Assembly: GCA_018818965.1 (NCBI GenBank) | Contig: JAHJQX010000014.1 | Span: forward strand, 6,178 to 70,177 | DNA length: 64,000 nt | Source: Patescibacteria group bacterium | Lineage (GTDB): Bacteria; Patescibacteriota; JABMPQ01 | Reading direction: 5' to 3' | Part shown: one piece after another, positions 1-64,000 of the stretch | Layout of the letters: every line of letters begins with the position of its first letter | Position numbering within the stretch: position 1 is the first letter of the stretch | The notes under the pieces: generated by a model | Seen by the model: only the letters and a program-made list of their open reading frames with translations | What the model was told of the DNA's origin: nothing | Databases searched by the model: none | Translations under genes and position numbers: made by a program

Positions 1-71
1 GGGCCTATAGGTAAATGGTATACCATACCCTTCGCATGGGTGAATTCCGAGTTCGATTCTCGGTAGGTCCA
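1..71 (+). tRNA. tRNA-Ala (anticodon CGC)
   Basis: Cloverleaf read by hand: acceptor GGGCCTA/TAGGTCC with G3:U70 (Ala identity pair), D-stem GGTA/TACC, anticodon stem-loop with 7-nt loop TTCGCAT (anticodon CGC), T-arm CCGAG-TTCGATT-CTCGG, discriminator A; no encoded CCA. Confidence 0.8.
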
Positions 72-110
72 GAGAAGCACATATTACAACACATAATAAT
101 CTTGATTGCA

Positions 111-129
111 ATGTTCCACGTAGAACAAT
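111..129. repeat. Imperfect copy of palindromic repeat ATGTTCCACGTGGAACAT (atgttccacgtagaacaat)
   Basis: Seen in sequence upstream of the 170..1699 ORF; two perfect copies lie inside the ORF. Confidence 0.6.
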
Positions 130-169
130 CAGCACTATTCCCCTAGTTTAAAGCATATTTTATTTTAAA

Positions 170-1699
170 ATGTCAAAAATTACCGTAATTTTGAAGAATA
201 ATCTAGATCTAATCTTCTTTTATCTCTTTATTCTTTCTATCCCCCTGGAAAAACGTCATGTTTTTAATTTGAAGGCAGCTACTTGGAATGGTCATTTATT
301 TGAGTGGGGAGCCTTTTCTTTATATCTTTCAGATATATTATTCGCCCTCATCATAATATTTTGGCTGATAAAAGCCTTTATCTCTAAATTACAGGCGACG
401 GAAAGCCAACACCCAGTCCCCCACCAGAAGATCCGAATTAAGGGTTTATTAGCTTTATTATTTGCTTTTGTGGTAGTTGCCTTCTTATCAACGATCCGCA
501 GTGATATTTTATCTATCAGTTTCTATCATTTATTAAAGATATTAGAAGGCTGTTTATTGTTTATCTATATAGTAAAAAATATTTCTACTATTCCTAGTTT
601 TGTTAAATCTGCGGTATGTATAATGGCCGCCGCTTTTTTCCAGGCTGTTTTGGGTATCACACAGTATCTTTTGCAACGTTCCGTTGGTCTTAAAATAATT
701 GGGGAAGTAGATTTAGCACCTAGTATCCAGAATGTAGCTAAAGTCGATGTGTTTGGCACGAAACTAATCAGAGCTTATGGCACTATGCCCCATGCTAATT
801 TGTTGGGAGGTTTTTTGTTTGTTGGACTAGTGTTCACTGTACTTTTTATTTTAATCTTGGCTTTAAATAAAGGAATTAAGGGAAATGTTCCACGTGGAAC
901 ATTTCATAAAGAGATTGATATATTGAAAATGTTCCACGTGGAACATTTTGGTGGTAAAAATTACCTAAACCGAAAAAAGATATTAAAAATATTGATAGTC
1001 GTTTGTTGTCTGCTTTATTTAGGCTTTATTTTATCCTTTTCTCGTTCTGCCTATTTGGCTTTATTGCTGTCCCCATTAATTTTTGTCCCAATTATGTTTT
1101 TATTAGAAAAAAAGTTTTTTAAGCAAATATGGCAAACAACAAAATTGCTTTGGGGCAAATACCGTAAAATATGTGGCGCTCTAATTTTATTTATAATAGT
1201 AGTGACTTTAGCTTTTGCCCCCCATATTTTTTCTAAAACGGGGATAGAGCAAGCAGGGGATTATTCGATAACAAGTAGAATGTGGTATGCTAAATTAGCT
1301 TTGGCGATGATGCGTGATAACCCTGATTTTGGCTCTGGCCCAGGGATGTACACCTTCCAGATTGATAGATATATAAGCTTGGAAGAAGCGATTGAATGGT
1401 GGCAATATCAACCAGTCCATAATGTCCCCTTGTTGATTGGGTCTGAGTTAGGTATAACTTGCCTGTTATTGTTTTTGGTATTTGTTGGTTGGCTTGTCAT
1501 CTTGGCTTTTCTTTCTAGCAAAAGAAAAAAGGACCAAATGAGCAAATTATTATTGTTTGCAAGCCTGGTTAGCTTATTGGGTCTGGTTATAATCATGCAA
1601 TTTGATCATTACTTATGGACTTTACAGCAAGGAAGTTTGTTGTTTTGGCTTATTGCAGGAATGACAGCCACGGCTGCTACTAGACTAAGAAATCTTTAA
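170..1699 (+). CDS. O-antigen ligase / Wzy_C family polytopic membrane protein
   Basis: Multiple TM helices; SRSAYLALLL motif and downstream periplasmic loop (R..W..A..NP.FG.G.G) typical of WaaL/Wzy_C. Contains an in-frame hydrophilic insert carrying two copies of an 18-bp palindrome (see findings). Confidence 0.6.
   Translation: MSKITVILKNNLDLIFFYLFILSIPLEKRHVFNLKAATWNGHLFEWGAFSLYLSDILFALIIIFWLIKAFISKLQATESQHPVPHQKIRIKGLLALLFAFVVVAFLSTIRSDILSISFYHLLKILEGCLLFIYIVKNISTIPSFVKSAVCIMAAAFFQAVLGITQYLLQRSVGLKIIGEVDLAPSIQNVAKVDVFGTKLIRAYGTMPHANLLGGFLFVGLVFTVLFILILALNKGIKGNVPRGTFHKEIDILKMFHVEHFGGKNYLNRKKILKILIVVCCLLYLGFILSFSRSAYLALLLSPLIFVPIMFLLEKKFFKQIWQTTKLLWGKYRKICGALILFIIVVTLAFAPHIFSKTGIEQAGDYSITSRMWYAKLALAMMRDNPDFGSGPGMYTFQIDRYISLEEAIEWWQYQPVHNVPLLIGSELGITCLLLFLVFVGWLVILAFLSSKRKKDQMSKLLLFASLVSLLGLVIIMQFDHYLWTLQQGSLLFWLIAGMTATAATRLRNL
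885..902. repeat. Perfect 18-bp palindrome ATGTTCCACGTGGAACAT (copy 1, inside ORF)
   Basis: Exact self-complementary 18-mer read directly. Confidence 0.8.
929..946. repeat. Perfect 18-bp palindrome ATGTTCCACGTGGAACAT (copy 2, inside ORF, 44 bp after copy 1)
   Basis: Exact repeat of the 18-mer read directly. Confidence 0.8.
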
Positions 1700-1751
1700 A
1701 ATTAGCGCTAAAATCTATACTTTGGCTGAAAAACAGCTTAATTCACTACTT

Positions 1752-1779
1752 TTATCCACAATTACACAACTTATCCACA
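1752..1779 (+). promoter_or_regulatory. Two consensus DnaA boxes TTATCCACA (1752-1760 and 1771-1779) in direct orientation
   Basis: Perfect 9-mer DnaA-box consensus twice, 19 bp apart, in the intergenic region between convergent genes. Confidence 0.45.
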
Positions 1780-1784
1780 AAAAA

Positions 1785-1811
1785 ATACCCCGAATAAGTG
1801 GGGTATTTTTA
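1785..1811. terminator. Bidirectional intrinsic terminator (ATACCCC-gaataagt-GGGGTAT + T5)
   Basis: 7-bp GC-rich stem, 8-nt loop, flanked by A-run and T-run; lies between convergent ORFs. Confidence 0.7.
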
Positions 1812-1831
1812 CTGTTGAAACGCCCAAAATA

Positions 1832-2164
1832 CTAGGTTCTCATTAAAAAGTTGATTATTTCCCTAGATAATGGGGTTAAATAATGATATTGGCTTTCGGT
1901 GACAACTAACACTGACAACAACAAGACGAATAAAACCATAAGAACAGTAATCTTTTTTAAGTCTGCTTTAGCACTATAATCTATAGTGGCCGCTTGATCA
2001 CTGCTGGGTTTATTCATTGAAATAGAGGGGAGAGTATAACTTCTCTCCTGAGTGTCCTCTAAGAAGATTTTCCGGTTATCTTCTGGCTGTATCTGTTGCA
2101 ACTCATGTGCTCTTCTTTGTCGGGCTTTCTCCTTTTGTTTACGAGTTCTCTTCTTTTTTGGCAT
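1832..2164 (-). CDS. Hypothetical small protein, basic N-terminus (KKKRTRKQKEKARQRR) and one TM segment
   Basis: ORF with Lys/Arg-rich N-terminus followed by a hydrophobic helix; no recognisable family. Confidence 0.4.
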   Translation of the reverse strand: MPKKKRTRKQKEKARQRRAHELQQIQPEDNRKIFLEDTQERSYTLPSISMNKPSSDQAATIDYSAKADLKKITVLMVLFVLLLSVLVVTESQYHYLTPLSREIINFLMRT

Positions 2165-2190
2165 AAATTTGGCTTAATTTGGCTAAAAAG

Positions 2191-3327
2191 TTATATTTTG
2201 TTTTCTAGGATAAGTACAATTTTATCCGCTAGTTTATCACCTATTCCCTTGATTTTCTTAATTCCGTCTTTGCCTTCCTGCTGGTAAATTTCGACGATAT
2301 TGGTGGACATTTCGTCTAGAGCCCAGGCTCCCTTGCGGTAAGCCCATTCTCGATATCCGCCTTGACCGCTCAACTGTATTTCCCTGGCTTCTAGATAAAG
2401 ATGAGCAGCCACTTCTTTGTTTTTCCTCAGCTTGGCTGGGTAAAAAGAGACGGGGCGGGGGATATAGGGAATGACTTTATACTTCCGACAATATTTTAAA
2501 ACTAGCTCATGAACTTGCTTAGTGTATTCGTGAAAGCATCTATTGTCATTATAAAGCTCTTTGTATTTTGACACCAGGCCGGAATCATATTTTGCCAGTG
2601 CTTTATAAAAATAAGTACCACAGTAGCCCCATAAGGTTAACCCACCATCTAAGACATATTGACCGCCGGCTTCTTTGGTACTACGAACTACATTTTCGAT
2701 ATCCTCTGCATTATCGTAGATAAAGGGCAATATAGGCATGAAGACAGTGCCAGTGATGATGCCAGTCTGGCTGAGTTTTTTCATGGCGGCGAAGCGAGTA
2801 GCAACTGGCGGGGCTTTCGGTTCAAATATGGAGCGTGTTTTATCATCGCGAGCAGTAATAATCGACCAGCCAATATTGAGATGAGACTTCCGCTTTATTT
2901 TTTTTAGTAAACCTAAGTCTTCCAGGAGTAGGGGAGACTTACAGTTTATAAAAACAGGAAAGCCAAGATCATAGCAAACTTTCAAAAGCTTTTCACCCAT
3001 TCGGTATTTACTGTCTACTGGTTGGTAGCAATCAAGATAGATAAGATCCTTCGACTTCTTGGCTAAGGCCTTGCGTAGTAGTTCAGGAGCGTTAGTTTTG
3101 ATTTTAATGTATTGTGAAAAGGGATCGTCTAGTTGAGCTGCTTTCTCCGCTGGCAGTTTCTTATGTGGGTTGTATTTTTCGTCGCGACAATAGCAGTAAA
3201 CACAGCCCCACTGGCAGCCAATATAAGGGGAGGCAGAATATTTACCCCAAAACCAGCCGCCATCCCCGTGTTTTTGGGTGTTGAGGATAGTTTTAGGCTG
3301 GTAGGGCTGGTAGTTAACCTTCGCCAT
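2191..3327 (-). CDS. Radical SAM protein, spore-photoproduct-lyase-like / DNA repair photolyase family (COG1533-like) with C-terminal helix-hairpin-helix
   Basis: CQWGCVYC = Cx3Cx2C radical-SAM cluster motif near the N-terminus; overall SplB-like length; C-terminal IKGIGDKLADKIV HhH motif. Confidence 0.65.
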   Translation of the reverse strand: MAKVNYQPYQPKTILNTQKHGDGGWFWGKYSASPYIGCQWGCVYCYCRDEKYNPHKKLPAEKAAQLDDPFSQYIKIKTNAPELLRKALAKKSKDLIYLDCYQPVDSKYRMGEKLLKVCYDLGFPVFINCKSPLLLEDLGLLKKIKRKSHLNIGWSIITARDDKTRSIFEPKAPPVATRFAAMKKLSQTGIITGTVFMPILPFIYDNAEDIENVVRSTKEAGGQYVLDGGLTLWGYCGTYFYKALAKYDSGLVSKYKELYNDNRCFHEYTKQVHELVLKYCRKYKVIPYIPRPVSFYPAKLRKNKEVAAHLYLEAREIQLSGQGGYREWAYRKGAWALDEMSTNIVEIYQQEGKDGIKKIKGIGDKLADKIVLILENKI

Positions 3328-3997
3328 ATTTTTTTAGCAGCTTATTAGCCTTGTTTTTGATCCCTGCCTGGGAGTGGTTGGAATATTCCTGCGCAATTTT
3401 CACAATTTGCTTTCTAATTTTTGTATCCGCGTTCTCTGCTATTTTCAGAAAACTATCTAAGACAGTATTAGTTTGGTTTGGTATTTTTTTGAGAGTATCT
3501 GCCAAGATCGGGAAAACTTTTTTGGCGTGAACATCTGTTAGAGTGCCTATACAACCTAAATAAAAAATAGTGCGATTAAATAAACAAGCTCCACTGTCAG
3601 CCGCCAAGAACTTTTTTGCTTTAGCTAAGGCTTTTGAGGTAGTAGCGGGATCTAGTTCAGCACAGAGGCCAAGAGTTCTAATAATCATCCAGCGGGTTTG
3701 AGGCTCTGGAGCATCAAGAGCTGGCAGTAGTGACTGTAAATTATTTTTTAGCAGCTGTGAGTCTTGCTCGGCTACCATTTCGATTATTTTGGCCGCTCCG
3801 GCACGCACATTCTTATTATTAGAGACGACTAATTTAATTGCCTCATCTAGTATTTGATTATTCCCGACCAAGACTTTCCTGGCCAAAGACTTACCGAGTA
3901 CAGAGGATAATGTGCCTTTATTTTTTTCAAGTTGTGATAATAGACTTTTTGCCATAGCAGTTTTGTTAAAATATAAAATTGCAGGGACGTCATTCAA
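3314..3997 (-). CDS. Hypothetical alpha-helical (HEAT/ARM-like) protein; true start probably internal ATG (MAKSLL...)
   Basis: ORF-track start is a non-ATG codon overlapping a perfect 10-bp hairpin; repeated helical LxxL/AxxA pattern. Confidence 0.45.
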   Translation of the reverse strand: MNDVPAILYFNKTAMAKSLLSQLEKNKGTLSSVLGKSLARKVLVGNNQILDEAIKLVVSNNKNVRAGAAKIIEMVAEQDSQLLKNNLQSLLPALDAPEPQTRWMIIRTLGLCAELDPATTSKALAKAKKFLAADSGACLFNRTIFYLGCIGTLTDVHAKKVFPILADTLKKIPNQTNTVLDSFLKIAENADTKIRKQIVKIAQEYSNHSQAGIKNKANKLLKKYGEG

Positions 3998-4005
3998 CGT
4001 CCCTG
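3980..4005 (-). terminator. Perfect 10-bp hairpin GCAGGGACGT-cattca-ACGTCCCTGC, T-rich on minus strand after it
   Basis: Directly downstream (minus sense) of the 49-aa ORF stop; overlaps the annotated start of 3314..3997. Confidence 0.55.
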
Positions 4006-4023
4006 CATGATCAATAGCTACTG

Positions 4024-4173
4024 TTACTTGCTGTCTTCCTCTTTCGGCTCAAAGCTCTTTGTCGGACACTGGTCGGTATCCAGTTCAGCATCTACTTCGT
4101 GGCCAAAGCAATCACCTTTAGCCGCATCTTCTTCTTTGGTTTTGAAGAATTTGCAGTCTTTGCATTTTGGCAT
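4024..4173 (-). CDS. Small Cys-containing protein (49 aa, MPKCKDCKFFKTKEEDAAKGDCFGHEVDAELDTDQCPTKSFEPKEEDSK), possible zinc-ribbon-like
   Basis: Hand-translated ORF below the 60-aa track cutoff; CxxC...C...C arrangement; followed by a strong hairpin. Confidence 0.3.
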   Translation of the reverse strand: MPKCKDCKFFKTKEEDAAKGDCFGHEVDAELDTDQCPTKSFEPKEEDSK

Positions 4174-4196
4174 GGTTGTGGGTTAATTATTTTAAA

Positions 4197-4421
4197 TTAG
4201 TCTCTTAATTTATTAAGATGTTTACTAATTACCTCTGGTTTCACCAAAGAAATCCCATCAGAATTTTTGCGCCGCAAAACTAACAGCTTATTCCCAGTTT
4301 TTATTTTTAATTCTTTACGCACATTGGCTGGAATAGCAATCTGTCCTTTGTCGCTAACAGTTACCCAACCATAAAAACCAGATTTATGAGTACAAATTCC
4401 CTTTTTTCTTTTTGCTGGCAT
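4197..4421 (-). CDS. AbrB/MazE/SpoVT-family DNA-binding protein (swapped-hairpin beta barrel)
   Basis: GWVTVSDKGQIAIPANVRKELKIKTGNKL matches the SpoVT/AbrB domain. Confidence 0.6.
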   Translation of the reverse strand: MPAKRKKGICTHKSGFYGWVTVSDKGQIAIPANVRKELKIKTGNKLLVLRRKNSDGISLVKPEVISKHLNKLRD

Positions 4422-4463
4422 GGGTAAAGTAAGAAATACTAGAATAATCTTACCTGAGCTAAA

Positions 4464-5204
4464 TTATTTGTCAAGAGAACTCAGTAAATCTTTAATTATT
4501 TTCTTTTCTTGAGGTGCTAGGTAAGTAATTGCTTTTCTCATTACCGTAGCGGAGATTTTCTGGCCTAGCTTAATCCGCCGCACGAGAAACTTTACTAGCA
4601 GCTTGGGATGATACTTGCCGATCGTCTTCAGCCCCCAGCCGATTCCTTTGGCGACATCAATTTGTTTGTCCTCGAGATGGGGCTCTATTAAGCCCAGAAG
4701 TCTAGTAGTCTTTTCCGATTGATCAATCACTCGTTTGCTAAAGAAATGGATAGCTACTCCAACACTTCTTTTTACCCAATTATTATCGTCTGACAACAAC
4801 TTTTGCAAATAGGGGAGAGTTTGATCGAAGTGATCCACTAGAGCTTGTCCTAAGCTACGTTCGCCGATGATATCACAGACGTACCAAGTGTCACCTTGAA
4901 TAATATATTCCCGACTTTTTGTCATCACCCTTTTCATATCTTGATCCAAGTGGGGAATTAATGCTCGGCTGACAACGACAAATCCGCCCATGGCATTGTA
5001 TTTGATGATGGCGTCAAAAAATGGAAAGTATTTTTGCTTGTTGTCCAAACTGGCTTGGCCGATCAAGCTACCGAGCTTATCTAGTTTAGCAAAAGGGATT
5101 TTATTATCGAGAATTGGTTTGATAACCTGGGAAGCTAAGTTAGGTCTCCCCGTTTCCACTAAATTAATTATTTTTTTCGCAGTTTTGGTGAGGTCAGTGT
5201 TCAT
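4464..5204 (-). CDS. DNA alkylation repair enzyme-like HEAT-repeat protein (AlkC/AlkD family)
   Basis: C-terminal DNNWVKRSVGVAIHFFSKR resembles the AlkD-family conserved W-V-R-R...A/G-W-ALR region; helical repeat length. Confidence 0.45.
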   Translation of the reverse strand: MNTDLTKTAKKIINLVETGRPNLASQVIKPILDNKIPFAKLDKLGSLIGQASLDNKQKYFPFFDAIIKYNAMGGFVVVSRALIPHLDQDMKRVMTKSREYIIQGDTWYVCDIIGERSLGQALVDHFDQTLPYLQKLLSDDNNWVKRSVGVAIHFFSKRVIDQSEKTTRLLGLIEPHLEDKQIDVAKGIGWGLKTIGKYHPKLLVKFLVRRIKLGQKISATVMRKAITYLAPQEKKIIKDLLSSLDK

Positions 5205-5342
5205 TTTATAGTTGAGTGTTTATTACGGGATTAATCATAGCGAAGAATACTATTTTTTCCAATATCCTTATTACTTTATTGACGGAGCGGGGAATTTATA
5301 ATAGAGTTAGCAGTATTAGATTAGTAATTAGAGAACAAGCAA

Positions 5343-6374
5343 ATGAATAATTCGTGGGGTAAGTGGAGTTTGTTGTTGGCTATCACACTAGTGGTTACCT
5401 TGGGAACGACTGGCTGTGTGAGTAAAATAAAAGAGGCAGCTAAAAGTGTGAGTGAATCAGTGAGCTCGAAGATGAGCACAATAGACTATCTTAACAAGAT
5501 TGTTGAAGCATCCAAAGCACCTAGTAGCCAGGTAAATGACTGGGCTTACGCGAGCTTTAATAGTCATCTGACTCTCATTGAAAGCACACCTAAAGAATGC
5601 AGCTATACCATGGAGCTTAATGAAATGGCTGACCAGAGTAATTTGCTAGGTGATAAAATATCAGTTGAGGACGAGTCGGTTAAAAACAAAGTCGAACCAA
5701 AATTCAAGGCTTATATAGATTCCTATGAGACTTTGCGGGAAGCGAATAACAAACTGGCCGATTATTGCAACCGGGAAACATACAAAGATGATGATGGCGC
5801 CCAGGTTTCTCCTTTGACCGAGGATGTTAAAAGCAAGATGTCTGATTTCATCACCGAAGATAATGATCTGAACAGCACCATTAAGGAAATCCAGCGGGAC
5901 ACTGATTTGGGGATTGATGAAAATAGTACTGATCCCTATGACGTTATCACTCTAGCCTCTGATGCTCTTACTAACGATATTGAAGATGCCCACGCCGCCT
6001 ATTCTAGTTGGGTTACAGCCAAGGCCGATGGTGGAAATCCAGACGCTTCGACGGTAAAGAGCGCTGAAGATAAGCTTAAGGCCGATATGAAGAAATATAA
6101 AGAAAAAGCTGACAGCGTTAAAGCTGAAGAAGCTGAATCAGTCGGATCGTATTATACATCATACATCAGTGAAGTAGATGACTTCGATGTCGAATATGAG
6201 AAGTTTGTTCGGGACGTGGAAAGCGGGGAGCTAACGACAGCCAAGGCCAACGAATTAATTGAAGAAGATCAGACGGGAATAACTGGCAGTGCGGTCTATG
6301 GTGCCTATAGTGATGTAATCGAAGCCCACAATAATATCGTGGATGCTGTTGAACGTTATAATCTGTATAGCTAA
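5343..6374 (+). CDS. Secreted lipoprotein, acidic, hypothetical
   Basis: Signal peptide with lipobox LGTTGC; Asp/Glu-rich mature region. Confidence 0.5.
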   Translation: MNNSWGKWSLLLAITLVVTLGTTGCVSKIKEAAKSVSESVSSKMSTIDYLNKIVEASKAPSSQVNDWAYASFNSHLTLIESTPKECSYTMELNEMADQSNLLGDKISVEDESVKNKVEPKFKAYIDSYETLREANNKLADYCNRETYKDDDGAQVSPLTEDVKSKMSDFITEDNDLNSTIKEIQRDTDLGIDENSTDPYDVITLASDALTNDIEDAHAAYSSWVTAKADGGNPDASTVKSAEDKLKADMKKYKEKADSVKAEEAESVGSYYTSYISEVDDFDVEYEKFVRDVESGELTTAKANELIEEDQTGITGSAVYGAYSDVIEAHNNIVDAVERYNLYS

Positions 6375-6484
6375 CTTTTTTTCAATCTTGGCGATCAACG
6401 CAGGGTGAACATTTATTCACCCTGTTTGTATATATGTACTATTTTGTGATATAGTTTAAGTGATAAATAAGTAAATCATAAATC

Positions 6485-7294
6485 ATGGAAGGCATTGTCT
6501 CGTTCTTAGTGTTTGTTTTCTTTGTCTGGGGTGGAATTACTTTTTTCTCGCTAATTTTCATGATCAAGCAGATTGATCAGTACGAGAGGGGAGTGAAGTT
6601 TCAGTTTGGTAAGTACCGCAAGATAATGGAACCAGGTTGGCGGATAATAATTCCAATTATCCAATCATACCGCAAAGTAGATATGCGCGTAAAAGCAGTC
6701 GATGTACCTGATCAGGAGGCGATGACCAAAGATAATATCTCAGTCACAATCAACGCCGTTATTTATTACCGGGTGGCTGCTGCCGAGAAAGTTATTCTAG
6801 AGGTGGAGAACTACGAGTATGCTATGAGTCAGTTAGCGCAGACAACAATGCGCAATGCAGTTGGTGAAGTCGAATTAGATTTATTGTTAAGCCAGCGAGA
6901 AGAAGTCTCTAGTCGTATTAAAGGAATAGTGGATGCTGCCACTGACCCCTGGGGTATTAGTGTGCAAGGAGTTGAACTTAAGGATGTGATATTGCCAGGG
7001 GAGATGAAGCGGACGATTGCCAAACAAGCGGAAGCAGAGCGAGAAAAACGTTCGGTGATAATTAAAGCTGAGGGTGAAGTTTTATCAGCCGAAAATATGG
7101 CTAAAGCAGCCAAGATCTTGTCTGGAACAACTGGCGCCCTTCATTTGCGAACGTTACAGACTATAAACGATCTATCCTCTGACCAATCGAATACTATCAT
7201 TTTCGCTGTGCCAGTAGAGATATTGCGAGCTTTCGAAAGAGCGGGAATTGGTTTACAACGAAAAAAGCCGGGTTCACCCGAGCAATCCGCTTAA
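6485..7294 (+). CDS. SPFH/Band 7 (stomatin/prohibitin-like) membrane protein
   Basis: N-terminal TM segment followed by an SPFH domain (YERGVKFQFGKY...ISVTINAVIYYRV) and a coiled-coil KQAEAEREKR. Confidence 0.75.
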   Translation: MEGIVSFLVFVFFVWGGITFFSLIFMIKQIDQYERGVKFQFGKYRKIMEPGWRIIIPIIQSYRKVDMRVKAVDVPDQEAMTKDNISVTINAVIYYRVAAAEKVILEVENYEYAMSQLAQTTMRNAVGEVELDLLLSQREEVSSRIKGIVDAATDPWGISVQGVELKDVILPGEMKRTIAKQAEAEREKRSVIIKAEGEVLSAENMAKAAKILSGTTGALHLRTLQTINDLSSDQSNTIIFAVPVEILRAFERAGIGLQRKKPGSPEQSA

Positions 7295-7320
7295 CCAGTT
7301 AGCAAACTAAAAAAAGCTGG

Positions 7321-8151
7321 TTAAAAATTCCTTTCCTTTCCCACAATAACTTTTAAAAGCTGTTTACCTACTCCTACCTTAATCGGAGGTTGAAGCTTTT
7401 TAGTATAGTCAGCTAGAATGGTGATTTTATCTGGAGAAGTTATCTCTAATTTTTGGGCGGAAATGAAACTAGTATCTTCTTTGGCAGGTTCGCCGGTATC
7501 ATTGTGAGTAATTAAATCCACGAAACCATCTTGCGGACTGACTTTGCCGGCACTAACCCCCGATTTTTTTAATATTTCTTCCCAACCAGCCGGGGAGTTG
7601 CAAATAGCTATTCTCTGAGCAGAAGTTTTGACAGTAAAATCCCGCACTTTAATGGTTACAGTCGGTCTTTTTTTCTGACGGCTGAAAATATTTCTCAGCT
7701 TCCCTACACTGCTGCCTAAGCGTTTGCAAGTGATATTGAGAGAATTAATAAAACAAGTACCCTCGTTAGCATAGCCAATGTCGATCTTTTCTAGTTTACG
7801 GCGGGAAATAGCCAGACAAGCTTTTTCAATATCGTGAGACATGCCTAAAGTACCAGCGATATAGGAGGGGTCAAAAGGGATCAGGCCAAAGACAGTTTTT
7901 TTGCTGCTGGCATTACTTTTGAGGATAGCATTGATAGTGTAGTGGGCAGTGGCATCGTCACCGACAGCAATAATATTATAATGTCGCCCGCTGCTCAAGG
8001 CACCATCGACCGCATTTTCGATTGTGGTAGTAGTACTAATTTCTGCCTTATCATTGAGAATACCAAGCTCATTTAGTTTAGTCTGCATTTGACCAAATTT
8101 CTTGGTGTTCTTTTTGCTGCCTACCAACTTATCGTAGACGTAAAAAAACAT
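7321..8151 (-). CDS. Lipid kinase, diacylglycerol-kinase catalytic-domain family (YegS/BmrU-like)
   Basis: IIAVGDDAT variant of the GGDGT DAGK_cat motif; overall ~280 aa. Confidence 0.55.
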   Translation of the reverse strand: MFFYVYDKLVGSKKNTKKFGQMQTKLNELGILNDKAEISTTTTIENAVDGALSSGRHYNIIAVGDDATAHYTINAILKSNASSKKTVFGLIPFDPSYIAGTLGMSHDIEKACLAISRRKLEKIDIGYANEGTCFINSLNITCKRLGSSVGKLRNIFSRQKKRPTVTIKVRDFTVKTSAQRIAICNSPAGWEEILKKSGVSAGKVSPQDGFVDLITHNDTGEPAKEDTSFISAQKLEITSPDKITILADYTKKLQPPIKVGVGKQLLKVIVGKERNF

Positions 8152-8169
8152 GATGGTTGGCTAAGCGCT

Positions 8170-8616
8170 CTATCCTTGTTTAGGAGGAGTGGTTGATTCA
8201 GGAGTTGGCTTTTCTTTTGGTTTGCTGGTAGTGGTTGGGCTTTGTGGTTGATCACCATTGATCATATTGCACTGCCCAGAAAAACTAGCGCCGGTGGCGA
8301 TAGATAAGATTTTAGCGGCGATGTCGCCAGATATTTTTCCACTTTTTTCGACCTTTAATCTTTCAATGGCTTTAACACTTCCCTCAACGGTGCCCGAGAT
8401 AGTAACATTAGTTGCTTCCACATCAGCTTCGATATTAGCACTTTCCTCGATGAAGATATCACCTTTAGTTTGTACTTTACCCGCCACTTGACCGAAAATT
8501 TTCATATTATTTTGTCCGATCAAATCACCCTCTACTCTGACTGAAGCACCGATAATAGTTTCAATGTCTCCCTCTGTTTTTATTGTTTCCATGTCTTCCT
8601 CGTTGTTTTTAAACAT
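8170..8616 (-). CDS. Bactofilin (DUF583) with Pro/Thr-rich C-terminal tail
   Basis: Repetitive beta-helical G-x-V/I pattern (VRVEGDLIGQ..IFGQVAGKV..IEADVEATNVTISGTVEGSV) typical of bactofilins. Confidence 0.7.
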   Translation of the reverse strand: MFKNNEEDMETIKTEGDIETIIGASVRVEGDLIGQNNMKIFGQVAGKVQTKGDIFIEESANIEADVEATNVTISGTVEGSVKAIERLKVEKSGKISGDIAAKILSIATGASFSGQCNMINGDQPQSPTTTSKPKEKPTPESTTPPKQG

Positions 8617-8634
8617 TTAATTCAATTAGCTTAT

Positions 8635-8880
8635 TTAATTTGAGCTTTTATTATCCTTTTTATCTTTTTTCTTCTCTGAGCGACGAGTTGATTTATCATT
8701 TTTATCTTTAATCTCTAATACTGGTTTGCCCCGATAAGCGCCGCAACTAGCACAAACATGATGAGGCAATGTTGGCTCCTGACATTGTGGGCAAGTATTG
8801 ATAGCTTTTGGCGATAAAGCATGATGACTGCGTCGTTGGTTGCGGGCTGATCTAGTTGTTTTTTTCTTGGGAACGGCCAT
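8635..8880 (-). CDS. rpmF: 50S ribosomal protein L32 with Lys-rich C-terminal extension
   Basis: [17 protein letters not shown]...CPQC...C..C zinc-ribbon L32 signature. Confidence 0.85.
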
Positions 8881-8893
8881 TATTATAAATTAA

Positions 8894-11323
8894 TTATATT
8901 ATTGCCAACGATGCTACTTCATCCTCATTTTGCAATTTCATTACTCGTACACCTTGCGTCGCCCGCCCCTGTTGAGAAATTTGCTTTAAAGTAATCCTGA
9001 TCACTTGTCCTCTTCGTGAAATAATAATAATCTCTTTTTCGTTTTCGTCAACTATTTCTCCTAGGATTACATCTCCATTTCGGGCAGATACTTTAGCGGT
9101 CGTGATCCCAGTGCCACCTCGTCTTTGTAGCCGGTATTTATCAAGAGCCGTTCTTTTTCCGTAGCCTTTTTTAGTAACAATCAGCAGTTCATTGCCTTTA
9201 GCAGCCTTAGTGATTACATCCATTCCAACTGCCAGGTCGTCTGTCTTTTTAAACCTAATACCAGTAACTCCAGCCGCTGCCCTACCCATTGGCCTGATGT
9301 CTTTTTCCGAAAAACGGATAGCCAAGCCTTGAGCAGTAACAATAATAACCTCATCCTGTCCCGAAGTTGGCTTAACCCACTTAAGTTCATCCTCCTTTTT
9401 CAAACGTAAAGCTATCAGGCCTGATTTTCTTACTTTAGCAAAATCTTCAATGTGAGATTTTTTAACTACTCCACCTTTTGTTACCATCATGAGGAATTTA
9501 GCCTCTTTGAATTTATCAGAAGAGACCAGGGCAGTCACTTTTTCATCTGCCGCCAGCTGCAGGAAGTTAGCAATCGATTGACCCTTGGTAGTACGAGTAG
9601 TCTTAGGGATTTCGTAGGCTTTTAACTGAAATACTCTTCCTTGGTTGGTAAAAAATAACAGATCACTGAGGGTATTCGTAACAAAGAAATGTTTCACAAT
9701 ATCTTCTTCTTTGGTCACCATGCCAATAACACCTTTACCGCCCCGTGACTGGGTCTTGTAGGTGGTTTCGGGTAAACTTTTGATATAACCACCTTCAGTA
9801 AGGGTAATAATAACCTTTTCTTTGGGCACCAAATCTTCTGGGGCAAAATTATCTACGGCTGAGGCCATAACCCGAGTTTTTCTTTCGTCAGCAAATTTTT
9901 CTTTAATCGCCTGCAGTTCATTTTTAATAACAGTTAGAATTTTCTGTGAACTTTTTAGTAGAGTTTCTAATTCTTTAATCAATGCCTTTTTCTCTTTTAG
10001 TTCATCTTCAATCTTTTTTCTTTCTAAAGCAGCCAATTGAGATAGTTTCATTTCTAGAATGGCGCTAGTTTGTTCCGGAGAAAATTTAAACTTTTTAATT
10101 AAATTCTTATAAGCTTCTTCTTTATTTTTTGAAGCTCTAATGGTCTTAATAATTTCGTTAATATGGTCAAGCGCTTTTTTCAACCCCTCTAAAATATGTG
10201 CTCTTTCTTTGGCTCGAGTCAAATCAAATTGTGTTCGACGTTTAATGACTTCTTGGCGATGTTTAATGTAGTGCTCTAAGGCAGCTTTCAGGGTTAATAC
10301 TTTGGGTTGGATACCATCAACCAAAGCCAGCATGTTAACGTGAAACTTGTCTTGTAGCTGAGTCAGTTTGAAGAGACGGTTGAGAATCTTTTTTGGAAAA
10401 GCTTCTTTTTTAAGATCAATAACGATACGGACACCGTCTCTGTCTGACTCATCGCGAAGATCTCTAATACCGTCAACTTTTTTGTTTTTAACTAAATCAG
10501 CTATTTTTTCGATTAGAGTAGCTTTGTTTACTTGAAACGGGATTTCATTTACTATAATTTGGAATTGTCCCTTCTTGTTTTCGGTAATATTTGTCTTAGC
10601 CCGCATCACGATACCACCTTTACCGGTAGCGTAAACTTGAGTAATTTCTTTCTGGTTGAATATAATGCCGCCGGTGGGAAAATCTGGTCCCTTAACGTGC
10701 TGCATCAGGTCTTCAACGGTGCTCTCGGGATGGTCAATCAGTTCGCTAATGCCATTGATAATCTCACCAAGGTTATGAGGAGGAATATTGGTAGCCATCC
10801 CTACAGCAATACCAACGGTACCATTTAACAAAGTATTAGGGAGCTTGGCTGGTAATACTTGGGGCTCTTTTAGACTGCGGTCATAATTATCAATAAAATT
10901 GACTGTTTCTTTTTCAATATCAAATAACATCTCCTCCGCGATTTTGGTGAGACGAGCTTCAGTGTATCGTTGGGCGGCGGCGCTATCGCCATCCATCGAG
11001 CCAAAATTGCCTTGGCCATCGACCAACGGATAACGCATAGAAAAATCTTGCGCCATTCGGACCATGGATTCATAAACTGCTATATCTCCATGGGGATGAT
11101 ATTTACCTAGCACTTCACCAACTACTGTCGCTGATTTGCGGTACCTTGAGCCGCCTTTCAGCCCAATATCCCACATAGCATAAAGTATACGACGGTGAAC
11201 TGGCTTAAGTCCGTCTCTGACATCGGGGAGGGCACGTTGGACGATAACACTCATCGCATAATCGAGATATGACTCTTGCATCTCCTCCACAATTTTTCTT
11301 GGCTTGATGTATCCTATTTCCAT
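8894..11323 (-). CDS. gyrA: DNA gyrase subunit A
   Basis: [22 protein letters not shown]...HPHGD...active-site region, C-terminal beta-pinwheel repeats; 809 aa. Confidence 0.9.
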
Positions 11324-11345
11324 GTTGATCGTTTGATCTCTAATT

Positions 11346-11711
11346 TTAGTCTTCTAAAGGTAAGCGATTTATTGGCACTGTATCACCTTCTTTTTTTTCT
11401 GACGTCTGCTCTCGTAATTTTTGGTCAGTTTCAACTATTTCTTCTAGCTGGGGGATTTCACCGTCAATAGTTTTAATTTTATCAACGCCACCTTGCATTT
11501 GATTATATTCCTCTCCCGACAAGCTTTCTTGAATTTGGCCCTTCAAACTGCTAAACTGCGATTCCCCCGCATTTTCTCTTGCCAAATAATCCTTAGGTAT
11601 TACTATCAGCCAAACCAAAAGCATTAAGGCCGAGGTTATTCCAGCTACTAACCAGAGGAATTTTTTTCTCTCCGGCACTGACTTATTTTTTAGATCCTGA
11701 AAGTATTTCAT
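11346..11711 (-). CDS. Hypothetical membrane-anchored protein
   Basis: Single N-terminal TM helix, acidic C-terminus; no family recognised. Confidence 0.4.
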
Positions 11712-12349
11712 TAGCGTGAATAGTCAAGTACTTGGATGGTGGTTTCCTCAGTTGGTAAGTTCCCCTTTTTTATAACTAATTTTGGTATAACTTTTTCTTT
11801 TTTAGCTCCCATCTCAGAGAGAAATTTTTCCACGGCAGCCAGTTTATCTTTCACCTGTGGTATTTTATAATGCATCGGAATTATCAGGCGTGGTTCAATT
11901 TCGCCAATAATGTCAGTTATTTTATTAATTGAAAGATTATGTTCTCCCACTGGCGTCAACAAAATATCAACCCCGTTTATCCGTTCAACCTGTTTAGAGG
12001 TTAAGATATGCCCCAAATCTCCTAGGTGGCAAATTCTAATACCTTCGATATTAATGATATAAATTGTATTGGATCCTTTGTCTTGTCCTTCTTTGTTATC
12101 TTGATAGGAAGTAATTCCTTTAATCGCTACACCCATTCTTTCGTATTCTCCTGGGCCGTCAATTACAAAGGGATTTTCTTTGAGAGACTCAACGTTATTA
12201 TTCTCCTTATTACTATTACTAACCAAAACAATGTCAGCTCGAGTACGCAGGGGAGCTAGGCCACTTTCTCTTCCGTAAGGATTAGTAACAATAGTTGTAT
12301 CTTTGGCTTGGAACTTAAAACATGATTGCCCGCACCACTGAATATACAT
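11711..12349 (-). CDS. Metallo-beta-lactamase-fold metal-dependent hydrolase (COG2220-like)
   Basis: HLGDLGH metal-binding motif and overall MBL-fold pattern. Confidence 0.5.
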   Translation of the reverse strand: MYIQWCGQSCFKFQAKDTTIVTNPYGRESGLAPLRTRADIVLVSNSNKENNNVESLKENPFVIDGPGEYERMGVAIKGITSYQDNKEGQDKGSNTIYIINIEGIRICHLGDLGHILTSKQVERINGVDILLTPVGEHNLSINKITDIIGEIEPRLIIPMHYKIPQVKDKLAAVEKFLSEMGAKKEKVIPKLVIKKGNLPTEETTIQVLDYSR

Positions 12350-12503
12350 ATTTTTGGTTTCTCTTAAAGCTAAAAAACAAACACTTGGGAGTGCTATTAT
12401 TGCTTAATGTAGCATATAAATAAGGGAGAAACAATAGTAATGTTTGCCAGTTCAGCTCTTTTTTTTCTGGTTGTTTCTGCTATGATGAAGAGGTATTTAA
12501 TTA

Positions 12504-13600
12504 TGAATATGAATCGTAATTTAGTCCAAAAAGTCATTGTCGCAAAAATAGGAACTAACGTTATCACGCGGGAGAACGGTCTATTAGACGAGAAGATAAT
12601 TGGTAGTTTGGTTAATCAGGTAGTCAAATTGAAAAAGCAGGGTTTAGCAGTTGTTATAGTTTCTTCCGGTTCAGTGGCGGCAGGACAGTCAATAGTGAAA
12701 GTGGCTAGTGGAGCTGATAGTGTCACTCGCCGGCAGGTGCTGGCAGCTTCCGGCCAGGTAGAATTGGTTAATACCTACACTAAGTATTTTGCCAAACATC
12801 ATCTTAAGTGTGCCCAGATATTAGTTACCAAGGAAGACTTTCGCGATCGTCGTCATTATTTGAATATTAAAAATTGTTTAGAGGCTTTATTACGACACGA
12901 TATTACACCCATCGTTAATGAGAATGATGCGGTAGCGATAAATGAATTGATGTTTACAGATAACGATGAACTAGCAGTTTTAGTGACAGCAATGGTAGAT
13001 TCTGATCGACTGGTTATTTTAACTAATGTTGATGGAGTATATAAGGGTTGTCCGGTGGGTGATAAGGGAGAGGTAATCAAGGAGATAAAGCCAGATGAGG
13101 AAAATTTACCCTTGTGTAGTAAACCCAGTCATAAATCGAAAATGGGTCGGGGGGGAATTCTCACCAAAGTTGCCATGGCCCAGCGAGCGGCTGGTTTGGG
13201 GATCACTGCCTATGTTGCCAATGGTCGGAAAAGAAATATTTTGCTTGACGTATTAGCAAATAAAGCGATTTGCACTACCTTTTTACCAAAGAGGAAAACC
13301 TCTAGTGTTAAGAAATGGATGGCGCATACTAAAGGTCAGGAGAAGGGTGTTGTTTATATTAACCAGGGGGCAGAGGAAGCGCTCACCTCGAAAAAGAAAA
13401 TTGCTAGTCTATTGCCGGTAGGAGTTACTAGAATCGAGGGAAATTTTGTTAAGGGAGACATTATTAGAATTAAGGGCGAAAAAAATAATGACATTGGGGT
13501 GGGAGCGGCACGATATGATTCGCAAGAGGCTAGACAGTTAATAGGTCGTAAAGGAGCCAAGTCGCTTGTTAGATACGACTATTTATTTTTAGAACCATGA
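12504..13600 (+). CDS. proB: Glutamate 5-kinase with C-terminal PUA domain (start uncertain; ORF track begins 12440)
   Basis: KVIVAKIGTNVIT...VIVSSGSVAAG amino-acid kinase motifs; PUA-like C-terminus; first gene of proBCA cluster; SD AAGGGAG lies upstream of 12440. Confidence 0.8.
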
Positions 13601-14379
13601 AGCAAAAAATAGGGATAATTGGTTTAGGAAATATGGGGAGCGCTTTTTATCAGAGGCTGGAGACGATATTGCCAGCTGAGCAGCTGTTTGGGTATGATAA
13701 GAGTGGAGGCAGTAAATTAGAGATGAAAAATAAAGTAGAAAGTGTCCAGGAGTTAATTGATAAAGTTGAGGTGGTGATCCTGGCCGTCAAACCGCAATCT
13801 CTAAGTGATTTGGCAGTTGAGCTAGAAGGTAGCTGCCAGAATAGACTTGTAATTTCAATGTTGGCTGGTGTGTCGGTTGCTAAATTACAGGATGCTTTGA
13901 TCGCTGAACGAGTAATTCGCTGCATGCCTAACTTGCCGATCAAAGTTGGTAAAGGAGTGACGGGCTGGATAGCTTCGGTAGAAGCTACCAACGAAGACAA
14001 AAAGCTAGCGCAGAAAATATTTTCCTCTTTTGGTTATCAGGTAAAAGTGTCAAACGAAAACATGCTGGATGTTGTTACTGCCCTAAGTGGTTCCGGGCCG
14101 GCTTATTATTTTTATTTATGTCAGATTCTAACTGCGTGGGCACGAGAAATGGGTTTCAATGAGGAAGAAGCGCGGGCAATCGCGGAAAATACTTTTCGGG
14201 GAGCGGCCAAGTTGATGGAGCCGGGAGATATGAGTTCAGAGGATTGGGTACAAGCCGTGGCTTCAAAGGGAGGGACGACTGAGGCAGCTTTGAAGAGTTT
14301 CGCGCAGGATAAATTAGATGAAATTGTGACGCGAGGTCTGGAGGAGGCGAAAAAGAAATCAAAAGAATTGAGTGGGTAA
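13597..14379 (+). CDS. proC: Pyrroline-5-carboxylate reductase
   Basis: IGIIGLGNMGSA Rossmann motif, P5CR length; 4-nt overlap with proB. Confidence 0.8.
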   Translation: MKQKIGIIGLGNMGSAFYQRLETILPAEQLFGYDKSGGSKLEMKNKVESVQELIDKVEVVILAVKPQSLSDLAVELEGSCQNRLVISMLAGVSVAKLQDALIAERVIRCMPNLPIKVGKGVTGWIASVEATNEDKKLAQKIFSSFGYQVKVSNENMLDVVTALSGSGPAYYFYLCQILTAWAREMGFNEEEARAIAENTFRGAAKLMEPGDMSSEDWVQAVASKGGTTEAALKSFAQDKLDEIVTRGLEEAKKKSKELSG

Positions 14380-14449
14380 GTTATAGTTGATTGCCCTGAT
14401 GTGTTTTTGAGGCACAGCGGAGTAGTCAACCAACAATATTGAATTATCT

Positions 14450-15700
14450 ATGTCATCTACTACCGAAAAATTCATCACTACCAAAAAGGCCAGCCAAGCT
14501 CTGGTTGATCTTTCAGAACAAGAAATAAACAAAGTCCTTGGAGGCTTTGCTGAGCTTTTGTTAGCCAAGAAGAGCAATATCTTAGCTGCTAACAAGAAAG
14601 ATCTAGCTCAGATGGAAAAAGATGATTCTCGTTATGATCGGTTGCAATTAACAGACGAGAGAATAGAAGGAATTGCCAGCGATGTTAGGAATGTGGCCAG
14701 CTTGCCCTACCCGGTTGGGAAGATATTAGAAGAAAAAAAGCTACCAAACGGATTAGAACTTTCTAAAGTGAGCGTGCCGCTAGGGGTGATCGGCATGATT
14801 TACGAAGCGCGTCCCAATGTTACCTGCGATGTTTTTTCGCTTTGTTTTAAGTCTGGCAATGCTTGTGTGCTCAAGGGTGGCAAGGAAGCTCAGCATTCTA
14901 ATGAAATCTTTGTCGAAATTATCAAAGAAGTACTGCGACAGCATTCCATCGATGAGAACATTATTTGTCTTCTCTCTAACGATCGGCAAGAAACGGTGGC
15001 TATGCTTGAAGCTCACGGCCAGGTAGATGTTATTATTCCCCGTGGTGGTCAGAATTTGATAAATTTTGTCCGCGAGAGCTCAAAAATTCCCGTGATTGAA
15101 ACAGGAGCGGGGATTGTGCATACCTATTTCGATGTGAGCGGTGATTTAGCCAAAGGTCAGCGAATAATCCACAATGCCAAAACACGGCGGCCAAGTGTCT
15201 GCAATGCTCTCGACACACTGATAGTGCATCGGAACCGGCTAGGTGATTTACCACAACTAGTTAAGCAGCTGGCGGAGAAAAAAGTGGAAATCTTTGCTGA
15301 TGAGGAAGCTTATGAAGCACTAAGTAGCCAATATAATAATGACTTATTAAAAAAAGCAGATGCCAAGAGCTTCGGCACCGAGTTTTTGGCGTTTAAAATG
15401 TCGATTAAGACAGTAGTCAATGCCAAAGAGGCAGTTGAGCATATTGGCAAGTATAGTTCTCAGCATAGTGAGGCGATTATTGCTGAGAACAAAGCGGCAA
15501 TTGACTATTTTATTCAGCATGTGGACGCGGCGGCTGTCTACGCTAATACTTCCACTGCTTTTACTGACGGGGCACAATTTGGGCTGGGAGCCGAGATTGG
15601 TATTAGTACACAGAAGCTACACACGCGTGGCCCGATGGGGCTGAAAGAGCTGACTAGTTATAAGTGGGTGATAAGAGGGGAGGGGCAGGTGCGGGGGTAA
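14450..15700 (+). CDS. proA: Gamma-glutamyl phosphate reductase (glutamate-5-semialdehyde dehydrogenase)
   Basis: Aldehyde-dehydrogenase-family fold with ProA-specific [13 protein letters not shown] and catalytic Cys (SVCNALDTL). Confidence 0.85.
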
Positions 15701-15723
15701 ATATTATTAATGCTTTTTAGTCA

Positions 15724-15750
15724 AAACAGGCGATTATTTGCCTGTTTTTG
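15724..15750 (+). terminator. Intrinsic terminator after proA (AAACAGGC-gattattt-GCCTGTTT + T-run)
   Basis: 8-bp stem, T5 tail, 24 nt after the proA stop. Confidence 0.7.
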
Positions 15751-15820
15751 TATATTATTGCCTTTATTTAAGCCAAATAATTATTTTATTGAAGGAAATT
15801 AGGCAAATTTATCAAAAAAT

Positions 15821-15850
15821 ATTGACAAGATTTGACAAGTATGATAAGAT
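15821..15850 (+). promoter_or_regulatory. Near-consensus sigma70-type promoter TTGACA-N17-TAAGAT with tandem TTGACAAG boxes, facing the GC-rich islet
   Basis: TTGACA at 15822-15827 (and again 15832-15837), 17-nt spacer to TAAGAT at 15845-15850; AT-rich context. Confidence 0.45.
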
Positions 15851-15949
15851 GTGGCGTCACAACGAAAATAGTTATTGATCACACGTCAAAATTTGAAAAT
15901 TCTATAGCTCGAACTTCTAAGGTCTTAGAGGGATATTAGGAGAACGACT

Positions 15950-15963
15950 GGGAGAGAGTCAAC
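15950..15963. repeat. Direct repeat GGGAGAGAGTCAAC (left copy) flanking GC-rich islet 1
   Basis: Exact 14-mer also present at 19574-19587. Confidence 0.7.
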
Positions 15964-16354
15964 TAGCAGCAATGCTAGGAGTATAAATTATACTATCAAG
16001 CTCTCTTGTGGTCGCGAGAGAGTTTTTTTGTCTTCTCTGGAAAGGGGCGTTAGCGCTCTTCTCCAGGTAAGATAAAGCCCTGAACATTATAACTAAGCGG
16101 GTTCTTCCCTCATTGCGCTTTTTGCGGAGAGTGCAGCGGGAGAAGAATCCCGAGGCGAGGAGTGCCTCGAAAAAAACTTCGTAATACTCCGGGGAAGCAC
16201 CGGGGCGCGCTGAGGCAGCGCGTAAAATTGCCTAGCAAAATCACGAGCCAGTAAAGGCCCAGCCCTGCACGATGCGGGGTGGTTGGGAGCGACACTGACT
16301 GGCTGAGAATCTAGAGCCCCACGTGAATACGGGGCAATCAAGAGGAGCGAGAGA

Positions 16355-16816
16355 ATGTTTTCCGCGCTGATCAACGAGTTGAACGGTATCTGGGGTGGTG
16401 GTCTCGAGGCAGTGCTGGGGTTCGTCGGGCTGCTGTTGGCGGCGCCGGCGCTGTGGTGGTGGCTGCTGCCGCGCTATACGGCGGTGTGCTGCCACGACGG
16501 GAACCGGTGGTTGTCGGACTGCCCGGGGACGTGGAGCAAGGCCCGGGGCGTTGCCGGCAACGACCTGGCCCTCTGGGTCAAGGCGTACGCCGCGCAGGTG
16601 ACGACTGGGAAGTTTCTCCAGCCGCACCAGGCCCGTATCCCCGAGAACCCCGTCCCACGGCGGCTGAAGGTGGTCCTGTTCGGCGAGCAGCGCGGCGTGT
16701 ACTATATCGTCGGGATCAAGATCCTCGACGAGAAAATACTCTCCGAGAAGTCCGACCGAAGCAACACCCCGGTCGTCAACTTTGAGGACGAGGACGAGTA
16801 CCTTCCGCTCCGCTAA
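16355..16816 (+). CDS. Hypothetical protein with N-terminal TM helix (GC-rich islet 1)
   Basis: GAGGAG SD 8 nt upstream; hydrophobic segment LGFVGLLLAAPALWWWLL; high-GC codon usage. Confidence 0.45.
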   Translation: MFSALINELNGIWGGGLEAVLGFVGLLLAAPALWWWLLPRYTAVCCHDGNRWLSDCPGTWSKARGVAGNDLALWVKAYAAQVTTGKFLQPHQARIPENPVPRRLKVVLFGEQRGVYYIVGIKILDEKILSEKSDRSNTPVVNFEDEDEYLPLR

Positions 16817-17261
16817 CGAACCGCCTGCTCCCCCCCAGAGACGTTCGCCAGGCTGACACCCTGGTCGCAGTCAACTGTCCCCGGCGCACGCAGCTGCGTT
16901 GGGTCTACCTCCCCGCTCACCTGTGAGGTGTGAGCGACTACGGGAGCCTACCAAATCCTCATTGTTCTTTTGACCCTTCACCCGGAAGCGCACTATCAGA
17001 GTACGCTTCCCCTTCCAGAGGATAGAAATAAGCTTCTATTCTCTGGAATAGTCATGAGTTACGATTCGTGACTACAAAAAATAGAAAAGTAATCCCTGGG
17101 CTGATCTAGGGATTATTGGTGTACCAACTTCACTCTCTGATTTGCTCTCTAGAAAGCGCAAACCAGCCGTGAACTTGGCACAAGCCAAGTCGAACATTTT
17201 AATCTGAGAATCGAAACCGACAAACAAAGCGCCTATTAAAAGACGCGAACAGGAGAAACTG

Positions 17262-19544
17262 GTGGCTAGCATTACGAGACAGGGTCCGCAGTACCACGGC
17301 CAGAGTGTGGAAGACCTCCGCACTTGGGCAGTCATCGAACGGCTGCCCTGGCTGGTGGAGGCCCTCGGCTTGACGGCCGGGGCGATCTGTGGATCCTTGG
17401 AGGAGGCGCTGCGGCGCCAGGTATACGGCTTGGGTAGCGCCGACGAGCTGCCCGCTCCCATTGACTGGGAGCGTAACGGTATCATCATCTCCCCGCCGGG
17501 GACGGGCAAGGGCATGGCCTGCTTCGTGGAGGCACTTCTGCACTACGAGCGGGTCTACGTGCTCGTGCCCTCGGTGATCCAGGCGCACAAGCTTGAGGAG
17601 AGCTTGGACGTCTTGTTTCATCGGGATCTGGGTGGCTGTGCAACGAGTCAGCGCAAGGCGCGGGGTCTGATCCGGGTCATCACGACCGGCATCTTCCACC
17701 AACTGGTGGCGGATGAGGACTCACAGCTGTGGGAGGACGGCACGGTTCTGATCGTGGACGAGGCGCAGCGGATTCTGGAGAACGATCCGGAGACGGAGCT
17801 GATGATCGGCACCTGCGCCTCGCAAGGGGTGCCGGTGATGATCGTCTCGGCGACGATTGCTCCGGGGACGTTGCCTGAAGTCTACGGTCACGGCGCGAGC
17901 GAGCCGGCTCAGGTCTACAGCCTGGTCAAGAACATGCACCCGGTGGAGATCGAGGTCACCACTGGCCGCGAGATCACCCAGGTGCTGTCCGAGACCGAGG
18001 AGCTGCTCGCTGACGGTAAGACGACGCTGGTCTTCTGCGCCTCGCGGCGCGAGGTGGCGAGCGTGGCTGATCTGCTGGCTCAACTGGGTGGAGCGACGGT
18101 GCGTGTTACTGGCGCTCATCAGGTGGAGGAGCAGATCGCCGAGATCGAGTCCGCTCAGGCGACCGGTCTGCCGGTGTTCGTGGTGGCCACGCCGGGCACC
18201 ATGGACAGCTCGGTGACGGTGCCGGGACTCTCCTGCGTCGTCATCCAGGACATGCGTTACAGTGTGGACTGGAATAAGTTTGGCGTGATCGAGCGTCGGC
18301 ACGAGACGCTGCCGGTCAACCACATTGTCCAGATGATCCGCCGGGTGGGTCGCATTGCCCGCACGGATGGTCAGCGGGACAAAGTGATCGTGGTTTCGAG
18401 CTGTCCCCGCCCGGAGCTGATGGTGGAAACGCCCCAGTTCCAGCCGATTTCCGGCTGCTCGCCGCACACTCAGATCGAGAACCTCCTGCTGCGCGCCGTG
18501 CAGTTTGACATCCCCTTCGCGGATGTCCACGACTACATGGTTAGCAACTTCGCAGAGGAGCGGATCGAGAAGACGGTGGCGGCGTTGCTGGAGCACGGCA
18601 TGATTGAGCGGGTGGACGACCCTTCCGATCCCGACGGCTTCGAGCTGACGGACAAGGGAGAGTTAGTCATCTCGCTGCCCTTCGAGTATCGCTGGTCGCG
18701 GTTGATCGTGGAGGCGCCGGAGGAGCTGCAGCTGTGGCTCACGCTGGCGGCCGCCTGCGGTCATGTCCGGGACCTGGAGATGCACGAGGAGCAGTCACTC
18801 GACGTGGCTGGTCACCAGCGCTCCGAAGTGCTGCGCAAGATCGCGCTCATGGTCGAGTACCTCGGCCTGGAGCACGACCGCGAGCAGCGCGACGAGGCCG
18901 ACGAGCGGGGACTGTCGTTCCGACGGATGGAGCAGGCAGAGACGCTGTTCGATCTGGCAATGGAGGCCTTGGAGCTGGACTGGGATGTAGACGAGCTGGC
19001 GGTGCCCGAGGGCGAGGAGATGGAGACGCTGCTCTTAGAGATCGTCACCGGCGGGCTGCGGACGGGTTTGTACAAGCTGTACTTCCCGCATCGTGGCGAC
19101 CGTGGTGGTTGGTCTGAGCCGCGGCCTACTCCTGACCTGGACGGCCAGTTTCGGCGTTTCTTCGTCGATGACAACGGCCTGGCTCTCTCGCGGTACGCCG
19201 AGGGCGGGGTTTGCGCCGTTGTCGCCTCGCCGACCTGGTTCACGTCCAAGAACGGCGGCCCCTGCGCCAACCTGGACGACGTGACCATCGTGCCGAGCGA
19301 TCTGCTGCCGCAGCTGGTAGCGGACTTGGCCAAGCGCGAAGGTTGGTTCCAGGTGACCTTCGAGGAGGGCGAGTTCCGGGGCCAGACCAGGCTCGAGGCC
19401 CGCGGCGCCGACGGGTGGACGATCTACCTGCCCAGCCGGATGGACAACGAGCCGGAGGTGGGTGTGGCCTACTGGTGCTCCCCCGATCGTCAGATCGGCC
19501 GGGGCATTCAGACGGTCTGGATCCACTTCCCGGTCAACGGCTAG
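17262..19544 (+). CDS. SF2 DExH-box helicase, NS3/DEAH-like, with degenerate Walker A (GTG start)
   Basis: Motifs read by eye: I PPGTGKG (no canonical GK[ST]), Ia VLVPSV, II DEAQ, III SAT, IV-like LVFCASRREVASVADLL, V VVATPGTMDSSVTVPG, VI QMIRRVGRIAR. AGGAG 6 nt before GTG. About 350-aa C-terminal extension of unknown fold. Confidence 0.7.
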   Translation: MASITRQGPQYHGQSVEDLRTWAVIERLPWLVEALGLTAGAICGSLEEALRRQVYGLGSADELPAPIDWERNGIIISPPGTGKGMACFVEALLHYERVYVLVPSVIQAHKLEESLDVLFHRDLGGCATSQRKARGLIRVITTGIFHQLVADEDSQLWEDGTVLIVDEAQRILENDPETELMIGTCASQGVPVMIVSATIAPGTLPEVYGHGASEPAQVYSLVKNMHPVEIEVTTGREITQVLSETEELLADGKTTLVFCASRREVASVADLLAQLGGATVRVTGAHQVEEQIAEIESAQATGLPVFVVATPGTMDSSVTVPGLSCVVIQDMRYSVDWNKFGVIERRHETLPVNHIVQMIRRVGRIARTDGQRDKVIVVSSCPRPELMVETPQFQPISGCSPHTQIENLLLRAVQFDIPFADVHDYMVSNFAEERIEKTVAALLEHGMIERVDDPSDPDGFELTDKGELVISLPFEYRWSRLIVEAPEELQLWLTLAAACGHVRDLEMHEEQSLDVAGHQRSEVLRKIALMVEYLGLEHDREQRDEADERGLSFRRMEQAETLFDLAMEALELDWDVDELAVPEGEEMETLLLEIVTGGLRTGLYKLYFPHRGDRGGWSEPRPTPDLDGQFRRFFVDDNGLALSRYAEGGVCAVVASPTWFTSKNGGPCANLDDVTIVPSDLLPQLVADLAKREGWFQVTFEEGEFRGQTRLEARGADGWTIYLPSRMDNEPEVGVAYWCSPDRQIGRGIQTVWIHFPVNG

Positions 19545-19572
19545 CTCTTTGTTTCTACTCTCGGGGAGAGAG

Positions 19573-19605
19573 TCAACGCTCTTTCCCCGTTTTTTCCCAG
19601 CTTGG
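19573..19605 (+). terminator. Intrinsic terminator after helicase (GGGGAGAGAG-tcaacg-CTCTTTCCCC + GTTTTTT); includes the right direct-repeat copy
   Basis: 10-bp stem with one G-U pair, followed by a T6 run. Confidence 0.6.
19574..19587. repeat. Direct repeat GGGAGAGAGTCAAC (right copy) flanking GC-rich islet 1
   Basis: Exact 14-mer match to 15950-15963. Confidence 0.7.
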
Positions 19606-19902
19606 CAATATTAATTGCTGAGCTGAGAAGAACTTTGTAAATAAAGAAAATGTGACGATACTACTTAAGGTGTTGTTGGGATTCTAAAGCTAGGATAGTG
19701 TTCTTGCTCCTGCTTCTAGCGGGAACAAACCTCTTTCCCAGAGGAACACTGTGCTAATTTTGGTAGGGAATTGAACCTCTAACTCAGTTTCCATCATCTC
19801 GACAGCATTTTGGGTGGTATTTTTTATTTCCCCTTGCCTATTTTCTCAAACCACGTTATCATACCCCCAGACAAAAAAACTTTTGAAAGGAGACAATTTA
19901 TT

Positions 19903-21207
19903 ATGGCGCAGAGCACAAGCGCAACGAAGTCTGAGTCGGGAGACTTGGACAGTTTAGTTAACGAAAAAACGGAGGAAATTAAAGAGGAGGAGAAAGCTGC
20001 TTCCGATGAATTTGTCAAAGCGGTGGAAGCACAACCGATCCCCCAAATCGGTGATAAAATTAAAGGCAAGGTTTTAGATTTCAATAAAAATGAAGTCTAC
20101 GTAGATCTTGATAAATTTGGCGTGGGGGTAGTCCGCGGTCGAGAATTATGGGAGGCTCTTGATGTTTACCGTGAATTCAAAATTGGTGAGGAAGTAGAAG
20201 CAGAAATAGTCGAACTGGAAAATGAAAATGGCATGATGGAGCTTTCCTTCAAGAAAACCTCTAAAGAGCAAGCCTGGAAAGAACTTGATGAAAAGAGAGA
20301 GAAAGAAGAACTTATCACTGTCAAAGTTCAGGAAGCTAACAAAGGTGGTCTGCTGGCCAGCTTATGTGGTATCCCAGCCTTTTTACCCGTATCTCAACTG
20401 TCGTCGGAAAATTACCCACGAGTGGAAAATGGCGATTCAAGCAAGATTTTGTCCATGCTAAAAGACTTTATTGGTCGCAAGTTGAACGTTAAAATTATTA
20501 CGGTGGATCAGAAAGAAAACAAGCTGATTATTTCGGAAAAGAAAGTTGTGTTTGATGAGCAGAAGAAAAACATGAAAGGTTTGGAAGTGGGTAAAATAGT
20601 GACAGGAAAAGTTTCTGGCGTAGTTGACTTTGGTGCTTTTGTAAAATTTGATGGACTGGAAGGGTTGGTGCACATTTCAGAACTTTCTTGGCAACGTATT
20701 AATAATCCTGACGAGGTGGTCAAGGTAGACGAAGAAGTAAAAGCTGAAGTAATTGGTATTGATGATTCTAAAATTACTTTGAGCATCAAGAGACTACAAA
20801 AAGACCCCTGGGTCGAAGCAGTGAAACAATATAAGGTTGGACAGGAGATCGAAGGTGAGGTTATTAAGCTGGCGCCCTATGGAGCTTTTATTCAGCTGGA
20901 TAAGGATATTCATGGCCTAGCTCATATTTCTGAGTTATCCCAAGGAAAAGTGGCCAAGGTAGAAGAAATCTTGAATATCGGCGAAAAGAAAGAATTCCGA
21001 ATCTTATCTATTGATCCTGAGGAACATCGTTTAGGATTGAGTTTGAAAGGGGCGCGAGAAGAAACTAGTACCAAAAAAGAGGAAGATAAAAAAAGGCCTA
21101 AAAAAGCTGACGAAAAACCAGCTAAGAAAAAACCCGTCGAGAAAAAAGCCACCAAGAAAGAAAAGCCCAAGAAAAAAAAGAAGACGGAAGACAAAAAAGC
21201 CAAATAG
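19903..21207 (+). CDS. rpsA: 30S ribosomal protein S1 (short form) with Lys-rich C-terminal tail
   Basis: Tandem S1 domains (GKVSGVVDFGAFVKFDGLEGLVHISELS, GEVIKLAPYGAFIQLDKDIHGLAHISEL); AAAGGAG SD; C-terminal KK/EK low-complexity tail. Confidence 0.8.
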   Translation: MAQSTSATKSESGDLDSLVNEKTEEIKEEEKAASDEFVKAVEAQPIPQIGDKIKGKVLDFNKNEVYVDLDKFGVGVVRGRELWEALDVYREFKIGEEVEAEIVELENENGMMELSFKKTSKEQAWKELDEKREKEELITVKVQEANKGGLLASLCGIPAFLPVSQLSSENYPRVENGDSSKILSMLKDFIGRKLNVKIITVDQKENKLIISEKKVVFDEQKKNMKGLEVGKIVTGKVSGVVDFGAFVKFDGLEGLVHISELSWQRINNPDEVVKVDEEVKAEVIGIDDSKITLSIKRLQKDPWVEAVKQYKVGQEIEGEVIKLAPYGAFIQLDKDIHGLAHISELSQGKVAKVEEILNIGEKKEFRILSIDPEEHRLGLSLKGAREETSTKKEEDKKRPKKADEKPAKKKPVEKKATKKEKPKKKKKTEDKKAK

Positions 21208-21239
21208 ATTATTATAAAGTTTCCTTTCTTAATTCTATT

Positions 21240-22424
21240 ATGAAGGGTAATCTCGTAATTGGACAATCCGGCGGCCCGACAATGGTAATCAATGAATCAC
21301 TGGTAGGTGTTATCAAAGAAGCTAGTCGACACCAGCAGTTTCAGAGCATTTATGGTGCTCACCATGGCATTTTGGGTATGTTAGCTGGAGATTTTATTAA
21401 TCTTCGCCAACCATCGGACGAGAAAATAAAGCTGATCGCCAATACTCCCTCCTCTGCTCTGGGCACCTGTCGATATAAACCAGATGAGAAAGATTGTAAA
21501 AAAGTATTTGAGGTGTTTACCAAACACAATATCAAGTACTTTTTTTATATCGGTGGTAATGATACGGCCGAGACATGCCACATTATTAACGAGATTGCTA
21601 AAAAAGAAAACTACGAACTGCGTATCTTCCATATTCCCAAGACAATCGATAATGACTTATTGGTAAATGACTTTTGTCCGGGCTATCCTAGTGCTGCCCG
21701 CTACGTGGTGATGTCTTTTATAGGTAATGACCTGGACAACCAGGCTATTCCGGGGGTAAAGATCGACATTGTGATGGGGCGTCATGCTGGCTGGCTCACC
21801 GCTGCGGCTGCTCTAGCTCGGCGCTCAAAAAATGATGGTCCCCACTTGATTTATTTACCGGAAAGACCAATTACGATTAAAAAGTTTGTTAAAGATATCG
21901 ACGATATGTACGCTCGCCATGGACGATGTTTGGTAGCGGCTTCTGAAGGTATTTCAGGATCAGATGGCAAACCCCTGGTTGAGTCTTTAGCGAGCAAACG
22001 AGATTCCCACGGTAATATTCATCTTTCAGGGTCAGGTGCTCTGGGAGATTTGCTAGTTAGTTACGTGGAGAAACACACTCGACATAAAGATATGCGAGTG
22101 CGTACGGACACCCTTGGCTATGCCCAGCGTAGTTTTCCAGGAGTGGCTAGCGAAATTGACAAGCGAGTGGCTAGGATGGTTGGTAAAGAGGCTGTTGGCT
22201 ACGCTCTCAAGGGTGATATTGATGGTAGTGTAGCTATTAGCCGTCTCAATAAGCAGGGTAAGCCAGTTTTTGAAACCGACTTAGTAGAATTGCGTCGGGT
22301 AGCCCGTGATGCCAAGGAAGTGCCAAGTAAATTTATTAGCAAAAGTGGCAATAATGTTACTAGAAGTTTTGTTGATTATCTCCAGCCGCTAGTAGGGGAT
22401 TTGCCCGAGATAGGAACTTTTTAG
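21240..22424 (+). CDS. pfk: 6-phosphofructokinase (PFK family A, possibly PPi-dependent)
   Basis: GGPTMVINESL, IGGNDT and PKTIDND motifs; MGRHAGW. Confidence 0.75.
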   Translation: MKGNLVIGQSGGPTMVINESLVGVIKEASRHQQFQSIYGAHHGILGMLAGDFINLRQPSDEKIKLIANTPSSALGTCRYKPDEKDCKKVFEVFTKHNIKYFFYIGGNDTAETCHIINEIAKKENYELRIFHIPKTIDNDLLVNDFCPGYPSAARYVVMSFIGNDLDNQAIPGVKIDIVMGRHAGWLTAAAALARRSKNDGPHLIYLPERPITIKKFVKDIDDMYARHGRCLVAASEGISGSDGKPLVESLASKRDSHGNIHLSGSGALGDLLVSYVEKHTRHKDMRVRTDTLGYAQRSFPGVASEIDKRVARMVGKEAVGYALKGDIDGSVAISRLNKQGKPVFETDLVELRRVARDAKEVPSKFISKSGNNVTRSFVDYLQPLVGDLPEIGTF

Positions 22425-22520
22425 GTGATAGGTAATGGGTTTTAGGTGTTAGGATTTCTATAAGTATTTTCTAGATAGTCCCTACGCCTAGTATCTAATA
22501 CCTATAACCTAATTAAACAA

Positions 22521-23543
22521 ATGTCTAAAAAATTAAATGTAGCTGTCAATGGTCTCGGTCGGATTGGTCGAACGTTTCTTCGTCAGATTATTAATGAGCC
22601 AAGTATTAATCTAGTGGCCGCCAATAGTCGTTCACCGATTGAGACTTATGCTCACCTAATCAAGTATGATTCCCTCTATGGTCCAGCCAAGGAAGAGGTT
22701 AAAATCGATGGCGATAATATCGTTTTCAACGGCACCAGTTTTAAAATGTTGCATATCGATGATCCAGCTAAAATGCCTTGGAGGGAAATGGATATTGATT
22801 TAGTGATTGAGTCTACTGGTGTTTTTCGAACTAAGGAAGACAGTGAGAAGCACCTGGCAGCTGGTGCCAAACGGGTATTGATTTCCGCTCCCGCCAAGGG
22901 AGATGACGTGGTGACGCTGATTCCAGGGGTGAATGGAAGCGATTATAAGCCAGCTGAGCATAAAATTATTTCGGCTGCTTCTTGTACGACTACCTGTTTG
23001 GCGCCTATTTGTAAGGTGTTAGAAAAAGAGTATGGCATCAAGCGTGGTTTTATGACCACTATTCATGCCTACACCAATGATCAGAATTTGCACGATGCGC
23101 CACATAAGAGTGAAGATTTGCGTCGGTCACGCGCAGCAGCAGAGTCGATTATCCCTACTACCACTGGCGCCAGTGAAGCAGTGGCTATGGTGTTGCCGAG
23201 TGTGGAGGGAAAGCTAAAAGGTATATCGCTACGAGTTCCTACCCCGACTGTTTCTACCGTGGATTTAGTCTGTGAATTAGAGAAGAGCGTGGGTAGCGCT
23301 GATGATCTTAATAATAAATTCAGAGAAGCAGCCAGTGGCGAAATGAAAGACGTGTTAGCGGTAAGCGATGAACCACTAGTTTCGATTGATTATCGAGGTA
23401 GTTCAGCGGCGTCGTCGATTGATGCTCTATCTACCGATGTAATAGGTGACAATATGGTGAAAATAATTGCTTGGTATGATAATGAGTGGGGCTATGTTAG
23501 TAGCATGGTACGGTTGGTGAAATATATGGCCGAGCAAGAGTAG
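22521..23543 (+). CDS. gap: Glyceraldehyde-3-phosphate dehydrogenase
   Basis: NGLGRIGR NAD-binding motif and ASCTTTCLAP active-site Cys signature. Confidence 0.9.
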   Translation: MSKKLNVAVNGLGRIGRTFLRQIINEPSINLVAANSRSPIETYAHLIKYDSLYGPAKEEVKIDGDNIVFNGTSFKMLHIDDPAKMPWREMDIDLVIESTGVFRTKEDSEKHLAAGAKRVLISAPAKGDDVVTLIPGVNGSDYKPAEHKIISAASCTTTCLAPICKVLEKEYGIKRGFMTTIHAYTNDQNLHDAPHKSEDLRRSRAAAESIIPTTTGASEAVAMVLPSVEGKLKGISLRVPTPTVSTVDLVCELEKSVGSADDLNNKFREAASGEMKDVLAVSDEPLVSIDYRGSSAASSIDALSTDVIGDNMVKIIAWYDNEWGYVSSMVRLVKYMAEQE

Positions 23544-23649
23544 GTTTCTATCGGCAAATATATTGAAAGAGCTGTCGGAGAAGGCAGCTCTTTATTTTTC
23601 TTGAGATAAATAGTAAATAGCGCTATAATCACCCCGCAATAAATCACTT

Positions 23650-24615
23650 ATGCTCACGACTAAAGCCCGAAATACAATTGCAGAGCATGAATTAATCAAT
23701 TCAAGCGACAAAATCATCATCGGCGTCTCCGGCGGACCGGATTCGGTCTGTTTGTTGCACTTTTTGAACGAAATCCAGGCAGAATTTAACCTCAAATTGA
23801 CCGTCGCTCATGTTAATTATGGTTTGCGTGGCGAAGAATCGGATCAAGACGAAATTTTCGTGAAAAAATTAGCAGAAAAATACAATTTGCCCTACAAAAT
23901 TTCACATCCTGAACCCAGCACTGATGAATCTACTAACCTCGAAGCTAATCTCCGCGACATTCGTTATAAATATTTTAACGACCTCTTAAAAAAAGAAAAA
24001 ACGGACAAAATTGCAGTTGCCCATAACCGCGACGACCAAGCGGAAACGATTTTGATGTTTTTCCTCCGTGGTTCTGGCCTAAAAGGCTTGTCTGGTATGG
24101 ATTATCAACAGGGCAAGATCATTCGTCCCCTGCTAGATTGTTCACGCCAGGACATTTTAGCTTATTTAAAGGTAAACAAGCTGGATTACCGGGAGGATAA
24201 GACGAATCAAGATACTAAATATACTCGTAATAAAATCAGGCACGAATTAATTCCATATCTGGAAAAAGAGTTTAACCCGAACCTACGGGAAACTTTAACT
24301 CAAGCTAGCTGTGTTATCAAAAATGAACATTCTCTCGTTTCAAAAATAGTTGAAGAAACTTATCAGTCTTTGGTCAACGAGAATGGCAATGAGACGAACT
24401 TGTCGTTAGAAGACTTTCTCAAGCTAGACAAAGCTTTACAACGAGGTATTTTACGTCATATTTTCACCAAAATGTTAGGTAATACTAGAGATATTAGCGT
24501 TCTTGATATCGAAGAGACACTCCGCGTACTAAAAAAAGCTCGACCCGGTAGCCACCGCTCCGTAAAAGGCTTGCGAATTGCCAAAAAGGATGGCAAGATT
24601 ATTGTAACCAGGTAG
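23650..24615 (+). CDS. tilS: tRNA(Ile)-lysidine synthetase
   Basis: PP-loop SGGPDS in IIIGVSGGPDSVCLL; TilS length and C-terminal domain. Confidence 0.8.
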   Translation: MLTTKARNTIAEHELINSSDKIIIGVSGGPDSVCLLHFLNEIQAEFNLKLTVAHVNYGLRGEESDQDEIFVKKLAEKYNLPYKISHPEPSTDESTNLEANLRDIRYKYFNDLLKKEKTDKIAVAHNRDDQAETILMFFLRGSGLKGLSGMDYQQGKIIRPLLDCSRQDILAYLKVNKLDYREDKTNQDTKYTRNKIRHELIPYLEKEFNPNLRETLTQASCVIKNEHSLVSKIVEETYQSLVNENGNETNLSLEDFLKLDKALQRGILRHIFTKMLGNTRDISVLDIEETLRVLKKARPGSHRSVKGLRIAKKDGKIIVTR

Positions 24616-24722
24616 TAGGTTTATGGTTGGTAGGACTGTTATAAATTATTTTTAAATAGTTTATACAACCTGCCCGCCAGCAAACAAGCCTACTCGCTAC
24701 TACTCATAACCTAATTCATCCC

Positions 24723-26537
24723 ATGAATTCATTTATAAAAAATATCCTAATCGCTTTCGTTGTCTTCCTGACTATCGCCAGTATTTTTGCGATGTATAAA
24801 ACTCCTCTAACTGAACCAGAGGAGATGTCTTTAGATAAACTGGTGGCACAGATCAACGGGGAAGAGGTAGAGAAAATAGAGATACAAGGCGAGGAAGTGA
24901 AAGTGAAAATCAAAGACGACAACAAAGAAAAGAAAGTTAAAAAAGAGAAAGAAAGTCCGCTGGGTGAAACTTTACAAAATTACGGTGTAGAATCGGATAA
25001 ATTGGCCAAGGTAGAAGTAAAAATAGTAGACGAATCTGGGTTTTCCTACTGGGTAGGGGCGTTGTTACCATTCCTTTTACCCTTCGGTTTGATCGCAATA
25101 TTTATTTATTTTATGGCTCGTTCGGTTCAAAAGGGGAACAATCGAGCAATGATGTTTGGCCAAAGCCAGGCTAAGAAGTTTGAAGGTAAAGATGAAAGCA
25201 AAACTTCTTTCAAGGATGTGGCTGGTGTCAAAGAAGCCAAGGAAGAGTTATTTGAGGTAGTAGAATTCCTAAAAACCCCTAAAAAGTTTACCGATCTGGG
25301 CGCCGAAATTCCTAAGGGAGTGTTGCTTGTTGGACCTCCTGGTACAGGTAAAACTTTGATGGCGCGAGCGGTGGCTGGTGAAGCCAAAGTGCCATTTTTT
25401 CATATTTCTGGCTCCGAGTTTGTCGAGATGTTTGTTGGTGTAGGAGCTTCGCGCGTCCGAGATCTCTTTAATAAAGCCAAAAAATCCGCTCCCGCTATTT
25501 TGTTTATTGATGAGATAGACGCTGTCGGACGTCAGAGAGGCGCCGGTCTGGGTGGCAGTCACGATGAACGGGAACAAACTCTCAATCAAATTCTCACCGA
25601 GATGGATGGTTTTGAACAAGGCACAAATGTGATCGTGATAGCGGCTACCAACCGGCCCGACGTGCTTGACCCGGCTCTGCTGCGTCCGGGACGGTTTGAT
25701 CGACGAGTAACTTTGGACTTACCTGATATAAAAGATCGCGAAGAACTACTTAAAATTTACGCGCGGGGCAAAAAGCTAGTTCAGAATGTTAATCTGAAAA
25801 AAGTGGCGCAGAGAACCCCTGGTTTTTCGGGCGCTGATATTAAAAACTTAATGAACGAAGCAGCTATCCTGGCTGCTCGCCGCGACAAAAAAACTGTAGG
25901 GGAAAAAGAAGTGCTCGAAGCAATCGAAAAAGTAATGTTAGGACCAGAACGCAAGAGTTTTGTTTTATCAGAGCAGGAGAAGGGAATTGCTGCTTACCAT
26001 GAAGCTGGACACGCTTTAGTGTCTCACTTGTTACCGCACACCGATCCAGTCCATAAAATTTCGATCATCTCTCGTGGTCAAGCAGCCGGCTATACTTTGA
26101 AATTGCCGGAGAAAGAAAAACACTTCCACGCTAAACAAGAATTTATTGAAGATCTGTCAGTATTACTGGGTGGTTACGTGGCCGAGAAGATTGTCTTCGG
26201 CGATGTTACCACGGGGGCTACCTCTGATCTACGGGAAGTCACAAAACTATCGCGTAAACTAGTAACGGAATATGGTATGTCTGATAAATTAGGTCCGATG
26301 ACTTTTGGCCAAAAGGACGAGATGGTTTTTCTGGGACGGGATATCGCTGAGCAACGAGATTATAGCGAAGAAGTGGCCTCCGAAATAGATAAAGAAATCC
26401 GTAGTTTCGTTGATTCGGCTCACGATCGTGCCCGCCAGATTTTAGATGGTAATCGGGAGAAATTAGAACTAGTGGCCAAAGAGCTGATAGATAAAGAGAC
26501 TTTGGAGCGGGAAGATTTTGAAAAGTTAGTGGGATAA
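24723..26537 (+). CDS. ftsH: ATP-dependent zinc metalloprotease FtsH
   Basis: Two N-terminal TM helices, AAA module GPPGTGKT...DEID, SRH region, HEAGHAL zinc-binding motif. Confidence 0.9.
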
Positions 26538-26630
26538 ATTGTAGGTGATGGGTCTTGGGTATTAGGGCTATCTAAGGAATGTTTTAAGTTGTCCCTAACA
26601 CCTGTAACTTATAACCTAACATCTAAAAAT

Positions 26631-27527
26631 ATGGATTACTTTGGTATTATCAAAAGAGCGGCAAAAATTACTTGGCAAGCTAAGTATCTTTGGATATTTG
26701 GTTTGTTGGCAGGTTTTGGTGGGAGCAGTTTTAATTATAATCCTTCTTCTAGCTGGCAGGACAATGGTTCAAATAGTTCAAGTGGTGAACAGGCGATGAA
26801 TGAAATCAAGAACTTTTTAACTGATAATTGGATTTGGATTGTGATAGTGGTGTTAGCTTTGTTGGTGATCGGTCTAATTTTCTTTGTCCTAAGTGTGATT
26901 GCGCGTGGAGCTCTAGTCCACTGCGTTGATCGAATTGACGGTGGTAAGCCGACCAGCTTTAAGGATGGATTCCGAATCGGAGCCAAAAAGTTTTTACCGA
27001 TGTTGGCTTCTAATTTAGCCATGATATTCATTTTGTTGGGTACCCTAGTTGTCTTAGGAGTTCCAGTTGGCCTGTTGTTTTATTACCAAATGACACTGCG
27101 CGCTATTCTGTTACTTTTGTTCGCCTTAGTTATTTATATTCCCCTGGGCTTTGTTGTTTCTTTTATTGCCATCTGGAGTTGGCAATACATCGTAATCAAG
27201 AACATGAAGGTGGTAGAATCTTGGCGCGCTGGTTTACTTTTGTTTAAAAACAATCTAGGTGCCAGCTTGATTATGTGGCTTTTACTGTTTGTGGTTGGTT
27301 TGGTAACCGGCATCGCTTTCTTGATCATAGTGCTAGTTGTTGCTATTCCTTTTGTACTGCTAGGTGTTCTCGCTTATGCAGTTGTTCAATGGATGGGAGT
27401 AGCGGTAGTAGCGGCTGCTGGCGTGATGTTTTTATTCTTGTTGTCATTGCTATATGGCGCTGTCTTGTCCACCTTCCAGTCAGCCGTCTGGACATTAATG
27501 TTTCGGGAAATTGAGCAAAAAAAGTAA
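26631..27527 (+). CDS. Polytopic membrane protein, hypothetical (start taken at MDYFGII...)
   Basis: 6-7 predicted TM helices; no catalytic motif recognised. Confidence 0.45.
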   Translation: MDYFGIIKRAAKITWQAKYLWIFGLLAGFGGSSFNYNPSSSWQDNGSNSSSGEQAMNEIKNFLTDNWIWIVIVVLALLVIGLIFFVLSVIARGALVHCVDRIDGGKPTSFKDGFRIGAKKFLPMLASNLAMIFILLGTLVVLGVPVGLLFYYQMTLRAILLLLFALVIYIPLGFVVSFIAIWSWQYIVIKNMKVVESWRAGLLLFKNNLGASLIMWLLLFVVGLVTGIAFLIIVLVVAIPFVLLGVLAYAVVQWMGVAVVAAAGVMFLFLLSLLYGAVLSTFQSAVWTLMFREIEQKK

Positions 27528-28319
27528 ATGAAAATTCTTTTCTTCGGTGATATCGTCGGTAAAGCTGGACGTGAAGCGGTAAAGAAGGTTTTACCTGCTT
27601 GGCGAGAAAAGCATGAACCTGATTTTGTGTTGGCTAACGGGGAGAATTTAGCGCATGGGGCGGGGATAACTGAGAAAACGATCCAAGAAATGACGGAGGT
27701 CGGCATTGATGCTTTCACTTCCGGCAATCACATCTTTCAAAACAAGCAGGGGATTGATGTTTTGAATAATAAAAAAGCCGATATTGTCCGACCAGCTAAT
27801 TATCCACCGGGAGCACCAGGGGTAGGATGGAAAATTTTTCCGGTACGGACGAAGAAGTTATTACTGGTTAATCTAATCGGGCGGGTATTTTTCAAAGACG
27901 ATTACGATTGCCCTTTTCGAGTAATGGATGATGTTTTAGAAAAAACAAAATTAGAAAAACCAGACGTTATTTTTGTTGATATGCACATGGAGGCTACTAG
28001 CGAGGCTAAAGCTCTCGGTTTTTATCTTGACGGACGAGTAAGTGCTGTTGTGGGGACTCATACACATGTTCCGACGGCTGATGAGCGAGTTCTGCCGGGC
28101 GGAACAGCCTATATTACTGATGTGGGGATGGCCGGACCACAGGATTCAGTCATTGGAGCGAAAAAAGAAGCAGTGCTGGAGCAATTTTTGACTCAGTTGC
28201 CGTTTAAATATGACGTTGAGGAGGAGGGACTATGTGAAGTTAACGGGGTGGTAGTGGAAATTGGTTCGGACGGGAAGGCGGAGAAAATTGAGCGGGTTTA
28301 TGAAGAAGTGGAGATGTAA
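27528..28319 (+). CDS. YmdB-family metallophosphoesterase (2',3'-cyclic-nucleotide phosphodiesterase-like, TIGR00282)
   Basis: MKILFFGDIVGKAGRE...LANGENLAHGAGIT...GNH metallophosphatase motifs in YmdB arrangement. Confidence 0.65.
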   Translation: MKILFFGDIVGKAGREAVKKVLPAWREKHEPDFVLANGENLAHGAGITEKTIQEMTEVGIDAFTSGNHIFQNKQGIDVLNNKKADIVRPANYPPGAPGVGWKIFPVRTKKLLLVNLIGRVFFKDDYDCPFRVMDDVLEKTKLEKPDVIFVDMHMEATSEAKALGFYLDGRVSAVVGTHTHVPTADERVLPGGTAYITDVGMAGPQDSVIGAKKEAVLEQFLTQLPFKYDVEEEGLCEVNGVVVEIGSDGKAEKIERVYEEVEM

Positions 28320-28379
28320 ATAGTCAGTAAGTTGTAGGTGGCCAACCTTCTCACTGCTACCTAATACCTAGTTAGAACT

Positions 28380-29483
28380 ATGAAAAGCCAACCAAAAGAA
28401 GTTTCCGAGTTACGCAAAAATCCTGTTTCTGATTCCTGGGTGGTGATTGCCACTGGTCGGGCTAAGCGACCGCAGGCCTACAAAGTAAAACGGGCTCAAT
28501 TTCAGCAGCCTCGCCGTCAGTGCCCTTTTTGTAATTTGGAGAAGAGCGGTATCAAGGATCCAGCCAAAATATATCCGCTCAACGTTAAAACCAAATATGC
28601 CCGACAGCTGAAACGAGTAGGCGACCACCAAAGATGGGGCGATCAGATTTGGAGTTTGATTGTAGTGCCGAACAAATTTCCTTCCTTTGTGCCGGGCGGA
28701 GCACCGCGTCAAAAGAAAATTGGCCACCATACTGTGATGCCAGGTCGGGGTTACCATGAAGTGTTAATCACGGCTTCTCACGATAAGCATTTTGGACGTT
28801 TACCAGTGGAGAAGTTAGAAGAAGTGATGAAAGCTTATCAAGAACGCTATCTAGCTTTGCGCGACCGGAAATATGTTACTTACATTTCAATTATTCATAA
28901 TCATGGACCAGAAGCGGGAGCGTCGTTAACCCACCCCCACTCGCAGATTTTTGCTATCTCGGTTTTGCCACGTGATATTAAAAGTTCTCTGCGTGGTTCA
29001 GCTCGATATTTAAAAAAATACGGCACTTGTGTTCATTGTGAGATGGTTAATTGGGAGAGAAAACAAAAAACACGGGTAGTTTACGAAAATGATGACTATG
29101 TTGCGCTATGTCCCTTCGGCTCCAGCGTAGCCTTTGAAATCCGGATTTATCCCAAAAAACATCTATCATACTTTGAAGAAATTACACCCAGACAAAGGGA
29201 AAATCTCGCCCAAAGTTTTAAACAAGTTCTATCACGTTTAGATAAAGCTTTAAATAATTCACCATATAATTTTTTCTTGCATACGGCTCCTTGTGATGTT
29301 TGTAGTTCGAAGGGTAAGTCTCGTGGTCAGAAATCGGCTAAAAAATATAGCCACTACCACTGGCATTTTGAAATTATGCCTAAAATCTCTACTTGGGCTG
29401 GCTTTGAACTCTCCACTGGTTTGGAAATCAGTACGGTTGATCCCGATCAAGCGGCGGAGATGTTGAAGAAAGTGAAAATATAA
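28380..29483 (+). CDS. Galactose-1-phosphate uridylyltransferase-family (HIT-like, GalT class I) nucleotidyltransferase
   Basis: CPFC zinc motif near N-terminus and HPHSQ (H-x-H-x-Q) active-site motif. Confidence 0.55.
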   Translation: MKSQPKEVSELRKNPVSDSWVVIATGRAKRPQAYKVKRAQFQQPRRQCPFCNLEKSGIKDPAKIYPLNVKTKYARQLKRVGDHQRWGDQIWSLIVVPNKFPSFVPGGAPRQKKIGHHTVMPGRGYHEVLITASHDKHFGRLPVEKLEEVMKAYQERYLALRDRKYVTYISIIHNHGPEAGASLTHPHSQIFAISVLPRDIKSSLRGSARYLKKYGTCVHCEMVNWERKQKTRVVYENDDYVALCPFGSSVAFEIRIYPKKHLSYFEEITPRQRENLAQSFKQVLSRLDKALNNSPYNFFLHTAPCDVCSSKGKSRGQKSAKKYSHYHWHFEIMPKISTWAGFELSTGLEISTVDPDQAAEMLKKVKI

Positions 29484-29502
29484 GGATCCCCCGGTGAAAA
29501 TA

Positions 29503-29528
29503 AAAACCCCGCATGAAGCGGGGTTTTA
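29503..29528. terminator. Bidirectional intrinsic terminator (CCCCGC-atgaa-GCGGGG + T4, A-run upstream)
   Basis: Perfect 6-bp GC stem between convergent genes. Confidence 0.75.
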
Positions 29529-29546
29529 TGATAGTTTTAAATATTT

Positions 29547-30002
29547 CTAGGCTGCTCGCACTTCAATTTTTGTCGTTCGCGATTTCTTTGCCTTTGGTAG
29601 CTTAACTGTCAGAATTCCATTTTTCAGTTCGGCTTCGATCTTATCTGCTTCGATATCAACTGGCAAAATAACTGAACGGGAAAACGATCCCCAATAACAT
29701 TCTTGATAATAATAATTGTCTTTTTTTACTTCTTGCGTACTTTTTCTCTCTCCCTTGATCGTTACCATATCGTTGTCGACGGTGACACTAATATCCTCTG
29801 GTAAAACGCCAGCGATAGTTGATTTAATGACAATATTATCAGGAGTTTGATAGACATCAATTGCTAACTGCCCCTCGTATCCTGAAGACCAATCTTCTGA
29901 TTGTTGATCGTCAGCTTCTGTTGGTCTGCTTTCCGGGGCAGCCGTTTCAGTTTTTATTGGTTGCTCTTTTTTATCTGATTTTTTCAATAAATTTTTAAAC
30001 AT
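29547..30002 (-). CDS. Hsp20/alpha-crystallin-family small heat-shock protein
   Basis: ACD-domain pattern (ISVTVDNDMVTIKGER...GILTVKLPK). Confidence 0.8.
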   Translation of the reverse strand: MFKNLLKKSDKKEQPIKTETAAPESRPTEADDQQSEDWSSGYEGQLAIDVYQTPDNIVIKSTIAGVLPEDISVTVDNDMVTIKGERKSTQEVKKDNYYYQECYWGSFSRSVILPVDIEADKIEAELKNGILTVKLPKAKKSRTTKIEVRAA

Positions 30003-30137
30003 GTTTATTTTAGGTTATTCCTTAGGCGCCTTCATCTATTATATAACAATTTTAATATATGACAACCCCCGGCTGTAATTGCGTTTAATCTTCGGGGAGC
30101 TCTTATTTATGCGCTTTGTAGGGCCCACGTCTAATTT

Positions 30138-30839
30138 TTAGTTCTTAATCTTCTTCAACTCCTTAATGCTTCGAGCTAACATAAAATACATCACAATAAT
30201 TATCATGGCGATCAGAGAGATGGTGAGAGCAGTTCTGGTGCTAGCAATAATGTTATAGACCCCATGTAAAATGATAGCGATGGCTAAACCTTGGATCATG
30301 AAATTTCTTTTTTGTCGCGCTGAAAAGTTTTTTTGCTTGGGACCGAATTTTAATAACCCGAGATAATAACCGGCGATACCAGAGGTAATGGCATGCATCA
30401 AAGTAGCAGTCGCAAAGCGGAGAACAATGGCATCAGGCCCTTCCGAGAAGATAACCAAGATATTTTCTAAGGAAGCAAATCCCAAGGCAGCCACCACGGC
30501 GTAAATCACTCCGTCCAGAGGCTCGTCGAAAGCTGGGTTTTCGTAAATTTTTTCCTTAACAACAAAAAACTTGAGAATTTCTTCGATTGGAGCTACAACC
30601 AAAAGAGCACTAACGGCAATGACAAAGAAATTAGTAGATTGAGAATAAGGAAAAAAATAGTCGACGGCTAACTCCAGACCAATTGCTGGCAGAGTAATAA
30701 TCATTCCCCAGAGAAAGACTTTTACGATTAGTTTGAGGGGCTCAGGATGTTTCCGGTCTTTACGCCTATAAAAATAGAGCCAAAAAAGCCCTGGGACAAG
30801 GGCGATTAAGATATAGCCGAGGATAATGAATAGAGACAT
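30138..30839 (-). CDS. PrsW-family intramembrane metalloprotease
   Basis: Polytopic; conserved EEILK (EExxK) and FASLEN motifs characteristic of PrsW/CAAX-like proteases. Confidence 0.55.
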   Translation of the reverse strand: MSLFIILGYILIALVPGLFWLYFYRRKDRKHPEPLKLIVKVFLWGMIITLPAIGLELAVDYFFPYSQSTNFFVIAVSALLVVAPIEEILKFFVVKEKIYENPAFDEPLDGVIYAVVAALGFASLENILVIFSEGPDAIVLRFATATLMHAITSGIAGYYLGLLKFGPKQKNFSARQKRNFMIQGLAIAIILHGVYNIIASTRTALTISLIAMIIIVMYFMLARSIKELKKIKN

Positions 30840-30849
30840 ACTAACTGGA

Positions 30850-31212
30850 TTATTTAGAATCTAAGATCGCTTTGGTCAACGAATGATAATAAACTAACTC
30901 AATTTTATTCTTCTGGCAATAATCAATCGCTGCTTGCGATTCGCTGCCGGGCTCCAGCCAGATTTTTTGGACGCCACTGGTCTTGATCTTTTCCCAGGCT
31001 GCTTCTGGTGAGGCGATAATACACAGAACATTAATTGAGCTGGGTATTTCTTGGCTTACTTTTTTGACTTGGTAACCTTTTTCTTGCAAGGTTTTGACAA
31101 TGTTTTCGCTGACGCTATCGGTTTCTTCCTCGTACACTCCAAAAACATTTTCTGGAGATAGAAATTTAGGAATCAAACTATTAAATTCAGGGACAAGAGT
31201 GTAGCGGTCCAC
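30850..31212 (-). CDS. CoA-binding-domain protein (YccU-like)
   Basis: Length (~120 aa) and pattern (GYQVKKV...VQKIWLEPG...ELVYYH) resemble pfam13380. Confidence 0.4.
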   Translation of the reverse strand: MDRYTLVPEFNSLIPKFLSPENVFGVYEEETDSVSENIVKTLQEKGYQVKKVSQEIPSSINVLCIIASPEAAWEKIKTSGVQKIWLEPGSESQAAIDYCQKNKIELVYYHSLTKAILDSK

Positions 31213-31213
31213 T

Positions 31214-31540
31214 TTATTTTAATAACTTATCTTCGATAGCTTTTTTAATAGTTTCTTTGGACACTGAACCAGCGAGCTGCTCCACTTTTTTACCGTCTCT
31301 GAAAAAAATGAGATTAGGAATACTCATAACTTCATGTACAGTTGCTAGTTCTTTGGCTTCATCAATATTAACCTTGCGGATTTTTACCTTGCCTTTGTAT
31401 TCTTCGGCTAATTCTTCAATCACCGGCGCAATTTGTTGGCAAGGCATACACCACTCGGCCCAGAAATCGATCAGGACGGGCAAATCAGATATGAGGACTT
31501 CTTCGGTAAAGTCTTTTTCGTCGAGGTTTAAATCGGACAT
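31214..31540 (-). CDS. trxA: Thioredoxin
   Basis: WAEWCMPCQQ = WCxPC active site; 108 aa. Confidence 0.9.
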   Translation of the reverse strand: MSDLNLDEKDFTEEVLISDLPVLIDFWAEWCMPCQQIAPVIEELAEEYKGKVKIRKVNIDEAKELATVHEVMSIPNLIFFRDGKKVEQLAGSVSKETIKKAIEDKLLK

Positions 31541-31631
31541 TTAGGTTAGAAATTAAATGTTTAGTGTTGCTAGTATAACATGGAAAAAGAGTAAATTGAA
31601 TATTTGATCCAACCAATAACGATCTTGGTAA

Positions 31632-31664
31632 TAAAAAAATCCTCGGAGGAAAATCCTGAGGATC
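31632..31664 (-). terminator. Intrinsic terminator for the GC-rich permease gene (ATCCTCAGG-attttcct-CCGAGGAT + T7 on minus strand)
   Basis: Hairpin plus A7 on plus strand (T7 on minus) immediately 3' of the minus-strand stop at 31682. Confidence 0.6.
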
Positions 31665-31681
31665 AAAGGTACGAAGGTGAG

Positions 31682-33130
31682 CTACAGTATGACGAAGCGC
31701 ACCGTCAGCCAGGCGAGGTAGGCGATGCAGGTCCAGTAGAGCCGCCACGAAGTGCGAATCCAGGGACCAGGCCCCACTCCCAGCGCACGGCTGATGTAGA
31801 AGTTGGGCAGATTTGCTGGCACCGTCAGGAGCCCACCAAATAGTGCGCCTTGGACCACAGCTGTTGCTAGCAGAGTTGCTGGACCAAGACCCAGCGATTT
31901 GATCAGGCTCATCGGGATTATGATGTAGACCCGGGAAGCCAGGGCGTTGTCGGCGAAGTGGCTGGTTACGGCGCTGAGGAAGAACATCATTAGCGCCAGA
32001 ACGTAGAGCGCGATCGCCTTTGGCATCATCACGGAGAGGACTAGAACTTTCTGCCCGATCCAGATGATCAGCGGTTCAGCTACCACTCCGATCAGCTCGA
32101 GCGCAGCCAGGAGGACGGCCAGGATCAGCGGTTGCCACCTGGCAGTGAAGGCTTCCTCTAGGGCGTGTTGATCGTCCTGGTCAACGTCGGCGTACTTGGC
32201 ATGGGCTAGCAGGTAGCTGTAGACGGCGGCGGCCGAGTCAGCTGCCCACAGAAGCCCTATCCAAACCTGACTTGGCTTGAAGATCGCGGCCAAGATGTGA
32301 GCGATGACGATGCTCACCAGGATGGCGAGCGGCTTGATGCTCTCGCGGCTCAGGCGAGGCTGGTTGTTGCTGAACTCCACATTCTTGCCGACATGCTGAT
32401 AGAAGCGGAAGGTGGTGAGCGTCACGTGCAGCACGCACCCGACTCCCACCCAGGCGATCAGGTCAGTGATCCCCCAGCCGAAGCTTGCTTCCAACTTGCT
32501 CCAGACGATCAGGATGGGGGGAGCGGCGAAAAAAGTGAGCCCACCACCGGAGCCGATGGTAGCGGCCAAACCAACGGCCACGCGTTTCTTGTCTTCCTCG
32601 CTGTCGATCCTCGTTTTAACGTAGTCGCAAAGGAAGACCGCTGCTGCTGGTTCACCGGTGAGTGAGGAGAGGAGGGAACCGCCAGCGATCACCAGGCGCA
32701 TATCCCCGATCCGCTCCAGGAAACCCATGATGGGGATCATGTGTCGAACAGCGATGTTGGCCGCTGACATGATGCCCAATAGAGTGAAGCACTCTCCCCA
32801 GGGGATGTGGAGGCTCTGCCCCCACCAGAGGATGGTGCCCCCAGCGGCGATCCCAACAGCGATTCCGGCCAGTTCTCCTTCGTTGGTGATGCGGTGGAAG
32901 AAGCCGAAGATGGGAAACTTGTACCACCATCGTGGCCCCCCACCGGCCAGAAACATATCAGTCCGGGCCAGACCGTTCATGGCCAGAATGGCGGCCAGGA
33001 GAATTGCTCCTCCCGCTACCAACTGACTGCCGTTTGAGGCCACTGTGGTCAAGAACCCCCCAAAAGCCATGGTGGCCAACCATGACTGCACGAATGCAGC
33101 CCGATACAAATTCTTTCTGCTCATCTTCAC
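31682..33130 (-). CDS. Polytopic ion/anion permease, ArsB/NhaD-like or related transporter (GC-rich islet 2)
   Basis: 482 aa with ~12 TM helices and Gly-rich motifs; codon usage high-GC, unlike neighbours. Confidence 0.45.
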   Translation of the reverse strand: MKMSRKNLYRAAFVQSWLATMAFGGFLTTVASNGSQLVAGGAILLAAILAMNGLARTDMFLAGGGPRWWYKFPIFGFFHRITNEGELAGIAVGIAAGGTILWWGQSLHIPWGECFTLLGIMSAANIAVRHMIPIMGFLERIGDMRLVIAGGSLLSSLTGEPAAAVFLCDYVKTRIDSEEDKKRVAVGLAATIGSGGGLTFFAAPPILIVWSKLEASFGWGITDLIAWVGVGCVLHVTLTTFRFYQHVGKNVEFSNNQPRLSRESIKPLAILVSIVIAHILAAIFKPSQVWIGLLWAADSAAAVYSYLLAHAKYADVDQDDQHALEEAFTARWQPLILAVLLAALELIGVVAEPLIIWIGQKVLVLSVMMPKAIALYVLALMMFFLSAVTSHFADNALASRVYIIIPMSLIKSLGLGPATLLATAVVQGALFGGLLTVPANLPNFYISRALGVGPGPWIRTSWRLYWTCIAYLAWLTVRFVIL

Positions 33131-33294
33131 ATTCTCCTGGAATGATGCCCTGAGTATGTGGGCGTATGGGTGGCGGAAACACCTTCTATATTGTTCCGCC
33201 CGAATTTAAAAAGATCAGGCCATTACAGTAAATTTGATCAGCCTAACCTATTTTGGGATAATAGTCAATGAATTATTTCGAGATTTTTAAGGTC

Positions 33295-33732
33295 TCAAGG
33301 AGTTGAAAAAGTAATTTTTCGCACATCTTTCCCCATCCACCTGAATCTTATCTGTAAATTATTTTCCGACGGGATAATTCTTTTAGCTTTGTTGGCCCAC
33401 TCGATCACAGTCACATTTTGGGGGTCAGCCACAATTTCGGTAAAGCCCAGATCAGCTAATTCCTGTGGGTCACTTAGTCGGTAAAGGTCTAAATGGTATA
33501 AATTTTTGATAGTATCATGCCTTGTCGAATATTTCTTCATAATAGTGAAAGTAGGGCTGGTGATGACCTCTTTGACACCGAGCCCCGCGGCCAAGCCTTG
33601 GGTAAAGGTAGTTTTGCCGCCACCCAGATCCCCCAAGAGGCTGATCACTTCACCACCACGCAACTCAGTCGCTAGCAGCTTGCCAACTTCTTGTGTTTTC
33701 TCTGCACTTTTAGTTATTATCTTCTCCTTCAT
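33295..33732 (-). CDS. tsaE: tRNA threonylcarbamoyladenosine biosynthesis protein TsaE (YjeE ATPase)
   Basis: GDLGGGKTTFTQGLA P-loop, ~145 aa, adjacent to uppP. Confidence 0.8.
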   Translation of the reverse strand: MKEKIITKSAEKTQEVGKLLATELRGGEVISLLGDLGGGKTTFTQGLAAGLGVKEVITSPTFTIMKKYSTRHDTIKNLYHLDLYRLSDPQELADLGFTEIVADPQNVTVIEWANKAKRIIPSENNLQIRFRWMGKDVRKITFSTP

Positions 33733-33735
33733 GAC

Positions 33736-34536
33736 TTAATATATCCACTGCACGGCAAAGATAATCACTCCCAGGCAAATCAGGTAGGCGGCGAATATAT
33801 ACAACTTATGCTGAGAGAGAAATTTCATTAAATATTTAATACTCAGATAGCCAACTATGGCAGCGATAATGGAACCAATCACTATTTCTGGCCAGAAACC
33901 ACTCAAATAACCTTCATCTTGCATGGCTGCAAAAGATCCGAAAATACTAGCGCCTAAAATAGCGATAGAAGCCATTAGAAAGGAAAAACGGGTGGCTTCA
34001 GTGCGCTTAAGAGAGCGAAACATTCCAGCGGCGATAGTGATACCAGAACGGGAGACACCAGGCAGTAGTGCTAAGGCCTGGACTAGTCCTATCAGCAGAG
34101 CATCTTTCCAACTGACTTTATCCAGATCTTTTTTGATTATCTTGTGACTGGCGAATTTCTCGGCACTGATAAAAATAAGCCCAACGATGATTAAGAATGT
34201 TGATACCCAGAGAGCGTGGCGAAAAATTGAGTTGATATAGTCATTGAACAAAAAACCCAGAATAAAAGCTGGTAAGGTAGCCACTACCAAGTTAATAGCT
34301 GTTCGCTTGTCTCCTGATCTACCGAAGAGATCCTTGATAATTTTTAGCCAGTCTCGGCGAAAGTATATCAAGACGGCTGCTAAAGTACCCAAATGCAGAA
34401 AGATATCAAAAACTACCCCGGGATCTTCCCAACCAAAAACTTCTCGAGCCAATACGAGATGGCCAGAGCTGGAGATGGGGATAAATTCAGTTGCTCCTTG
34501 GACAAGGCCAAGGACGACGGCTTGAAGGATGTTCAT
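33736..34536 (-). CDS. uppP: Undecaprenyl-diphosphate phosphatase
   Basis: LGLVQGATEFIPISSSGHL and SRSGITI motifs of BacA/UppP. Confidence 0.85.
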   Translation of the reverse strand: MNILQAVVLGLVQGATEFIPISSSGHLVLAREVFGWEDPGVVFDIFLHLGTLAAVLIYFRRDWLKIIKDLFGRSGDKRTAINLVVATLPAFILGFLFNDYINSIFRHALWVSTFLIIVGLIFISAEKFASHKIIKKDLDKVSWKDALLIGLVQALALLPGVSRSGITIAAGMFRSLKRTEATRFSFLMASIAILGASIFGSFAAMQDEGYLSGFWPEIVIGSIIAAIVGYLSIKYLMKFLSQHKLYIFAAYLICLGVIIFAVQWIY

Positions 34537-34638
34537 TGTTTCTAGGATTGTGATCTTTATAGCAGTGTAACAAAGATTATTAGTAATTTCCAGGTGAGGT
34601 TGGTTTAATTAATTTTCAGAACTTGCTACAATAAACCT

Positions 34639-35967
34639 ATGATAATAAAAAATTACGACCAACTAGCCGCCACCCCCCAGCGCGAGCAGGCTCTGCAAAT
34701 AATTTCGGCTGGCATCGAGCGGGTTTTACCGCAAAATATTATTAAGCAAGCCATTGCCTACGATCCTGATCAAAAGTCACTTGCCGTTAATGGTGACCAG
34801 TACGAGTTTTCTGCGGGACGTCTTTTTGTAATTGGCGGCGGTAAAGCAGCTGGCCTAATGGCACAAGCGCTAGAGTCAATAATATCACCTGATGATATTA
34901 CAGCTGGCGCGGTAACCTGTCACAATGGTGGAGCCGAGACGAAAAAGATAGAAATCGTCAAAGCTCGACACCCTTTGCCTGACGAAGAGGGTGTAAAAGG
35001 AATGCAGCAGATGTTAGCTCTTAAAGATAAATATAAAATTACTGAAAAAGATTTAGTCCTCTGCCTTATTTCTGGCGGTGGGTCAGCTCTCATGCCCTAT
35101 CCAGTTGAGGGGGTAAGCTTAGAGGAAAAGCAAGTAATCACTAAAGATTTACTACGTTCAGGAGCGTCGATTGATGAAGTTAATATTGTTAGAAAACATC
35201 TGTCGCGGGTTAAAGGAGGACAATTGGGACAATATTTCTCTCCAACACAAGTTGTCTCACTTATCTTATCAGACGTGATAGGCAGTGATCTCAGCACTAT
35301 TGCCTCCGGTCCAACTACTCCTGACCCCACTACTTTTGCTGATGCTATTCAGGTGCTAGAGAAATATAATTTACTCGAACGAGCGCCGGTCAGCGTAGTA
35401 GAACACTTAAAAAAAGGTGAGCCGGAAACTCCAACTGAGCTGCCCAATTGCCATAATTATATTATCGGTGACAACAAACTAGCCTTGGAGGCAATGAAGT
35501 TTAAAGCTGAGGAACTAGGACTAAAGCCGATCATTGTCACTACTGAAGAAAAAGGTGAGCCGGACAAAATAATTACCACGCGTATTAAAGAAATCGAGTC
35601 TGGCAAATACAAAGATGCAAATATCTTACTAATGGGTGGAGAGCCGACTCCCACTTTACCCGACAATCCTGGCGAAGGCGGACGGAATCAATATTATGCC
35701 GCCGCCGCGCTACTAGCTTTACAAAAAAACAACCAAGATTGGCTGGTAGCCAGTGTGGCCACTGATGGCTCAGATTTTATGCCGGAAATAGCTGGTGGCG
35801 TAGTTGATAGTAATTCATTAGTTGGTCAGAAAATTACGGTTCAAGATATTCAAAGTTATTTAGTCAAGTTTGATAGCTACAATTTACTCAAGCGACTCAA
35901 CAATTCCCTAGTGGTTACTGGCAAAACAGGCACCAACGTTGGTGATATTATGATCTGGATGTTTTGA
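34639..35967 (+). CDS. Glycerate kinase, MOFRL family (glycerate 2-kinase-like)
   Basis: LVLCLISGGGSALM motif and MOFRL C-terminal domain pattern. Confidence 0.7.
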   Translation: MIIKNYDQLAATPQREQALQIISAGIERVLPQNIIKQAIAYDPDQKSLAVNGDQYEFSAGRLFVIGGGKAAGLMAQALESIISPDDITAGAVTCHNGGAETKKIEIVKARHPLPDEEGVKGMQQMLALKDKYKITEKDLVLCLISGGGSALMPYPVEGVSLEEKQVITKDLLRSGASIDEVNIVRKHLSRVKGGQLGQYFSPTQVVSLILSDVIGSDLSTIASGPTTPDPTTFADAIQVLEKYNLLERAPVSVVEHLKKGEPETPTELPNCHNYIIGDNKLALEAMKFKAEELGLKPIIVTTEEKGEPDKIITTRIKEIESGKYKDANILLMGGEPTPTLPDNPGEGGRNQYYAAAALLALQKNNQDWLVASVATDGSDFMPEIAGGVVDSNSLVGQKITVQDIQSYLVKFDSYNLLKRLNNSLVVTGKTGTNVGDIMIWMF

Positions 35968-36060
35968 GGTCTTTGTCTCATGTTGGCACACAATAAGAAG
36001 TGTTGACGACTCAAAGATACTTGTTTAAGATGGATCGAACTGTACAAAATATAATTCGTC

Positions 36061-37257
36061 ATGGAATTGTCGTCGCAGCAGCAAATTTTAGAAGTCGTTG
36101 AGAAAAGCAAAAAAGTATTGCTACTCACTAGACAGCATCCTACGGAGGATGCTGTTTGCAGCCTAGTTGCCCTTGGTTTGTATTTGGAAAAATCTGGCAA
36201 AGAGGTTGATATGGTTACCCAAGGCCCTATCCCACCGGTTCTCGGTTTTATTCCCGAGACGAAGAGGGTTAAAAACGATGTTCAGCAGAACAAAAGTTTT
36301 GTCGTTTCATTGGATACTTCCAATACCAAAGTGGCTCAATTCAGTTACGATTTTGACAAAGACGGCAAGAAGCTAAATATTTTCATTACTCCTGAAGGTG
36401 GTAGTTTTACCCCTGATCATTTATCCACCAAAGTGTTGGGCTTTGGCTATGATTCTGTTTTCATTATTCATAGTGTTGATTTTGAATCACTTGGACCAGC
36501 TTATACCAATAACGCTGACTTATTTTACGAAACTCCTGTGATTAATATCGATCGCAGTAGCTCTAATGAGCAATTTGGCGAAGTAAATTTAGTTGATACT
36601 ACGGCCTCCTCAATTGCCGAAATACTATACGAACTATTTACTACTTTGGGTGAAAAGGTAATCGATGAACGGATTGCTACTTGTTTGTTGACAGGCATTA
36701 TTGCTTCCACGCGCAGTTTCCAGAATAATAGCGCCACTCCCAAGTCTTTTAACATCGCGGCTAAATTGATTGCCACCGGGGCTGATCAACAGCAAGTGAT
36801 TAATAGTTTGTACAAGAATCGTTCACTCTCAATGTTAAAATTGTGGGGGCGAGCTTTGGCAAGGGTCAAGCATGATCCAGATAAAAAGTTGGCCTGGAGC
36901 ATGCTGGGACAAAAGGATTTTGTTAGTTCTGGAGCGCAGGTAAAGGACTTGGAAGGGATTACCGATGAGATTATGACATCAGTGCCTAATACTAATATTG
37001 TAGTTGTTTTGTATGAAGCAATTCAAGGAACAGCTCGCGCGCCTGAGCAGGCGATGACAGAAAGTGAAGAGTTGGACGTAAATACCGGCGGTGTGGAAAT
37101 ATTGATCAAATCTAATGAGGAGAACTATATTAACCAACTGGCTGAGATTTTTGATACCGCTAGCCGCAATGGCGTGATGAGGATCAAAATTAATGGTATT
37201 AGTCTAGCGGAGGCGGAAAAAGATGTCCTGGAAAAAGTGAGGGGGATTATAAAGTGA
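36061..37257 (+). CDS. NrnA-like DHH/DHHA1-family protein with degenerate catalytic motifs
   Basis: Alignable by eye to NrnA (LLTRQHPTEDAVCSLVALG vs HxxPDxDAxGS; DTTASSIAEILYELF vs DTSASSVSEMIYELY) but no intact DHH or GGGH motifs. Confidence 0.45.
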   Translation: MELSSQQQILEVVEKSKKVLLLTRQHPTEDAVCSLVALGLYLEKSGKEVDMVTQGPIPPVLGFIPETKRVKNDVQQNKSFVVSLDTSNTKVAQFSYDFDKDGKKLNIFITPEGGSFTPDHLSTKVLGFGYDSVFIIHSVDFESLGPAYTNNADLFYETPVINIDRSSSNEQFGEVNLVDTTASSIAEILYELFTTLGEKVIDERIATCLLTGIIASTRSFQNNSATPKSFNIAAKLIATGADQQQVINSLYKNRSLSMLKLWGRALARVKHDPDKKLAWSMLGQKDFVSSGAQVKDLEGITDEIMTSVPNTNIVVVLYEAIQGTARAPEQAMTESEELDVNTGGVEILIKSNEENYINQLAEIFDTASRNGVMRIKINGISLAEAEKDVLEKVRGIIK

Positions 37258-37309
37258 TCGAATGTTAGATTGTTTGTTCATTGTTCAACCGTAAACCACT
37301 GGAGGGAAA

Positions 37310-37471
37310 ATGGCCAAAGGGAACAGAACGAAGAAGAAGAAACAGAGCAGCCGGGTGACGTGCGGCAAGTGTAATCCCAATCGAGCGGGAAGGAAGTACA
37401 CCGTTACTCCTCCCCAGGAGTGTCCAAACTGTCAGCATCTGACAGGCACCTTCTACCGGAGAAAGGATTAG
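37310..37471 (+). CDS. Zinc-ribbon mini-protein, 53 aa (GC-rich islet 3)
   Basis: Hand-called: GGAGGG SD 4 nt before ATG; two CxxC pairs (CGKC...CPNC); Lys-rich N-terminus. Confidence 0.45.
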   Translation: MAKGNRTKKKKQSSRVTCGKCNPNRAGRKYTVTPPQECPNCQHLTGTFYRRKD

Positions 37472-37481
37472 AGAGGATAGA

Positions 37482-37880
37482 ATGGGAGACACGAGACGAC
37501 GTTTGCGACTAGTATTGAAGCATCTGGGAGCTGTAATCTTGTCGGTGGCTGCCTTGTTGATCCTGTTATGTCTGACGGTTGACTCCATGGAGCCCTGGAT
37601 TCCGCTGTCGGCTGCAATCGCAGGGATCGTCTTTTTCTTGGTACGGTCGCGGATCCCACCATACATTCCGGGGGAGAGGGTGGTAGTTTGCGTCGACAAG
37701 CTCGGCCGGTATTCGGTAGAGGATGCCTGGTTAGCGATGACCGGTTCGATCAAGGGCCGCCTGATTATCGTCACCAACGTATACGGCGTTGATTTTGCTG
37801 TACCGGTTGAATTCGTGATCCTCGCTGATCAAGTGGCGGGAGACCTAGTACCTTCTTCGGCCGATGATGGCTCTGGGTAG
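37482..37880 (+). CDS. 2-TM membrane protein with C-terminal bacterial PH-like domain (bPH_2/DUF304-like) (GC-rich islet 3)
   Basis: GAGAGG SD; two N-terminal TM helices then a ~70-aa beta-rich domain; architecture matches bPH_2 family. Confidence 0.35.
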   Translation: MGDTRRRLRLVLKHLGAVILSVAALLILLCLTVDSMEPWIPLSAAIAGIVFFLVRSRIPPYIPGERVVVCVDKLGRYSVEDAWLAMTGSIKGRLIIVTNVYGVDFAVPVEFVILADQVAGDLVPSSADDGSG

Positions 37881-38046
37881 CCAGAACATCTGCTAATAGT
37901 GGATGTTTTTTTAATATAGAGACCGCAATATTTAATTATCAATATAAAATTAGTTTAGCAGCAACCTGAGTAATATTTCTCGATTGACAACAAAATCTTC
38001 CGGTATTACTCTTAAAGCCAATGTACGTAATTAATTAACAAAACAG

Positions 38047-39357
38047 ATGGCACAAAATCCACATCAAAATGCTCTCAAGCAGCTAGAGGATGTTGCTAAA
38101 AAAATAAAGCTAGATAAAGAAATCTTTGAAATTCTATCGAAACCTCAGCGTATTATCATGATGCAGATTCCGGTGAAGATGGATTCTGGTAAAATGCAAA
38201 TGTTCGAAGCCTATCGAGTAGAGCATAACAATGCGCGCGGTCCTTATAAAGGTGGCATTCGTTATTTCCCCCAAGTAGATCTCAATGAGGTCAAGGCGCT
38301 TGCTCACTGGATGTCTCTGAAATGTGCTGTTACTGGTATTCCGATGGGAGGTGGTAAGGGTGGTATTATCGTTGATCCTCATCAATTGTCAGCTGGTGAG
38401 TTGGAAAGATTATCCCGTGGTTATGCTCGGGCGGCGGCTGATTTCCTCGGACCGAAAAAAGATGTTCCGGCCCCTGACGTTTACACCAATGCTCAGATCA
38501 TGGACTGGATGGTGAGCGAGTTCAAGAAAACCAAGGAAAAAGAGCTGGGACGAAAATTAAAAGCTAGCGAATATTTACCAACTCTCACAGGTAAATCGTT
38601 GCGTGGTGGTGGTTCTAAGGGCCGCGATATTGCTACCGCTCAGGGTAGTGTTTTTGTGCTGGAAGAGGCACTCAAGACTTTGAAAATAAAAAAGAGCACA
38701 GTGGCTATTCAAGGATTTGGCAACGCCGGTTATGTAGCGGCTAAGATACTACACGATAAAGGATTTAAAATTGTTGCCGTTAGTGATTCCCGCAAAGCTT
38801 TTTACTGTGAGGACGGATTAGATCCTGACAAGGTAATGAAATACAAAGAGAAGTGTGGTACGGTCGGTCTCTGTGATTGTAAAGCGGGTGGTAGCAAGAC
38901 TTGTAAATGTAGTGGTGGTTGTAATTGCCAGGGGTGTAAGTATATTCCGCAGAGTCAGATTCTCACCCTTGATGTTGATATTCTAATTCCGGCCGCTCTG
39001 GAAAACCAAATCACTGGAGCCAATGCTGGAAAAGTAAAAGCTGACATTATCCTTGAACTGGCCAATGGAGCCACTACGCCGGAAGCTGATGCAATTCTGC
39101 GACGAAAGAAGATTATAGCTATTCCTGATATCTTGGCCAACGCTGGTGGGGTGACAGTTAGTTACTTCGAGTGGTATCAGAACATGAAAAATGAAAAATG
39201 GTCAGAGGATAAAGTAGCCCGTAAATTATCTCCATTGATGAAACGGTCTTTCCGGGAAGTTTATAAGTTAGCCCGACAGTATAAAACCGATCTGCGTACT
39301 GGCGCTGGCATATTGGCAGTAAAACGGTTGGAAGAGGCGATTAAGAAAAGTAGATAA
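38047..39357 (+). CDS. gdh: NAD(P)-specific glutamate dehydrogenase with unusual Cys-rich insertion
   Basis: PYKGGIRYFP...GGGKGG catalytic Lys region, GFGNAGY Rossmann motif; inserted CDCKAGGSKTCKCSGGCNCQGC at 38854-38937. Confidence 0.85.
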   Translation: MAQNPHQNALKQLEDVAKKIKLDKEIFEILSKPQRIIMMQIPVKMDSGKMQMFEAYRVEHNNARGPYKGGIRYFPQVDLNEVKALAHWMSLKCAVTGIPMGGGKGGIIVDPHQLSAGELERLSRGYARAAADFLGPKKDVPAPDVYTNAQIMDWMVSEFKKTKEKELGRKLKASEYLPTLTGKSLRGGGSKGRDIATAQGSVFVLEEALKTLKIKKSTVAIQGFGNAGYVAAKILHDKGFKIVAVSDSRKAFYCEDGLDPDKVMKYKEKCGTVGLCDCKAGGSKTCKCSGGCNCQGCKYIPQSQILTLDVDILIPAALENQITGANAGKVKADIILELANGATTPEADAILRRKKIIAIPDILANAGGVTVSYFEWYQNMKNEKWSEDKVARKLSPLMKRSFREVYKLARQYKTDLRTGAGILAVKRLEEAIKKSR

Positions 39358-39388
39358 GATATTGGTCTTAAGGTTACGGATATAAAAA

Positions 39389-39414
39389 CCTGTGCTCAGC
39401 GCGCAGGTTTTTTA
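39389..39414 (+). terminator. Intrinsic terminator after gdh (CCTGTGC-tcagc-GCGCAGG + T6)
   Basis: 7-bp stem with one G-U pair, T-run; the ORF-track GTG start of the next ORF falls inside this hairpin. Confidence 0.7.
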
Positions 39415-39481
39415 TTCAGTAAATTATGGTATACTAGCAAGCAAGTTAGAAACCTTACTGGAGTTTGTTTTAATTATTATT

Positions 39482-41140
39482 ATGACTGATGATCTATCCA
39501 CTCAATCATTTGAGGATGAAAAATCAGAACAGTTAAGCGAGAGGCTTGATAAGATTAAACTGGCTCGCTTAGAGAAAGAAGCTCTTGGCAAAGCGATGGT
39601 ACGTGGCATGCCTTATATTAATTTAAAGGAAACCCCAATTGCCAAGGATATCCTAGCTTTGATTTCTGAAAAAGAGGCTCGAAAATCGGGAGCTTTATCA
39701 TTTTATAAGGTTCAGAACTTATTACGAGTGGCAGTGTTGAATCCAGATAATGAGAAGACCATCGAAACTGTTGAGAAATTGGAACAAGAAACTGGCTTTA
39801 ATACTTCCATGTTTCTTACTTCAGAGCCGAGTTTTAATTATGCCCTGGAAATATATAAACAAGTAGTTGCCCCCAGAAAGAAAGAAGAAATTGGCATCGA
39901 GGCAGAATCTTTGCAGTCAGCCCGGGAACAAATCAAAAATTTAGCTGATTTAAAAAAGAGAATTAACGACGTATCAGTAACGGAAGTAATTAGTATTGTT
40001 TTAGCGGGAGCGATTGTCGGCAAAGCCTCAGATATCCATATTGAACCGGAGGAGAAGAGTATTAAGTTGCGTTATCGTATCGACGGCATTTTACACGACA
40101 TCGCGAAGCTTGATAAGGAGGTTTACAATAAACTATTATCTCGCATTAAATTAGTGGCCGGACTTAAAATAAATGTCAATGATGTACCTCAAGATGGTCG
40201 AATTACGGTTAAGTTAGAAGGGGGTGATATCGATTTACGAATTTCTATTCTTCCTGCCGGCTATGGTGAAGCAGCGGTGATAAGACTATTAGGCATAGGG
40301 GCAACCGATCTTGATATCACCAAGCTTGGTTTTCGTCCCCGGGAGCAAGAGCTTCTACTTAAGCTTATTCACAAACCGACCGGGCTGATTTTAACCACTG
40401 GCCCGACCGGTTCTGGTAAAACCACCACTTTGTATGCCTGTCTGAACCAGGTTAATTCTCCCGAGGTAAAAATAATTACCTTAGAGAATCCGATCGAATA
40501 CCGTCTAGAAGGAATCCAACAGACACCAATCAATCCTGAAAAAGGCATGACTTTTGCCGGTGGCTTGCGATCTATCCTACGACAGGATCCTGATATCGTA
40601 ATGGTAGGGGAAATTAGAGATGAAGAGACAGCTGATATTGCTTCCCAGGCAGCCTTAACGGGTCACTTGGTGTTTTCTACTTTACATACTAATGATGCTG
40701 CTGGGGCTATTCCCCGTCTTCTTAATATGGGGCTGCGGCCGCACTCGGTGGCACCGTCTCTGACAGGAGTAATTGGGCAACGCTTGGTTAGGCGTCTTTG
40801 TCAGAAATGTCGGCAGTCATATCAGCCATCAGCTGACGAGGCTAAAAAGATCCAAGAAGAATTAGGGAAAGACTCTCCTCCGAAGGGCGTCAAAAAACTA
40901 TACAAAGCAAAAACTAAGGGTTGTTCAACTTGTGACGGTATTGGTTATCAGGGTCGAGTTGGTCTCTACGAATTGATTGAAATAACCAAGGAAATGAAGG
41001 AGTTAATTAACCAACGAGCATCATCTTTGGAAATAGAAAAGCTGGCGCAAAAGCAGGGGATGATCACGATGCGGCAGGATGGATTATTGAAAGTTGTTGA
41101 AGGATTAACTAGCCTGGAGGAAATAAATAGGGTTGCGTAA
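39482..41140 (+). CDS. pilB: Type IV pilus assembly / type II secretion ATPase (PilB/GspE family); start reassigned to ATG at 39482
   Basis: N-terminal GSPII_E_N-like domain, Walker A TGPTGSGKTTT, Asp box, Walker B, His box and tetracysteine CQKC...CSTC. Confidence 0.85.
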   Translation: MTDDLSTQSFEDEKSEQLSERLDKIKLARLEKEALGKAMVRGMPYINLKETPIAKDILALISEKEARKSGALSFYKVQNLLRVAVLNPDNEKTIETVEKLEQETGFNTSMFLTSEPSFNYALEIYKQVVAPRKKEEIGIEAESLQSAREQIKNLADLKKRINDVSVTEVISIVLAGAIVGKASDIHIEPEEKSIKLRYRIDGILHDIAKLDKEVYNKLLSRIKLVAGLKINVNDVPQDGRITVKLEGGDIDLRISILPAGYGEAAVIRLLGIGATDLDITKLGFRPREQELLLKLIHKPTGLILTTGPTGSGKTTTLYACLNQVNSPEVKIITLENPIEYRLEGIQQTPINPEKGMTFAGGLRSILRQDPDIVMVGEIRDEETADIASQAALTGHLVFSTLHTNDAAGAIPRLLNMGLRPHSVAPSLTGVIGQRLVRRLCQKCRQSYQPSADEAKKIQEELGKDSPPKGVKKLYKAKTKGCSTCDGIGYQGRVGLYELIEITKEMKELINQRASSLEIEKLAQKQGMITMRQDGLLKVVEGLTSLEEINRVA

Positions 41141-41164
41141 GTAAAAAGAGAACTTGATTTAGAA

Positions 41165-41187
41165 ACAGCGGACAGCCGCTGTTTTTT
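41165..41187 (+). terminator. Intrinsic terminator after pilB (ACAGCGG-acag-CCGCTGT + T5)
   Basis: Perfect 7-bp stem, 4-nt loop, T-run. Confidence 0.7.
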
Positions 41188-41253
41188 GGTATAAAAAAAC
41201 GCAGTGATGAGTTATTCCAAGCGACTAGGAAGTCGGTAGAGACTCTTAACTGC

Positions 41254-41262
41254 GTGGTTGTG
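41254..41262. repeat. Direct repeat GTGGTTGTG (left copy) flanking GC-rich islet 4
   Basis: Exact 9-mer also at 42634-42642, at the opposite islet boundary. Confidence 0.5.
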
Positions 41263-41377
41263 CAAAAGGTTGTGGCAGGACGGCCGCCAGTCTCCGTCCA
41301 TTAGGAGGGTCTGGGTGGCAGACGTGGTACAGGGCTGGAGCTGCCCGGCCACAAGCTGGTTGAGCTGGGTTAGGGAG

Positions 41378-42622
41378 CTAGGCCCGGTACTGGGCGAGAC
41401 AGACGGTGGAAGCGATCGGTCCGCCGATGTTTAGGGAGATGCCGTTTTCACAGTTCGACACCTTCAGCTCTACCGGCACCTGACCGAGGATCTGCTGATG
41501 AACCCAGCCAGCTAGGGCGAGGCCGGTTGCGCTGATGGGATGTCCCTTGGCCATCAGCCCGCCACTGGTGTTGGTGGGCAAGTCGCTGTCGATCCCCATC
41601 ATGTGATCCACGAAGTAGGGCAGACCTTGCCCCGGCTCAGCCAGCCCAGCGATCTCCGCCGTCAGTGGCAGCATGATCGAGAAGCAGTCGTGGGTCTCTA
41701 GGACGCCGATGCACTCGGGCGGGATTTTCGACATCCGAAGGGCTTCCACGAAAGCCTTCTTAGCGCCCACCGGCTGCAGCACGTTGTCGCCGCGGGAGGC
41801 GATGGACAGGCCGTCTACGGCGTGTCCCCAGCCAGCCAGCACGGTAACGTCGTCCTTGGTGAGACCCAGCATGCTCAGCCCCTCTTCGTCGCAGACAACG
41901 AAGCGGCTGTAGCCGTCGGAGATCTGGGAACATTCCTCCAGCTTCAATGGCAGGTCTTCCCCCTCACCCGTTTCCCCGTCCTTCTGGAACAAGCGGTAGC
42001 TGGACAGTACTGACTCGACGGTGATGGGGTTTCTCGGCGTACGCATGTGGGCCAGCGGGTTGTAGGCGGCGTTGGCGTAGAGGTAGGGCGGCAGGATGGC
42101 CAGCTGCTCCTCGCTGATCCCGTACCTCTCCATGTACATGTTCATGATCCGCGCGAAGAGGTGAGGGAAGCTGAAAGGCGGGAAGCGATCATCCGGGTGA
42201 GCAGCCGTTCCCAGCATCTGGCCGATCTTGATCGAGTCGGTCTTGGGAGGCTTGCCGTCCTTTCCCGGCTTCTTGATGTTCATCTTCTCGACGCCAATGG
42301 CCAGGGCGACGTGGGTGTCGCCGCAGCGCACCGTTTTGGCAGCATCCAGCAGGGCGAGCCCGCCGCTGTCGCAGGCGTTCCCCACCCCCACGATGGGCAG
42401 ACTGGTGTAGGCTGGATCCATGGCGACTGCTGCCGCCAGCAGGTGCTGGTCGTTGAGCTGGGGTGCCAGCATGCCAGCCACACTGATGTAGCCGATAGCC
42501 GCTCGCTGCTCATCGTTGAGCCCCTCCCGGCCAGCATCGACCAACATCTCAAGTAGCTCGTAACCCTTCAGGTCGCCGAACATACTCTGCCCATATAGGG
42601 CCAAATACATTTTTCCGTCCAA
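41378..42622 (-). CDS. Thiolase-family protein (SCP-x/archaeal-type acetyl-CoA acetyltransferase-like), TTG start (GC-rich islet 4)
   Basis: VGNACDSGG (active-site Cys motif) and C-terminal NTSGGLMAKGHPISATG; AGGAGG SD 5 nt before TTG; high-GC codon usage. Confidence 0.7.
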   Translation of the reverse strand: MDGKMYLALYGQSMFGDLKGYELLEMLVDAGREGLNDEQRAAIGYISVAGMLAPQLNDQHLLAAAVAMDPAYTSLPIVGVGNACDSGGLALLDAAKTVRCGDTHVALAIGVEKMNIKKPGKDGKPPKTDSIKIGQMLGTAAHPDDRFPPFSFPHLFARIMNMYMERYGISEEQLAILPPYLYANAAYNPLAHMRTPRNPITVESVLSSYRLFQKDGETGEGEDLPLKLEECSQISDGYSRFVVCDEEGLSMLGLTKDDVTVLAGWGHAVDGLSIASRGDNVLQPVGAKKAFVEALRMSKIPPECIGVLETHDCFSIMLPLTAEIAGLAEPGQGLPYFVDHMMGIDSDLPTNTSGGLMAKGHPISATGLALAGWVHQQILGQVPVELKVSNCENGISLNIGGPIASTVCLAQYRA

Positions 42623-42633
42623 GGTTTCCTCCT

Positions 42634-42642
42634 GTGGTTGTG
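42634..42642. repeat. Direct repeat GTGGTTGTG (right copy) flanking GC-rich islet 4
   Basis: Exact 9-mer match to 41254-41262. Confidence 0.5.
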
Positions 42643-42699
42643 ATGGTACAGCAAAAACAGTCGTGTCCCCATTCTATGTTATCCATACTGCCGGTCAAT

Positions 42700-42730
42700 A
42701 CAAAAAGCCCGGCTTTAAAACCGGGCTTAA
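42700..42730 (-). terminator. Intrinsic terminator for the lipoprotein gene (AAGCCCGG-ctttaaaa-CCGGGCTT)
   Basis: Perfect 8-bp stem; A-run on plus equals T-run on minus after the hairpin. Confidence 0.65.
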
Positions 42731-42755
42731 AACTAATATCTAGCTTGTTTACCCT

Positions 42756-43343
42756 CTATTCACACAAATCAGCTTCGAATGATCCTTCCAGAGCAGTCTT
42801 TTCGTCGCTGAAGTCAAATTTAGCCCAGCCACTTACTTTATTAGCATCTTTGTCAACTTCTTTCACTACAATGGTAGCACCCCAGTCAACGTTAACACTC
42901 ATTGGTGTGCCATCTTCCTGCTCGTAGTGGTAATAAGAATGATAGTCAGAAAATTCAATCTCATCTTCCATCTTTTTCGTGAAAGTCCCAGCTCGCAAAG
43001 TCTTAGAGCTAAAGTTAACAGCATTATCGTCAACGACTACCCCACAAGTTGATTCCGGAGCTAGCGTAGAAAATGACCAGCTGTATTCTCCGTCCCAGTC
43101 TTTAATCGAGACGTTCTTGATAGTAACTTCTTCACCGTTGATTGTGCCGCTAATAGCTTCGTCAGCAATATCACCTTTAGCGGTAGCGGTTGTCCAATTT
43201 CCGTCAACTTCTTCCACTGTCTGCTCGCTAGTAGTATCAGTAGTAGTCTCCTCCGTTTTTTTAGCGCATCCTCCCGCGGTCAAAGCAACAGCCACAACTA
43301 TTGCCAGCGCCATTGGGATAACTACCCGTAGTTTTTGGTTCAT
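42756..43343 (-). CDS. Secreted lipoprotein, hypothetical (start at MNQKLRV...)
   Basis: Signal peptide with lipobox LTAGGC; Thr/Glu-rich linker; beta-rich mature domain. Confidence 0.5.
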   Translation of the reverse strand: MNQKLRVVIPMALAIVVAVALTAGGCAKKTEETTTDTTSEQTVEEVDGNWTTATAKGDIADEAISGTINGEEVTIKNVSIKDWDGEYSWSFSTLAPESTCGVVVDDNAVNFSSKTLRAGTFTKKMEDEIEFSDYHSYYHYEQEDGTPMSVNVDWGATIVVKEVDKDANKVSGWAKFDFSDEKTALEGSFEADLCE

Positions 43344-43593
43344 GTTTTCCTGGTTATTTATTTTAAACATTTCCTGTATTATAACATTTTTTGCCAAATT
43401 TCCCAGCTCCATGTTGATAAAGACCTAGAGACTTGCCCCGGAGACTCGATATGATATACTCGAGACATGGCGGTTTTTACCACCATAGTTGTTTTAGTTA
43501 TAAAGAGCTTCGCTCTTTGTTTGCTCGCTCGTTCGAAAGAACAAAAACAAGTTTTTATTCTTTCCTCACTCACTTCGCAAATAAAATAAAATT

Positions 43594-45948
43594 ATGGGCA
43601 CAGTTGATAAATCAAAAACTGGTTTTCTATCCGGATTACGACGAGGCAAACAAGATTTGGCCTTGATTGCCATTCGGGATATGGTTATTTATCCAGGAGT
43701 AGTAACACCAATTGCTATCCAGCGGCCAAAATCAATCAGAGCGCTTGATCATGCGGAAAAAAACAACCGCCTGGCTCTTTTTGTGGCGCAGCGAAAGTTT
43801 GAGACGGAGGATCCTCAACCTAAGGATCTATACGAAGTTGGCACAGTCGCCAAAATTAAAGAAGTAGTTCGGCAACCTGATGGCTCAGTCCGAATTTTAG
43901 TGGAAGGAACGGGGAAAGCAAAAATTTCCGATTATCTCCAGCTCGACCCTTTCATTAAAGTTAAGGCTGACAATATTGTTCTCCCCGATCCACAAAAAAC
44001 AGAAAAGACGGAAGCTTTAATATATAGTGCAGTCAATCAATTTAAAGAATGTGTAAATTTAGGCGCTACCGTTCCTTTGGATGTTCTGCTGGTAGTGGTC
44101 AATGTTACTGATCCGGTGCAACTAGCTAACATCATCGCACTTAACATTGAATTCAAGATAAAGGAGAAACAGGAGATTCTGGAGGCTAACACCGCCGAAG
44201 AAAAACTGGATAAGGTTAATCAAGCTTTGTCGCGGCAATTGAAAGTGCTACGGATGGCCAAGAAGTTGCAGTCGAAAACGGGCGAGGAACTGAATAAGAT
44301 GCAGAAGGAAGTATTCTTGCGTGAGCAGCTCAAGGCGATCGAAAAAGAACTAGGTGTTGTTGGCGGTAAGACAGAAACAGAAGAAATGCAGGGCAAAATC
44401 AAAAAAGCAGGGATGCCCAAGGAAGTGCAGGAAAGAGCTTTGAAAGAACTGCGTCGTTTAGAAGGGATGCCTTCTTTTAGTCCCGAGATATCATATTTAA
44501 AAGCTTATTTAGACTGGCTGATCGAATTGCCCTGGTCTAAGAAAAGCAAGAGTAAAATAAATATTAAGCAGGCCAAGAAGATATTAGACGAGGATCATTA
44601 TGGGCTAAAGAAAGCGAAAGAACGAGTGTTAGAGTATTTGGCAGTGCAGAAACTGGTAGGTAAAATTAAGGGTCCGATTCTCTGTTTAGTGGGACCGCCA
44701 GGAACAGGTAAAACGTCAATTGGTAAATCAGTCGCGCGAGCGTTAGGACGGAAGTTCCATCGAGTTAGCTTAGGGGGGCTGCGAGACGAAGCCGAGATCC
44801 GTGGCCATCGTCGAACCTATGTCGGAGCCTTGCCCGGGCGCATTATTCAAGGGATCAAAACGGCTGGCACCAAAAATCCAGTGTTCATGCTTGATGAAAT
44901 TGACAAAGTGGGCGCTGATTTTCGGGGCGATCCCTCCGCTGCTTTACTGGAGGCCTTAGATCCAGAACAAAATAGTGAATTTTCTGATCATTATTTGGAA
45001 GTGCCGTTTGATTTATCTGATGTGATGTTTATCACCACAGCCAATATGCTAGATACGATTCCACCAGCTTTGCGAGATCGGATGGAAGTGATTCGTTTCC
45101 CCGGCTACACTGAGGAAGAGAAGTTCCAGATTGCCAAAAAGTACCTAACTCCACGGCAGATGGAAAATAACGGCGTTAATAGCAAACTGATTGCTATTTC
45201 TGACTCAGTTTTGCGGGCGATCACTCGGGAATATACTAGTGAAGCCGGAGTACGTAATTTAGAGCGAGAGATTGCGGCCGTTTGTCGTAAAGTAGCCAAG
45301 AAAATTACCGAAAATGGTAAGAAAAAGATTAGCGTGACAGCTAGTGACTTAGCTAAATACTTAGGTCCGCCACGTTACCAAATTACTAGGCTAGAAAAGA
45401 AGGATGAAGTGGGGGTAGCGGCTGGTTTGGCTTGGACAGCTGCGGGTGGAGAAATTCTCCATATTGAAGCGACTAAGATGCCCGGTAAAGGCGACTTAGT
45501 TTTAACTGGCCATTTAGGCAAGGTAATGAAAGAATCAGCTCAAGCCGCTTTTTCTTTTGCGCGAGCCAAAGTAAAAGAACTAGGCGTCAAGGACAAGTTT
45601 TATAAGGATGTTGATATTCATATCCATGTGCCTTCGGGGGCTATTCCTAAGGATGGACCGTCGGCCGGAACGGCGATTGCCACAGCCTTGATATCGGTGA
45701 TGACTGACAAAAAAGTGAAGCGAGATGTTTGTATGACAGGGGAGATCACTCTGCGGGGGAAGGTGATGGAGATTGGCGGTGTTAAAGAAAAAGTCCTGGC
45801 GGCTCATCGCGGCGGAATGAAAAAAGTTATCTTACCCAAGAATAATGAGAAAGATATGGTTGATATCCCCGCGGAAGTAAAAAAAGAATTGAAGTTTGTC
45901 TTTGTAGAGAAGGTGGAAGAGGTGTTGAGACAGGCGATTGTGGATTAG
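43594..45948 (+). CDS. lon: ATP-dependent Lon protease
   Basis: LON N-domain, AAA module GPPGTGKTS, catalytic Ser in PKDGPSAG and Lys dyad. Confidence 0.9.
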   Translation: MGTVDKSKTGFLSGLRRGKQDLALIAIRDMVIYPGVVTPIAIQRPKSIRALDHAEKNNRLALFVAQRKFETEDPQPKDLYEVGTVAKIKEVVRQPDGSVRILVEGTGKAKISDYLQLDPFIKVKADNIVLPDPQKTEKTEALIYSAVNQFKECVNLGATVPLDVLLVVVNVTDPVQLANIIALNIEFKIKEKQEILEANTAEEKLDKVNQALSRQLKVLRMAKKLQSKTGEELNKMQKEVFLREQLKAIEKELGVVGGKTETEEMQGKIKKAGMPKEVQERALKELRRLEGMPSFSPEISYLKAYLDWLIELPWSKKSKSKINIKQAKKILDEDHYGLKKAKERVLEYLAVQKLVGKIKGPILCLVGPPGTGKTSIGKSVARALGRKFHRVSLGGLRDEAEIRGHRRTYVGALPGRIIQGIKTAGTKNPVFMLDEIDKVGADFRGDPSAALLEALDPEQNSEFSDHYLEVPFDLSDVMFITTANMLDTIPPALRDRMEVIRFPGYTEEEKFQIAKKYLTPRQMENNGVNSKLIAISDSVLRAITREYTSEAGVRNLEREIAAVCRKVAKKITENGKKKISVTASDLAKYLGPPRYQITRLEKKDEVGVAAGLAWTAAGGEILHIEATKMPGKGDLVLTGHLGKVMKESAQAAFSFARAKVKELGVKDKFYKDVDIHIHVPSGAIPKDGPSAGTAIATALISVMTDKKVKRDVCMTGEITLRGKVMEIGGVKEKVLAAHRGGMKKVILPKNNEKDMVDIPAEVKKELKFVFVEKVEEVLRQAIVD

Positions 45949-46040
45949 GGGCGGATTTTGATCTTACCAGCCCGTGGGCGATTAGATTCATATATATAAA
46001 AAGACACCTTGCTGTGGGGCAGGGTGTTTGTTAATAACAC

Positions 46041-46583
46041 ATGAAAAAATCTCTTCTCTTACACATCTGTTGCGCTCCCTGCTCGACCCACGTTATTGAA
46101 AAACTACAAACTGATTTTAAAGTGACCGGTTATTTTTACAATCCTAATCTCTATCCGGAGGCAGAACATGACAAACGTCGACAAGAGGCAGTGCGGTTTG
46201 GTCAGGAAATTGGGATCGAGGTGCTAGCCCCGGAAAAATATGAGAAGGAAAAGTGGTTGGAGCTGGTAGAGGGCTTTGCAGATGAGTCCGAGGGAGGTCA
46301 GCGCTGTGGGATTTGCTATAAAATGAGACTAGAGAAAACTGCTCAACTAGCTGCCAGCAGGAAATTTGATCATTTTGCTACTACCCTTACTATTTCCCCT
46401 TATAAAAAAGCGACAGTGATTAATCCGATAGGTCAAAAGATAAGCCAAGAATACAATGTAAAGTTTCTGGCTGATGATTTTAAGAAAAAGGGCGGTTTTC
46501 AAGAGAGCCTCGATCTATCGACCAAGCATGGACTTTACCGGCAAAATTATTGTGGCTGCGAATTTAGCATGAGAGGTCGATAA
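46041..46583 (+). CDS. queH: Epoxyqueuosine reductase QueH (DUF208)
   Basis: LLHICCAPCS N-terminal cysteine motif plus CGICY and C-terminal CGCEFS; ~180 aa. Confidence 0.75.
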   Translation: MKKSLLLHICCAPCSTHVIEKLQTDFKVTGYFYNPNLYPEAEHDKRRQEAVRFGQEIGIEVLAPEKYEKEKWLELVEGFADESEGGQRCGICYKMRLEKTAQLAASRKFDHFATTLTISPYKKATVINPIGQKISQEYNVKFLADDFKKKGGFQESLDLSTKHGLYRQNYCGCEFSMRGR

Positions 46584-46639
46584 ATCCTTGCTCCTAATTT
46601 TATGCTTGCTACACTGGAATCAAGATTAATAAAAATATT

Positions 46640-46993
46640 ATGGCAAAATTTATCACGAGAACAATAATTGTAGCTTTAACAGTTTTTGGTGTTAGCTATG
46701 TAGTGCCGGGGATCACCGTTAATAATTTTCTGGCCGCTGTTGTGTTTTCCCTAGTTTTAGGCTTGATCAATGTCCTAGGACGGCCGTTGATAAGACTGCT
46801 TACTTTCCCTTTGCGTTGGTTGACGTTTGGCCTTTTCACGCTAGTGATAAATACTTTGCTATTCTGGTTGGCAGCTAGATTTGCAGCGGGAGTGGTAGTG
46901 GCTTCTTTCTGGGCGGCATTTGTGGGAGCACTATTAGTTGGTATAGTTAGTTTGATTGTGAACCAAGTTTTTAAAAAGAGTAAAAAAAGCTAG
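46640..46993 (+). CDS. YvlD/DUF360 4-TM membrane protein (phage-holin-4_2 superfamily)
   Basis: Four TM helices and conserved pattern resembling Bacillus YvlD. Confidence 0.6.
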   Translation: MAKFITRTIIVALTVFGVSYVVPGITVNNFLAAVVFSLVLGLINVLGRPLIRLLTFPLRWLTFGLFTLVINTLLFWLAARFAAGVVVASFWAAFVGALLVGIVSLIVNQVFKKSKKS

Positions 46994-46998
46994 TTATT

Positions 46999-47622
46999 AT
47001 GGTTCTATTTCCCGCTCTAATATATCTCACCATTGTTCTGTCCTTACTGCATTTTGAAGTTTTCGATTTTTCCTTAACTGATAATGGTTTACCAGCTTGG
47101 GTGATCGTAGCCGGCATTCTTCTGATGTTACTTGGCAGCCTGATAGATGTTCCCTTGATCCTGCGTGGGCCGGGACGCAAGCAAGACCGGAGACATTGGC
47201 ATTCACTCTTTCTGGTGACCAACGGTAAGAAAGCTAGAAAAGGTCTTTATCTCAATTTAGGAGGAGCGATTGTCCCAATACTGCTAGCTATATATCTATT
47301 TTCTCACGCTCCACTAGTGCCGACGCTAATAGCTTTGGCAGTGGTTACTATTATCACCAGGTTTATGACTAGGATTTCTTCTTTAAAAGGGAATTGGTTG
47401 CATTTATCAGCGCTTGTCCCTTTACTAGCCGCTTTATGTACGTCTTTACTACTAACCCCTGCTAATCCAGCCATTGTATTCTATCTTGCTGGCACTTTAG
47501 GAACTTTAGTGGGTGCTGGCCTGCTCAATATTAACAAGATAAACGAGGCACCCCTGTTTATCGGTGGGCGAGGGATGTTTCACGGGATATTTTTAGTAAA
47601 TGTCGTTTTCTTACTCCTGTAA
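46999..47622 (+). CDS. Hypothetical polytopic membrane protein
   Basis: 5-6 TM helices, no motif recognised. Confidence 0.4.
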   Translation: MVLFPALIYLTIVLSLLHFEVFDFSLTDNGLPAWVIVAGILLMLLGSLIDVPLILRGPGRKQDRRHWHSLFLVTNGKKARKGLYLNLGGAIVPILLAIYLFSHAPLVPTLIALAVVTIITRFMTRISSLKGNWLHLSALVPLLAALCTSLLLTPANPAIVFYLAGTLGTLVGAGLLNINKINEAPLFIGGRGMFHGIFLVNVVFLLL

Positions 47623-47631
47623 TTAGCAGCA

Positions 47632-48810
47632 ATGGGTGGGAATATTATAATTCACTACGGCGAAATAGGTCTTAAGGGCAAGAATAGGCCTTTTTTTGAG
47701 CGTAAGTTGGTAGAGAATATCAAGCGATCTTTGTCAGATCAGAAATTCACTAAGGTTAAAAAAGGCTACGGACGAATTTTGGTGGAGTTAAATGATAGGT
47801 CTAGCCCAAAGCAGATAGTCCAGCGACTGCAGCAAGTTTTTGGTATCACTAATTTAGCGGTAGCCACCAAGGCAAAGAACGATATGGACGCGATAAAGTC
47901 AGTTGCCCAAGAAGTTTTACCCAAAAGGTTAAAAACATTTCGGGTAACAGCTCGACGATCGAATAAAAACTTTCCCCTAGATTCCCAGGAAGTCAACGAG
48001 GAGCTAGGTGGTTATATACTAGAAAAAAGGCCAGGAGCTAAAGTTAATCTCAGTCATCCCGAGACTAATATTTATGTGGAAATTGCTGGCGAAGGCGTGT
48101 TTGTGTACTCAGAGAAACTACCTGGTCTCGGTGGTTTACCGGTTGGTGTCAGTGGACGAGTAGTTTCGCTCTTGTCTTCCGGTTTTGACTCGCCAATCGC
48201 TAGCTATAGGTTGATGAAACGTGGGGCGAGAGTAGTCTTTGCTCATTTTCACTCCTATCCGCAAACTGATAAACGTTCGCTAGAGAATGTACAAAAAATT
48301 GTTGGCCTCCTTGATCAATACCAGAGTAAATCTAAGCTTTTCCTGGTTCCTTTCCTTGATATTCAAAAGGAAATTTATGCTAAAGCAGCTGCTCCGGATC
48401 GGGTTGTTCTTTATCGACGGATGATGATACGGATTAGCGAAATAATTGCCCGGCAAGAAAGAGCCGAGGCATTGGTGACCGGTGATAGCCTGGGGCAAGT
48501 GGCTTCACAAACACTTACTAATATGAGTACGATTGGTGAGGTAGCCACCATGCCGTTACTGCGGCCCTTGGTTGGGCTAGATAAAGAAGAAATTATGCAG
48601 AAAGCTCGTCAAATTGGCACCTACGATATCTCTGCTCAGCCTGATGAGGATTGCTGTTCACTTTTTGTACCGAAAAATCCTAATACTAAGACCAATATAG
48701 CCGATATCAAAAAACAAGAAGAAAAACTGGCAATTAACGACCTGGTTGAAAAAGCGGTTGAATCTGTTAAGATAGAAGTAGTTACCTCTTTAAATAACAA
48801 GAAAAGATGA
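47632..48810 (+). CDS. thiI: tRNA 4-thiouridine(8) synthase ThiI
   Basis: THUMP-like N-terminal domain and PP-loop SSGFDS (SGGxDS). Confidence 0.8.
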   Translation: MGGNIIIHYGEIGLKGKNRPFFERKLVENIKRSLSDQKFTKVKKGYGRILVELNDRSSPKQIVQRLQQVFGITNLAVATKAKNDMDAIKSVAQEVLPKRLKTFRVTARRSNKNFPLDSQEVNEELGGYILEKRPGAKVNLSHPETNIYVEIAGEGVFVYSEKLPGLGGLPVGVSGRVVSLLSSGFDSPIASYRLMKRGARVVFAHFHSYPQTDKRSLENVQKIVGLLDQYQSKSKLFLVPFLDIQKEIYAKAAAPDRVVLYRRMMIRISEIIARQERAEALVTGDSLGQVASQTLTNMSTIGEVATMPLLRPLVGLDKEEIMQKARQIGTYDISAQPDEDCCSLFVPKNPNTKTNIADIKKQEEKLAINDLVEKAVESVKIEVVTSLNNKKR

Positions 48811-50546
48811 AGTTTTACTTATTGCCAATCATAATTATAGCCGGCATTTTTTTGTGTCTGGCTCCGAGTGCACAAGCCGAAACCAATGCTCCGGGCACGG
48901 CTGGCTATGAACTCTATACGGAAAAGATTCAAAATTTTGATGTACATATCGCCGTTAATGAAGATTCTTCTATTAATGTTACGGAAAAAATTGTCTATGA
49001 TTTTGCTGAACTACAGCGGCATGGTATTTATCGCGATATTCCTTATAAATATAAAGCGCGTGGGGGACGGTTTTCGGTTAAATTAAGTGATTTTAAGGTG
49101 GTAGACGAAAAAGATGATGGTTATGCCTACACTGTTTCCAAGCAAGACGATAAAAAACGAATAAAAATTGGCGATGCCGATCGCTATGTGTCAGGGGTGC
49201 ATGCCTATCTTATTTCCTACAAAGTTCAACGAGCGCTTAATTATTTTGGCGAACATGATGAGCTCTATTGGAACGCAACTGGCTTGGAATGGCAAGTGCC
49301 GATTAATTGGTCAGGAGCAACGATAAAGTTACCCCAGGAGATTACCCCAGATAAATTACAGACAGCTTGTTATACTGGAGTTTATGGTAGTACAACCAGT
49401 GCGTGTCAGATAGAAGTAAAAGAGAATGGCGAAGTTACTTTTATTACTGATGGACAATTACGTGCCTATGAGGGTCTGACGATCGTAGTTGGTTGGCCTA
49501 AGGGGGTTGTTAGCCAGCCGGCGCTACTGCAGCGAACGATCTGGTTTCTACAAGATAATTATTATTTCTTTTTGCCGTTTATTGTCTTTGCCTTTTCTTT
49601 TGCTTACTGGTGGATACGCGGACGTGATCCCAAGATGCAGGGAGCAGTCGTGGCCGAATATGAAGCGCCAGATGGCTTATCGCCAGCGGAAATCGGTACA
49701 ATTGTTGATGGCAAAGTGGACAATAAAGATATTACAGCCGAGCTAATTGACTTAGCTATCAAAGGATATCTGAAGATCAAACAAACTGGCCTGGGTAAAA
49801 AAGATTATCGGTTGATTAAATTAAAAGAGCCTGACAGTTTGTCGAGTGACTATGATAAGAAATTAATGGAAGGCTTGTTTGGTAGTGGAAATGAAATAGA
49901 GATGAAGACGCTGGTAAACAGTTTTTACAAGGATATGAAGATAATTAGCAATCAGATTTATACGGCTGTTACTAGCCAGGGATATTATGCCAAAAATCCT
50001 GTCCGAGCTAAGTTTGGTTGTTTATTTATTGTGGGTATCATTGCCCTTTTTGGTTCGTTCTGGTTGGGTGGCATCATGACTAATTTCTTTTTTGGGGCTT
50101 CAGTCTTTATCTCTGGTCTGATTATGATGATTTTTTCAATGTTTATGCCCAAGCGTACTTCTAAGGGGACAGAAACGCTACGTCGGATTCTGGGATTTAA
50201 GGAATTTTTGAATGTAACTGAAAAAGAGCGACTGAAATTCCACAATCCGCCCAAGATGGTGCCCAAGATGTTTGAAAAATTATTACCCTACGCGATGGCC
50301 TTGGGCGTAGAAGGAAAATGGGCGAAGAACTTCGAGAATATTTATAAACAACAACCGGATTGGTACGAAGGTTATCAGGGAGGAAGTTTCAATTCAATTT
50401 ATTTGACCAGCGCGCTGTCGACTTTTTCCACTAACTCAGCCAGCGTCATGGTTTCTCAGCCTTCGAGTAGTGCGTCTGGTGGTTCCGGATTTTCCGGTGG
50501 CGGCTCGGGCGGAGGAGGCGGTGGCGGAGGAGGCGGGAGCTGGTAG
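48807..50546 (+). CDS. DUF2207-family membrane protein with Gly-rich C-terminal tail
   Basis: Signal peptide, large extracytoplasmic domain, TM pair, terminal GGSGFSGGGSGGGGGGGGGGSW tail typical of DUF2207. Confidence 0.55.
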   Translation: MKFYLLPIIIIAGIFLCLAPSAQAETNAPGTAGYELYTEKIQNFDVHIAVNEDSSINVTEKIVYDFAELQRHGIYRDIPYKYKARGGRFSVKLSDFKVVDEKDDGYAYTVSKQDDKKRIKIGDADRYVSGVHAYLISYKVQRALNYFGEHDELYWNATGLEWQVPINWSGATIKLPQEITPDKLQTACYTGVYGSTTSACQIEVKENGEVTFITDGQLRAYEGLTIVVGWPKGVVSQPALLQRTIWFLQDNYYFFLPFIVFAFSFAYWWIRGRDPKMQGAVVAEYEAPDGLSPAEIGTIVDGKVDNKDITAELIDLAIKGYLKIKQTGLGKKDYRLIKLKEPDSLSSDYDKKLMEGLFGSGNEIEMKTLVNSFYKDMKIISNQIYTAVTSQGYYAKNPVRAKFGCLFIVGIIALFGSFWLGGIMTNFFFGASVFISGLIMMIFSMFMPKRTSKGTETLRRILGFKEFLNVTEKERLKFHNPPKMVPKMFEKLLPYAMALGVEGKWAKNFENIYKQQPDWYEGYQGGSFNSIYLTSALSTFSTNSASVMVSQPSSSASGGSGFSGGGSGGGGGGGGGGSW

Positions 50547-50697
50547 AGATTGCTCTGATTAAAAACAGCAGAACGAAACTCTACTATTTTTAATAAACAA
50601 TTATAACTTTACCTTATGCCTGGGCCTTCACTCCCCTTATCATCGAATAATCTATGTTCTATATCATAACTGACAAGAAGTAATAATATTATTTCGA

Positions 50698-52557
50698 ATG
50701 TCTATGTTGAGTACCAGCCGATATTTATTGCGTAGATTGCTTGTGGTAGCAATATTTTTCTCAGGCTGTTTTTTGATAAGCAACCAAGTCCAGGCCGTCT
50801 CCCTCATCACTGGCGCTGGTTCGGGTGGTGGTCCCCACGTGCGTAGTTTTACTACTAGCGGGACAGTGGAGACCAACCCTAACAAACTAATGGCCTACGG
50901 CACTGATTATCGTGGAGGCGTTAGAGTAGCTACTGGTGACATCGATAATGATAATATCGATGAGATAATCACCGGTACTGGTGAAAATGGTGGTCCTCAC
51001 CTGCGAGTATTCGAAAAAGACGGTACCCAGCGAGGGATAGACTTCTTCCCCTTTGATTCTAGCTTTAGAGGCGGTATGGATGTCGCCTCCGGTGACTTTG
51101 ACGGCGATGGCAAAGAAGACATCGCTGTCTCTCAGTTCTCCAACGGTCAAGCCTGGGTTAAGGTTTATCGCTACAATACAACCAAAGACGTCCTCTTTGA
51201 ACAGAACGTCTTCGGTACCCCTGAATGTGGCGCTACCGTAGCGATGGGTCAACTAGACTCTGATGCTAACAAGGAGCTGATTGTCGGAGCAGGCAATGGC
51301 TGTTCGTCTCAGATAGTAGCCTATGACTATCAAGCCAATGACACTGCTGGTACTAAAAAATCTATCTCCTTCTATGCTTATGACACCGCTATCAAAGCAG
51401 GCGTTGATGTTTCCGCTGGTGATGTTGATGGTGACGGCAAGGATGAGATAGCCGCCTCCCGCCTCAAAGATTCTCTTCCCTATATCTACGTTTTTCGTTA
51501 CAACACTGATCATACCCAACTAGCCAGCTTCAAAGCTTACGGTGACTTCCAAATAGGCGCCAATGTCGAGATGGCCGATATTGACTCTGATGGACTAGCG
51601 GAAGTTGTCACTGGGGCTGGACCAGGAGGAGGACCGCAACTGCGAGCCTTTGAATACGATGGTACGGCCATTAGCGCTCTCAACAAAGCTTTTGCTTACG
51701 ATTCAGGCTTTAGAGGTGGAGTGGATGTGGCTGCTTACAATCCTAACGGCAGTCGACGAGATTTGAGCGACCTAGCTACCTATGCTAATGCCTACAAGGA
51801 ATATACCAATGAAGACTTAGAAAATCTTAAACGTTTTGATATCGTGGCCATCGATCCTTACGATGTACCTGATGCTAGTTTCGTCACAGAACTGAAAGCA
51901 GCCGGCGTGATTGTTTTGGCATATATTGATATTGGTGAAGCGGAGATTTATCGCAGTTATTGGGATAGTCTCGATCAGTCATTAGTTTTGCAGGCTAATC
52001 CCGATTGGGAAGGCTGTTATTACGCTGATGTTAACAATCCCGCCTGGCATAATGTTTTGCTCAATACCGAAATTCCCTATTTATTTGAGTGGGGTGACTA
52101 CGATGGTCTAATGATGGATATGTTAGACACAGTTGATGTTCTGCCAGAACTCAAGCCGGGGATGATCGAGCTCGTACGGAAAATTCATGAGAGATATCCG
52201 GATTTGTTGCTGGTTCCTAACCGAGGCTTTTCTGTTTTACCGGAAATTTCTTCGCACATTGACGCGGTCAAATATGAAGGAATGTGCGCAACTTATGATT
52301 TTGACACCCAATCTTACTATTACGAAGATGATGATAATGAGATGGCGATTTTAACATCAGTTTTAGAGGATCACAATGTGCCAGTGTTGGCCTTAGATCA
52401 TGTAGATACTTCTACGGCAGCAGGCGAGGTAATGGCACGGGCATGCTACGATAAAGCTCGACAGAGGGAGCAAGAAACTGGTTTTAACTTTATCTGGTAT
52501 GCTAATGCCGTTACCCAAGATTTGCCAGTATGGGATTGGTTACCGTTTAGTGAATAG
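50698..52557 (+). CDS. Secreted FG-GAP/VCBS-repeat protein fused to a putative GH114-like (endo-alpha-1,4-polygalactosaminidase/PelA-like) TIM-barrel domain
   Basis: Signal peptide; five D-x-D-x-D-G repeats (TGDIDNDNIDEI, SGDFDGDGKEDI, AGDVDGDGKDEI, MADIDSDGLAEV); C-terminal FDIVAIDPYDV...AYIDIGEAE...YADVNNPAW resembles GH114. Confidence 0.5.
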   Translation: MSMLSTSRYLLRRLLVVAIFFSGCFLISNQVQAVSLITGAGSGGGPHVRSFTTSGTVETNPNKLMAYGTDYRGGVRVATGDIDNDNIDEIITGTGENGGPHLRVFEKDGTQRGIDFFPFDSSFRGGMDVASGDFDGDGKEDIAVSQFSNGQAWVKVYRYNTTKDVLFEQNVFGTPECGATVAMGQLDSDANKELIVGAGNGCSSQIVAYDYQANDTAGTKKSISFYAYDTAIKAGVDVSAGDVDGDGKDEIAASRLKDSLPYIYVFRYNTDHTQLASFKAYGDFQIGANVEMADIDSDGLAEVVTGAGPGGGPQLRAFEYDGTAISALNKAFAYDSGFRGGVDVAAYNPNGSRRDLSDLATYANAYKEYTNEDLENLKRFDIVAIDPYDVPDASFVTELKAAGVIVLAYIDIGEAEIYRSYWDSLDQSLVLQANPDWEGCYYADVNNPAWHNVLLNTEIPYLFEWGDYDGLMMDMLDTVDVLPELKPGMIELVRKIHERYPDLLLVPNRGFSVLPEISSHIDAVKYEGMCATYDFDTQSYYYEDDDNEMAILTSVLEDHNVPVLALDHVDTSTAAGEVMARACYDKARQREQETGFNFIWYANAVTQDLPVWDWLPFSE

Positions 52558-52596
52558 ATATGGTGTTTTTTATAAGTAGGGCAGTTTTCTCGACGA

Positions 52597-53706
52597 TTAA
52601 TCTCGCAGATTCTGCTCAAAAAATGGCACCACTTTGCCCAAAACATGCTCGCCAAATTCAAATCCGTCGCCATGGCCAGCCCCCGGTATTTTCGTAAATT
52701 CCGCCTTCACTCCGGCTGTATTAAGAGCTTGGTATAAAATATCACTTTGGCTAATTGGTACTATGCTATCCTGGTCGCCGTGCATTATTAAGAAAGGAGG
52801 ATCATTGTTGTCGACATATTTAATAGGATTCGCTTTTTGCATTAAATCAGCAGCATCTGTTTCACCGACTAGCGCTTCCACAGAGTTCGCATAGTTTTCA
52901 TACTGGGAGTAGTCTACCTGGGAAAAATCGGTTGGCCCGTACCAGTCGCAAACAGCTTGCACCTGGCTGGAATAATTAAGATTATCACCTTGTTCAAACT
53001 CCGCCACTCCGCCGGAAGTGCCCAAGAGAGCGGCCAAATGTCCTCCCGCCGAATCTCCCCAAGCCCCAAAATTATTTTTATCCAAGCCATACTTATCGGC
53101 ATAAACCCTCAACCAACGCACAGCTGCCTTAACATCTTGAATCTGAGCGGGAAATGTTGCTTCATCGCTCAATCGGTAATTAATAGAGGCCACCGCGAAT
53201 CCATAAGAGGCTATTTCTTTACCCTGCCCATTTGCCTTATCACCCGCTTGCCAGCCACCACCGTGAATCCAGATAACTAGAGGTAGTTTCTGAGAAATAT
53301 CAACTGGTCGGTATAGATCCAAATATATTTTTTTACCATTCACGGTAGTGTAATACAGATCTAAATTCTTTCTTACCTCACCCTCCAGAATTCCTTGATC
53401 AAGATTGGAAGTATCCACAGCGGTAGTATCTTGCGTGGAAGTGTTGTTGGTATTTGAAGAGTTTGTATCGGAATAACTCGTAGTGTTAGTGGAGGTATCA
53501 GTGGCAATATTAGAATCGCTGGTGTTTAATATAGCAGACTGATCAGCCTGCTTGTTGTTTTGCTCCGCCGGTTGGTCGGTAGTTGTCGCCTGCGTAGATT
53601 TTTGATCTTGATTATTGTTTTGCCAAAAGAAATAGACACCAGCCCCAGCTCCCAGCAGTGCTACTGGGATAATAATTAATATAGTGGCGATATATTTTTT
53701 AGTCAT
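52597..53706 (-). CDS. Alpha/beta-hydrolase-fold esterase/lipase (fold-3, Aes/BD-FAE-like) with N-terminal TM anchor and Ser/Thr/Asn-rich linker
   Basis: HGGGW oxyanion motif and GDSAGG nucleophile elbow; catalytic D/H downstream. Confidence 0.75.
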   Translation of the reverse strand: MTKKYIATILIIIPVALLGAGAGVYFFWQNNNQDQKSTQATTTDQPAEQNNKQADQSAILNTSDSNIATDTSTNTTSYSDTNSSNTNNTSTQDTTAVDTSNLDQGILEGEVRKNLDLYYTTVNGKKIYLDLYRPVDISQKLPLVIWIHGGGWQAGDKANGQGKEIASYGFAVASINYRLSDEATFPAQIQDVKAAVRWLRVYADKYGLDKNNFGAWGDSAGGHLAALLGTSGGVAEFEQGDNLNYSSQVQAVCDWYGPTDFSQVDYSQYENYANSVEALVGETDAADLMQKANPIKYVDNNDPPFLIMHGDQDSIVPISQSDILYQALNTAGVKAEFTKIPGAGHGDGFEFGEHVLGKVVPFFEQNLRD

Positions 53707-53708
53707 TT

Positions 53709-54395
53709 CTAGACCTTTAATTTGAAAGGATTAAATTTTGTTTTGTGGTCGTAAAAATCCTCTTCTTCTTTGTGTTTAAGTAGAGCTATAATTTTATAAG
53801 TGAGTGGTGTAAACAATATTTCCATTCCCACCTTGAAGATGTAGTTGGAAATGATAATGGTCAATAGTAAGCTACTGGGCAACACTCCCCAGAAAGCGAT
53901 CAGGACAAAAATGACGGTATCAAGACTTTGACCAACGAGAGTAGAACTGATAGTTCGTACCCAGAGCCGCTTACCCTGCATTTTTACCTTTAGCTTAGCC
54001 AAAATGACGGCGTTAGAAAATTCACCTGCCAAATAGGCAATCAGGCTAGCAATGACTATTCTGACGCTAAGGCCGAGGATATTGTTGTAGGCTTCTTGGA
54101 AAGGCCAATCAGCGGCAGCTGGGAGTTTACCGACAATAATGAAAACGAGTGACATAACTAGGGCGGATATAAAACCCAGCCAGATTACTTTCCGCGAGCG
54201 ACGGAAACCATAGACCTCAGTTAAAATATCACCAAAAATGTAGGCAAGCGGAAAGAGCAAAGTACCAGCGTCAAAAGTGAAGAGCTTGAGATCAACAATT
54301 TTAGTGGAAGCGATATTGGAAATTAACAAAACCGCGACAAAAAAAGCGGTGATGGTATCGAGGTGGTGGTAAGATTTTTGGGTGTTTTCTCTCAT
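53709..54395 (-). CDS. Queuosine-precursor transporter, YhhQ/DUF165 (VUT) family
   Basis: 6-TM protein with conserved N-terminal pattern ...ISNIASTKIV...FPLAYIFGDILTEVYGF. Confidence 0.7.
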   Translation of the reverse strand: MRENTQKSYHHLDTITAFFVAVLLISNIASTKIVDLKLFTFDAGTLLFPLAYIFGDILTEVYGFRRSRKVIWLGFISALVMSLVFIIVGKLPAAADWPFQEAYNNILGLSVRIVIASLIAYLAGEFSNAVILAKLKVKMQGKRLWVRTISSTLVGQSLDTVIFVLIAFWGVLPSSLLLTIIISNYIFKVGMEILFTPLTYKIIALLKHKEEEDFYDHKTKFNPFKLKV

Positions 54396-54559
54396 AGCTA
54401 ATGTTGTTACGGGATAATGATATTTTATCTAACTTTTTAAAACAAGGGGATACAAGAAAAAATTATAAATCCGAGTGGGGCAGTGAGGACAGTTGAGGTT
54501 GACTTTGTGTCTATTTTTGGTACCTTAGGGAATATGTTTTCGACAACCTGCACTTTAAC

Positions 54560-54570
54560 CATTTAGCCAA
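54560..54570. repeat. Direct repeat CATTTAGCCAA (left copy) flanking GC-rich islet 5
   Basis: Exact 11-mer also at 55589-55599. Confidence 0.55.
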
Positions 54571-54655
54571 CCCGAGGGGGTTGAAAGGAGGAAAATTTAC
54601 CGAAGAGTGTTGTAAAGGGACAGATCGACAATGAGGAAGAGACAAGGAGACGAGG

Positions 54656-55453
54656 ATGAAGAGGGACGAGCGATTCAAGGCCCGGACAGATGCCGGAGTC
54701 ATCACGTTCTACGAAGACTTGAGGATGCTGGGAGCACTGCTCATCTATGGCGGACTCGACCGCGGGTTCGTGCTCAAGGTGGTTATGTTCCTGCTCACCG
54801 AGTTTCGCATCACCTTCGGCGAGCTGGCAGAGGTGTCAGAGGAGTTCCGGATCGGCGAGGACGAGGAACCGGAGTCTGCCAGGGAGACCGCCGAGGTCAG
54901 GACGGTGCACATGGGTGACACCGCGCCCTACCCGCCCGCCGGCGTCGAAGCTGCTGCTGAGGGTGATGCGGACGGTGGGCCGATCGCGAAGGTTCCCACC
55001 CAGCCGCTTCCCGACGAGCTGGACGGCGCCGGTGAGCAGGACACGCCCCCGGCCGGCATGAAACAGTGCGTGCACTGCCACGAGTACAAGATCCCGGCCG
55101 ACAAGTCGACCGTCGTCTGCTCGGGCTGCGAGGAGAAGCTGAAGGCGGAGTTCGACGGTGACGACGACGAGGACGAGGACAACGAGCCTGAAGTCGGAGA
55201 CGCCCCCCCGGAGGCCATCGTGACGTCCCCGCCCCCCGCCGAGGCCGCGACCGAGCTGGGCGCCGAGGATGATGACGACGACGAGGAGGGCTCTCCCGTC
55301 GCTACCCCGCCCGCCGAGCTCGAGCCCGCCGTGACCGACGAGGACGCCGGCCTGGAGCCCCCCGAGGAGATCGTGGTCGCGGACGCCGACGAGCCCGAGG
55401 GCACCTACGACCCGGTTGCCCAGAAGGGTCCCGGTGGCGGAACCGGCTGCTAG
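54656..55453 (+). CDS. Highly acidic protein with N-terminal ~70-aa domain and central CxxC...CxxC zinc-ribbon (GC-rich islet 5)
   Basis: AGGAG SD 6 nt upstream; CVHC...CSGC; long D/E/P/A low-complexity tracts; own terminator at 55515-55549. Confidence 0.5.
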   Translation: MKRDERFKARTDAGVITFYEDLRMLGALLIYGGLDRGFVLKVVMFLLTEFRITFGELAEVSEEFRIGEDEEPESARETAEVRTVHMGDTAPYPPAGVEAAAEGDADGGPIAKVPTQPLPDELDGAGEQDTPPAGMKQCVHCHEYKIPADKSTVVCSGCEEKLKAEFDGDDDEDEDNEPEVGDAPPEAIVTSPPPAEAATELGAEDDDDDEEGSPVATPPAELEPAVTDEDAGLEPPEEIVVADADEPEGTYDPVAQKGPGGGTGC

Positions 55454-55514
55454 CAGTCGCAACCTACCCCCCGAGCCATTTCTGGCTCACCGAACATCCC
55501 CAGGAGTGAACCAT

Positions 55515-55549
55515 CCCTGAATCCCACCGATTCTCAGGGATTTTTTTTT
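55515..55549 (+). terminator. Intrinsic terminator (CCCTGA-13nt-TCAGGG + T9)
   Basis: 6-bp stem followed by nine T residues, about 60 nt after the stop of 54656..55453. Confidence 0.65.
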
Positions 55550-55588
55550 GCTGCGCTTTCTTTCTCCATTACTAGCGAGCAGATGAAA

Positions 55589-55599
55589 CATTTAGCCAA
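55589..55599. repeat. Direct repeat CATTTAGCCAA (right copy) flanking GC-rich islet 5
   Basis: Exact 11-mer match to 54560-54570. Confidence 0.55.
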
Positions 55600-55692
55600 T
55601 AAAGAAATCCAGTTGCCACTAATAATTGGATCTTGAATGATGAACCAGAAACTGCTATTTTTAAGGTATTCACTAGGCTATAGGAGATAACG

Positions 55693-55911
55693 ATGACTGG
55701 TCCGAACGGACCTGGGCCTCTACCCTCCAACTCTGGTAGGGAGCCGTCTGAGGGCAGAGAGACGATTGTGGAGTACACTCCTCTGACCCCAACCGGTCTC
55801 CCCCCCAGATGTGAAGGGGTGGACTGCGAGGCGTTCAGCATTCCCTGCCGTACCTCCCCTCCTCGAGAACCGACTTCTCCTCCCACGACCAAAAAAATCG
55901 ACCCAAAGTAG
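55693..55911 (+). CDS. Pro-rich small protein, 72 aa (GC-rich, just outside right repeat of islet 5)
   Basis: TAGGAGA SD 5 nt before ATG; competing antisense ORF 55572..55961 lacks an SD; coding status uncertain. Confidence 0.3.
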   Translation: MTGPNGPGPLPSNSGREPSEGRETIVEYTPLTPTGLPPRCEGVDCEAFSIPCRTSPPREPTSPPTTKKIDPK

Positions 55912-55989
55912 GTCGAAAATGAGAATCCCTGCCCCTTTTTGCCCTTCGCCATGGCCAGCAACTACTGCTCGGCCACTTTTTTACCATCT

Positions 55990-57261
55990 TTACCAGCGAT
56001 AATTTCTAAGCCCCCAATTAAGCAGTGATTCGACTTCAAATTTAGTGTCGGCATAAGAGGGATTACCCATTGTTACCGCGATTACCTCGTTGCCGTAGCG
56101 ATCTTTGGCTTTGGTCATTAAATTATAGTGGATTCCACCCCAGGAAGGTGGTAGATAACCAGTTTTCCCGCCGGTAACGGTGAGTTGGCTATTAACCAAA
56201 CCATTAGTATTACGAAAACTGAGAAATTTACTGCTGTTAGTAGTCCAGAAAGAGTAACTTTTACTAGTGGAGGCTTGTAGCACCTCCATTTTGTGCAGAG
56301 CGTATTGACTGAGTTTGGCATAATCAGTTGCGGAAGCACGATTGCGGTGATCAAGGCCAGTCGGTTCAACAAACGAAGCGTTACTCATTCCTAATTCGAC
56401 TGCTTTTTGGTTCATGCGGTTGACGAAATCAGTGTCGGAAAGACCAGTGGAATGAGCGAGAGCTTTGGTGGCGTTGTTTTTCGAGCCAACTAGGGAGGAA
56501 TAAAATAAGTCACGTACTTTTGTTCTATCTCCTGGTACGACGTTAAGGTGGCAACCGTCAGCGGAGTCAGCTGCACTGATTGTTACTTCGCGATTAAAAT
56601 CAGGATTGGTTTCCAGAAAGATCACGGCGGTCATTAATTTAGTCAGGCTAGCTAGAGGGAGTTGCTCGTTGGAATTTTTCTCGAACAGCACTTGCCCGCT
56701 TTCATCGTCAATCACAATCGCCGCGCGTGCGTCGGTGGCGATGCCCCAGCTATCAGTAGCTTTGGTTGGACCCGGAGCTTGCTTTTCCTCTAAAACCGCT
56801 AGATAAGAATGGGGAAAGTGAATAGCGGCACGCGCGTACTTATTAGTCCCGTCTAAACTAGTCGGGATTGGTTTCCAACCACCAGTGGTGTGATCATAAA
56901 AATTAATCTGCTTGTGATTGAGCGAGCTCGATTCGTATTTGAGAGCAACCCAGATCGGTTTTTCCAGCACCCGCGGCTGCGACATCTCGATGTTGTACGA
57001 ATAGATCTCACTGATTATGTTTTTATCAGTTGGCAGAGTAGGGTAGTCAGTCAGATCTTCAAGCTTGATAGTCGAAGCTTCGGAAAAAACATTAGGGCCG
57101 ATACCGATCCGGAAGTTTTGGTCAGTTAGTTCGATCGTGTAACCTCTCACAATGGTAGCAGCATCGAGATGGGTGCGTTCAACTTGGGCAAAAACTACGC
57201 CAGGTAGAAAAAGAGATATCCCGGCGGCGGTTAGCAATATTTTCTTCAGTGTTTTCATCAT
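55990..57261 (-). CDS. D-alanyl-D-alanine carboxypeptidase (peptidase S11, PBP5/6-like) with extra N-terminal domain
   Basis: Signal peptide; SxxK (ASLTK), SxN (SKN) and KTG (GGKTGY) motifs. Confidence 0.75.
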   Translation of the reverse strand: MMKTLKKILLTAAGISLFLPGVVFAQVERTHLDAATIVRGYTIELTDQNFRIGIGPNVFSEASTIKLEDLTDYPTLPTDKNIISEIYSYNIEMSQPRVLEKPIWVALKYESSSLNHKQINFYDHTTGGWKPIPTSLDGTNKYARAAIHFPHSYLAVLEEKQAPGPTKATDSWGIATDARAAIVIDDESGQVLFEKNSNEQLPLASLTKLMTAVIFLETNPDFNREVTISAADSADGCHLNVVPGDRTKVRDLFYSSLVGSKNNATKALAHSTGLSDTDFVNRMNQKAVELGMSNASFVEPTGLDHRNRASATDYAKLSQYALHKMEVLQASTSKSYSFWTTNSSKFLSFRNTNGLVNSQLTVTGGKTGYLPPSWGGIHYNLMTKAKDRYGNEVIAVTMGNPSYADTKFEVESLLNWGLRNYRW

Positions 57262-57956
57262 TTAAGATTATAGGTGGCTAATATTTTGGTTTTATCCGGA
57301 TGGCAAACAGCGTTGGTAGTGATTAGGTTAATTTTTCTAACTTCTAATTCTCCCCAGTCAGCCGTTTTTAATTCAGCAATGTTGGTCTTAAAATTGTCGT
57401 TAGGTTCGGTAGTGTAGCGACAGACAGTTAAATTACCAAAGACAATATCAGGTGAAATATACTGTTTATTATCCGGGACGCCTGCCTCGGCCAACCTTTT
57501 CCTGAGTTCTAGCGCCAAATTTCCCAATATTTTATCGGAATAGGCGCGGATAGCTATACTAGTAGGCATCTCCAAGAGACCTCTTAGCTCAAAAGTGAAA
57601 GGACGGAATTCAACTACTACCTGCTGAAAAACCTTTTTAACTTTTACAATGTCTCCGGCGGTAAATCGGGGCGGAAAGTTAGCTGGGACTGTCCTAATAC
57701 TCTGGATGGTGATATGCAATGAAGCCGGCGGGTAATAATATTGTCGGCTATCAGCTTGTTTTAGTGGAGCGATAATTTTGTCAGTAACAATTTTTTGCAA
57801 TTCTGGCGGGAGGAAAACTACGCTGGTGAGACAAAGCCGTTGGTCAGTAGCATAATTGTCCATCGTTTCGACTAGAGTAACGGTAGTTTTACCAGCTCGC
57901 ACTTCTTTTTCCAGTTGCTCAAAGACTTGATGCTGTTGTTTTTGGTAGTTGTTCAT
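57258..57956 (-). CDS. Hypothetical protein
   Basis: No confident family; single HITI (H-x-T) motif only, so 2H-phosphoesterase assignment not supported. Confidence 0.35.
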   Translation of the reverse strand: MNNYQKQQHQVFEQLEKEVRAGKTTVTLVETMDNYATDQRLCLTSVVFLPPELQKIVTDKIIAPLKQADSRQYYYPPASLHITIQSIRTVPANFPPRFTAGDIVKVKKVFQQVVVEFRPFTFELRGLLEMPTSIAIRAYSDKILGNLALELRKRLAEAGVPDNKQYISPDIVFGNLTVCRYTTEPNDNFKTNIAELKTADWGELEVRKINLITTNAVCHPDKTKILATYNLK

Positions 57957-57994
57957 AATAAAGCCATCTTAGCATAAAATCAGGCTTCTAATAA

Positions 57995-58025
57995 TAAAAA
58001 AAGATCGTCTGGGATGCAACGATCT
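57995..58025 (-). terminator. Intrinsic terminator for the EamA-like gene (AGATCGT-10nt-ACGATCT, T7 on minus strand)
   Basis: Perfect 7-bp stem; A7 on plus strand precedes it (T7 following on minus). Confidence 0.6.
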
Positions 58026-58033
58026 TGAAGTTA

Positions 58034-58447
58034 CTACTTGAGGAGAAAAACGGCGATGGCCATGAGGATAAATCCAATGACCTTTTTGTCCGTGAAGAGC
58101 TCTCCAAGAAGGAGCCAGGAAAAAACGGCAGTGAGGGCGAAGGTTGCGCCGAATATCACGGGAGTAATCCGGGATATGTCCATTTTTCCGCCCACCAGGA
58201 CGCCGTAAACGATGATACCCATCCCGTTGATGATTCCCGCTCCCAATCCGATCAGCAATGATCTTATGGGTGGAAGACTGGTCATCCCCCCCGTTGTCAC
58301 TCCCCATAAAACAGTTGTGGGCAGAGTGCCGGTGGCCAGCATGATTGATATCCAGGCTGGCGGTAATTTCGAATACCGCGAGATGATTGGGTGGAATGTG
58401 TAGAAAAGAGCTCCCAGCAAACAATAGCAAAGTCCAGCTGTGTCCAT
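58034..58447 (-). CDS. 4-TM EamA/DMT-like small transporter (GC-rich islet 6); start likely ATG at 58447, not the TTG at 58465
   Basis: Four TM helices, Gly-rich; high-GC codon usage; own terminator. Confidence 0.45.
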   Translation of the reverse strand: MDTAGLCYCLLGALFYTFHPIISRYSKLPPAWISIMLATGTLPTTVLWGVTTGGMTSLPPIRSLLIGLGAGIINGMGIIVYGVLVGGKMDISRITPVIFGATFALTAVFSWLLLGELFTDKKVIGFILMAIAVFLLK

Positions 58448-58653
58448 TGTTTTCCCTTTCGCCAAGTGTTGGTTCCCGAAGTGGAAATCTAACCAGCCTA
58501 ACTCTTTTTGGTAAGTAAGTCCAGCAAAAATATTTACAGCTAGACAACTCCATTGATTTCAAGGGGATGGTTTTCTATAATATTAAAGTAATATACAAAA
58601 ATGTAGCTAATTAATTTTCAAGTTAAATTATTTACATATTAACGATAAAATTT

Positions 58654-59934
58654 ATGAAGAAGACCATTATAATGTTCGCGGCGATGTTCTCGTTAGTGGG
58701 CGGTTGCAGTCTTAATTCGCAGAGTGATATTGATGATCGGTCTCAGTTAGATAATTCGGCACCAAATATAGACACTTCTCAGCGTCCCCAAATTGATAAG
58801 TGGAGTCTTTGGTCTGACGGTGCTAAATTGCGTGGTGCCAACATATTTCAACGGCGTGTTTATGACGATGTTGATAGTGGCAGTCTAGGATCCGGGGCAG
58901 TAGGTTCGCCCTACACTCAAGTTGATCTCAATGCTTTGTCTAATCTCGGCGCCAATTGGATCCAAATTTCACATCCGGGGTTATATTCTGAAAAAGCTCC
59001 TTATCAACTTGACGAAGATGTGCAAAAAAACTTGGATGATATTTTGGTCATGGCTCAAAATGCCAATATGTTTGTCACCATTGCCTTCCGCACTGGTCCC
59101 GGCCGGTCAGAATTTACTTTTTACGATAAGGAAGACAGCGACTGGTTCCCAGACAGCTACCGGGATGATAAGGTGTGGGAGGATGAGGATGCCCAACAGG
59201 CCTGGGCAGAAATGTGGAAACATGTTGCCGACCGCTATAAAGACAATCCGATTGTGGCTGGCTATAACTTGATGGTGGAGCCAAACGCTGAATCCAGAGC
59301 TTTCTCGAATTCATTAGATAGTCCCGATGACTTCTACCCTCAATATGCTGACAGTCCGGCCGATTGGAACCAATTTTATCCCCAAATAGTTAATTCTATC
59401 CGTTCCGTGGATCAAAATACCCCCGTTATTGTTGGAGGTATGGGATATAGTGCTGTTGCCTGGCTGTCTTATCTGCAACCAAGCAATGATCAGCGTTTGG
59501 TCTATTCAGTTCACCAGTATGATCCTTTCTCTTATACGCATGATGAGGTTCGCAAGAGCCAATATCCAGGAGAGTATAGTTATAGTGGAGAAAAAATTAA
59601 TCTCAGCGAGGACTACTTATCTAATCTATTTAGTAACGTAGCCGATTATGGTCAGGAGAATAGCCGGCCGGTGACCGTAGATGAATTTGGTATTTATCGT
59701 TGGAAAAATGGAGCCGATAAATATATTGATGCCAGCATGGAGCTGATGGAAAATAATAAGATAAACTATGCACTCTGGAGTTGGGATTCTACTCATCACC
59801 TAAAAAACTTTCCTACAGATGACCAGTTTGATTTTACCCATGGGTCGGATAAAAAGAATCATAGGTATGTAGACAATCATTTACTTAATGTAATTAAGAA
59901 ACACTGGGCTAGGAATAGTACGAGGCCCTATTGA
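58654..59934 (+). CDS. Lipoprotein glycoside hydrolase, clan GH-A (cellulase/GH5-like TIM barrel)
   Basis: Signal peptide with lipobox VGGCS; GYNLMVEPNAE resembles the catalytic-acid region of GH-A enzymes (NEP-like); aromatic-rich. Confidence 0.45.
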   Translation: MKKTIIMFAAMFSLVGGCSLNSQSDIDDRSQLDNSAPNIDTSQRPQIDKWSLWSDGAKLRGANIFQRRVYDDVDSGSLGSGAVGSPYTQVDLNALSNLGANWIQISHPGLYSEKAPYQLDEDVQKNLDDILVMAQNANMFVTIAFRTGPGRSEFTFYDKEDSDWFPDSYRDDKVWEDEDAQQAWAEMWKHVADRYKDNPIVAGYNLMVEPNAESRAFSNSLDSPDDFYPQYADSPADWNQFYPQIVNSIRSVDQNTPVIVGGMGYSAVAWLSYLQPSNDQRLVYSVHQYDPFSYTHDEVRKSQYPGEYSYSGEKINLSEDYLSNLFSNVADYGQENSRPVTVDEFGIYRWKNGADKYIDASMELMENNKINYALWSWDSTHHLKNFPTDDQFDFTHGSDKKNHRYVDNHLLNVIKKHWARNSTRPY

Positions 59935-60932
59935 GTACCTTCTAGATTCTTTCTCTCCCATGTTTGCCAGCGGTCGTTGGTGGAGATCATTTTGTTAAAT
60001 ACGTCACTTTTGGCCCCCTCTTTGTATAGGAAATAAGATTTATCGGGCTGATTCTGATCAACAATAAGTCTACTAGTAGCTCCAGATATTAAAGGTTGCT
60101 GCGAACCTTCTTCGGCGTCGTCGTTTTTAGCGATCTCTTTAGACGTTGACCAATTATCCCCGCCATCCGACGAGGTAGAGATTTTGAGATACATTTCTCC
60201 ACTACCACCCCCATAACGGGAAATAGTTACCAGGTAAATATTTTTCTCACCGACTAGAGAAAAATCAAGAATGTCATTGTCTGTCTCGTAAATTTGCTGC
60301 CAGGCCTGACCGTTGTTAGTCGACTTTAAAACGCCAATAAAAGACTGAACTGAATCGGACGTGTATCCGGCGACTGGTCGCAGATAAGTAGATAAGGGAC
60401 GGGAGACGGCGTAAATCGTCCCCTTTTCGGCTCGTTCAATCCAAGCAATTTGCTCAGGAGTTACATTATCAGGGTAAACGATCCCTACCTTTTTGCCAGC
60501 CAGCTGATTATAAAGACTACTAGTCTCATTCTGTAGATCCCGATTAATATTTCTCTGCCACCAGCAGAATCCACCGCCCACTACCGCTGCCGTGATAAAT
60601 ATTATAAGGGCGATAATCCAGACTTTGGTTTCCCGTGGACTATTTTGACGCCGACACATTTTCCAACCGATACGCCAGCCGAGCAGGGCAAAAAGAAAAG
60701 CGATGATAGCTGCTACAATCCAAGGAATGACGTAAATCATATAAGGGAAAGGACCGGCGCCGTGCAAGGGTCTGGTAGCAAACAAATAGGCTAGAACGAC
60801 TACGTGCATCAAGTAAACAACAGCAATAAAAATCGGCAGAGCGAAAACAACAGACCAAACAGCTAGGCACTTCTTTGATTTTGCCCACGGTTTTTTAGTC
60901 ACGCATGTTTGTTTTTGTTGTTGAACAGGCAT
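59928..60932 (-). CDS. Membrane-anchored BNR/Asp-box repeat protein
   Basis: N-terminal TM helices; SxDxGxxW-type motifs (STNNGQAW, SSDGGDNW). Confidence 0.45.
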   Translation of the reverse strand: MPVQQQKQTCVTKKPWAKSKKCLAVWSVVFALPIFIAVVYLMHVVVLAYLFATRPLHGAGPFPYMIYVIPWIVAAIIAFLFALLGWRIGWKMCRRQNSPRETKVWIIALIIFITAAVVGGGFCWWQRNINRDLQNETSSLYNQLAGKKVGIVYPDNVTPEQIAWIERAEKGTIYAVSRPLSTYLRPVAGYTSDSVQSFIGVLKSTNNGQAWQQIYETDNDILDFSLVGEKNIYLVTISRYGGGSGEMYLKISTSSDGGDNWSTSKEIAKNDDAEEGSQQPLISGATSRLIVDQNQPDKSYFLYKEGAKSDVFNKMISTNDRWQTWERKNLEGTQ

Positions 60933-60978
60933 AGTTAAATATTTTTTTGTATTATCACTACAACTTACTCACTACTAT

Positions 60979-62763
60979 CTAGCCAATATCTTCCTTCTTG
61001 GTTTCGTTATACCTCCGCCAGGTTTCTTGAAACTCCATCGACTTTTCTAATAATTCCGTGAATGTCCCACGCGCTACTATTTTACCATCTTTGAAGAAAA
61101 TAATCTTGTCGAAGAGGGGTAACAAGTGCAAACGATGGATTGCGGAAAGAATCGTCTTAGCTGGGAAAGCGGTGAAAATGTTCTGGTAAATCTGTAATTC
61201 ATTTTTTGAATCAACGCTGCTGGTAGGCTCATCGAGCAGCACAATTGATTTTTCTTCACAAGCTAGTAGGCCGCGCGCCAAAGCCAGCCGCTGTTTTTCA
61301 CCCGTGCTCAGGTTAACACCTTTTTCCTCCACCGACGAGTTGAATCCTCGCGGCAGCCCTTTCACTACCTCAGTAAAACAAGCTAAATCAGTAAATTTTT
61401 TCACTTCTTCTAAGCTACGTTCGGCTCCCATAGTAATATTGTCTTCAATAGTGGTATTAAAAAGCTCAGGATCTTGGGGGATCAAGGCAATATCAGAACT
61501 AATAGCGCTGAAGCCATCTTCCAGCGGAGTATTGTCTATATGCAAGCTAATATTCTGCGGCTGGTACAAATCACGGATCACTTTTAGCAGTGTTGTCTTC
61601 CCACTACCACTTTCGCCGATCAGAGCAATCCGTTCGTTGCGACCGATTGAGAGTGCCACATCATCCAGGTGCAGATCAGCGCCCTCCCTGGTGTGGTAGG
61701 AGAAATTAAGCGATTTAATATTAATTTCCCGCCAGTGACCTCCTAGATTAATCAGTTGATCAGTATCTTTAGTGACGAACTCCTGAGAAATTGTCTCAGC
61801 ATTCCGTACGGCCGTGGCTTGACGGACAATGTCACTGTACTGATAAGCAAAACGGTAAAATAATCCGTTAATTCTCTCCACGTAGCCGTAGAGAACGTAA
61901 ACAGTTCCGATCATAATGACTGTTCCCGTCCGGTAATGACTATAGAGGTAAGTAACCAAGACGAGAAAGACCATTAACACCGAGGCCATCGAAGTCAAAA
62001 ACCATTTAGTTTCATCAATTTTACGCGTACGTTCAAAAAGTCTCAACGGCTGCATGATCTTTTTCATGATCGCTTTGGCCACTAGCTTTTCAATCCGGAG
62101 AATAATAACGGTGGTGATGTTACTGATAGTGTCAAAGACTTTGGCCGAGATTTTATTTTCCGCTCGATACAGTCGGTGATATCTAGGCACCAACCGGCGG
62201 TCGAATTTAACAATCATGGTCAAAGTGAGAAGCACCATTACTATCACAATATAACCAGCGTGAAGATTGAAATAAGTGAGAGCCAGATACGATCCGACAA
62301 AGCGGATGACGTTATCAATCATCTGAAAAGTCTCCGAAGCGTATTCGCGTAGAGATTTTGCTCCTTTTTCAATCTTATCGATAGTGTCTCCTGAGTGATG
62401 ATCAGTGTGCCATTGGGCTGGCAGGTTCATAGTGCCTTCGAGCAAGTATTTTTTATAGTTAGCTTCCATTAGGAAGGCGTTTTTTTCTTCAATGAATCGC
62501 GCTGGTCCATGGAAAGCCCAGAAACCAACCTCAATCGCAATAAAAAGAACAGCGTAAGATAAAATTAACGGTAGGCTCTCGTCATTTAATCCGTGATCCT
62601 GGACGGTGTTAAGGATTAGAGCGAAGACCAGTGGCTCAAAAAAGCTGATGCTGTTAGAAATTACAAACATGCCAATAAAAAGTATGACATTCTTGCGGTT
62701 GCCTTTAGAAAATCGCCACATCTGACGGGCGAGATAGATTATAGAGTTATTTTTGAAGGGCAT
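60979..62763 (-). CDS. ABC exporter, fused permease/ATPase (MsbA/ABCB-like)
   Basis: Six-TM domain followed by Walker A GESGSGKTT, signature LSTGEKQR, Walker B VLLDEPTS. Confidence 0.85.
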   Translation of the reverse strand: MPFKNNSIIYLARQMWRFSKGNRKNVILFIGMFVISNSISFFEPLVFALILNTVQDHGLNDESLPLILSYAVLFIAIEVGFWAFHGPARFIEEKNAFLMEANYKKYLLEGTMNLPAQWHTDHHSGDTIDKIEKGAKSLREYASETFQMIDNVIRFVGSYLALTYFNLHAGYIVIVMVLLTLTMIVKFDRRLVPRYHRLYRAENKISAKVFDTISNITTVIILRIEKLVAKAIMKKIMQPLRLFERTRKIDETKWFLTSMASVLMVFLVLVTYLYSHYRTGTVIMIGTVYVLYGYVERINGLFYRFAYQYSDIVRQATAVRNAETISQEFVTKDTDQLINLGGHWREINIKSLNFSYHTREGADLHLDDVALSIGRNERIALIGESGSGKTTLLKVIRDLYQPQNISLHIDNTPLEDGFSAISSDIALIPQDPELFNTTIEDNITMGAERSLEEVKKFTDLACFTEVVKGLPRGFNSSVEEKGVNLSTGEKQRLALARGLLACEEKSIVLLDEPTSSVDSKNELQIYQNIFTAFPAKTILSAIHRLHLLPLFDKIIFFKDGKIVARGTFTELLEKSMEFQETWRRYNETKKEDIG

Positions 62764-62765
62764 AG

Positions 62766-63455
62766 TTATTTTTTCTTTCGTAATCTTGTTTGAATCTGCT
62801 CACTCTCTAATTCCCGAATCGCATCCTTGGCAATCCAACGCGCTGTTTTATTATCAAGGCGGACAATTTCTTTGGCAGTCTTGAGAGCAATTTTGTTAAG
62901 TGCGAGATTTCTCTTGCCAATATTGCGCAGCGCCCAATTAACTGCTTTTTTAACCATATTGCGTTCATCAGTCGCTGCTTTTTTGATGAGCGGCAAAGTT
63001 TCAACGAATTTTTTGTCCTCAGCTTCTTTATCATGCCAAGCTAAACAAGCGATCATAGTGTAGCCGGCGCGCTTGGTGAATTCTTGCTCACTTTTAACCC
63101 AATCGTATAATTTTTTCCAGGCCAGTGGGCTTTTATCAAAGTTCATGCACATCTGGTCGTTGATATCCCAAGAGTCGAGGTCTTTGACCCAGCTGTCAAT
63201 TTGCTTGGCAGTAATTTTCTCCGGATCCATAATGATGGCAGCCAGTATCCGTGCTTCGGCGATACCTGTTTTCCACAAATCGAGCGCCAATTGGTGATCG
63301 CGGCCAGTTTCTTTGGCCACTTCGCGAATACTTTTAACTGAGGCGCCCAGCCGTCCCTTGGGATTTATACCAAAGCGAGCCATACCGGCCAGTTGTGAAG
63401 GATCGGCTTTGGCTTTGAGTTTTTTGATTATAGTGGTGGCGGTATATTTTGACAT
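62766..63455 (-). CDS. DNA alkylation repair enzyme (AlkD-family HEAT-like repeat glycosylase)
   Basis: MARFGINPKGRLGASVKSIRE...RAGYTMIACLA...MVKKAVNWALRNIGKRN matches AlkD-family conserved blocks. Confidence 0.65.
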   Translation of the reverse strand: MSKYTATTIIKKLKAKADPSQLAGMARFGINPKGRLGASVKSIREVAKETGRDHQLALDLWKTGIAEARILAAIIMDPEKITAKQIDSWVKDLDSWDINDQMCMNFDKSPLAWKKLYDWVKSEQEFTKRAGYTMIACLAWHDKEAEDKKFVETLPLIKKAATDERNMVKKAVNWALRNIGKRNLALNKIALKTAKEIVRLDNKTARWIAKDAIRELESEQIQTRLRKKK

Positions 63456-63561
63456 TTTTTACTTTAAACTTTATTTTATCACATTCCCTAGTGAATAAAA
63501 GGCTTGACTTCTTTGTAATATTTGGTACACTTAAAGTACACATTATTAAATCACTAGCCAG

Positions 63562-63810
63562 ATGACTACCAAACTTATTGGAGTTAGAGAATTCCGGCAG
63601 AATGTGTCGGCTCTCTACGTCAAAGCCCAAAAAAACAATTGGCGTTTTGTGGTTTTAAATCGCAATCAGCCAATTTTTATGGTTGAGCCTTTGAGTAAAA
63701 AAGACACAGTTGTTGAAAAACTAGCTGCCGATGTCGCTAAAGCTAGAGGAGAAGTCAAAAGGGGCAAAATTTATGATTTCGAAGTAATTTGTAAGAAAGC
63801 GGGCTTATGA
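63562..63810 (+). CDS. Phd/YefM-family type II antitoxin
   Basis: REFRQNVSALY...FVVLNRNQPIFMVEPL matches the Phd/YefM N-terminal consensus (TEFRQNLS...VITRRGKPVAVL). Confidence 0.55.
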   Translation: MTTKLIGVREFRQNVSALYVKAQKNNWRFVVLNRNQPIFMVEPLSKKDTVVEKLAADVAKARGEVKRGKIYDFEVICKKAGL

Positions 63811-63905
63811 AATATAGTCTAAAATTGACAGCCAAAGCTAGGGGGGATTTTTTATTCATACCGCCTACTATATTATCATCACTCAACCACCAATTATCCC
63901 CTTAA
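63807..63905 (+). pseudogene. Possible truncated RelE/ParE-like toxin remnant (32 codons) overlapping antitoxin stop by ATGA
   Basis: MKYSLKLTAKARGDF resembles RelE/ParE N-termini (M-x-Y-x-L-x-F-T-x-x-A); reading frame dies after G6/T6 homopolymer runs. Confidence 0.25.
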
Positions 63906-64000
63906 GCAAGGGTTAAAGCGGTTGACTAGCGTCCATTATAAGTGTATAATGAGTATATAATGTGAACGTCGTAAAACAAATTAAAAAAAATAAATGACCA

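Follow-up and report, generated by a model that had tools for sequence, protein, structure and literature searches.

The thiolase gene that forms a GC-rich islet beside pilB in the window (the whole 64-kb stretch of Patescibacteria DNA analyzed here) was probably acquired long ago from a GC-rich bacterium and then inherited vertically as an accessory gene, with the two 9-bp repeats near its ends playing no part in the insertion. In this reading an ancestor of a small Parcubacteria/Patescibacteria clade received it horizontally from a GC-rich, Deltaproteobacteria/Myxococcota/Binatia-like donor. The transfer would precede the split between the window lineage (W) and the relative L001, which dates back about 0.8-1.4 substitutions per 4-fold site. 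Thereafter the gene would have passed vertically as a dispensable accessory gene: moderate purifying selection acts on it in W and L001, an IS30 element has broken it in a second relative (L002), and a third (L003) would have lost it by a clean deletion, presumably between two copies of a GGTAT(T)A5-7 inter-terminator spacer. The anatomy of the unit, its synteny, its co-divergence with the flanking genes, its loss and disruption in relatives and its catalytic motifs can be observed directly. Horizontal transfer into Patescibacteria is documented and is mostly not recent (PMC12455944).

A single gene and its own transcription signals make up the islet

The islet comprises a promoter, a leader with a Shine-Dalgarno sequence, one coding sequence, a structured 3' UTR and a terminator (window positions ~41200-42706). 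As the preliminary description had stated, the coding sequence (41378-42622, minus strand) specifies a 414-aa thiolase containing VGNACDSGG and NTSGGLMAKGHPISATG, and its TTG start codon lies 5 nt downstream of an AGGAGG Shine-Dalgarno sequence (42628-42633, minus strand; CCTCCT on the plus strand) that is conserved in L002. The NCBI annotation (MBU1177868.1) is 13 aa shorter, and we favor the TTG start over this 401-aa call because the N-terminus is conserved in homologs (MKKLYLxxYxQSxFG). The described setting between pilB and a lipoprotein gene was likewise borne out, with a T2SSE match on one side and a 218-aa lipoprotein-like gene without a Pfam hit on the other. Base composition deviates as in genomic islands: the ORF has a GC content of 0.618 and a GC3 of 0.807 against about 0.42 and 0.40 for the backbone, and GC within the islet is 0.58-0.73 against 0.38-0.46 outside. 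Apart from the thiolase, the islet contains no ORF of at least 60 aa except those nested within its coding sequence.

Upstream, a sigma-70-like promoter (TTGACC-16 nt-TAGAAT, 42671-42698, minus strand) matches 10 of 12 consensus positions, and its -35 and -10 blocks recur in L001 and L002 but not in L003. The 5' leader, of which ~20 nt are identical in L002 and which differs in L001, carries the right copy of the 9-mer GTGGTTGTG (42634-42642; CACAACCAC on the coding strand) directly upstream of the Shine-Dalgarno sequence. Downstream of the coding sequence, the GC-rich and C-rich 3' UTR forms a long imperfect hairpin (41267-41357, minus strand; arms 41267-41284 and 41340-41357), followed by the left GTGGTTGTG copy (41254-41262, again CACAACCAC on the coding strand) between this hairpin and the intrinsic terminator of the thiolase gene (41199-41255, minus strand; arms 41199-41212 and 41242-41255), whose minus-strand U-run is the complement of 41193-41199. 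The 196-nt 3' tail as a whole has a fold of -61.7 kcal/mol (z = -4.7) and does not align with the tail in L001. Scans with Rfam and for tRNAs detected no RNA gene in or near the islet.

The unit is framed by the terminators of its neighbors. The pilB intrinsic terminator (41165-41187, plus strand; hairpin ACAGCGG-ACA-GCCGCTGT plus a T-run) is kept in L001 and L003, and the spacer between it and the thiolase terminator (41188-41199) holds the left junction repeat GGTATAAAAAAA (27-nt alignment, p<0.003). At the right junction a degenerate copy of this spacer repeat, GGTCAATACAAAAA (42693-42706), overlaps the -35 box and has its intact form, GGTATTAAAAAAA, in L001; the terminator of the lipoprotein-like gene (AAGCCCGGTTTTAAAGCCGGGCTT plus a T-run) follows at 42705-42728 on the minus strand.

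The thiolase is of the SCP2 type and has its nearest outgroup in GC-rich bacteria

In thiolases the CxS cysteine acts as the nucleophile and the GHP histidine contributes to the oxyanion hole. In Pfam, the window protein scores 72.6 bits for Thiolase_C_1 (cutoff 28) and 39.1 bits for Thiolase_N (cutoff 26.4). Its CxS motif (ACDSG, residues 83-87) places Cys84 on the catalytic cysteine of 7yvy and 4bi9, an HDCF motif occupies residues 311-314 (His311/Cys313) and is present in 120/120 family members, and GHP lies at 360-362 (His361); the three motifs are all found in the window thiolase and in 119-120 of the 120 family members. The CxGGGxG loop (C.GGG.G) is missing from the window thiolase, which has SLNIGGPIA at its C-terminus. 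In SCP2-type thiolases the HDCF loop replaces NEAF and supplies the acid/base cysteine (PMC7682436). The motifs and the PDB alignments decide the family assignment: the protein is an SCP2-type thiolase, probably catalytically intact, which would cleave 3-ketoacyl-CoA to acyl-CoA plus acetyl-CoA or catalyze the reverse condensation.

Relatives in the PDB are 7yvy, 4bi9/3zbg (SCP2-thiolase-like) and 6esq. The solved SCP2-type members (trypanosomatid 4bi9 and 3zbg, vertebrate type-1 6hsj) share with the window thiolase the Thiolase_N plus Thiolase_C_1 architecture, the CxS, HDCF and GHP motifs and the missing CxGGGxG loop. The window protein, however, scores ~125-130 bits against them, is bacterial, has no fused SCP2 domain and belongs to an uncharacterized subfamily that falls below the curated cutoff of every NCBIfam thiolase subfamily, among them PRK07516 and AcCoTHIOL_METTL (best PRK06064, 198 bits against 420). 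The best overall matches come from the archaeal/bacterial 'thiolase domain-containing protein' PRK06064 group (NCBIfam PRK06064 and AcCoTHIOL_METTL), which includes 7yvy (168 bits) and the acetoacetyl-CoA thiolase of the thiolase/HMG-CoA synthase/DUF35 complex (6esq). In 7yvy, HDAF stands where the window thiolase has HDCF, and the DUF35 and HMG-CoA synthase genes that would accompany an archaeal-type complex were found neither among the scanned window ORFs nor at the L001 and L002 loci or the outgroup loci L128 and L130. The preliminary description had called the gene a lone thiolase without fatty-acid or mevalonate partners, and none was found among the scanned ORFs of the 64-kb window.

The view that the gene is foreign to the backbone is upheld by composition and phylogeny together. 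Its nearest non-CPR relatives, at ~55% identity, come from genomes of 64-70% GC that are labelled Deltaproteobacteria, Binatia, Myxococcales and Polyangiaceae, the nearest outgroup being GC-rich Deltaproteobacteria, Myxococcota and Binatia; the GC3 of these outgroup thiolases is 0.82-0.97.

The gene occupies the same locus in relatives and diverges with its flanks

The preliminary description had proposed a recent acquisition, which the relatives do not support. Exact-protein look-ups of the window thiolase (414 aa) and of P0001 (401 aa) returned no contig, and the genomic context was read from homologs. The order Lon, small protein, thiolase, PilB, GDH, DHH is the same in L001 (Logan SRR22387952) and L002 (JGI 3300033064 / JABMPQ010000034.1), which were independently assembled, so that a gain after divergence from these close relatives is contradicted by the presence of the thiolase at the same locus in both. 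The window protein is 69% and 76% identical to its counterparts in the two relatives, and GC3 in the three carriers is 0.81, 0.78 and 0.79, whereas their flanks have 0.38-0.47. In the tree, the three CPR thiolases group as one clade in which W and L2 are sisters, at a distance of 0.5-0.7 from the nearest non-CPR sequences. The closest thiolases are those of lineages near the backbone, an outcome that the preliminary description had named as refuting its reading, and their clade mirrors the backbone tree obtained from 4-fold sites, (L1,(W,(L2,L3))), where L1 to L3 stand for L001 to L003. Divergence at 4-fold sites (K4) of the thiolase is 0.64 for W-L2, 0.80 for W-L1 and 1.04 for L1-L2, compared with 0.57-0.62, 1.0-1.4 and 0.85-1.19 in the flanks. 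At synonymous sites the thiolase and the core genes beside it have diverged in step, placing the insertion before a split of ~1 synonymous substitution per site. The thiolase evolves at a dN/dS of 0.23-0.25 against 0.02-0.09 for the flanks.

In L003 the site is empty, with 160 bp separating PilB from the lipoprotein gene. The whole thiolase transcription unit is missing, its low-GC promoter and terminator included, and the GGTAT(T)A5-7 spacer is present as a single copy (GGTATAAAAA) that is homologous to the left junction of the window and to the right junction of L001 (GGTATTAAAAAAA). The spacer repeat is imperfect in that no single genome has perfect copies at both ends. The hairpin remaining in L003 carries CAAGCGAGCTAGG, which resembles the loop of the window thiolase terminator (p 0.006-0.04) and hints at a footprint of a former thiolase gene. 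Given the tree, the absence from L003 would represent a secondary loss. In L002 the thiolase is cut by an ORF that scores 252 bits as an IS30 transposase (cutoff 80). The collections searched yielded just three thiolase-bearing lineages and one empty site, so that the history of gain and loss is read from a four-taxon tree; a Lon-anchored metagenome scan returned the fragments L124 and L102 and no further close relatives, and a Lon-anchored genome scan returned L003 and L004 only.

GC content may have decayed slowly since the probable transfer

A variant of the old-transfer reading, which we consider unlikely, is that the high GC has been actively maintained. Selection might act on synonymous sites or on mRNA structure, or GC-biased gene conversion might accompany recombination of accessory DNA in naturally competent episymbionts. 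GC4 of the thiolase is 0.77-0.78 in W and L001 after a K4 of at least 0.8-1.4, at or above the 0.64-0.76 predicted for neutral decay from 0.97 by a crude F81-like model whose equilibrium is taken from a few flanking genes. On the W branch the polarized 4-fold changes number 6 from S to W and 4 from W to S, where free amelioration should give ~5:1; K4 of the thiolase is below that of the flanks; and both lineages have a GC-rich non-coding 3' tail, although its sequence is not conserved, with strong structure in W. Against maintenance, the counts are small and with both branches pooled (15 against 7) are compatible with 1:1 as well as 5:1, the disrupted L002 copy (9:3, GC4 0.74) behaves as ordinary decay expects, and the existence of an outgroup donor with GC3 near 0.97 means that the neutral model is exceeded only marginally. 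We would thus voice only with considerable doubt the idea that foreign GC-rich single-gene cassettes of this clade do not ameliorate, with GC3, and the GC of the non-coding tails too, held at ~0.8 or otherwise far above the backbone's ~0.4 over more than 1 synonymous substitution per site. If true, the compositional islets of CPR genomes would be a poor clock of transfer age and a distinct, persistently maintained class of genes; the slower-than-expected loss of GC is the sole feature here of possible wider interest.

A counterpoint to vertical descent is that the synonymous divergence of the thiolase between W and L1 (NG86 dS 0.99) lies below that of the flanks (2.4-2.7), which could mean a later transfer between lineages. 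The gene might have been acquired once by one lineage and then spread laterally among related Parcubacteria by homologous recombination in the conserved flanks, or been gained repeatedly at the GGTAT-A-run site; either way its presence in L001, W and L002 would not be strictly vertical, and L003 may never have had it. The junction in L003 does look like an 'attB-like' spacer in one clean copy, the gene is distributed patchily among relatives, Patescibacteria receive horizontally transferred genes mostly from other Patescibacteria (PMC12455944), and these organisms carry DNA-uptake and type IV pilus genes, with pilB itself adjoining the thiolase. We nevertheless regard lateral spread as rather improbable: the topology of the thiolase and its W-L2 divergence agree with the backbone, the empty L003 is sister to the thiolase-carrying L002, and the terminator-like CAAGCGAGCTAGG in its hairpin hints that the gene was once there.

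The 9-mer repeats lie inside the unit and away from its junctions

The islet had been described as bracketed by a 9-bp direct repeat, and the repeat itself is real: GTGGTTGTG occurs exactly twice in the 64-kb window, at 41254 and 42634 on the two composition boundaries, where 0.22 copies are expected. Together with the sharply foreign composition, this is the case for a recent lineage-specific insertion that left GTGGTTGTG at each end as a target-site duplication or a scar of microhomology, a reading already contradicted and one to which we assign very little credence. Relatives as far apart as K4 0.6-1.4 carry the thiolase at the same place. L001 contains neither copy and no counterpart of the left one. 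The unit missing from L003, with its low-GC promoter and terminator, extends ~55-65 bp beyond each 9-mer, so that the present/absent junctions lie outside the repeats; the description of the islet as bracketed by them is not supported. Two neutral 9-bp copies would be very unlikely to remain intact after ~0.4-0.5 substitutions per site per lineage.

Nor is the match itself beyond chance. When two random boundary zones are drawn from the 64-kb window, the frequency of a common exact word of 9 nt or more is 6.3% for zones of ±60 nt, 17.8% for ±100 nt and 35% for ±150 nt, and it is 2% when the leader and tail alone are shuffled; five islets had been inspected for the preliminary description, this one among them. 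One-mismatch variants of GTGGTTGTG number 24 in the window where 8.7 are expected, a 2.8-fold excess, and a longer exact repeat, the 11-mer GTTGAGCTGGG (41359 and 42452), lies within the same 1.7 kb. The GC boundaries that carry the 9-mers are functional ones: on one side they mark the Shine-Dalgarno sequence and start codon, and on the other the point where the terminator hairpin begins. The two copies are most likely unrelated to the insertion and their match a compositional coincidence, since one belongs to the conserved 5' leader while the other lies within the C/A-rich 3' UTR. Of the direct repeats near the islet, it is the imperfect GGTAT-A-run spacer that is located at the junction.

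That the islet is an assembly or binning chimera, in which a GC-rich segment of another organism was joined in silico, can practically be dismissed: the GC steps are abrupt and one MAG contig holds several GC-rich islets, but three assemblies made independently from different samples have the arrangement, and the promoter, Shine-Dalgarno sequence and flanking terminators run on without a break. Moreover, NCBI and JGI each record the thiolase protein of the window on a ~95.8-kb contig, and a separate Logan assembly matches islet 1 of the contig at 100% over 9.7 kb.

Several kinds of element were considered and rejected. A transposon, IS or MITE with target-site duplication is excluded by the lack of any inverted repeat pairing the islet ends. 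Of the features of a recently acquired genomic island, the islet lacks an integrase or transposase and a tRNA target, the sole tRNA of the window being at 1-71. An integron cassette, an idea raised by the structured 3' tail, does not fit a gene with its own promoter, and no attC-type RYYYAAC-N45-135-GTTRRRY pair occurs at any islet. PADLOC gave no match for the thiolase as a defense system.

Comparison with known islands and other islets

Like a classical island or transposon insertion, the thiolase islet combines a GC anomaly with a short direct repeat near both ends; it differs in having no integrase, transposase, tRNA target or terminal inverted repeats, and in a 9-mer that is off the junction. 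With the islands described in Patescibacteria (PMC12455944) it shares a foreign accessory gene, patchy and not recent, in a streamlined CPR genome, whereas it is 1.5 kb long, holds a single gene and lacks a mobility gene; its putative donor lies outside Patescibacteria, while most of the transfers reported there are within the phylum. The islet serves as a worked example that a sharp GC islet with a short flanking repeat need not mean recent insertion. Comparison with three relatives turned an apparently fresh insertion with a target-site duplication into what is probably an old, vertically inherited accessory gene now being lost, and re-located the true junction to the terminator spacer.

For CPR biology the islet adds a stand-alone, probably catalytically intact SCP2-type thiolase of probable GC-rich bacterial origin without a visible acyl-CoA pathway nearby. 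Such a gene may be a sign that CoA thioesters are scavenged from the host, and its origin possibly points to the type of organisms with which these cells exchanged DNA.

A flanking-repeat rule common to all islets was rejected. Only the repeat of islet 1 is clearly non-random (a 14-mer, p about 3-7e-4), the 11-mer of islet 5 is absent from the empty site in L003, and islets 2 and 3 have no flanking repeat. A single donor for all islets was also rejected, the nearest relatives of islet 2 being other CPR lineages. The helicase family of islet 1 is small; in the contexts examined, its members lie on other contigs in segments that are rich in GC (L131, L134) or moderately raised in GC (L132).

Organization of the thiolase transcription unit

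From comparison with related contigs, the transcription unit at ~41200-42706 (islet 4) appears to be a stand-alone cassette for an SCP2-type thiolase, of foreign origin and long resident in a Parcubacteria lineage, that is decaying in sister lineages. GC content steps from ~0.40 to 0.58-0.73 across the islet (~41250 to ~42620), which holds a 414-aa minus-strand ORF (41378-42622) with a TTG start codon at 42622, a Shine-Dalgarno sequence AGGAGG 5 nt 5' of the start (CCTCCT on the plus strand, 42628-42633) and a stop codon at 41380-41378. The preliminary description of these elements, and of two copies of the 9-mer GTGGTTGTG, was accurate. On the minus strand the unit runs from a promoter (TTGACC-16-TAGAAT, 42698-42671) through a C/A-rich leader that lies before the Shine-Dalgarno sequence and holds the right 9-mer. 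Beyond the gene, a GC-rich and C-rich 3' UTR of 115 nt forms a long imperfect hairpin (arms 41357-41340 and 41284-41267), and the left 9-mer lies between this hairpin and the terminator, itself a hairpin (41255-41242 and 41212-41199) followed by a U-run. The tail folds much more stably than shuffled sequence (z = -4.7), unlike that of a relative's contig in Logan assembly SRR22387952 (L001; z = -1.5), and the two tails gave no alignment with each other. To the left lies a T2SSE/PilB ATPase gene and to the right a 218-aa gene, for which Pfam gave no match, and then Lon.

In NCBI the protein is MBU1177868.1, named 'thiolase family protein [Patescibacteria group bacterium]', from a 95.8-kb contig of a Patescibacteria MAG. 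That entry is 401 aa long, its start placed 13 codons after the conserved N-terminus. The better start is the TTG at 42622, since the N-termini of homologs (MKKLYLxxYxQSxFG) are conserved there and AGGAGG stands 5 nt upstream.

Age of the thiolase in the lineage

After the window protein itself (lineage W), the closest database matches are P0003 (76% identical) and P0002 (69%), followed by a large cloud at ~55%. P0002 is located on L001 and P0003 on L002, a JGI/NCBI contig (3300033064) that is the same as L004, JABMPQ010000034.1, 'Parcubacteria group bacterium'. Gene order (Lon, small protein, thiolase, PilB, GDH, DHH) is common to the window, L001 and L002; the low-GC promoter is conserved in the relatives, and GC3 in all three is 0.78-0.81 for the thiolase vs 0.38-0.47 for the flanks. 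The same arrangement in three independent assemblies rules out an assembly chimera.

By distance at 4-fold sites, the flanking genes yield the topology (L001,(W,(L002,L003))), where L003 (JBDRPV010000028.1) is a related contig with an empty site. Thiolase distances (W-L002 0.64, W-L001 0.80, L001-L002 1.04) match those of the flanks (0.57-0.62, 1.0-1.4 and 0.85-1.19, respectively), though W-L001 is somewhat lower for the thiolase. A distance tree built on 120 homologs groups the three CPR thiolases in one clade, with W and L002 as sisters. The shared slot, matching distances and matching tree argue that the thiolase was in place before ~1 synonymous substitution per site of divergence. The gene is no recent arrival in the window genome. 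The recent acquisition first proposed is contradicted by the flank-like divergence of the L001 and L002 copies in the same slot, and by a tree whose closest sequences come from these relatives of the backbone.

Probable loss, disruption and the presence/absence junctions

In L003, whose Lon is 96% identical, only 160 bp separate PilB from the lipoprotein gene, and this interval contains no GC-rich segment. Because L003 is sister to the thiolase-bearing L002, its lack of the gene is by parsimony a secondary deletion. In L002 homology of the thiolase frame ends after ...CCGGAGATT, and the frame continues into a low-GC opposite-strand ORF that encodes a transposase of the IS30 family (252 bits against a cutoff of 80; L002:10965-11870). 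The end of contig JABMPQ010000034.1 falls inside this IS30.

In window orientation, the W left junction reads PilB terminator, TTTTTT, GGTATAAAAAAA (41188-41199), thiolase terminator; the empty junction of L003 reads PilB terminator, TTTTT, GGTATAAAAA, lipoprotein terminator; and the L001 right junction reads thiolase promoter, GGTATTAAAAAAA, lipoprotein terminator, while W and L002 carry a degenerate GGTCAATACAAAAA (42693-42706) at the right junction. Since the single L003 junction can be aligned both to the W left junction (p<0.003) and to the L001 right junction (p<0.002), the present/absent unit is the whole transcription unit, ~41200-42706, which includes the AT-rich promoter and terminator and has imperfect copies of the inter-terminator spacer at its two ends. 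A residual hairpin in L003 holds CAAGCGAGCTAGG, resembling the loop of the W thiolase terminator (p 0.006-0.04), a weak hint that it may be a footprint of the former thiolase.

The 9-mer pair had been read as the mark of the insertion junctions, a reading that fails on position and on frequency. The two exact copies in the 64 kb (41254-41262 and 42634-42642) both lie 55-65 bp inside the present/absent unit; the right copy falls within a leader of 20 nt that L002 matches in full and that differs in L001, and L001 has no copy of the 9-mer. When boundary-sized zones from the window were paired at random, an exact match of 9 nt or longer turned up in 6.3% of trials at ±60 nt, 17.8% at ±100 nt and 35% at ±150 nt. 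With shuffling confined to the 50-nt leader and the 177-nt tail the figure was 2%, and about five islets had been inspected. One-mismatch variants number 24 in the window vs 8.7 expected (a 2.8-fold excess), and a longer exact repeat, GTTGAGCTGGG, occurs within the same 1.7 kb. The coding-strand form of the 9-mer is CACAACCAC, and the 3' UTR, 42% C, is rich in similar words (CCACAACC; in L001, CAACAACCAC and AACCAAAACCAACC). The pair around the thiolase is most likely due to chance.

Persistence of high GC

At 4-fold sites the GC content (GC4) of the W (0.770) and L001 (0.779) copies exceeds that of the interrupted L002 copy (0.743). A simple and crude decay model, with arrival placed exactly at the W/L001 split at the most extreme outgroup GC4 (0.97), a backbone divergence of 0.5-0.7 substitutions per 4-fold site per lineage, ~71% of them between GC and AT, and an equilibrium GC4 of 0.45-0.50, allows at most 0.64-0.76 today. 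This excess and the W-L001 synonymous distance, which lies somewhat below that of the flanks, could stem from a very GC-rich donor together with the crudeness of the model, or from later transfer between the W and L001 lineages. The same two observations, GC4 in W and L001 at or above the model maximum and the reduced distance, could also stem from active, persistent and non-neutral maintenance of high GC in cassettes of this kind by constraint or gene-conversion bias, which we consider unlikely. Polarized 4-fold changes in the thiolase, few in number, are 6 GC->AT vs 4 AT->GC on the W branch and 9 vs 3 on the L002 branch, where free amelioration predicts ~5:1 and stationarity 1:1.

Enzyme family and origin

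The protein contains Thiolase_N and Thiolase_C_1 domains by Pfam, and falls outside every curated NCBIfam subfamily, as its best model (PRK06064) scores 198 bits, below the cutoff of 420. It has a CxS nucleophile motif (ACDSG, 83-87), HDCF (311-314) and GHP (360-362), and it lacks CxGGGxG; together these features are the signature of SCP2-type thiolases, whose second catalytic residue is the cysteine of HDCF (PMC7682436). Among the 120 closest homologs, CxS and HDCF occur in all and GHP in 119. Of the solved structures, the nearest are 7yvy (168 bits), 4bi9/3zbg, which are SCP2-thiolase-like proteins of trypanosomatids (about 128-130 bits), and 6esq, an archaeal thiolase. SCP2-type thiolases are well characterized, and horizontal gains in Patescibacteria are documented, both of single genes and of islands and mostly not recent (PMC12455944). 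A dN/dS of 0.23-0.25 among the three copies, vs 0.02-0.09 for core flanks, indicates purifying selection that is relaxed relative to those flanks, as expected of an accessory gene.

The isolation of the thiolase was correctly noted: the 48 window ORFs scanned include no fatty-acid, beta-oxidation, mevalonate, DUF35 or HMG-CoA synthase genes, the sole other CoA-related match being a 120-aa CoA_binding_2 protein (30850-31212). The step from isolation to recent gain does not follow, since the thiolase likewise stands alone at the outgroup loci L128 (70% GC) and L130 (Binatia, 64% GC), making this a property of the family and no sign of recent arrival. Foreignness is upheld by the GC3 contrast, and the named outgroup holders (Deltaproteobacteria, Binatia, Myxococcales, Polyangiaceae, Pseudomonadota) would fit a GC-rich donor.

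Other GC-rich islets

Further islets lie at 16.1-19.6 kb, 31.6-33.1 kb, 37.3-37.9 kb (weak) and 54.6-55.9 kb. Islet 1 (16089-19591, 3.6 kb) encodes a 760-aa DEAD/Helicase_C protein (MBU1177846.1) and a 153-aa ORF, and is flanked by an exact 14-mer, GGGAGAGAGTCAAC (15950-15963 and 19564-19577; chance probability ~3-7e-4), which could represent a genuine att-like or junction repeat. The islet, both 14-mers included, recurs with 100% identity across 9.7 kb in a separate Logan assembly (L135), and contains no integrase. The helicase family (loci L134:1790-4685, L131:9236-12289 and window 16355-19544) is small, with 28 proteins that reach at most 62% identity. Directly before the helicase in L134 and L131 stands a SAVED-domain gene (PADLOC SAVED4, E 9e-17), and the L131 helicase sits within a 10-kb, 60%-GC island of a ~50%-GC contig, adjoining weak Csx3 and T4_Y16D matches. 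For the helicase, PADLOC returned only weak matches; the SAVED and helicase arrangement may form an unclassified module, either of defence or of a mobile element.

Islet 2 (31682-33130) encodes a GC-rich (60%) DUF1646/Na_H_antiport_3 membrane protein and its GC step coincides on one side with the stop codon; the CoA_binding_2 gene lies ~470 bp away, with a 108-aa gene in between. The nearest relatives of the membrane protein, at most 55% identical, belong to other CPR lineages (Peregrinibacteria, Peribacteraceae, Kerfeldbacteria), which argues against a common donor type for the islets. Islet 3 (37258-38046), unlike islet 4, is apparently a genuine lineage-specific gain: DHH and GDH stand 789 nt apart in the window but only 122 nt (L001) and 138 nt (L003) apart in the relatives, a ~650-nt insertion (GC 0.48) specific to the window lineage. 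It holds a 132-aa ORF (37482-37880) with no Pfam match and, upstream, a possible small CxxC...CxxC ORF seen by eye in the aligned DNA. Islet 5 (54616-55916) encodes a highly acidic 265-aa protein (70% GC) with a CxxC...CxxC motif; L003 lacks this protein. An 11-mer, CATTTAGCCAA, brackets the ORF (54560, 55589) and has no copy in L003; Rfam gave no match in the GC-rich, apparently non-coding stretch that follows in the window (~55690-55890), and L003:15690-15858 keeps a terminator-like stretch homologous to ~55520-55565 (p<0.003).

Between DUF1614 and ThiI, L002 has additional genes of 94 aa and 394 aa, neither with a Pfam match, that the window lacks. Right of Lon (46041-47622), synonymous distance of W to L002/L003 rises from 0.62 (Lon) to 0.93-1.33 (QueH) and 1.7-2.3 (DUF1614) while L002-L003 stays at ~0.5. 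In the window lineage this jump may mark a recombination boundary.

Follow-up and report, generated by a model that had tools for sequence, protein, structure and literature searches.

An orphan family of acidic proteins with its own transcription unit in the dacA–Vut_1 spacer of a narrow Patescibacteria lineage

Introduction

DNA mimics and other polyanionic decoys include phage Ocr and ArdA, and acidic C-terminal tails are found in SSB and T7 gp2.5. The classical DNA mimics are compact folds that present ordered carboxylate arrays with B-DNA-like spacing. Zinc-binding anti-sigma factors (ZAS) carry an HxxxCxxC motif in an N-terminal anti-sigma domain and have an ECF sigma gene next to their own. 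Both groups are relevant to a gene for a 265-aa acidic protein located in a stretch of Patescibacteria DNA, 64 kb in length and hereafter called the window. A preliminary description of this gene proposed that it was a foreign islet, inserted with duplication of an 11-bp target, and that its product may be a DNA mimic or an anti-sigma-like factor.

We report that the acidic gene has long been resident at this site in a small group of Patescibacteria, where it evolves fast, and that it is not a recent insertion. The best explanation of the locus, which comprises a resident orphan-family unit, a coincidental 11-mer pair, a non-coding 72-aa ORF and a polyanionic binder as the product, is, taken as a whole, one that we consider likely.

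Results

The acidic gene and its transcription unit

The CDS of the acidic protein (54656–55453, forward strand) was delimited from the ORF list, its codon signal and its identity to an NCBI record (MBU1177879.1, locus tag KJ903_01540). It lies within a stretch of 62–72% GC, while the surrounding genome has approximately 41–43% GC. The GC content at the three codon positions of the ORF is 0.74/0.45/0.85, compared to a host GC3 of 0.38–0.46, and synonymous codon choice is coherent along the CDS (GAC 0.86, GAG 0.90, AAG 0.90). Chance falls far short of explaining either the GC island or the coding signal. The source sequence is metagenome-assembled, and MBU1177879.1 stands as an uncharacterised hypothetical protein from an uncultured Patescibacteria MAG. 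Over 19 kb, the window matches a contig of an ENA assembly with 100% identity. On one side, the gene is flanked by a divergent gene encoding a Vut_1/YhhQ-family transporter (53709–54395, reverse strand; PF02592, E=2.8e-52) and, on the other, by the convergent D-Ala-D-Ala carboxypeptidase gene dacA (55990–57261, reverse strand; Peptidase_S11, E=1.1e-46). No integrase or transposase was found among the genes of the 52.5–58 kb neighbourhood, no att-like repeats were seen near the acidic gene and no tRNA is close to it, the sole tRNA in the window being at positions 1–71.

A promoter-like site, the single match in the window, is located upstream of the CDS on the same strand (54499–54526), with TTGACT at 54499–54504, a 16-nt spacer and TACCTT at 54521–54526. 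It is followed by a 5′ leader of approximately 130 nt (54527–54655), which contains the left copy of the 11-mer, a conserved box CCCGAGGGGGTTGAAAGGAGG (54571–54591) and a Shine–Dalgarno sequence, GGAG (54646–54649), 6 nt upstream of the ATG. As a whole, the leader does not fold significantly as RNA (z=−0.08), and searching both strands of 54380–56020 against Rfam gave no match at E<=1. Beyond the stop codon, a 3′UTR hairpin GAGCCAnnnnTGGCTC (GAGCCA..TGGCTC, 55473–55488, forward strand) precedes an intrinsic terminator (55513–55549, forward strand), composed of a CCCTGA...TCAGGG stem-loop (55513–55541) and a T9 run ending at 55549. This terminator folds as such, occurs nowhere else in the window and keeps its stem in relatives, in agreement with the earlier assignment of a terminator to this gene. 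Promoter, leader, CDS, 3′UTR hairpin and terminator make the 54.5–55.55 kb region a self-contained, vertically resident transcription unit.

Architecture of the acidic protein

Aspartate and glutamate account for 68 of the 265 residues, giving a pI of 4.05 and a net charge of −49, and no signal peptide or membrane segment was found in the protein. Its AlphaFold2 (AF2) model is mostly disordered (approximately 60% of the protein), with a low mean pLDDT of 50.7 for the full length and of 60.2 for the N-terminal 90 aa. Four parts can be distinguished. The N-terminal domain (approximately aa 1–70; 54656–54865), which defines the family according to AF2 and a leave-one-out profile, is predicted to form a β-hairpin and three helices, with pLDDT values of 67–76 at aa 21–60. 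It is followed by the motif ESARETAEV (aa 73–81; 54872–54898), which is conserved in relatives as ESARPTAE (L003), ESQRETAEV (L098) and QSQVETAE (L104). The third part, a zinc-ribbon insert with its following helix (aa 135–168; 55058–55159; AF2 pLDDT 76–81), holds cysteines C138, C141, C155 and C158 in the arrangement CVHC-x13-CSGC; an additional cysteine is the last residue, C265. The acidic D/E/P/A tail (aa 169–265; 55160–55450), with a net charge of −33, is predicted to be disordered and includes a (GAC)n-like tract (55160–55185); all four parts are encoded on the forward strand. Composition and AF2 model bear out the small N-terminal domain, the C4 zinc ribbon and the long acidic, proline- and alanine-containing tracts noticed initially. 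Against Pfam, the zinc-ribbon segment scored below threshold with both DmmA-like_C (E=1e-4; 22.6 bits, cutoff 27.4) and DZR_2 (E=0.037).

Searches by sequence, by profile and by fold were all in line with the initial impression that the protein has no obvious family. It retrieved only itself from 1.84e9 representative proteins with phmmer, and also from 5.8e9 clusters in a word-indexed search, while Pfam, NCBIfam, PHROGs and PADLOC gave no match above threshold. No significant match was obtained in PDB sequences with either the family profile or the zinc-ribbon segment, and none of E<0.1 when AF2 models were compared with PDB and BFVD using Foldseek. Phage and plasmid collections contained no similarity by blastn or tblastn; viral contigs scanned with the acidic family and with the helicase of islet 1, another GC-rich islet of the window, yielded neither. 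With DacA as the query, metagenome contigs yielded distant relatives alone, none above 50% identity. A profile built from three N-terminal domains added P0086 alone, and no additional paralogues emerged when the six-frame ORFs of the window and of approximately 100 loci were all scanned with an HMM.

Homologues in relatives

The same dacA–Vut_1 spacer holds a homologue, convergent with dacA, in L104 (253 aa), in L003/L094/L095 (192 aa; at least four samples yielded an assembly of the L003 version) and in L102, where only a C-terminal fragment is present. A further homologue, of 132 aa, is found elsewhere in L098, adjoining pilB, and shares promoter and terminator with the others. The promoter is kept in L104 (TTGACT-16-TATTTT) and L098 (TTGACT-16-TAGCCT); the leader can be aligned with that of L104 and, in part, with those of L098 and L003; the 3′UTR hairpin is kept in L003 and L102; and the terminator stem is conserved in L003, L098, L102 and L104. 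By blastn, the 3′UTR is 75.5% identical to that of L003 over 98 nt (E=7.6e-9). DacA is 77–85% identical between the window and its close relatives, whereas the acidic proteins share 23–25% amino-acid identity. These comparisons indicate that the acidic CDS diverges much faster than its neighbours, with regulatory flanks that can still be aligned.

When the profile was trained on the three other members, the ORF of the window was the best non-training match among 12,288 ORFs (E=1.8e-4), and the equivalent test recovered L104 with E=2.2e-5. The left-out N-terminal domains of L003 and L098 were not significantly retrieved (E>10 and 0.18, respectively), and the probable homology of these two to the other members rests on synteny, flanks and the short motif. 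The motif ES(A/Q)R(E/P)TAE(V/F) was found, among approximately 100 loci and the window, in the family members L001 (the window's own contig), L003/L094/L095 and L098, L104 carrying the variant QSQVETAE. The search pattern further gave looser matches, one to an unrelated ORF of L077 and two to short ORFs (L057 and L061). Other short motifs of the family contain proline: YPPA, SPVAGP, PI(A/K)(K/R)VPT and DPVA.

Together, these proteins make up a tiny orphan family of five members, confined to one narrow Patescibacteria lineage. Its architecture consists of an N-terminal domain of approximately 70 aa, the ES(A/Q)R(E/P)TAE(V/F) motif, short motifs and an acidic, Pro/Ala-rich disordered tail of variable length. 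The zinc ribbon is missing from the three other full-length members and was acquired additionally by the copy of the window, inside the tail. For this reason, the ribbon, judged by the members compared here, cannot be central to a presumed family function.

L002 has no acidic gene in its 198-bp spacer; since a promoter (TTGACG-17-TACAAT) and a terminator relic persist there, the gene was probably lost by deletion. It is also absent from the fetched part of the L101 contig. Given the loss in L002, this absence and the different location in L098, the gene appears to be dispensable, and the dacA–Vut_1 spacer is a hot spot of gain and loss in this lineage.

The segment downstream of the acidic gene

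Between the terminator of the acidic gene and the 3′ end of dacA, the window contains a segment of approximately 380 bp (55550–55950) that is seen in the window alone. Relatives hold approximately 60–100 bp in its place or, in the case of L003, a RidA gene. Compared at the nucleotide level and in six frames, the segment resembles neither the remainder of the window nor any of the fetched loci. Two possible sources were considered for 55450–56000 and rejected: the remains of a RidA gene (tblastn E=2.1) and a copy of sequence located elsewhere (no match by blastn or tblastx).

The preliminary description placed a Pro-rich ORF of 72 aa with a good Shine–Dalgarno sequence just beyond the right copy of the 11-mer. 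The ORF exists (55693–55911, forward strand), and AGGAG (55682–55686) lies 6 nt before its ATG, but other support is lacking and its coding status is doubtful. A reading in which it truly encodes a small protein, or in which the GC-rich DNA at 55.69–55.95 kb specifies a small structured RNA, could draw on the AGGAG, on a sigma-70-like promoter site upstream (55613–55641, forward strand), on an unrelated 73-aa gene directly following the family member in L098 and on the minus strand of 55600–55990, which folds better than shuffled sequences (z=−2.95). The ORF, however, shows no codon-position signal (GC1/2/3 of 0.55/0.64/0.59), is missing from the genes called in the ENA contig, has no homologue in relatives, PHROGs, Pfam or PADLOC, and its exact sequence is absent from a collection of 15 billion proteins. 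Moreover, its last codons and stop codon fall in the hairpin of the intrinsic dacA terminator (55889–55916, reverse strand; TCGACCTACTTTGGGTCGA followed by a T7 run). As for an RNA, the plus strand folds with z=−1.1, and neither strand matched Rfam at E<=1. We consider this reading improbable in either form: the ORF is most likely non-coding filler, with a minor chance of being a real micro-gene.

Origin of the acidic gene

The 11-mer CATTTAGCCAA occurs precisely twice, in exact copies, in the 64 kb of the window (54560–54570 and 55589–55599, both on the forward strand), as first described. A recent single-gene islet whose integration duplicated this target would account for the exact copies flanking a GC-rich gene of foreign-like composition, for the extension of the pair to 17 matches out of 21 and for a bracket that is somewhat rare in shuffled flanks, of which 1.8% had one of at least 11 nt (P=0.018). 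Brackets of at least 11 nt are, however, found in 7% of the equally shaped natural windows drawn from the same 64 kb, and the pair is only marginal against chance. The location of the copies also disagrees with an insertion. The left copy is downstream of the conserved promoter, as part of the conserved leader between promoter and start codon, and the orthologous position in L104 reads CATTTAACCAA / CAATTAGCC. The right one lies 40 nt past the conserved terminator, within the window-specific segment that all relatives lack, and is missing at the corresponding place in L104, L102, L003 and L002. Homologous gene units exist in four relatives, and no integrase or transposase accompanies the gene. 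The preliminary description held that finding both copies in an empty site would refute target duplication; L002 lacks both in the relevant orientation, a point that the other evidence makes moot. This locus also differs from an empty site with a single repeat and no remnant, as it has no 11-mer in this orientation, yet relics of the element, including that of the terminator, remain. Insertion with an 11-bp target duplication is, for these reasons, highly improbable, and we infer that the two copies match by coincidence, one belonging to the conserved leader and the other to a window-specific segment unrelated to it.

Composition is what counts against a resident gene: a GC3 of 0.85 among host genes of 0.38–0.46 is a classic mark of foreign DNA, unpredicted by simple vertical descent with rapid divergence. 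One rival reading is that there is no gene at all and that an ORF arose by chance in GC-rich DNA, either non-coding or chimeric. Stop codons are few in GC-rich DNA, several long ORFs overlap on both strands at the locus, the sequence is metagenome-assembled and no database homologues were found beyond the lineage. Such an ORF is hardly credible, however, in view of the strong frame-specific GC3 periodicity, the in-frame conservation of motifs and N-terminal domain in four sequences from other species, the rightly positioned Shine–Dalgarno sequence, promoter and terminator, the identical ENA contig and the repeated assembly of the L003 version; the gene is real and its composition foreign-looking, as originally proposed. 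A more serious possibility is the replacement of a cassette or allele from a flexible, GC-richer gene pool, in which site and flanks would be old and the CDS recently recombined from a lineage carrying the family, as part of an influx of GC-rich accessory genes. The GC3 of the orthologues ranges widely (0.56, 0.69, 0.735, 0.85 and 0.86; all hosts 0.42–0.50), which agrees better with repeated replacement of alleles than with one ancient acquisition. Other genes of GC islets (those encoding the helicase, a 153-aa protein, an antiporter-like and a thiolase-like protein) have the same codon dialect as the acidic gene, opposite to that of host genes. Accessory genes at variable sites of relatives are likewise enriched in GC3, both the OPT transporters (0.64–0.67), whose mutual identity is only 29%, and a 166-aa protein of L101 (0.665). 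The CDS cannot be aligned as DNA next to UTRs that are approximately 75% identical, and horizontal transfer into and between Patescibacteria is reported to be frequent (PMC12455944). On the other hand, no donor or GC-rich homologue was found in the 1.84e9 representative proteins; a donor would need the same AT-rich leader and terminator and, hence, be itself an AT-rich relative; mobility genes, tRNAs and att-like repeats are absent nearby; and the promoter, leader-box and terminator motifs do not recur in the window's other GC islets. On balance, replacement seems unlikely. Less likely again is a hypervariable cassette, in which a conserved frame of promoter, leader and terminator would hold a GC3-rich CDS that is replaced time and again or quickly remodelled. 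These bacteria of episymbiont type would then draw on a distinct high-GC pool, possibly that of their host organisms, and diversifying selection would act on the acidic protein as a factor in conflict or in interaction with the host, for instance a nucleic-acid mimic or decoy. The GC3-rich dialect persists in every orthologue despite AT-rich hosts, which the resident-gene explanation that we prefer does not predict.

Discussion

The analysis removes a false call of insertion with target-site duplication, defines a small new protein family together with its regulatory unit and boundaries, and reveals the dacA–Vut_1 spacer as a hot spot of gain and loss in this lineage. Of wider interest is the persistence of a GC3-rich dialect, common to other GC islets, in a syntenic and fast-diverging gene of several AT-rich genomes. 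Should its cause be a separate donor pool, or else a process that favours GC locally, such as biased gene conversion where recombination is frequent, the dialect would be informative about how accessory genes are acquired and retained in ultra-small symbiotic bacteria.

Because it has no signal peptide or membrane segment, a net charge of −49 and a motif-studded disordered region, the acidic protein would most likely be cytoplasmic. We tentatively propose, with low confidence in the mechanism, that it could be a polyanionic binder. Docking or oligomerisation would be the task of the N-terminal domain, while basic partners that bind nucleic acids would be contacted by the acidic tail, acting as a decoy or as a chaperone. 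Such a binder or decoy role is modelled on the charge and predicted disorder of the protein and has a rather small probability of being correct. The initial idea of a DNA mimic or anti-sigma-like factor found no match in sequence, profile or Foldseek searches.

Comparison with known systems

The zinc ribbon resembles generic ones (DmmA-like_C, PF22289; DZR_2, PF18912) in its two CxxC knuckles on a β-hairpin followed by a helix, but it scores below their curated cutoffs, and the overall architecture of the protein is unrelated. With ZAS anti-sigma factors, the acidic protein has in common a small size, the probable cytoplasmic location and cysteine pairs. It differs in that the ZAS motif is HxxxCxxC, while here a CxxC-x13-CxxC pair of zinc-ribbon knuckles (aa 138–158) lies in the middle of the tail. 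No anti-sigma match was found in Pfam, the adjacent genes encode Vut_1 and Peptidase_S11 proteins rather than a sigma factor, and a weak Foldseek match to the anti-sigma factor RslA (E=7.6, TM 0.35–0.46) was not significant. A relationship to anti-phage defence or phage proteins found no match in PADLOC or PHROGs, and no similarity in phage, plasmid and viral contig collections.

DNA mimics are comparable in their extreme negative charge (here, pI 4.05 and net −49), their small size and the location proposed for the acidic protein. They are compactly folded, however, whereas approximately 60% of the acidic protein is predicted to be disordered, with no similarity to them in sequence or fold, and its gene has no phage, plasmid or restriction–modification context. 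The acidic, disordered ORFans of flexible genomic regions also share many features with the family: a narrow clade, fast evolution of sequence and length, presence/absence polymorphism, an own promoter and terminator and a low-complexity D/E/P/A composition. The family departs from them in regulatory flanks that are far better conserved than the acidic CDS. It further shows a GC3-rich dialect maintained across several AT-rich hosts, which is atypical of de novo or drifting orphans.

The acidic-protein gene and its expression signals

The GC-rich gene that the preliminary description placed between two short repeats is present at 54656-55453 (+ strand) and encodes a 265-aa acidic protein (NCBI MBU1177879.1, locus tag KJ903_01540) in a Patescibacteria MAG. 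It is flanked by genes for a Vut_1/YhhQ-family transporter (53709-54395, - strand) and a Peptidase_S11 D-Ala-D-Ala carboxypeptidase, dacA (55990-57261, - strand). The DNA around it has 62-72% GC, compared with ~41-43% in the rest of the genome, and the window is identical (100%) over 19 kb to an ENA assembly contig. In the annotated frame, GC at the three codon positions is 0.74/0.45/0.85, with a third-position value (GC3) of 0.38-0.46 in host genes. Synonymous codons are coherent (GAC 0.86, GAG 0.90, AAG 0.90, and CTG/CTC), opposite to the choice in host genes (GAT 0.69, GAA 0.66, AAA 0.65). An SD sequence (GGAG, 6 nt upstream of the start), a promoter-like TTGACT-16-TACCTT (54499-54526, + strand) and a terminator are all properly positioned. 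The terminator, read earlier as the gene's own, is a CCCTGA..TCAGGG stem-loop with nine T's (55513-55549, + strand) that folds as such in prediction and occurs once in the 64-kb window. Given the codon-position GC, the coherent codons, the placement of these signals and, as the weightiest ground, a reading frame kept in other organisms, the ORF is a real gene.

Beyond dacA, the ENA contig calls a 194-aa gene where the window has a 197-aa His/Arg-rich ORF (57969-58562, - strand), which looks spurious. An overlapping 143-aa ORF (58034-58465, - strand) reads as a multi-pass membrane protein and is the likelier gene, since the corresponding gene in the related locus L094 has a weak EamA match.

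The spacer in related lineages

Relatives were found by scanning for the Vut_1 protein, with one genome per species, and by looking up contigs encoding close DacA homologues. Six related lineages were obtained, their DacA 77-85% identical to that of the window. L104 carries a 253-aa acidic gene convergent with dacA, positioned as in the window. In L003/L094/L095/L096, a type assembled in several independent samples, the same spacer holds a 192-aa acidic gene followed by a RidA gene. L102 has the C-terminal fragment of an acidic gene (...KPDSEE) at a contig end downstream of dacA, followed by the same 3'UTR as in the window, and the 132-aa member of L098 (P0086) adjoins pilB rather than lying in the dacA-Vut_1 spacer. 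Directly downstream of P0086, on the same strand, is a 73-aa gene (6184-6405, - strand; MPSFKIWSEGYSATG...) that has an SD and a terminator to itself. It lacks a match in Pfam and bears no relation to the 72-aa ORF of the window.

The L002 spacer is just 198 bp long and has no acidic gene; what remains is a strong promoter (TTGACG-17-TACAAT) and, from the terminator, a relic (..CACTGATTCAGGGTTTTTTATT), the intervening gene being gone. The two stand back to back at L002:4345-4500 (minus strand of the locus in window orientation). Because both are still there, this spacer looks like the footprint of a clean deletion, not like a never-occupied site. In L101 the spacer is occupied by an unrelated 166-aa membrane protein, beside a Vut_1 with an internal deletion, of which only the N- and C-terminal ends are left, fused in frame (71 aa). 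The unrelated membrane proteins downstream of dacA in L101 (6386-7199) and L098 (3789-4316), of 166 or 175 aa, have GC3 of 0.53-0.67 and no Pfam match. In this one Patescibacteria lineage, the dacA-Vut_1 spacer is a hot spot of gene gain and loss.

The flanks of the acidic gene, like its coding part, are homologous among members. The promoter (TTGACT-16-TAnCnT) and leader, including ACATTTAACCA..TTAGCC..CCCGAGGGGGTTGAAAGGAGG, are alignable between the window and L104, and partly with L098 and L003. L003, L102, L104 and L098 likewise have the CCCTGA..TCAGGG terminator and a 3'UTR hairpin (GAGCCAnnnnTGGCTC); with L003 the 3'UTR is 75.5% identical over 98 nt (blastn, E = 7.6e-9). The leader box CCCGAGGGGGTTGAAAGGAGG (54571-54591), kept in both the window and L104, has a perfect SD-like GGAGG that lies ~65-85 nt 5' of the real start and has no start codon spaced for its use. 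The box also holds a small hairpin (CAACCC-GAGG-GGGUUG) whose pairing is preserved in L104 through an A-to-G change, and is possibly a regulatory element.

The 11-bp repeat and the window-specific segment

The 64-kb window has exactly two copies of the 11-mer CATTTAGCCAA (54560-54570 and 55589-55599), which bracket the gene as described, and the pair had been read as a target-site duplication around an inserted islet. That reading is unsupported. The left copy lies inside the conserved leader, downstream of the conserved promoter, and L104 carries CATTTAACCAA at the same place; it is therefore part of the gene unit rather than a junction. The right copy is in DNA found in the window only, 40 nt beyond the conserved terminator. 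Relatives hold the gene unit, and the candidate empty site, L002, points to deletion. When the flanks were shuffled, 1.8% of trials gave a bracketing exact repeat of at least 11 nt; among natural stretches of like geometry taken from the 64 kb, 7% have one. We conclude on these grounds that the match between the two copies is a coincidence and that the gene unit has long resided in this variable spacer.

The segment at 55550-55950 (~380-400 bp) was possessed by no relative examined and is regarded as window-specific DNA. The corresponding segment is 60-100 bp in L104, L102 and L002; in L003 its place is taken by the RidA/YjgF (Ribonuc_L-PSP) gene (L003:2219-2596, also L094:4245-4622), and by tblastn the window segment is not a decayed RidA. 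The 72-aa Pro-rich ORF noted here earlier (55693-55911, + strand) does exist with a good SD (AGGAG, 6 nt 5' of the ATG), and a sigma-70-like site (9/12) lies at 55613-55641, but coding support is weak. Its GC1/2/3 of 0.55/0.64/0.59 carries no codon-position signal, the gene calls of the ENA contig do not include it, it is absent from all relatives examined, its exact sequence was not found in a 15-billion-protein collection, and its final codons and stop fall within the dacA terminator hairpin (55916-55898, - strand, followed by T7). A real micro-gene here is unlikely. A structured-RNA reading is weak too: the segment had no Rfam match at E <= 1, its plus strand folds with z = -1.1, and the minus-strand stretch with z = -2.95 lies downstream of the dacA terminator.

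A persistent GC3-rich codon dialect

The dialect of the acidic gene is common to the window's other GC islets, which carry a 153-aa protein (16355-16816, GC3 0.88), a DEAD/DEAH helicase (17262-19544, 0.84), an antiporter-like protein (31682-33130, 0.74) and a thiolase-like protein (41378-42622, 0.81). The three islets concerned (16000-19600, 31600-33200 and 41200-42650) have 59-65% GC and GC3 of 0.74-0.88. The 153-aa protein has a hydrophobic N-terminal stretch, the 760-aa helicase weakly matches DinG/BrxH-type helicases in PADLOC, and the antiporter-like protein resembles Na+/H+ antiporters. The acidic orthologues are also GC3-rich (L104 0.735, L102 fragment 0.86, L003 0.69, L098 0.56), with 0.42-0.50 for DacA in their hosts. 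For a syntenic gene that diverges this fast, drift to the composition of the host would be expected, and it has not occurred. This persistence is the sole aspect that might surprise a specialist.

One explanation is that the coding segment is periodically swapped, between conserved flanks, from a GC-richer flexible gene pool. The dialect's persistence despite AT-richer host genes keeps this reading alive, as do the relatives' other accessory genes at variable sites, which are likewise GC3-enriched; horizontal transfer into Patescibacteria is also documented (PMC12455944). However, no donor was found among 1.84 billion representative proteins, and the gene's regulatory motifs are absent from the other GC islets, so we hold such replacement to be unlikely. 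Alternatively, a recombination hot spot here could undergo GC-biased gene conversion, or GAC/GAG/CCC/GCC triplets could slip; a weak (GAC)n tract lies at 55160-55185. Beside the hot spot, the OPT-family transporters at L094:6389-8428 and L101:7409-9634 are just 29% identical to each other with GC3 of 0.64-0.67, which suggests independent acquisition from a GC-richer pool.

An orphan family of acidic, largely disordered proteins

The protein has 68 Asp+Glu, a pI of 4.05 and a net charge of -49, with cysteines at 138, 141, 155 and 158 (CVHC-x13-CSGC) and a C-terminal C265. Searches of 1.84 billion representative proteins (phmmer) and 5.8 billion clusters (indexed) retrieved only the protein itself, consistent with the earlier view that it has no obvious family, and a family profile added only P0086. 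Pfam, NCBIfam, PHROGs, PADLOC, PDB sequences and phage, plasmid and viral collections gave no above-threshold match; the protein is an orphan. AF2, with an alignment of two sequences only, predicted a beta-hairpin (aa 5-19) and three helices (22-31, 36-49, 54-68) with pLDDT of 67-76. It modelled aa 135-169 as a zinc-ribbon hairpin followed by a helix (pLDDT 76-81), and the rest as disordered (mean pLDDT 50.7 overall, 60.2 for the N-terminal 90 aa). Foldseek found no match at E < 0.1 in PDB or BFVD. The architecture was correctly described, but the zinc ribbon, which matches only generic zinc-ribbon models below cutoff, is an insertion private to the window protein; since the L104, L003 and L098 members do not have it, it cannot define the family's function.

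Members share an N-terminal domain of ~70 aa, a motif ES(A/Q)R(E/P)TAE(V/F) (QSQVETAE in L104), short proline motifs (YPPA, SPVAGP, PI(A/K)(K/R)VPT, DPVA) and an acidic P/A/D/E tail of highly variable length. When profiles of the N-terminal domains of the other three members were searched against 12,288 six-frame ORFs, the window ORF was the top non-training match (E = 1.8e-4); L104 gave E = 2.2e-5 and L098 E = 0.18, and the L003 member was not retrieved. L098 and L003 are weaker by sequence alone, and their membership rests on motif, synteny and flanks. At 23-25% amino-acid identity, against 77-85% for DacA, the acidic CDS diverges very fast. Together the members form a new and very small orphan family: acidic, disordered proteins whose transcription unit is conserved.

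Possible role

Our best guess, a functional analogy held with low confidence, is that the protein would be a cytoplasmic polyanionic binder. The guess draws on its extreme negative charge and motif-studded disordered tail, with neither a signal peptide nor a membrane segment, and on a gene that appears dispensable (lost in L002), with fast CDS divergence and conserved expression signals. Docking or oligomerisation would fall to the N-terminal domain, and the acidic tail would bind basic partners, probably ones that bind nucleic acid, and so serve as a decoy or chaperone. The DNA-mimic or anti-sigma-like factor proposed earlier gained no support as far as it could be tested: the protein has no fold match to either kind of family, and it differs from the anti-sigma (ZAS) family in having no ZAS motif and no sigma gene as neighbour.
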